This document shows, piece by piece, positions 1 to 13,542 of a stretch of DNA of 13,542 nt. A model generated the notes under the pieces. The model made no database searches. It saw only the letters and a program-made list of their open reading frames with translations, and was not told where the DNA came from. Numbering within the stretch: the stretch's first letter is position 1; each line of letters starts with the position of its first letter. The position numbers and the translations under genes are program-made. The DNA comes from an uncultured bacterium. Its GTDB lineage: Bacteria > Hydrogenedentota > Hydrogenedentia > Hydrogenedentales > JAEUWI01. The stretch lies in contig CAXBPH010000192.1 in the NCBI GenBank assembly GCA_963977445.1, positions 1 through 13,542 on the forward strand. The letters run 5' to 3'.

Positions 1-283
1 CGGCTGCGGCTGGTCGAGGGATTTTCTCCAGCCAGTAAAGCTGGACAGCTACTGACCACCTCGTGGATACTTTCTGTTCATCGACCACGTTCGATGACGG
101 CCAGTTTACGGTATTCCTGCCTATGCATGTGGGTATTGTTGGCGCGAAGTATTAGCCCTACTGAGTACGCCCCAAGCGGAGTTCGGCCCATTTATTAAAT
201 TCCAAAATTGGTTTTGCCTCCCCTTGTCGACCCCCGTCGAGATCACGGAGCCGGGACACGGACGTTTAAAAGCTTGGTGTTTG

Positions 284-299
284 TGGCACAAAACCTGCT
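284..299 (+). promoter_or_regulatory. Putative sigma54 (RpoN) -24/-12 promoter of the six-gene operon
   Basis: TGGCACAAAACCTGCT: GG (285-286) and GC (297-298) are separated by exactly 10 nt, close to consensus TGGCACG-N4-TTGCW, ~100 nt upstream of the first ATG. An AT-rich tract lies upstream (190-216). A weaker second copy, AGGCACGGCGCATGC, is at 335-349. Confidence 0.6.
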
Positions 300-400
300 A
301 CACACAATCCGAAGCGTTCTGAAAGACCGTGCCAAGGCACGGCGCATGCGTGAACCATTTGGATTTCCCATAGCAAACAAACGACCAAGGAGATTACTCA

Positions 401-1246
401 ATGAAACTGTCCCGTATACCAAAGGTCGCGATACTCTTCGTGCCTGTTTTTGTAGCAAGCTTGTGTGGCATTGCGTCCGCACAGCCGAAACCTGCGGCAA
501 GCGACACGTCGCTAGGAGAGGAGTTGATGGACCTTCGCGCGACCGTAGCGCGGCTAGAGGCGGCACTGGAACAAGACCACAAAGGAATGTCGGCGGATAG
601 CAATGCGGCGTCGAGCAGTTCAGACATGGGGGCGATGAAGGACATGAATGCGGGGGACAAGAAAATGGGGATGATGGGCTCCATGGGCGACAAGGAGATG
701 GGCTCCATGGGCGACAAGAAGATGGGCTCCATGGGCGACAAGGAGATGGGCTCCATGGGCGACAAGAAGATGGGCTCCATGGGCGACAAGGAGATGGGGA
801 TGATGGGGATGATGGGTTCCATGAAGATGAGTCCGGCGATGGCCACTCCGTCGGCATTGCCGGGATTTCCCGGTGCGTCTCACCTGTACCACATTGGCGA
901 AACAGGTTTTTTCCTGAATCACGATGAGCACATCGAACTTTCCAAGGAGCAACGGACGGCGTTGAGCCAGATTAAGGAGAAAGGGCTGCTCGCGAAGAAT
1001 AGCGCCGACCGGCAAATAGAGGAGGCCGAACAAGGCCTTTGGGAGTTGACCGCATCCGAAGAGCCCGAAGCGGCGACGATCGAGAAGCAGGTCCGCCTGA
1101 TCGAAAAGCTTCGCGGCGACCAACGCCTTCAGTTCATTCGGGCCGTTGGCGAGGCCGGTCAAGTCCTGACCTCGGAACAGCGAAAAGCGCTGTTGGGTCA
1201 GGAATCTTCCCAAACCGCGCCGGCCGCCGACCAACAGCAACATTAA
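401..1246 (+). CDS. Secreted/periplasmic Met-rich protein with C-terminal Spy/CpxP/ZraP-like (periplasmic heavy-metal sensor type) helical domain, 281 aa
   Basis: RBS AAGGAG at 387-392. Signal peptide MKLSRIPK-hydrophobic-ASA|Q. 23 Met in residues 76-147. The C-terminal domain has the paired L-[ST]-x-EQ-R motifs of the LTXXQ/Spy/CpxP family (IELSKEQR...VLTSEQRKAL) and a His-rich lead-in (SHLYHIG..NHDEH). Confidence 0.85.
   Translation: MKLSRIPKVAILFVPVFVASLCGIASAQPKPAASDTSLGEELMDLRATVARLEAALEQDHKGMSADSNAASSSSDMGAMKDMNAGDKKMGMMGSMGDKEMGSMGDKKMGSMGDKEMGSMGDKKMGSMGDKEMGMMGMMGSMKMSPAMATPSALPGFPGASHLYHIGETGFFLNHDEHIELSKEQRTALSQIKEKGLLAKNSADRQIEEAEQGLWELTASEEPEAATIEKQVRLIEKLRGDQRLQFIRAVGEAGQVLTSEQRKALLGQESSQTAPAADQQQH
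674..793 (+). repeat. In-frame 24-bp tandem repeat x5 (ATGGGCTCCATGGGCGACAAG[G/A]AG = MGSMGDK[E/K])
   Basis: Units start at 674, 698, 722, 746 and 770. They are identical except for the last codon, which alternates GAG/AAG/GAG/AAG/GAG (a 48-bp higher-order unit x2.5). Confidence 0.97.
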
Positions 1247-1265
1247 CCCCGACAGGAGACAGACC

Positions 1266-1562
1266 ATGAAAGTATCAACAAAAACCACGTCTACACCGTT
1301 TACATGTCACGCACCGGAGGCGAGCCAGGTATTCGTTTCGGGAACATTCAATGATTGGAGTGCGGATGCCACGCCGTTGAAGCCGGGGAGCCGAGGAAAA
1401 TGGTCGGTAAAAGTCGCTCTGGCACCCGGCCATCACGAATACAAGTTTATCGTGGACGGTGTATGGTGCTGTGAGCCTGGATGTGATGGACCCCACACCG
1501 GGTGCATGGGCTGTGTGCCTAACGCGTTCGGAACCATGAACCGGTTTGTTGAGGTAAAATGA
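1266..1562 (+). CDS. Small CBM48 / AMPK-beta-like glycogen-binding domain protein with Cys/His-rich insertion, 98 aa
   Basis: RBS AGGAG at 1254-1258. Family motifs APEASQVFVSGTFNDW, GKWSVKVALAPG.HEYKFIVDGVW and VPNAFGTMN.. are present. No signal peptide. Loop CCEPGCDGPHTGCMGC. The stop overlaps the next start (ATGA 1559-1562). Confidence 0.85.
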   Translation: MKVSTKTTSTPFTCHAPEASQVFVSGTFNDWSADATPLKPGSRGKWSVKVALAPGHHEYKFIVDGVWCCEPGCDGPHTGCMGCVPNAFGTMNRFVEVK

Positions 1563-3595
1563 TGGCTAACTCTGCAATCAGACGCGCCGCCCTGGCGGTG
1601 GTCGTCACGGCTTCGCTGGCCCTGATAGCTGGCTTGGCCACGCCGGTTCATGCGCAAGTGTCACCGGAAGAACACGCCAGCCACCATCCCGGAGAAGCCG
1701 GCGGAGCCGATCCCTCGACCGAGACACCGGCAACGGACCCAGTGGAATCGGGCCCGGTAACGGGCGACGGAGGAATGGCCGACCAGCAGTCGGATAAGGG
1801 CGGCATGGGTGGTGGCGGAGGCATGATGGGCGGAGGCGGAGGCGGTATGGGAAAGATGATGGAGAAGAAGGGTGCGGCTGCGCCGAAGCAGCTCTACCCC
1901 ACCCTCATGGCGCTGCCCGACATGCCGCTGGAGCAACGGCAAGAAGTGCAACAGCAGGCCCACGCGCGCATGAAGGCGGGGGCGGCGCTCATGTCGGAAG
2001 GTCTCCAGGCGCTGTCCCGTACGGCCCCATCGGACGATTTCGCCGCGATGCAGGATGCCTCTGCAACGCTAAGGGAAGGGCTATCCCAGTTTGATAGCGG
2101 GCTCGCCGCCCACCGCGCGCTGGCCGAAGGGAAGGCCCCCCGAAACGTCGCGCTGACGTGGTTCAAGCGTGAGATGAACCTCCTCGCACCTGGCCCTGGT
2201 CAAGTCTACCGGGGTCCTCTCGGTCTATCCTGGCTGCATTTCTTTACCATGTTGATACTTTCGCTCTTTGCCGCGGCCATGATCGCGATGTACTTCTTCA
2301 AGATGCGGCGCGCGGCGGCGCTCTTGGGACGCATCGCGGCGGTGAGCCCGCGCGAAAGCGCTGCCCCCGCGACCGACGGCGTGGCGGCGTCTATGGAATC
2401 TACTGCGGACTCGCCCAGACGGACCTCGATTGATACTGGACAGGCCGCACCCGATGACTGCTGCGGCGGGGGCGGCGGGGATTGCGCGAGCGAAGCGATT
2501 CCGGCCGTGCCCGGCACCTCACACGGTCTGCTCGCGATCGCGGAACGCAAACTTTGCCGCTTGCGCGTCGCCAGAATTGCTCAAGAGACGCCCGATGTAA
2601 AGACGTTTCGACTGGTAGCATGTCACGGGGGAAGCATCCCCTTCAGCTACCTTCCAGGACAATTCCTTACGCTTACGCTTCCGGTGGACGAGAAGCCGAT
2701 TCGCCGCAGCTACACGATATCTTCAGCGCCCACTCAGGGTTACTATTGCGAAATAACGGTGAAGCGCGAAGAACAAGGTGCGGGATCGCGCTTCTTGCAC
2801 GACAAACTGACCGTAGGCGATACGTTGGAGGTCAAAGCCCCCAGCGGGAAGTTCCTGTTCACGGGACAAGAAGCCGACAGCATCGTCCTCATAGGCGGCG
2901 GCGTGGGTATCACCCCGATGATGAGCATAGCGCGCGCCCTGACGGACATGGCATGGCAAGGCGACATCTATTTTATCGCCGCCTGTCAGGATCCGGAGCA
3001 CTTCATATTTGAGTCCGAGCTAGAGCAGTTGGAGGCGCGGTACGCAAACCTTCATCTCTTTGTTGCCATGAGCCGTATTGAGGCTGACATCGGGAAGTAT
3101 CGTAGCGGGCGACTATCGAAGGACTTGCTCGCAGAATGGATACCCGACCTGAAGGAAAAGTGGGTCCAGCTATGCGGGGCACCCGCAATGATGGACGCCA
3201 CCAGCGAAATGCTGAAAGAGCTTGGAGTTCTAGAGGCAGACATTCACACGGAAAATTTCGGCTCAACGCAAAAACCAAAGGCAAAAGTGGCCGAGGGGCA
3301 GGAAGCAGCCCAAAATGCGCGAGAGAAAGAACATGGCATTGTGTTGTCGTTTGCGAAGTCGAACGTTTCGACCGAACTTCTCCCCGATGAAACCGTGCTC
3401 GAAGCGTCTGAGCGCGCCGATGTCAATATAGACTACTCCTGCCGGGTGGGCAGCTGCGGCGAATGCAAGGTCAAGTTACTCTCTGGAACGGTCGTAATGG
3501 AAGAAGAAAGTGGCTTGGATCCCGGCGAGAAGGAATCAGGAATAATTCTTGCCTGCCAGGCTAAATGCAGCGGCAACATTTCGGTGGATGCCTAG
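1559..3595 (+). CDS. Membrane-anchored FNR-family FAD/NAD(P)H oxidoreductase with C-terminal plant-type [2Fe-2S] ferredoxin and exported His/Met-rich N-terminal domain, 678 aa
   Basis: Signal peptide ending VHA|Q, then EEHASHHP and a Gly/Met tract. One TM helix (WLHFFTMLILSLFAAAMIAMYFF) followed by KMRR. FAD motifs PGQF, RRSYTISS, GAGSRFLH. NAD motifs GGGVGITP, LCGAPAM, HTENF. Ferredoxin motif CRVGSCGEC...ILACQ (Cx4Cx2C..C). Start may be 1559 or 1562. Confidence 0.92.
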   Translation: MMANSAIRRAALAVVVTASLALIAGLATPVHAQVSPEEHASHHPGEAGGADPSTETPATDPVESGPVTGDGGMADQQSDKGGMGGGGGMMGGGGGGMGKMMEKKGAAAPKQLYPTLMALPDMPLEQRQEVQQQAHARMKAGAALMSEGLQALSRTAPSDDFAAMQDASATLREGLSQFDSGLAAHRALAEGKAPRNVALTWFKREMNLLAPGPGQVYRGPLGLSWLHFFTMLILSLFAAAMIAMYFFKMRRAAALLGRIAAVSPRESAAPATDGVAASMESTADSPRRTSIDTGQAAPDDCCGGGGGDCASEAIPAVPGTSHGLLAIAERKLCRLRVARIAQETPDVKTFRLVACHGGSIPFSYLPGQFLTLTLPVDEKPIRRSYTISSAPTQGYYCEITVKREEQGAGSRFLHDKLTVGDTLEVKAPSGKFLFTGQEADSIVLIGGGVGITPMMSIARALTDMAWQGDIYFIAACQDPEHFIFESELEQLEARYANLHLFVAMSRIEADIGKYRSGRLSKDLLAEWIPDLKEKWVQLCGAPAMMDATSEMLKELGVLEADIHTENFGSTQKPKAKVAEGQEAAQNAREKEHGIVLSFAKSNVSTELLPDETVLEASERADVNIDYSCRVGSCGECKVKLLSGTVVMEEESGLDPGEKESGIILACQAKCSGNISVDA

Positions 3596-3609
3596 TGGAG
3601 ATATATAAA

Positions 3610-4359
3610 ATGAGGGAACGTGAACCGTTGATCGTGGGCGGCCTCGTGCTGTTCCTTTTCGTGTTGTGGCTGGGTTTCCCGCTCCATGAGTCCGCGCGTT
3701 TTGCGGGCAGCTTCTGGGGTGGGATGCTCGGAGTAAGCGGGAGCGCGCTGATGCTGGTGCCCCTGGCCTACCTGTTCGTAAAGAGAATCAAGCCGCTGAA
3801 GCGATGGCTAACGGGGTTTGTATCGATGCGCACGCTGCTGGCGTGGCACATCTACGCGGGCGTTCTCGGGCCGATTCTCGTATTGGTCCATACTGGACAC
3901 AGGTTTGAAAGCACGTTGGGTGTCGCGCTGACGGCGATGGTCTTGATCGTGGTACTTAGCGGCTTTGTGGGACGGTACTTGATGAGCAAGATTGGCCGGG
4001 AGATTAAGGACAAGCGCGCACTTCTTGATACGGCAAATGTGGAATACGAACGCGCGCTGGAAGAATTGCCCGAACATCCAGAGGAAATATCCCTCGCCCG
4101 ATCGCTACGAAGTGCCACTGCCCGATTGTTTTTCCAAACTGAGGGAAACGCGGACACTCCCCTTCCCACCGGAGTTCGCGCGGTGCGCCTGGCCGAATCC
4201 GTAGCCGATCTCGAGTTTGCCGTTCGCACCCATGAGGCCTTCAAGAGCGCCTTCGCCACCTGGCTGAAGATTCACATCGCCCTCTCCGTTGCCCTCTACG
4301 CGCTGCTCGGCGTTCATGTCTGGGCGGCCCTCTACTTCGGCATAAGGTGGTTTAAATGA
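3610..4359 (+). CDS. Integral membrane di-heme cytochrome b-like protein (ferric reductase-like transmembrane type), 249 aa
   Basis: Start moved from 3565 to ATG 3610 because of GGAG at 3597-3600 just after the upstream stop. About 5 TM helices. Two helices each carry His-x13-His (WHIYAGVLGPILVLVH, His80/94; IHIALSVALYALLGVH, His222/236), the geometry of bis-His di-heme b carriers. The stop overlaps the next start (ATGA 4356-4359). Confidence 0.8.
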   Translation: MREREPLIVGGLVLFLFVLWLGFPLHESARFAGSFWGGMLGVSGSALMLVPLAYLFVKRIKPLKRWLTGFVSMRTLLAWHIYAGVLGPILVLVHTGHRFESTLGVALTAMVLIVVLSGFVGRYLMSKIGREIKDKRALLDTANVEYERALEELPEHPEEISLARSLRSATARLFFQTEGNADTPLPTGVRAVRLAESVADLEFAVRTHEAFKSAFATWLKIHIALSVALYALLGVHVWAALYFGIRWFK

Positions 4360-5171
4360 ACGCTCGAAAAGCAATGACCGGATCTGCGGTAATTCTGACG
4401 CCCACCGCGCTCTTAGTGCTTATGTTCTACGCATTGAGTCCGGTCGACAGCGGACGCAACGGGACGACCCACATGTGGTACTCCGCCGTCAATCCAGGCC
4501 CACTGTCAGCGGCACACGCTCAACTCGAAAATAACTGCGCCGCATGCCATGCCCCCGTACAAGGGGTAACCCCAAGTAATTGCATCGTTTGCCACGCCAA
4601 CGATGCGTCCTTGTTGAAACGCCAGCCCACCGCCTTTCACGCCGAGATCAGCAGTTGTAGTGAATGCCACCTCGAACACAAAGGGCGCGACAAACGCCCC
4701 ACATCGATGGACCATGGGGCATTGGCAAAGATAGCCCTCGGCGATTTAGCAAAGAATCCGGACCCAAACAGTGAAGATCGGGCGACCATGCGGCGAATAG
4801 TTCATTGGCTCACGTTCGATTCTTCGGGATCGGGGCCTGTCGAACCGGGCCTCTCTCCGATCGAGAACAGTCTCGATTGCACCTCTTGCCACGGGAATGA
4901 TGACCGGCATTTCGGATTGTTTGGGGCCGATTGCGCATCGTGCCACGGGACCCAGACATGGACGATTCCGGCGTTTCGCCACCCACCGTCCAAGTCCATG
5001 GATTGTGGTCAGTGCCACCAAGCGCCGCCCAGCCACTACATGGGGCACTTTGCAATGATTTCCAAAAAAGTCGCCGCCCAGCCCCATGCCCAAGTCGACC
5101 AATGTTACAAGTGCCACCAGACCACAGCCTGGCCAGACATTTTGGGCAAGGGCTGGTACAAGCACCACTAA
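4356..5171 (+). CDS. Membrane-anchored multiheme (7 CxxCH) cytochrome c, cytochrome c3-like, 271 aa
   Basis: N-terminal hydrophobic anchor/signal. Heme motifs CAACH, CIVCH, CSECH, CTSCH, CASCH, CGQCH and CYKCH. 13 further His residues are available as distal ligands. Confidence 0.93.
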   Translation: MNARKAMTGSAVILTPTALLVLMFYALSPVDSGRNGTTHMWYSAVNPGPLSAAHAQLENNCAACHAPVQGVTPSNCIVCHANDASLLKRQPTAFHAEISSCSECHLEHKGRDKRPTSMDHGALAKIALGDLAKNPDPNSEDRATMRRIVHWLTFDSSGSGPVEPGLSPIENSLDCTSCHGNDDRHFGLFGADCASCHGTQTWTIPAFRHPPSKSMDCGQCHQAPPSHYMGHFAMISKKVAAQPHAQVDQCYKCHQTTAWPDILGKGWYKHH

Positions 5172-5226
5172 AGATGGAGGAAGTGGTCTCACGCCATCCA
5201 GTGCCAACCAATTGGGAGTCGAGTTC

Positions 5227-6549
5227 GTGTTTGAACAAATAATGGCTGCTGCGGCATACGCCGCTGACGCGGGAGTTCCCGAGAATGCGGACAGCCTCAC
5301 GTTGCTCCTGATCGAGATTTCGGTCATCCTTGTTGCGGCCAAGGGCGGGGGCCATATTGCGCTGAAGCTCGGGCAACCGGGAATTCTGGGCGAACTTGTC
5401 GCTGGCGTCGCAATGGGTGCGCTGTCACGGCTGGTGCTCCCAGGCCAACTCCACGACCTGTTTGTTCTCTCAACGGGACCAGAATCCCATTTGGCCATCC
5501 TGGGCGAACTCGGGATCTTGTTGTTGCTCTTTCGTGTTGGCCTTGAGAGTTCCCCGCGCGATCTGATGGGCGTGGGGGCAACGTCGCTGTTCGTCGCCGT
5601 GGGCGGCGTCTTGCTCCCACTCGGCATGGGATACTTCGTGTGCAACCTTCTTGCTAGCGACTTTCCCGATATTGCCAACAAGTGGCAGATGCACCTTTTC
5701 GTTGGCGCCACCATGGCCGCCACGAGCGTGGGCGTAACTGCGAGTGTACTGTCGGAAATGAAAAGGCTTCGGAGCCGTGAGTCGCGGATCATCCTTGGGG
5801 CAGCGATTATCGACGACATCTTGGGATTGCTGCTGCTTGCAATTATTACGGGAGTCATCGGGGGCACCCAGAACGGCTCAGAGATACGCCTTATTCCAAT
5901 AATCGTGTCGGTCGCGGTGAGCGCATCGATCTTCATTGTCGTCGGAACGCTCGCCGGGACATGGATTGCGCGGCGTTACCTGCGCCTACTCAGGCGGATT
6001 AATGGTTCGGGCGCCTACGCCGCCGGATTGATCGCATTCTGTCTGTTGTTTTCGACCGCCGCTGAACTCTCTGGCCTTGCGCCGATTGTGGGCGCGTTTC
6101 TGGCAGGCCTGGTAATCGATGACGGGGTTAATTCATCCACGGCCGATGTCGCGCGCGACACCGACCAAATCGGGCGCGGGGAGCGCGAGTTGGCTCCAGT
6201 GATCGCGATCTTGGCACCGATCTTCTTCGTGCTCATGGGCATGCAAGTACGCATCGATTCAATATTGTCGCTGAAAATGGCGCTCTTCACCGCCGCGATT
6301 ACGGCAGTGGCAATAATTGGAAAGTTTGTCGTTGGCTTTGTCGTCCCGGGCTCCCTACGAAGCAAAGCGTTTGTGGGGGCCGGGATGGTTCCACGGGGCG
6401 AAGTGGGCCTCATATTCGCCGCCGTCGGGCGAACGGTGGGCGCCATTGGAGAAGAGACTTTCAGCGCGCTCGTTTTTATGGTCATTCTCACCACCTTGGT
6501 GGCCCCACCATTGCTCAAATACTTTGGACGGGATCTCGAAACCGAATAG
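5227..6549 (+). CDS. CPA2-family cation/H+ antiporter (NapA-like), ~440 aa
   Basis: Many TM segments. Motifs LGQPGILGELVAG, LLLFRVGLES, ATSVGVTA, GAAIIDDILG (DD motif), VGAFLAG, PIFFVLMG and GMVPRGEVGLIFA. Likely start GTG 5227 (GGGAG at 5214-5218) or ATG 5242; the 5086 start overlaps the cytochrome gene. No C-terminal KTN/RCK domain. Confidence 0.9.
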   Translation: MFEQIMAAAAYAADAGVPENADSLTLLLIEISVILVAAKGGGHIALKLGQPGILGELVAGVAMGALSRLVLPGQLHDLFVLSTGPESHLAILGELGILLLLFRVGLESSPRDLMGVGATSLFVAVGGVLLPLGMGYFVCNLLASDFPDIANKWQMHLFVGATMAATSVGVTASVLSEMKRLRSRESRIILGAAIIDDILGLLLLAIITGVIGGTQNGSEIRLIPIIVSVAVSASIFIVVGTLAGTWIARRYLRLLRRINGSGAYAAGLIAFCLLFSTAAELSGLAPIVGAFLAGLVIDDGVNSSTADVARDTDQIGRGERELAPVIAILAPIFFVLMGMQVRIDSILSLKMALFTAAITAVAIIGKFVVGFVVPGSLRSKAFVGAGMVPRGEVGLIFAAVGRTVGAIGEETFSALVFMVILTTLVAPPLLKYFGRDLETE

Positions 6550-6582
6550 TCCGCCCATTGGGTGTACTCAAGGAAGATCGTT

Positions 6583-6804
6583 TTACGCGTCGGTTCGGGT
6601 GGTAGAAGTAAAATTACCTTTCCGGCATTCCAAAATGTCTCCAATATGTTGCCTTACCTCGTTGTCCTCCGCATCCAAACCTGCTTTTCGGGCGTTTGCC
6701 AATAGCTTCTCCCAATCATCATGTTCCCATCGCCCCCTATGGGAATCGACGAACGCCTCTGCGAGGGTGCGCATTTTCTTGAACTCCGTTTTACCTGTTG
6801 TCAT
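6583..6804 (-). CDS. Small hypothetical helical protein, 73 aa
   Basis: Strong RBS on the minus strand (CAGGAGAAACCGTGCC-ATG). Natural-looking amphipathic sequence (LAEAFVDSHRGRWEHDDWEKLL). Does not overlap other genes. Upstream sigma54-like motif. Family not recognised. Confidence 0.7.
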   Translation of the reverse strand: MTTGKTEFKKMRTLAEAFVDSHRGRWEHDDWEKLLANARKAGLDAEDNEVRQHIGDILECRKGNFTSTTRTDA

Positions 6805-6876
6805 GGCACGGTTTCTCCTGTGACTTCATGTTGGGTGTTCCCATTGAACTTCACCACTTCACGAACGCTTATATAC

Positions 6877-6892
6877 AGCAAGAAGCGTACCC
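6877..6892 (-). promoter_or_regulatory. Putative sigma54 -24/-12 promoter for the 73-aa ORF
   Basis: The minus strand reads GGGTACGCTTCTTGCT: GG-N10-GC with ACG-N4-TTGCT matching consensus, ~70 nt upstream of the ATG at 6804. Confidence 0.5.
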
Positions 6893-7656
6893 GGTCGAAC
6901 ACACGGAGCGTGGGCATTGTTAGATGCTGTTGTACCAGCAAATCGCCTGCGGCTGACGTGCACTTGTGCAAACCACAAAATATTTCGCCAGGCTGCTAAG
7001 TGGTCAGAAACGAAAGAGGTCGTGTACAGGAACTTTCTTGCAGGCTACGCCTTCGACATTACGCCAGGCATATTGGCATTGAAAACCGGGGGCTTGCCGA
7101 AACTATAAGGGTCGCACGGTTCCCTCTTTGCCAGAATGTTTGAGACGGCCTCCTTGTAAGAATTAGTGTCGAGGGCGAGGAGCCAATAGATGGCCAATAA
7201 TCGTATATCAGGGAAATATACCGGGGAGTGACGCCAAAACGCGGTGCCGCTCCGGACAGAGTCGGTACCGGGACCGGAAGTGCCCGCAGTGCCCCAACCG
7301 CGACGTTTCTCGGCGGATTACAAAGCTGGTATCGTCCAAGAGGCCGACGCGTGCCGTGAAAAGGGAGAGCCACCTGCGTTCCCCGCAGGAGAAAACATTT
7401 CATTCACAAGGCGACAATAGGTAAAGTCCACACCAGAGACGCCTTGACGGACCGATGTTACGAGTATCTCAAGCTGCCTCGCCCTTTCAGCGCCATTCCT
7501 GGGGCATGCCGATGTCTATCTCCTCATTCGTGATTCCGGCCCCTTTTCCACCACCCCACAAACACCCGACACAAGCTTGCGTTTCCCGCACCAAAACCCC
7601 ACACTAAAGCTATGCTTCGGGGGAGGCTTGGCTGCTCCGAAGGCAAAGGAGAGACC

Positions 7657-8793
7657 ATGTTTCGAATTTATGCTGCTTTGTTGATAGCGACCCTCGCCAT
7701 CAGCCCACTCGCCCACGCCAGTTGGATACCCACCTCCAACGTCAACGTCTGGAACGAGGCCACGGAATTAGCGGGACCGAAAATCGTTATTGAATACGAT
7801 CTGGAAGCCCCGGACCTCAGTCCGGCGGCCCCCGCCTATGTCTTCCTCCACTACCGCATGGGCAGCACCGAAAGCTGGACCCTCCTCGAGGCCGATTCCC
7901 TCGGCGGCAATGGCGCGGGCATGGTGGAAGAAGCCGGCCATAAGAAAGTCATCTGGTGGGGTGCGAGCCAGAATGTGCACCAGGAGGTGGACGCCCTCGA
8001 AGTTCAAGTGCGCGCCCTCCCCATGGTCGCCGTCCCCGGCGGGGAATTCAAACTCCGTAGTCTCCCCGGTCAAGGTCGGGACCAATCCGGTCGCCACACG
8101 ACGTCCCGCTCCACCCTCCCCACCTACTATCTGGCGAAGTACGAAACGACCACCGCCATGTATGCCGACTATCTCAATGCCGTGGGCGACGATGGCACGG
8201 GCTACCACGAGAAAATGGCGAATGAAAAACGCTGTGGCATCCTCCGCGGGGAAAACGGCACCTATACGGTGGCACCCGGCCGGGAAAATTATCCTGTCTC
8301 CTATGTCTCCTGGTACGACGCGGTGGGTTTCCTTCGTTGGTGTGGCTTGCGCCTGCCCACCGAATCGGAATGGGAAAAAGCGACCTGCGGCGGACTCTTC
8401 CTGGATGGCGACGAAGCAAAAGCCGTCCCCAATCCCATGCCCGAACGGCGCTATCCCTGGGGCGATGAGGTGCCCAATGCGGAGGGCGCCTTTCGCTGCA
8501 ATTTTGACGGCGAGGAAGATGGCTACCCCAATGTGGCGCCCGTGGGCAGTTTCGCGAAGTTCAACAGCCCCTATGGCGCCTGTGATCTGGCGGGTAACGT
8601 CAATGAGTGGACAATCGACTGGTACACCACCCAACACCATGCCGGACTGGATGGCTACCGCGTAACCCGGGGTGGCTCGTGGCTGGATGTGCCCGAAGGG
8701 TGCGACGGCGTATCGGGTGCTACCCTGTTGCCCTACAAAGAGAGCTCTATCATGGGTTTTCGTGGCGTGAGCGGCCCGCCCGCGCTGCCCTGA
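7657..8793 (+). CDS. Exported formylglycine-generating-enzyme (FGE-sulfatase/SUMF1) domain protein with N-terminal beta-rich domain, 378 aa
   Basis: RBS AAGGAG before ATG 7657. Signal peptide ending AHA|S. FGE-fold motifs KYETT, PVSYVSWYDA, RLPTESEWEKA, RYPWG, PVGSF, DLAGNVNEW, RGGSW and GFR. Lacks the Cys pair of catalytic FGE, so probably a non-catalytic family member. Confidence 0.88.
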   Translation: MFRIYAALLIATLAISPLAHASWIPTSNVNVWNEATELAGPKIVIEYDLEAPDLSPAAPAYVFLHYRMGSTESWTLLEADSLGGNGAGMVEEAGHKKVIWWGASQNVHQEVDALEVQVRALPMVAVPGGEFKLRSLPGQGRDQSGRHTTSRSTLPTYYLAKYETTTAMYADYLNAVGDDGTGYHEKMANEKRCGILRGENGTYTVAPGRENYPVSYVSWYDAVGFLRWCGLRLPTESEWEKATCGGLFLDGDEAKAVPNPMPERRYPWGDEVPNAEGAFRCNFDGEEDGYPNVAPVGSFAKFNSPYGACDLAGNVNEWTIDWYTTQHHAGLDGYRVTRGGSWLDVPEGCDGVSGATLLPYKESSIMGFRGVSGPPALP

Positions 8794-8851
8794 ACGAAAA
8801 ACAACCCTTTGCCGCTTCCTGCTGCAGAGGCAACGATTGGAGGATCAGGTA

Positions 8852-10201
8852 ATGAGTACGCTGAAACGCAGAAGTTTTCTAAAGAGTTCACTCGGCGCCG
8901 CCGCCACGCTGGCCGCACTTCAAGCCGGGGCGGGCGTCTCCGCCAACGACAAGATCATCGTGGGCGTCATGGGCCTCGGTGGCCGGGGCAAGGCCCTCCT
9001 CGCCAGCCTGGCAAAACGGAGCGACGTCCACATCAAGTACCTGTGTGACTGCGACACCCGCATGGCCGGTGCGGCGACGGAAATCGTCATGGAGGGCCTC
9101 GACGAAAAGCCCACCTTCGTACAGGATTTCCGCACCATCCTCGACGACCCGGAAGTCCACGCCCTCATTTGTTCCACCTCCGACCGGTGGCACGCCCTCG
9201 CCACCATCATGGCCTGTCAGGCCGGTAAGGATGTGTACGTCGAAAAACCCCAGTCCATGAGCGTCTGGGACGGCCAGCAAATGATTGCTGCCTCCCGAAA
9301 ATATGAACGCATCGTCCAGGTGGGCATGCAGACCCGCAGCGCGCCCTATGTCCAATCCGCCATGAACTACATCCAGAGCGGCAAGCTCGGCGATGTCATG
9401 CTGGCCCGCGTTTACCTCATGCAGGCCGGTGGCCCCGACCCCACCGCCGACGAACAACCCATCCCCGATGGCCTGGACTACGACCTGTGGTGCGGGCCCT
9501 CTCCCATGCTGCCCTATCGGCCCGGCCTTTGGTTTCAAAAACATTGGGACTTCTACAATGGTGCCTTGACAGGCGACTTAATCCATCAGGTGGATATCGC
9601 CCGACTCCTCATTGGAAAAAAAGCGCCCAACTCCGTGTTCAGCGCGGGCGGCGTTTACCGTTTCGACGATGGCCGCGAACAGCCCGACACCCAGTTCTCC
9701 ACCTTCGAGTTCGACAAGGTGACCATGATGATGGAGGGCGGTTTCTGGTGTCCCTACAACCACCGCATCGTCCACCTGCCCGACAAGAGCAAGTTTCCCG
9801 ACTGGCAATTCAGCGCCACCAAAATAGAAGTCCTCGGCACCCAGGGCATCATGTATTTCGGCCGTCACGGCGGCGGCTGGGAAGTCTTCGAAGGGGACGG
9901 CAAGACGCGCTCCTCCAAGGCCGTCGCTTCAGAGCTCTCCGAATACAAATGGGGCGGCATCATCGACCTTCACTTCGATGATTTCTTCAAATGCATCCGC
10001 GACCGCTCCACCCCCAAGACCGACGTGGCCGACGGACACCATTCCATGAACCTCTGCCACCTCGCCAATATCTCCAACCGCCTGGGCAACCAGAAACTGC
10101 GGTGGGATGGCGAGAAAGAAGAATTCATCGACCACCCGGAAGCCAACCGACTCCTCCGCGCCAAATACCGCGCCCCCTGGGTCATCCCCGAAACAGTCTA
10201 G
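8852..10201 (+). CDS. Tat-signal Gfo/Idh/MocA family oxidoreductase, 449 aa
   Basis: GGAGG at 8839-8843 and ATG 8852. Tat motif KRRSFLK. Rossmann motif GVMGLGGRG. Family motifs DRWH, AGKDVYVEKP, QVGMQTRS, LDYDLWCGP and IHQVD; C-terminal CHLANIS...EANRLL...YRAPW. Confidence 0.93.
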   Translation: MSTLKRRSFLKSSLGAAATLAALQAGAGVSANDKIIVGVMGLGGRGKALLASLAKRSDVHIKYLCDCDTRMAGAATEIVMEGLDEKPTFVQDFRTILDDPEVHALICSTSDRWHALATIMACQAGKDVYVEKPQSMSVWDGQQMIAASRKYERIVQVGMQTRSAPYVQSAMNYIQSGKLGDVMLARVYLMQAGGPDPTADEQPIPDGLDYDLWCGPSPMLPYRPGLWFQKHWDFYNGALTGDLIHQVDIARLLIGKKAPNSVFSAGGVYRFDDGREQPDTQFSTFEFDKVTMMMEGGFWCPYNHRIVHLPDKSKFPDWQFSATKIEVLGTQGIMYFGRHGGGWEVFEGDGKTRSSKAVASELSEYKWGGIIDLHFDDFFKCIRDRSTPKTDVADGHHSMNLCHLANISNRLGNQKLRWDGEKEEFIDHPEANRLLRAKYRAPWVIPETV

Positions 10202-10215
10202 TCTAAAAACACATG

Positions 10216-10251
10216 TGACCCGTCGGTTTTCCGCTGACGGGTCATTTTTTT
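10216..10251 (+). terminator. Rho-independent terminator
   Basis: Stem TGACCCGTCGG / CTGACGGGTCA (11 bp with one G-U), 7-nt loop, followed by T7, starting 14 nt after the stop codon. Confidence 0.9.
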
Positions 10252-10319
10252 GCCTCCGAGGCGGATTTCGACCAGGCCACAAGTGTACCGTCTTGCCTGC
10301 GACCTTTGGAGGGAATACC

Positions 10320-10373
10320 ATGAGGCGAATCGATAATCGCAAGTCATCACCCATGATTGGATCATCACCATGA
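10320..10373 (+). other. Putative 17-aa upstream ORF (MRRIDNRKSSPMIGSSP) coupled to the DUF962 gene
   Basis: GGAGG at 10308-10312 lies 7 nt before ATG 10320. Its TGA overlaps the DUF962 ATG (ATGA 10370-10373), which has no clear SD of its own. Confidence 0.4.
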
Positions 10374-10894
10374 AAAATATCGCCGAACACATGTCCTTCT
10401 ACGAGGCCTATCATAAACACCCCCTCAACAAAGCCACCCACTTTGTGGGGATTCCCATGATTATCTATGGCATCCTGGTTCCCATGAGTGCGTTGGGTGT
10501 GCCCGTCGGAGGCGTTTCCATCACCCTTGCCATGGCCTTCGTGGTGAGCGTCCTGACCTACTACTGCGTACTCGACCGGACATTTGGTATTGCCATGTGT
10601 CTTGTCATCACCCCCATCCTCGCCCTCGCCCATTTTACGGTGCAACAAGGAACGGCCCTATGGATCGCCGTGGCATTGGGGGCCTTTGTCCTTGGATGGG
10701 TATTCCAGTTGTTCGGACACATCGTCTTTGAAAAACGTCGCCCCGCCCTCGCCGACAACCTCTTTCAACTCATCATCGGTCCCCTCTTTCTCTGTGCCGA
10801 GCTATTCTTCATGATGGGCTTTAAGAAGGCACTCCATACACGCGTGTTGGAACTCGCGAAAGGCCATGCCCTGAAGCAGCCGGAAGTGGCGTAG
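10370..10894 (+). CDS. DUF962 / Mpo1-like membrane protein, 174 aa
   Basis: Signature Y..YH..P.N...HFVGIPMI and GWVFQLFGH..FEKRRPAL.DNL.Q.IIGPLF; several TM helices. Confidence 0.88.
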   Translation: MKNIAEHMSFYEAYHKHPLNKATHFVGIPMIIYGILVPMSALGVPVGGVSITLAMAFVVSVLTYYCVLDRTFGIAMCLVITPILALAHFTVQQGTALWIAVALGAFVLGWVFQLFGHIVFEKRRPALADNLFQLIIGPLFLCAELFFMMGFKKALHTRVLELAKGHALKQPEVA

Positions 10895-10924
10895 TGACTG
10901 CAAACACGTATATTTCCGTTCCTC

Positions 10925-10954
10925 ATTCGTGAAAATTCGTGTCCATTCGTGGTT
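10925..10954. repeat. Short 10-bp-period repeat (ATTCGTG x3) between convergent genes
   Basis: ATTCGTG at 10925, 10935 and 10945 (ATTCGTGAAA ATTCGTGTCC ATTCGTGGTT). Confidence 0.75.
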
Positions 10955-11009
10955 CCAGACTGTCGGCACAATCCCTTTACCGCCAGGAGCGGCGAAGGTG
11001 ACCGTCCCG

Positions 11010-12317
11010 CTACCAATACCGCGCCGCCGCACGATAGAGAACCTGCAAATCCTTTTCATCCACGGCGACCGGCGAATTCGAGAGCAGTCGCTGTTGCGCC
11101 CAGGCCCCTTCGGCCAACCCGGGGATGTCCCCCTCCCCGTATCCCAGCGCGCCAATCCCGTTCGGCATGGCTGTGTCACCCATCATCTGGATAACCTGCG
11201 CCGCCAAGACCTCCCCTGCGTCCCCATCCCCCGCACCGGCGACATCCGCACCGAGGAGTTGGGCGATTTCCAGGTGCCGCGCGGGCATGGACGGCGCCGT
11301 AAAACGAACCACCGAGGGCACGTCCACAATCACCGAAATACCGTGGGGACAAATGGGCTCGCCCTGCGGATAGCCGTCAGGACAATAGTCGCGGATCATC
11401 CCCGCCACCGAGTAGGCCATACCATGGGGCAGGTGGACGCCAGAATTCCCGAAGGCGATGCCCGCCAGCGTCGCGGCAAACATCATGCCATGACGGGCTT
11501 CGGTGTCGGTGGCGTCGCGAACCGCACGCACGAGGAATTCCCCGCAACTGCGCAGGGCCTCCCGGCAGCCCACATCGCTCCAGGGATTGGCCCCCTGCCC
11601 CATGGGCCGCAGGTCGGGACGTTCGGGCGCGGGGCGGCGGGTGTAGGGCCGGGCGGTGTAGGACTCCAGCGCGTGGCTGAGCACGTCAAAACCGCTGGCG
11701 GCCACCACATTGGCGGGCAACGTGGCGGTGACCGTAGGGTCGATGAGGGCGAGGGTCGGACGCAGGCGGCGCGAGGCGATGCCCGTCTTCACGTGGCGCT
11801 CCAGCAGGTCGAAAATGGCCATCCCCGTGCATTCGCTGCCCGTGCCCGCCGTGGTGGGACAGGCAATGTGGGGTTTCAGCGGCCCCGGCACAGCACGACC
11901 CTCGCCGATAGGGGCATTCACATAGGCCAGAAACTCCGCCGGGTAGGTGGCGTAAAGGTTGGCCGCCTTACAGGTGTCGATGACCGAACCGCCGCCAACG
12001 GAAACATAGCCATCAAAATTACCATCCGATGCAAAACGGGCTGCCTCCTTAAAAGATTTGTCCGTCGGCTCGACGCGCACGGCGTCATAGACCGCCACGT
12101 CCACACCCGCCTGTTCCAGAGCCGTTCGGACCGTGGCAACACATTCCAACTGCGCCACATCCGCATCGGTAAAGAGGGCTACGCGTTTCAAGCCAAGTTC
12201 ATTGGCCCCGTGCCCGGCTTCCGCCAAGGCTCCCGGCCCAAAACGGATGGCGCTTGGGTCTACAGAAAAGACGTGCTCGTGGCCGTCCATAAATTCATAG
12301 TGATGGCAGCAGGACAT
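11010..12317 (-). CDS. Hydroxyacid-oxoacid transhydrogenase (HOT/ADHFE1-like; iron-containing alcohol dehydrogenase family), 435 aa
   Basis: RBS GGAGAG before the ATG at 12317. Motifs [77 protein letters not shown] and PHGISV are characteristic of the HOT subfamily. Confidence 0.9.
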
Positions 12318-12631
12318 AAAACGCTCTCTCCGATTGGTTGCAGATAACAGGATAACGCAACAGCCATCGAAAGAGATAGTCTTGGCCACCACGTTGGCAG
12401 CGGGCCATAGACGCTCGGTAAGCCGGTAGCTCCATGGGCTTCCATTGGAATCACGACAAGGGTGCCACCTATACGGACGGGAGGCACGAGCGGCCTTATG
12501 GGTGCAAGCGATTGCAGGGCCACCTATCCTTCAGATAGTATGGCGCTCCCTTTGAAATATCCCGGCAGGTTTGGCAGCCACGATGCTTACCAACTCCGCA
12601 TAACAACGCCATCATAAACAGGAACACCAAA

Positions 12632-13276
12632 ATGGAAATGATCCCTGAAGTGGATGAGTACATCGAGAAAAACGAGGCTTGGCAGGAGGAGCTGCGCGCC
12701 TTACGAGCGATTGCTCTGGACTGCCAGCTTGCGGAAACACTGAAATGGCGTGTGCCCTGCTACACGTTTCAGGGGAAAAATGTGATTATGCTCGGCAGAT
12801 TCAAAGAATATTGTGCCCTGAGTTTCATGAAAGGCGCCCTGTTGAAGGACTCCCAAAAGATTCTCGAATTACCCGGCGAGAACACGCGGTCAGGCCGTGT
12901 TATTCGCTTCACCACCGCGCAGAAAATCGCGGAGATGGCCCCCATCTTAACGGCCTATATCGAAGAGGCCGTTGCGGTGGAAATAGCGGGGCTGAAAGTA
13001 GATTTCTCAGAAAACCGAAACCTCGACTATCCGGAAGAACTGCAAGCCAGGCTCGATGAACTCCCCGCCTTGGAAAAAGCCTTTGATGCCCTGACCCCCG
13101 GTCGAAAACGGGCCTACGTGATGCATTTCGCAGCGGCCAAACAATCCACGACCCGGGCGTCACGGGTCGAAAAATTTATGCCGAGAATTCTCGATGGCAA
13201 AGGACTGAATGATTGCACCTGTGGCCATTCCAAGAAGATGCCCCAGTGTGACGGCTCCCACAAGAACTTTCGGTAG
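12632..13276 (+). CDS. YdeI/OmpD-associated family protein (DUF1801 + OmdA-like) with C-terminal CDGSH iron-sulfur motif, 214 aa
   Basis: VDEYI...W.EEL..LR, ETLKWRVPCY, FKEYCALSFMKGALLKD, AFDALTPGRKRAY and AKQSTTR..RVEK..PRILDGKGLND, then CTCGHSKKMPQCDGSH. AGGA upstream; the start may be 12632 or 12638. Confidence 0.88.
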   Translation: MEMIPEVDEYIEKNEAWQEELRALRAIALDCQLAETLKWRVPCYTFQGKNVIMLGRFKEYCALSFMKGALLKDSQKILELPGENTRSGRVIRFTTAQKIAEMAPILTAYIEEAVAVEIAGLKVDFSENRNLDYPEELQARLDELPALEKAFDALTPGRKRAYVMHFAAAKQSTTRASRVEKFMPRILDGKGLNDCTCGHSKKMPQCDGSHKNFR

Positions 13277-13474
13277 GTGATGGTGCCCCCGGGATTGTGA
13301 ACCAAGCGACACGTCTTACCAGGTCGTCTCCGCGCACCTGGCTTGTTGGTTCAGCGTTGTCCGCCCCGAATTACGAAGGCAAAGGGAATTCCGTCATCTC
13401 CCCGCACACGGGGCTGTTGATTTAATGTGCGGAGTACGAATAGACCCTACCAACCTGTATCTAGCGCCCACAAC

Positions 13475-13542
13475 GTCATTCCCGCGCAGGCGGGAATCCA
13501 GTAGGTATGCTCGGTTTCTGTGTTCGCGTTACTGGATCTCCG
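13475..13542. repeat. REP-like extragenic palindrome (GTCATTCCCGCGCAGGCGGGAATCCAG) with the start of an inverted partner, truncated by the window edge
   Basis: ATTCCCGC-GCAG-GCGGGAAT hairpin (ATTCCC-N8-GGGAAT, the same core as Neisseria dRS3). ATCCAGTA (13496-13503) is inverted as TACTGGAT (13530-13537). Confidence 0.75.

Follow-up and report, generated by a model that had tools for sequence, protein, structure and literature searches.

Enzymes of the NOX and FRE families carry six membrane helices in one chain, the last of which leads into the dehydrogenase domain. A split arrangement is found in E. coli, where the membrane cytochrome b MsrQ, which serves the periplasm, is linked electronically to the separate reductase Fre. 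In NOX, FRE and STEAP proteins, two HX13H pairs lie on helices 3 and 5, a cytoplasmic FAD/NAD(P)H dehydrogenase sends electrons outward, and some members reduce Cu(II); the NOX signature consists of His-119 and Thr-178 (Zhang et al. 2013, PMC3591440). Passages of a 2020 review describe Cu(II) reduction by eukaryotic FRE and STEAP proteins over this NAD(P)H-to-outside route, and recognise just one specific cupric reductase in bacteria, CcoG, whose electron donor is unknown (PMC7558416). CcoG, CopG/CutG and NDH-2 all change the redox state of copper, and CopG is encoded in copper clusters; as portrayed in excerpts of two papers, however, CcoG contains Fe-S clusters and CopG is a soluble tetracopper protein, and neither is a haem chain from NAD(P)H to the periplasm (PMC7558416, PMC8456105). 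Finally, the relevant portions of He et al. [quoted passage not shown] For Bradyrhizobium japonicum and for Rhodopseudomonas palustris TIE-1, the entries give 7 haems in 256-258 aa, 231-235 aa, and 608-702 aa for these three, respectively.

The locus described here lies in a window of 13,542 nucleotides, the whole stretch of DNA that was analysed, and comprises six co-oriented genes, A to F, with the following features:

401..1246, + strand: gene A, 281 aa; exported protein with signal peptide, Met-rich linker, an LPGFPGxSHxYHIG segment that is conserved, and Spy/CpxP/ZraP-like helical domain
673..798, + strand: 5.2 tandem copies of a 24-bp unit, from which the Met-Gly-Ser-Met-Gly-Asp-Lys-type repeat in A is translated
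1266..1562, + strand: gene B, 98 aa; cytoplasmic CBM48/AMPK1_CBM glycogen-binding-type domain (Pfam 56.9 bits) with a conserved Cys-bearing insert
1559..3595, + strand: gene C, 678 aa; signal peptide at residues 1-32, then in the periplasm a QxSPEEHAxHHP motif, a Met/Gly tract and a helical domain that belongs to no known family (about 106-210), a single membrane helix running from outside to inside (219-250), cytoplasmic FNR domain, C-terminal [2Fe-2S] domain
1655..1690, + strand: N-terminus of mature C, as predicted; its His39, His42 and His43 make it a candidate periplasmic copper site
2213..2308, + strand: single membrane helix of C, from hydropathy, with His227 near the outer face
3610..4359, + strand: gene D, 249 aa; five helices, His80/His94 on helix 3, His222/His236 on helix 5, SGxxG on helix 4, long cytoplasmic coiled coil
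4356..5171, + strand: gene E, 271 aa; heptahaem cytochrome c, exported or N-anchored, that has YKHH at its C-terminus and spare conserved His/Met
5227..6549, + strand: gene F, GTG start at 5227; CPA2-like cation/proton antiporter, a recurrent island cargo outside the core

As the preliminary description had it, the genes are separated by 19, -4, 14, -4 and 55 nt (the last counted to the GTG start at 5227), and nothing terminator-like was found in any intergenic gap of the cluster; a scan of the + strand from 401 to 6549 gave weak matches only, all within genes. A sigma-70 promoter scan yielded no convincing site, an inverted repeat was looked for and not found upstream of A, Rfam gave no match, and a look for RNA runs of the window found none listed.

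While these genes and gaps are real, the conserved unit consists of four genes, A, C, D and E, and the proposed six-gene unit was rejected because B and F are rare among the loci. B, in which Cys69 and Cys83 are invariant in 9/9 aligned sequences, was seen at 11 of 105 loci, placed between A and C; close homologs of F occur in 4 of 105, and any Na/H exchanger marker in 9 of the 43 long loci. B and F are accessory cargo outside the conserved core. That core, C-D-E, mostly with A, is conserved together. E lies downstream of D in 90/90 loci and C immediately upstream of D in 86/87, as a separate gene; the NOX and long-form FRE fusion, with the dehydrogenase behind the haem domain, is thus absent. 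A often belongs to the module, being there at 27 of the 44 loci whose flanks are long enough to tell. The order C-D-E is fixed across several phyla and in 54-55 of 72,556 plasmids, including plasmids of the cultured strains Sphingobium sp. SYK-6, Variovorax and Alteromonas macleodii HOT1A3. C-D-E correspond to SLG_RS19695-19705 on pSLPG of the Sphingobium strain and to ACZ81_RS20290-20280 on pAM1A3 of the Alteromonas strain.

The cofactor motifs ascribed to the cluster (FAD/NAD motifs, CX4CX2C...C, two HX13H and seven CxxCH) are all present and conserved in homologues. Those of C, i.e., the core FAD/NAD motifs and CX4CX2C...C, are kept in 43/43 full-length rows. With RxYT, GxGxTP, CG and CX4CX2C...C, and with the FNR domain ahead of the ferredoxin domain, C is of the FNR-[2Fe-2S] type and has the domain order of Hcr, PaaE and GbcB; it stays below the NCBIfam equivalog cut-offs of all three, with scores of 245 of 500, 201 of 383 and 184 of 421 bits, respectively. 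The ferredoxin relay that had been proposed is the C-terminal domain of the reductase rather than a separate relay. The nucleotide-binding loop contains Ser-Arg (Arg506 in 36/43), which, by analogy with FNRs, suggests NADPH as the donor. On the periplasmic side, His39, His42 and His43 are invariant in 45/45 and also present in 6 of 8 plasmid copies checked, and His227 is likewise invariant (45/45). The membrane helix of C would be the topological match of the last NOX/FRE helix. Searching the Atlas with residues 100-262 of C gave leads all below 0.8. At two metagenome loci C ends after the membrane helix, without the FNR domain, and yet adjoins D. An apparent C-D fusion (P0186) was discarded because it looked frameshifted.

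D is a candidate five-helix di-haem cytochrome b. His80, His94, His222 and His236 are invariant in 116/116 close homologs, and among 86 distant homologs all four are kept in 80, and His80 by itself in 85; YedZ/MsrQ, in contrast, has an Arg where the first haem His would stand. The helix-4 motif is S117-G118-x-x-G121 and helix 5 carries W218-H222-H236, so that D shares five helices, SGxxG on helix 4 and WX3HX13H on helix 5 with the PCC3/PCC4 proteins. It differs from them in helix 3, where position 76 is Leu or Pro and the Trp of WX3H is therefore missing; moreover, PCC systems include a porin and large multihaem cytochromes, neither of which is in the window, and which were seen only at one distant locus (L023). 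Compared with NOX, FRE and STEAP proteins, D has five helices, against the six of NOX and FRE, plus the long coiled coil, and its dehydrogenase is encoded by C, which adds a membrane helix, the [2Fe-2S] domain and the periplasmic His/Met domain, while E adds a heptahaem cytochrome. Against the ferric-reductase family PF01794, D scores 18 bits (cut-off 28; E 0.003), and by profile it does not match the one full-length bacterial ferric reductase compared (probability 1.8%). By fold, D comes closest to a two-haem bundle made by design (Z 10.6) and to the superoxide oxidase of E. coli (Z 10.3), values of about 10 being common for helical bundles, and non-haem bundles score alike; STEAP4 (Z 8.6) stands among other bundles. 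Foldseek found no match to D in the PDB at E <= 0.001, nor did a sequence search of solved structures at E < 0.01.

E contains exactly seven CxxCH motifs in 50/50 sequences, and besides these, His54, His95, His120, His185, His209, His227 and Met229 are invariant. No solved structure matches it by sequence under E 0.01, its AlphaFold model is poor (pLDDT 54), and an Atlas search returned generic multihaem clusters carrying automatic names. Ccm-type maturation genes were looked for in the host genome and not found; two cytochrome c assembly proteins were.

Similarity of A to known families is weak: 24.3 bits against Metal_resist (cut-off 29.2), weak matches to LTXXQ and Spy, scores under the cut-offs for the Spy/CpxP/ZraP families, E 0.14 for the ZraP structure, and no sequence match among solved structures with E < 0.01. 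His161 and His164 are invariant in 29/29. The Met/His-rich sponges that had been postulated hold in part: the repeat region of A is rich in Met and poor in His (25 and 1, respectively, per 127 residues), and the other Met/His tract belongs to the reductase C, whose N-terminus it forms. A is likely a Cu(I) buffer or chaperone.

Our preferred reading, to which we assign a probability of about one half, is that the module is a split NOX/FRE-like conduit that carries NADPH electrons to periplasmic copper, and a mobile four-gene accessory of CopA/CopB (PcoAB-type). The conduit put forward earlier, with FAD, [2Fe-2S], two b haems and seven c haems, the reductase inside and the cytochrome outside, fits conservation, hydropathy and fold. 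Its cofactors, topology, assembly, direction, donor and acceptor would be as follows. NAD(P)H, probably NADPH, would reduce the FAD that C carries on its cytoplasmic side; from there electrons would pass to the [2Fe-2S] domain of C, to the inner and then the outer b haem of D, and on to the seven c haems of E. The helix of C would pack on the five of D, supplying the sixth helix of a NOX/FRE-like unit split over two genes. The acceptor would be copper that is bound at the outer face, at His/Met sites belonging to C, D (which carries the additional outer-face His26 and His97) and E, together with the Met-rich protein A. Within this reading, the likelier outcome is that Cu(II) is reduced to Cu(I), which would then feed Cu(I)-specific storage, export or oxidase loading; a smaller though substantial share goes to copper being reduced further, to Cu(0), where the oxidase has too little oxygen.

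The earlier guess of a role in metal redox is supported by gene co-occurrence and locus markers, and narrowed to copper. Of 135 genomes in the host phylum, D occurs in 5, and these same 5 have C, A, CopB and the CopA oxidase as well; among the other 130, nothing scores above threshold, save for a single distant fusion resembling D and a single CopB match under the cut-off. In a second phylum, 4 of 351 genomes carry the module, all 4 with CopB, which occurs in 5 of the 351 overall. Against the copper link, six of six tested carriers among the Planctomycetota, whose genomes are incomplete, are without CopB. Copper markers are present in 30 of 43 long loci, with none seen in 13; when 15-kb windows were drawn at random from the host genome, 175 of 5000 had such markers, an enrichment that is overstated because the markers were taken from these same, partly related loci. 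Same-genus copies of the module sit at three places on the D tree; thus, the copper link is not a single inheritance. The contig itself holds no oxidase or efflux pump, as had been stated, but the same genome carries copB and copA on another contig (C200; copA is cut by the contig end); no overlap joins the start of our contig to C200 or to any other contig.

The commonest neighbour is a CopA-type oxidase, present at 21 of the 43 long loci and directly after E in three (L021, L022, L075), and a cupric reductase adjoining a cuprous oxidase could run a futile cycle. That objection disappears if the oxidase, which also shares the 5 of 135 genomes, is itself the acceptor, with E passing NADPH electrons to it and O2 being reduced to water, so as to keep the oxidase reduced and active or to scavenge periplasmic O2 such that Cu(I) yields fewer radicals. 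We consider this rather unlikely, as no such oxidase was seen at 22 of the 43 long loci, the conserved His motifs of C and D would go unexplained, and a donor of single electrons would seem not to need as many as seven haems.

The Met-rich tracts on A and C might instead point to a protective supply of reductant, keeping periplasmic Met, thiols or apocytochromes reduced during copper stress in the manner of MsrQ or DsbD, with the partner encoded elsewhere. In line with this, copper blocks c-type cytochrome assembly (PMC8456105; see also PMC4600104), a ccm/ccdA set lies after the module on one plasmid, and an MsrB gene occurs in 1 of 43 loci. The MsrP molybdoenzyme, however, is missing from the window, and PF00174 (MsrP-type) was not found in three of the five carriers, which include the host and a closed genome (G000, G067, G069). 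Re-reduction of oxidised Met, as originally suggested, is thus weakened. Moreover, no Met-sulfoxide or thiol reductase recurred among the neighbours scanned, and D keeps four His, unlike YedZ/MsrQ. A reductant supply is accordingly doubtful.

Electrons might also flow inward, or be shared, from a periplasmic donor (H2 via hydrogenase, or reduced metal) through E and D to quinone, or via C to NAD(P)+. On the Alteromonas plasmid pAM1A3, whose island is described in PMC4781885 and PMC5217437, A-C-D-E immediately precede orf2-hynD-hupH-hynS-hynL, a cluster whose listing includes no cytochrome b anchor. FNR-less variants of C occur, and He et al. 2017 model related membrane proteins as quinone-active. 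By gene order, and by position rather than sequence, D and E correspond to the two genes orf1 and cyt of the [NiFe]-hydrogenase cluster; the pertinent passages of PMC3102683 assign these no function, and report that they were cloned in the absence of C and that E. coli could do without them for hydrogenase activity, while the module genes go unmentioned in passages of PMC8478169. No hydrogenase family appears among the neighbours scanned at other loci. Hydrogenase large-subunit motifs were found in 0 of 112 loci, a weak test because the pattern also missed the Alteromonas hydrogenase. Established potentials do not allow Cu(I) to reduce NAD(P)+. We regard inward flow as improbable.

Co-travel on one island can come of shared selection without a shared reaction. 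The islands also bear gdhA, glycogen, antiporter, mercury and hydrogenase genes, and D has an extra His past the outer helix-3 His, which loosely resembles the NOX signature; the module could then be a hitch-hiker, i.e., a general stress or NOX-like superoxide module with no role in copper. This extra residue, His97, is at +3 from His94 rather than at the NOX +4, and Thr108 of D is present in 37 of 86 distant homologs, its register with the NOX Thr not being established. Co-occurrence is near exact with copA/copB in two phyla and not with merT (MerT coincides in only 1 of the 5 host-phylum carriers), and both C and A contain His/Met motifs of the copper type. A hitch-hiker thus seems a slim prospect.

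The literature covered, which excludes most subscription papers, yielded no functional study of the module. The view that no characterised system has this composition stands as regards function; the module is, however, apparently not unseen. A 7-haem protein of about 258 aa, a five-helix protein with two HX13H, a redox protein of 600-700 aa and the lack of a porin are shared with the clusters of He et al. 2017, and the copy in Bradyrhizobium BTAi1 (E 258 aa, D 234 aa) agrees with their row sizes. Going by size and motif only, the core C-D-E seems to be on that 2017 list already, with neither a function nor a copper link attached; the passages cited mention no gene A, and PCC3/PCC4 are modelled there for quinone exchange.

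Because the module travels with copA/copB, it may be the missing reducing step of bacterial copper defence. In the fullest form of this idea, the module would be a dedicated periplasmic copper reductase and a third arm beside efflux and oxidation, the NOX-like enzyme, split into a five-helix haem protein and a one-helix reductase, would send NADPH electrons via nine haems to Met/His-held copper, Cu(0) would be deposited when the O2-dependent oxidase is unable to act, the islands would bring their own NADPH supply, and the Alteromonas hydrogenase would be a second electron source. Cargo for NADPH supply does recur (zwf/gnd in 4 and glycogen phosphorylase in 5 of 43 long loci); all parts taken jointly, we hold this picture to be unlikely. 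As the module is found on plasmids of cultured strains, it is directly testable. If our preferred reading is true, a complete NAD(P)H-to-periplasm chain accompanying copA/copB would fill the cupric-reductase gap, identify where the electrons for copper redox in the periplasm come from, and account for the cargo of NADPH and glycogen genes; the five-helix HX13H proteins in proposed electron-transfer clusters, so far uncharacterised, would also gain a first point of entry.

The window spans the entire contig G000:C192 of the host genome. The gene order given in the preliminary description was confirmed, and a scan of the gaps between the genes revealed no terminator-like sites.

401-6549, + strand: six genes A-F, intergenic gaps of 19, -4, 14, -4 and 55 nt
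A: 281 aa; signal-like N-terminus, Met-rich linker, weak Spy/ZraP-like domain
B: 1266-1562, + strand; 98 aa, CBM48-type domain
C: 678 aa; hydrophobic segments 5-32 and 219-250, then FNR, then a [2Fe-2S] domain
D: 249 aa; five hydrophobic segments
E: 271 aa; seven CxxCH
F: cation/proton antiporter

The linker of A, composed in part of a 24-bp repeat, contains 25 Met and 1 His in 127 residues; this tract, described as Met/His-rich, is rich in Met only. Hydropathy analysis found no hydrophobic segment in B, and a Cys-bearing insert within its CBM48 domain is conserved. Positions 6949-7420 comprise non-coding DNA and a 58-aa ORF (no Pfam hit), presumably a transposase-like remnant. Contigs C70 and C1 carry sequence resembling this stretch, which probably marks the edge of an inserted island. 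Past the module, 7612-13276 encodes an FGE-sulfatase-like protein, a Tat-exported Gfo/Idh/MocA oxidoreductase, an Mpo1-like protein, an Fe-alcohol dehydrogenase and a DUF1801-OmdA protein whose C-terminal part carries a CDGSH motif. The contig ends within a repeat (13390-13542) that is dispersed through intergenic DNA, measures 70-150 bp and matches about 50 contigs of the host genome.

D homologs numbered 1144 in one search and 2014 representative clusters in another, in genomes that include Nitrospirota, Planctomycetota and Verrucomicrobiota. We counted 105 of the 112 fetched loci, leaving out six short loci and the distant L023. Where the flank was sufficient, C lies immediately 5' of D in 86/87 loci, E lies 3' of D in 90/90, and A was found in 27/44. 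B is present in only 11 of the 105 and close F homologs in 4, so that the proposed six-gene unit is reduced to A, C, D and E; because many loci are related, these counts are not independent. Among 72,556 plasmids, D was found in 55 and E in 54, chiefly in sphingomonads, Alteromonas and Legionella. Seven loci (L004:1983-3602, L005, L007, L009, L019, L020 and L065) encode a D whose C-terminus is extended by about 290 aa. The added part is DUF547 in L004 and L007, and a marker identifies DUF547 in five of the seven; in L101 DUF547 is a separate gene. DUF1622 genes adjoin E repeatedly (L104:16360-16803, L105, L107, L108, L101), in 6/43 long loci by marker and also on most sphingomonad plasmids. 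In L039:11463-13112 a full-length bacterial ferric reductase, with fused haem, FAD and NAD domains, follows immediately 3' of E.

The cofactor motifs previously read as a continuous wire proved to be conserved. His80, His94, His222 and His236 of D are invariant in 116/116 close homologs, and all four are present in 80 of 86 distant ones. E retains seven CxxCH in 50/50 homologs, with six additional His and Met229 also invariant. The flavin, nucleotide and Cys motifs of C are kept at core positions in 43/43 full-length rows, while His39, 42 and 43 at the predicted mature N-terminus and the membrane residue His227 are invariant in 45/45. A structural model of D (pLDDT 83) was used for a fold search ranked by Z-score. 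The best match was a designed two-haem bundle (Z 10.6, 99 residues aligned, rmsd 2.5), with E. coli superoxide oxidase at Z 10.3 (134 aligned, rmsd 3.3) and FdnI, STEAP4 and Dcytb at about 8.6-8.8. Because non-haem talin bundles score equally high, the search is compatible with a haem-b bundle, which the modeled fold fits, without being proof of one.

With D oriented by placing positive loops inside, its helices would be arranged as helices 1-5 of a ferric reductase domain (FRD), with His80/His222 inside and His94/His236 outside, and the single C helix is predicted to be directed out-to-in, running into the FNR module. The last NOX helix likewise leads into the dehydrogenase part. Thus, by analogy, C and D together look like a NOX/FRE divided between helices 5 and 6. 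His26 and His97 of D and His227 of C would all be on the outer side of the membrane, where they could form a site for a metal or an additional haem. In two loci (L094:3648-4343 and L100:95-790) C stops past the membrane helix, so that only its outer domain and helix are retained beside D, with D and E still downstream; this is in keeping with a structural function of the retained part, and shows that the FNR can be lost while the locus is kept. L094 also encodes a multihaem c/cytochrome b fusion upstream of C. The distant D relative in L023:6898-18001 (genome G094; hhalign 94.8%) is fused to a 4Fe-4S/flavoprotein, and the D membrane family therefore partners with cytoplasmic flavoproteins elsewhere also. 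Its neighbours are a porin-like protein, a multihaem cytochrome and a multihaem repeat protein of >1699 aa, a make-up similar to that of PCC3. The FRD definitions used are those of PMC3591440 (in excerpt). D may work as FRD proteins do, but has neither the six helices nor the fused dehydrogenase domain of NOX/FRE, and is therefore not classed as NOX, FRE or MsrQ.

Our literature search, in which subscription papers were mostly outside coverage, found no functional study of the module. Similar clusters have been listed. He et al. 2017 report proteins of five helices that carry SGxxG and two HX13H motifs, and their Supplementary Table 6 includes porin-less clusters in Bradyrhizobium and R. palustris TIE-1, in which a 7-haem cytochrome and a five-helix HX13H protein are joined by a redox protein of 608-702 aa; these agree in size with the BTAi1 copy of the module, and the sections consulted give neither function nor copper link (PMC5566968). 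On the Alteromonas plasmid pAM1A3, D and E occupy the positions of orf1 and cyt in a hydrogenase cluster. These two genes are not required for hydrogenase activity, according to an excerpt of PMC3102683, and the cluster sits within a metal-resistance island (PMC5217437 and PMC4781885, in part). Inward or hydrogenase-linked electron flow is, in our estimate, unlikely. In L109:11557-27002 the module lies immediately 5' of a [NiFe]-hydrogenase cluster whose listed genes do not include a cytochrome b subunit, and whose hynL and hypF are apparently fragmented in the record.

Among 135 genomes of the host phylum, close D homologs were found in 5, plus one distant fusion. A, the outer domain of C, CopB (with one further hit below the cut-off) and the CopA oxidase (the host copy being truncated at a contig end) occur in the same 5, whereas the control MerT occurs in 3, one alone being a module carrier. 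This multicopper oxidase could itself receive the electrons, although we consider it unlikely. In a sample of 351 genomes from a second phylum, the C domain was found in 4, of which 2 were already known carriers, and CopB in all 4 and in 5 overall. Copper markers are present in 30/43 loci of at least 11 kb (ten short, distant or near-duplicate loci removed) versus 175/5000 random 15-kb host-genome windows, a contrast inflated because the markers derive from these same loci. Annotated plasmid regions name copper genes in 6/9, and the remaining three carry heavy-metal ATPases or RND pumps. Conversely, 13/43 long loci are without a copper marker, and CopB was found in just 4/10 other carriers, with none in the 6 Planctomycetota. 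A module with no copper function seems improbable. C200:2-1479 of the host genome holds copA, truncated where the contig begins, and copB comes next; an overlap comparison gave no join between C200 and the window contig. The 6.7-Mb genome of L012 encodes copB, an RND pump and a multihaem cytochrome.

Of the cop and msrP contexts named in the preliminary description, it is copper that gained support. An MsrP-family enzyme was not found in the host genome (94% complete), G067 or the closed G069, which weakens Met repair; protective Met or thiol reduction by the module seems unlikely. In a tree of 23 D proteins (computed without a one-clade test, and with two long rows possibly badly trimmed), G067 and G069 cluster with copies from Bradyrhizobium and Variovorax plasmids (100/100) and G064 pairs with G039 (96/99). 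The copy in the window is separate, with weak support. This placement suggests that the module was transferred repeatedly with the copper link retained.

Electrons would pass from NAD(P)H via FAD, [2Fe-2S] and the b haems to the c haems, a route that is downhill by typical potentials. The Ser-Arg loop and the recurrent island cargo of zwf/gnd, glycogen phosphorylase and malic enzyme genes point to NADPH as the donor. Isoamylase or debranching genes also recur on islands, besides B. A glutamate dehydrogenase gene, which may sidestep copper-sensitive glutamate synthase, adjoins the module in 11/43 long loci (e.g., L001:198-1562, L003:6782-8143, L090:6308-7783) and separates A/B from C in L003, L006 and L090. 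The putative acceptor is bound periplasmic copper, to which we assign a probability of about one half; bacterial cupric reductases are listed in PMC7558416 (consulted in part). The chief objection is that reductase and oxidase would drive a futile cycle. This would carry less weight were the two active under different oxygen regimes, or were Cu(I) required for loading the oxidase; CutO maturation uses Cu(I) (PMC8456105, in excerpt). We conclude that the module is real, broadly conserved, mobile and linked to copper, with a putative role as an electron conduit.

Follow-up and report, generated by a model that had tools for sequence, protein, structure and literature searches.

The window analysed here, a stretch of 13,542 nucleotides from an uncultured bacterium of the Hydrogenedentota, encodes at positions 1266..1562 of the forward strand a stand-alone cytoplasmic protein of 98 amino acids (open reading frame, Pfam, AF2, Foldseek) that represents a Cys-loop subfamily of the AMPK-beta-type CBM48 glycogen-binding modules (hereafter, the CBM). 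The fold and the family are already known, and the Cys-loop variant is what is new. Members of this subfamily join a predicted glycogen site to a loop rich in cysteines, and their genes track with copper islands and with a gene cluster that resembles a transmembrane electron conduit. We tentatively read the protein, from its residues and its gene neighbours, as a bifunctional accessory whose loop would bind a soft metal, most likely Cu(I), and would thereby change how the protein binds glycogen and, with it, how much NAD(P)H is supplied; this is a possible interpretation, and we do not hold it with confidence.

The CBM48 protein and its predicted glycogen site

Both Pfam models of the family match the protein above their cut-offs (AMPK1_CBM, PF16561, E 2.4e-15, 56.9 bits against 26.8; CBM_48, PF02922, E 1.7e-9, 38.3 bits against 22.4), and this search confirms the sequence-only reading, which had recognised a CBM48-like module carrying a Cys loop. 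The AF2 model has a pLDDT of 83 (31-row alignment); its beta-sandwich is confident and the loop region, residues 71-90, is weak (60-70). Comparison with AMPK beta gives a Foldseek E of about 1e-6, TM 0.6-0.73 and Z 11-12. The top Foldseek and VIA-align matches are the CBMs of AMPK/SNF1 beta and SEX4, as are the nearest solved sequences, and the ESM Atlas matches are CBM48 clusters only. No hydrophobic segment is found in the 98 residues (the top 19-residue Kyte-Doolittle mean is 0.54), and therefore there is no signal peptide, which agrees with the cytoplasmic location proposed earlier.

The gene is preceded by an AGGAG ribosome-binding site (1254..1258, forward strand), 7 nt upstream of its ATG, and a promoter scan of the window gave one candidate against 3.1 expected, none above chance. 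At its other end, the stretch 1551..1564 (forward strand) holds a GAGG in the final CBM codons, the CBM stop and the two overlapping starts of the reductase gene (ATG 1559 or ATG 1562). The ATGA overlap pointed out in the sequence-only reading is real for ATG 1559, but the likelier start is probably ATG 1562, with a TGATG overlap, because it stands 7 nt from the GAGG against 4 nt for ATG 1559.

All the segments of the sugar-binding type (FNDW, YKF, DGxW and the terminal GTMN) are present. According to the alignments, the span 1356..1541 (forward strand) holds the glycogen-contact residues W31 (1356), K60 (1443), W67 (1464), F88 (1527) and T90 (1533), together with the conserved N92 (1539). With numbering read from the alignments, these five contacts correspond to W100, K126, W133, L146 and T148 of AMPK beta1, F88 for L146 being a conservative change, and mutation of these AMPK residues markedly lowers glycogen binding (PMC2642990). 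The site is kept throughout the subfamily: W31 in 87/88 members, K60 and W67 in 89/89, F88 in 68/89, G89 in 88/89, T90 in 83/89 and N92 in 88/89. The predicted glycogen site of AMPK-beta type is thus complete in the Cys-loop CBM. It had been noted before that sugar-binding residues were retained, and the Trp, Lys and Thr contacts indeed turn out to be nearly invariant. This speaks against the suggestion, made at the same time, of a CBM fold repurposed as a metallochaperone, since the contact residues (the two Trp and the Lys) are kept better than any cysteine; loss of sugar binding was ruled out on the same ground.

A variable cysteine loop defines the subfamily

The Cys loop, C68-C69-x3-C73-x6-C80-x2-C83, is encoded at 1467..1514 (forward strand), and its residues 68-83 read CCEPGCDGPHTGCMGC, with five Cys and one His. 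In the alignments it is 7 residues longer than in the bacterial short-loop forms and 8 longer than in AMPK beta, the 8-residue insertion relative to AMPK beta2 falling after the AMPK segment W-x-x-D-P in a profile alignment. This Cys-rich insertion directly follows the sugar-stacking W67, and the loop joins W67 to the F88-G-T90 hairpin, i.e. the two parts of the sugar site, so that whatever orders the loop could tune that site.

The full pattern WCC-x3-C-x5-8-CxxC is found in 29 of 51 database homologues, the query counted. To describe conservation, 95 long-loop sequences were pooled, of which 89 remained at no more than 90% identity. In this set C68 is kept in 78/89, C69 in 86/89, C73 in 59/86, C80 in 68/88 and C83 in 76/89, that is, each in 69-97%. 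A sixth subfamily-specific cysteine, C14 in strand beta1 (1305..1307, forward strand), which had been overlooked in the earlier reading, occurs in 62/86 long-loop sequences and in only 1/102 short-loop ones. Judged from these alignments, the pattern is more than chance, and the idea that the loop defines a subfamily is borne out by its 89 non-redundant members and by the distribution of C14.

The number of loop cysteines per member ranges from 1 to 6, many members lack two to four of them, and all five occur together in 48/88. No cysteine is invariant, and H77, D74 and G75 are kept in just 17/81, 38/89 and 32/89; P81 is found in 55/89, the CxxC thus often reading CPxC. An Fe-S site, which had been envisaged for this loop, is therefore unsupported as a property of the family, since the number of ligands varies from 1 to 6 and the five-Cys set is limited to 48/88. 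C68, C69, C80 and C83 are each kept in 77-97%, so that a majority subgroup could have a fixed site of four ligands, of the Fe-S or Zn-finger kind. The His that had been counted as part of the motif was ruled out as a family ligand (17/81).

All five loop cysteines are present in 12/18 copies directly behind the gene for the Met-rich protein described below (MetRes), versus 9/27 elsewhere (2/7 beside glycogen or zwf genes, 7/20 in other places). With four unparsed loci left out, this comparison has a nominal p of 0.03-0.05, uncorrected for kinship, and it hints that the thiols may matter most in a metal context.

Short-loop relatives, hosts and origin

The bacterial stand-alone "glycogen-binding domain-containing proteins" (W-x2-DP-x5-VPN) share the size and the architecture of the Cys-loop CBM. 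They differ from it by a loop of 11 residues instead of 16-25 and by the lack of the CC pair and of C14; 91/94 have DP at the place of EP. Among these short-loop relatives, 33/94 have W-x2-DP-x-C-x2-C-V, whose cysteines align with C73 and C83; an insertion of 7 residues, with gain of the CC pair and C14, is therefore the probable origin of the long loop. A tree of 137 rows and 79 columns, built without the loop, requires 2 changes of the long-loop label, versus 38.8 in shuffles; on this tree the subfamily is close to one clade and may have a single origin. Its named hosts include Planctomycetota, Verrucomicrobiota, Myxococcota, Acidobacteriota and Elusimicrobiota. A profile search of 1.84 billion representatives gave 4,558 matches at E<=1e-10, many of them multi-domain; the 150 rows from it were swamped by multi-CBM repeat proteins, and none was used in our counts.

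Several variants deserve mention. The short-loop CBM48 with NDPxCxxCV has a fixed lpxI - CBM - radical SAM context in L026-L053 and L099-L118 (mostly Omnitrophota), and a Cys at position 93 in 38/102 short-loop forms possibly marks a separate three-Cys site. On the long-loop side, L018 (7830-8520) carries two tandem copies behind MetRes, and the copies in L176 (5746-6041), from a same-genus relative of the host, and in L069 (8001-8260) are frameshifted, which decay or an assembly error could explain.

The neighbouring genes and the putative electron conduit

Upstream of the CBM gene, on the same strand, lies MetRes (401..1246), an exported Met-rich Spy/CpxP/Metal_resist-like protein (PF13801 3.8e-5, below the cut-off; Spy 0.0055) with four His kept in 29-30 of 30 homologues; it is the most frequent upstream neighbour of the CBM. 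Positions 630-800 of the window encode tandem GSMGDK(E/K)M repeats in this protein, of a kind characteristic of periplasmic proteins that bind Cu(I)/Ag(I).

Downstream, also on the forward strand, come a membrane-anchored reductase (1559..3595), a polytopic membrane protein (3565..4359) and an exported cytochrome c with 7 CxxCH motifs (4356..5171; motif count and Pfam). Hydropathy suggests for the reductase a signal, a His/Met-rich periplasmic part, one transmembrane helix and cytoplasmic FAD/NAD(P)-binding and 2Fe-2S domains. The membrane protein, whose probable start is M16, has six His invariant in 36/36 homologues. Its likeness to ferric reductases and cytochrome b is weak: PF01794 matches it with E 0.003, below the cut-off, and matches 7/28 members; its Atlas neighbour cluster is auto-named "Iron reductase", and a PDB sequence search with it gave chance-level matches only. 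From this anatomy we infer a path for electrons from the cytoplasm to the periplasm, and these three genes are called the conduit below. A CPA2-type cation/proton antiporter (5086..6549, forward strand; Pfam) follows as a variable passenger, also seen in L027 and L192, and a 73-aa reading frame convergent with it (6583-6804, reverse strand) has no family above the cut-off.

Linkage to the conduit and to copper islands

To compare gene neighbourhoods, 160 loci were selected (the top 80 from 578 and the top 80 from 531 confirmed ones), with one window-identical copy left out; they divide into 46 long-loop loci (three added by hand), 97 short stand-alone and 16 fused forms. Homologues of MetRes, the reductase N-part, the membrane protein or the cytochrome lie near 23/46 long-loop genes, and near 0/97 short and 0/16 fused ones. 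When genes for P1B ATPases, CusA/B, multicopper oxidases and YHS proteins are added, the counts become 34/46, 3/97 (one of the three, L069, being the frameshifted long-loop copy) and 0/16, and for loci of at least 10 kb they are 20/24 long versus 2/39 short. Fisher p-values exaggerate the significance here, because these loci share ancestry and were ordered by their similarity to the query.

Two even samples of 401 genomes each bear on the same question. In the phylum of G135 (a planctomycete), the subfamily is found in 7 genomes and the membrane gene in 11, all 7 CBM genomes carrying the membrane gene on the same contig, 1.9-16.7 kb away; in the phylum of G138 (a verrucomicrobe), 4 genomes have the subfamily and 5 the membrane gene, and 4/4 CBM genomes are linked at 3.2-5.7 kb. 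Taken together, the CBM predicts the conduit in 11/11 cases (9/9 without the two chosen centre genomes) and the conduit predicts the CBM in 11/16, with misses possible since 12 and 6 candidates, respectively, were scored per genome. The expectation that the subfamily would track with this operon was well founded, and the linkage extends to metal islands; in some loci that lack the conduit (e.g. L010, L020, L024, L025 and L084) the long-loop CBM sits next to P1B ATPases or Cus pumps.

In 135 genomes of the window's own phylum, the membrane gene has five strong matches and one weak; among these conduit loci the CBM is intact in two and frameshifted in G067, and in G064 and G039 it was not detected next to the cluster. 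Nor was it found in 5 of the 16 sampled PVC genomes with the cluster, or on any of the 54 plasmid records that carry the conduit membrane gene, where the sole match is an alpha-amylase-family enzyme. A core subunit of the conduit was thus rejected as a role for the CBM. The CBM is always with the conduit in the samples but the conduit is often without it; the link is therefore one-way, and the CBM depends on the island. These data also point to a widespread mobile reductase-membrane-heptaheme cluster in copper islands of PVC bacteria, Sphingobium, Caulobacter, Alteromonas and Bacteroidota.

The start/stop overlap with the reductase is real and recurrent, but it is no mark of a dedicated CBM-reductase pair. 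The two genes abut in only 7 of the 32 loci that hold both; among nine seemingly adjacent loci that were checked, the reductase starts -4 to +2 nt from the CBM stop in six and at +9 in one. In the other loci, genes for HD-GYP proteins, GDH, zwf/tal/adhP or unknown products stand between them, or the CBM has a different place in the island. MetRes is more constant as a neighbour, lying directly upstream in 19 loci. The partnership with the reductase that had been read from the overlap is therefore not dedicated, the conduit being also often without the CBM. A complex prediction for the CBM and the cytoplasmic part of the reductase with FAD and Zn scored 0.00 and gives no answer either way.

One subclade of reductases (window 2450-2560, L085, L189, L191 and L192) has a second Cys cluster, DCC-x4-6-C plus LCRL, in its cytoplasmic linker, most other reductases having a Pro/Ala linker without Cys. 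This linker (DCC..C..LCRL) was considered as a fixed partner of the CBM and dropped: it occurs in 5 of about 40 reductases, all CBM-positive, and most CBM-positive loci are without it. The HD-GYP protein, often found between CBM and reductase (L008, L012-L016, L018, L086 and L200), hints at cyclic-dinucleotide control of the island.

Reductant and glycogen genes

No glycogen or dehydrogenase gene lies in the window's own operon; glycogen synthase and phosphorylase are encoded at other places in the genome of the host. In other genomes such genes recur close by. Among the CBM-positive sampled loci, 8/11 have reductant or glycogen genes within the fetched 8-33 kb, and in 6/11 reductant genes stand between CBM and reductase (GDH five times, adhP-tal-zwf once); for CBM-negative sampled conduit loci the figure is 1/4, a fifth contig being too short, and these numbers are too small for significance. 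Five loci have glgP, glgX or a GT5 synthase as an immediate neighbour of the CBM gene (L017, from Stieleria sedimenti with the order glgP-CBM-glgX, and L019, L088, L092 and L199), and three have zwf there (L006, L098 and L107). Short-loop relatives at times also sit by glycogen genes, and an enrichment of glgP near long-loop forms was dropped, the difference (5/46 versus 6/97 near short-loop forms) not being significant.

Of the 54 CBM-free plasmid regions, 12 were examined; 10 of these islands have annotated copper or heavy-metal genes and 8 have reductant or glucan genes, the latter figure standing without a background rate for comparison. These are glgP (L169); glgP, GAPDH and isoamylase (L170); zwf, gnd, tal, GH15 and adhP (L179); a glycogen debranching enzyme (L203); aldehyde and alcohol dehydrogenases (L180, L206); GDH (L178); and a [NiFe] hydrogenase operon (L202). 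None was found in regions L171, L181, L204 and L205. The reductase-membrane-heptaheme cluster (window 1559-5171) occurs on 54 plasmids, mostly in copper islands as far as the 12 examined regions tell, and beside interchangeable sources of reductant. The earlier proposal of a link from glycogen to reductant gains plausibility here because the islands carry glgP, glgX and zwf even without the CBM, and the recurrence of glycogen and NAD(P)H genes beside the cluster suggests that copper resistance brings its own energy supply. Several islands (L178 at 6616-12829, L194, L020 and L092) hold a second F-type ATPase operon along with the conduit or the CBM.

Possible function

Stand-alone bacterial CBM48 proteins are common and we found no assigned role for them; the Cys-loop clade at copper islands gives one of them a testable job. 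In the interpretation that we prefer, the conduit would carry electrons out to the periplasm from NAD(P)H in the cytoplasm under copper stress, while the Cys loop of the CBM would hold a soft metal, most likely Cu(I), in a flexible multi-thiolate site. Metal loading would shift how the CBM sits on glycogen, which would be opened to phosphorylase or debranching enzyme and would feed the pentose-phosphate route; the CBM would be a regulator, or tuner, of the reductant supply and no part of the wire. If true, this would be a sugar-binding module controlled by metal. It is consistent with the inheritance of the CBM together with the Met-rich periplasmic protein, the NAD(P)H/FAD/2Fe-2S reductase, the His-rich membrane protein and the heptaheme cytochrome, in islands that also encode Cu ATPases, Cus pumps and multicopper oxidases and where GDH, zwf/tal/adhP or glgP/glgX are often inserted next to the CBM. 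Against it count the near-monophyly of the subfamily, so that the linkage may reflect a single capture event; the fact that the commonest inserted dehydrogenase, GDH, has no link with glycogen; the lack of a glgP enrichment, and of glycogen or dehydrogenase genes in the window's operon; the conduit without CBM on plasmids and in 5/16 sampled genomes; the frameshifted copies; the loss of two to four loop cysteines in many members; and the CxxC of short-loop relatives outside metal islands (33/94). A bolder version, which we consider rather unlikely, is that copper islands of many phyla encode a transmembrane electron conduit with a swappable "fuel slot", occupied by glycogen/pentose-phosphate enzymes, by glutamate, alcohol or aldehyde dehydrogenase, or by a hydrogenase; the CBM would then be a copper-gated glycogen sensor in which a metal-thiolate cluster switches the sugar site, glycogen being spent for copper detoxification.

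Other explanations have to be weighed as well. The loop might bind Cu(I) like a small metallothionein, with the CBM merely parking the protein on glycogen granules and exerting no control of breakdown. Loose thiolate clusters tolerate a variable number of cysteines and are compatible with vicinal CC and CxxC, as seen here, and such a buffer would fit the conduit-free loci in which the CBM neighbours P1B ATPases or Cus pumps; five or six Cys per 98 residues is nevertheless a low capacity, and the recurring insertions of dehydrogenase and glycogen-catabolic genes beside the CBM would stay unexplained, so that we regard the idea as improbable. It is also improbable, in our opinion, that the CBM is a passenger, i.e. 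an ordinary glycogen-binding protein with a structural Zn or an inert Cys loop, captured once by a mobile metal island. Near-monophyly, dispensability with frameshifted copies, and the CxxC of short-loop relatives in housekeeping contexts (the Omnitrophota lpxI/radical-SAM loci) all speak for a passenger, but the CBM has persisted while its sequences diverged deeply (about 45-68% identity), across at least five named phyla and despite many island rearrangements; it stays within the MetRes-to-reductase gene run in most conduit loci, and it was found away from the conduit in 0/11 cases in the even samples.

Two redox roles appear less probable still. Reversible or mixed disulfides, formed under copper-driven oxidative stress with no metal held, might gate glycogen binding; the frequent CPxC, the position of the loop between the two parts of the sugar site and an island cargo rich in NADPH supply are compatible with this, and yet five or six Cys exceed the need of a disulfide switch and the context is specifically one of metal efflux and oxidation, which makes it quite unlikely. 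A 2Fe-2S or 4Fe-4S cluster in the loop, making the CBM an Fe-S carrier or electron-transfer partner of the reductase, seems very improbable to us in spite of the start/stop overlap or near-overlap in 7 loci and of a PGCDGPH that locally resembles P-x-C-D-G-S-H: the poor retention of H77, D74, G75 and of the five-Cys set given above speaks against it, Pfam finds no zf-CDGSH or Fer match on the CBM, abutting genes are limited to 7/32 loci, and the reductase has its own 2Fe-2S domain and occurs without the CBM.

Comparison with known systems

Titles and abstract openings in the literature searched, which takes in a minority of the subscription journals, describe neither a Cys-loop CBM48 nor what the conduit does; gene tables in supplements could mention these genes. 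The closest relative in structure is the AMPK beta glycogen-binding domain (CBM48; PF16561; PDB 1z0m, 2f15, 4yef), which shares fold and glycogen-contact residues with the CBM and is a non-catalytic module that can serve as a glycogen sensor (PMC2642990). The Cys-loop CBM differs from it in being a free-standing bacterial protein of 98 residues rather than a kinase subunit, with the 8-residue Cys-rich insertion after the W133 equivalent, a Cys at position 14 and a location in metal islands.

Bacterial metallothioneins and the CxxC proteins of the CopZ/HMA type are Cys-rich binders of Cu(I) or Zn with clustered cytoplasmic cysteines. Together with CopY, they share with the CBM such cysteines and the copper context, without kinship in sequence or fold; in contrast to them, the CBM has its thiols grafted on a carbohydrate-binding beta-sandwich, and its metal site is a prediction only. 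A CopZ/HMA metallochaperone (ferredoxin-like fold, MxCxxC) was rejected on this fold and on the lack of an HMA Pfam match. The CDGSH 2Fe-2S motif is C-x-C-x2-S/T-x3-P-x-C-D-G-S-H with a conserved His ligand; a site of this type was also rejected, the CBM having the spacing CC-E-P, H77 in 17/81 and no PF09360 match. The C-terminal motif of CopY, in a copper-resistance context, is CxCxxxxCxC (PMC12648655). Elsewhere in the window (12632-13276), a YdeI/OmdA protein has a C-terminal partial CDGSH iron-sulfur motif (PF09360 over the cut-off) and is unrelated to the CBM.

By analogy, the conduit would work like the MsrPQ/Fre and NOX/ferric-reductase chains, in which a cytoplasmic flavin reductase and a His-ligated membrane protein serve a periplasmic acceptor; it differs from them in a membrane protein below the PF01794 cut-off and a heptaheme cytochrome as acceptor. 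To our knowledge, no CBM accessory is part of those systems. From the gene order in L202 (Alteromonas macleodii pAM1A3), we infer that the membrane protein and the cytochrome of the conduit correspond to the Alteromonas "orf1" and "cyt", which were reported as not required for hydrogenase activity in E. coli (PMC3102683). The HynSL-region genes of Alteromonas sit on a metal-resistance island (PMC4781885; PMC8478169), and the cited passages assign no function to orf1 or cyt. The orf1-cyt pair is without CBM, its neighbouring reductant source being the hydrogenase. In L202 (17992-24711) the HynSL hydrogenase operon follows directly downstream of the conduit, which suggests H2 as the electron source there.
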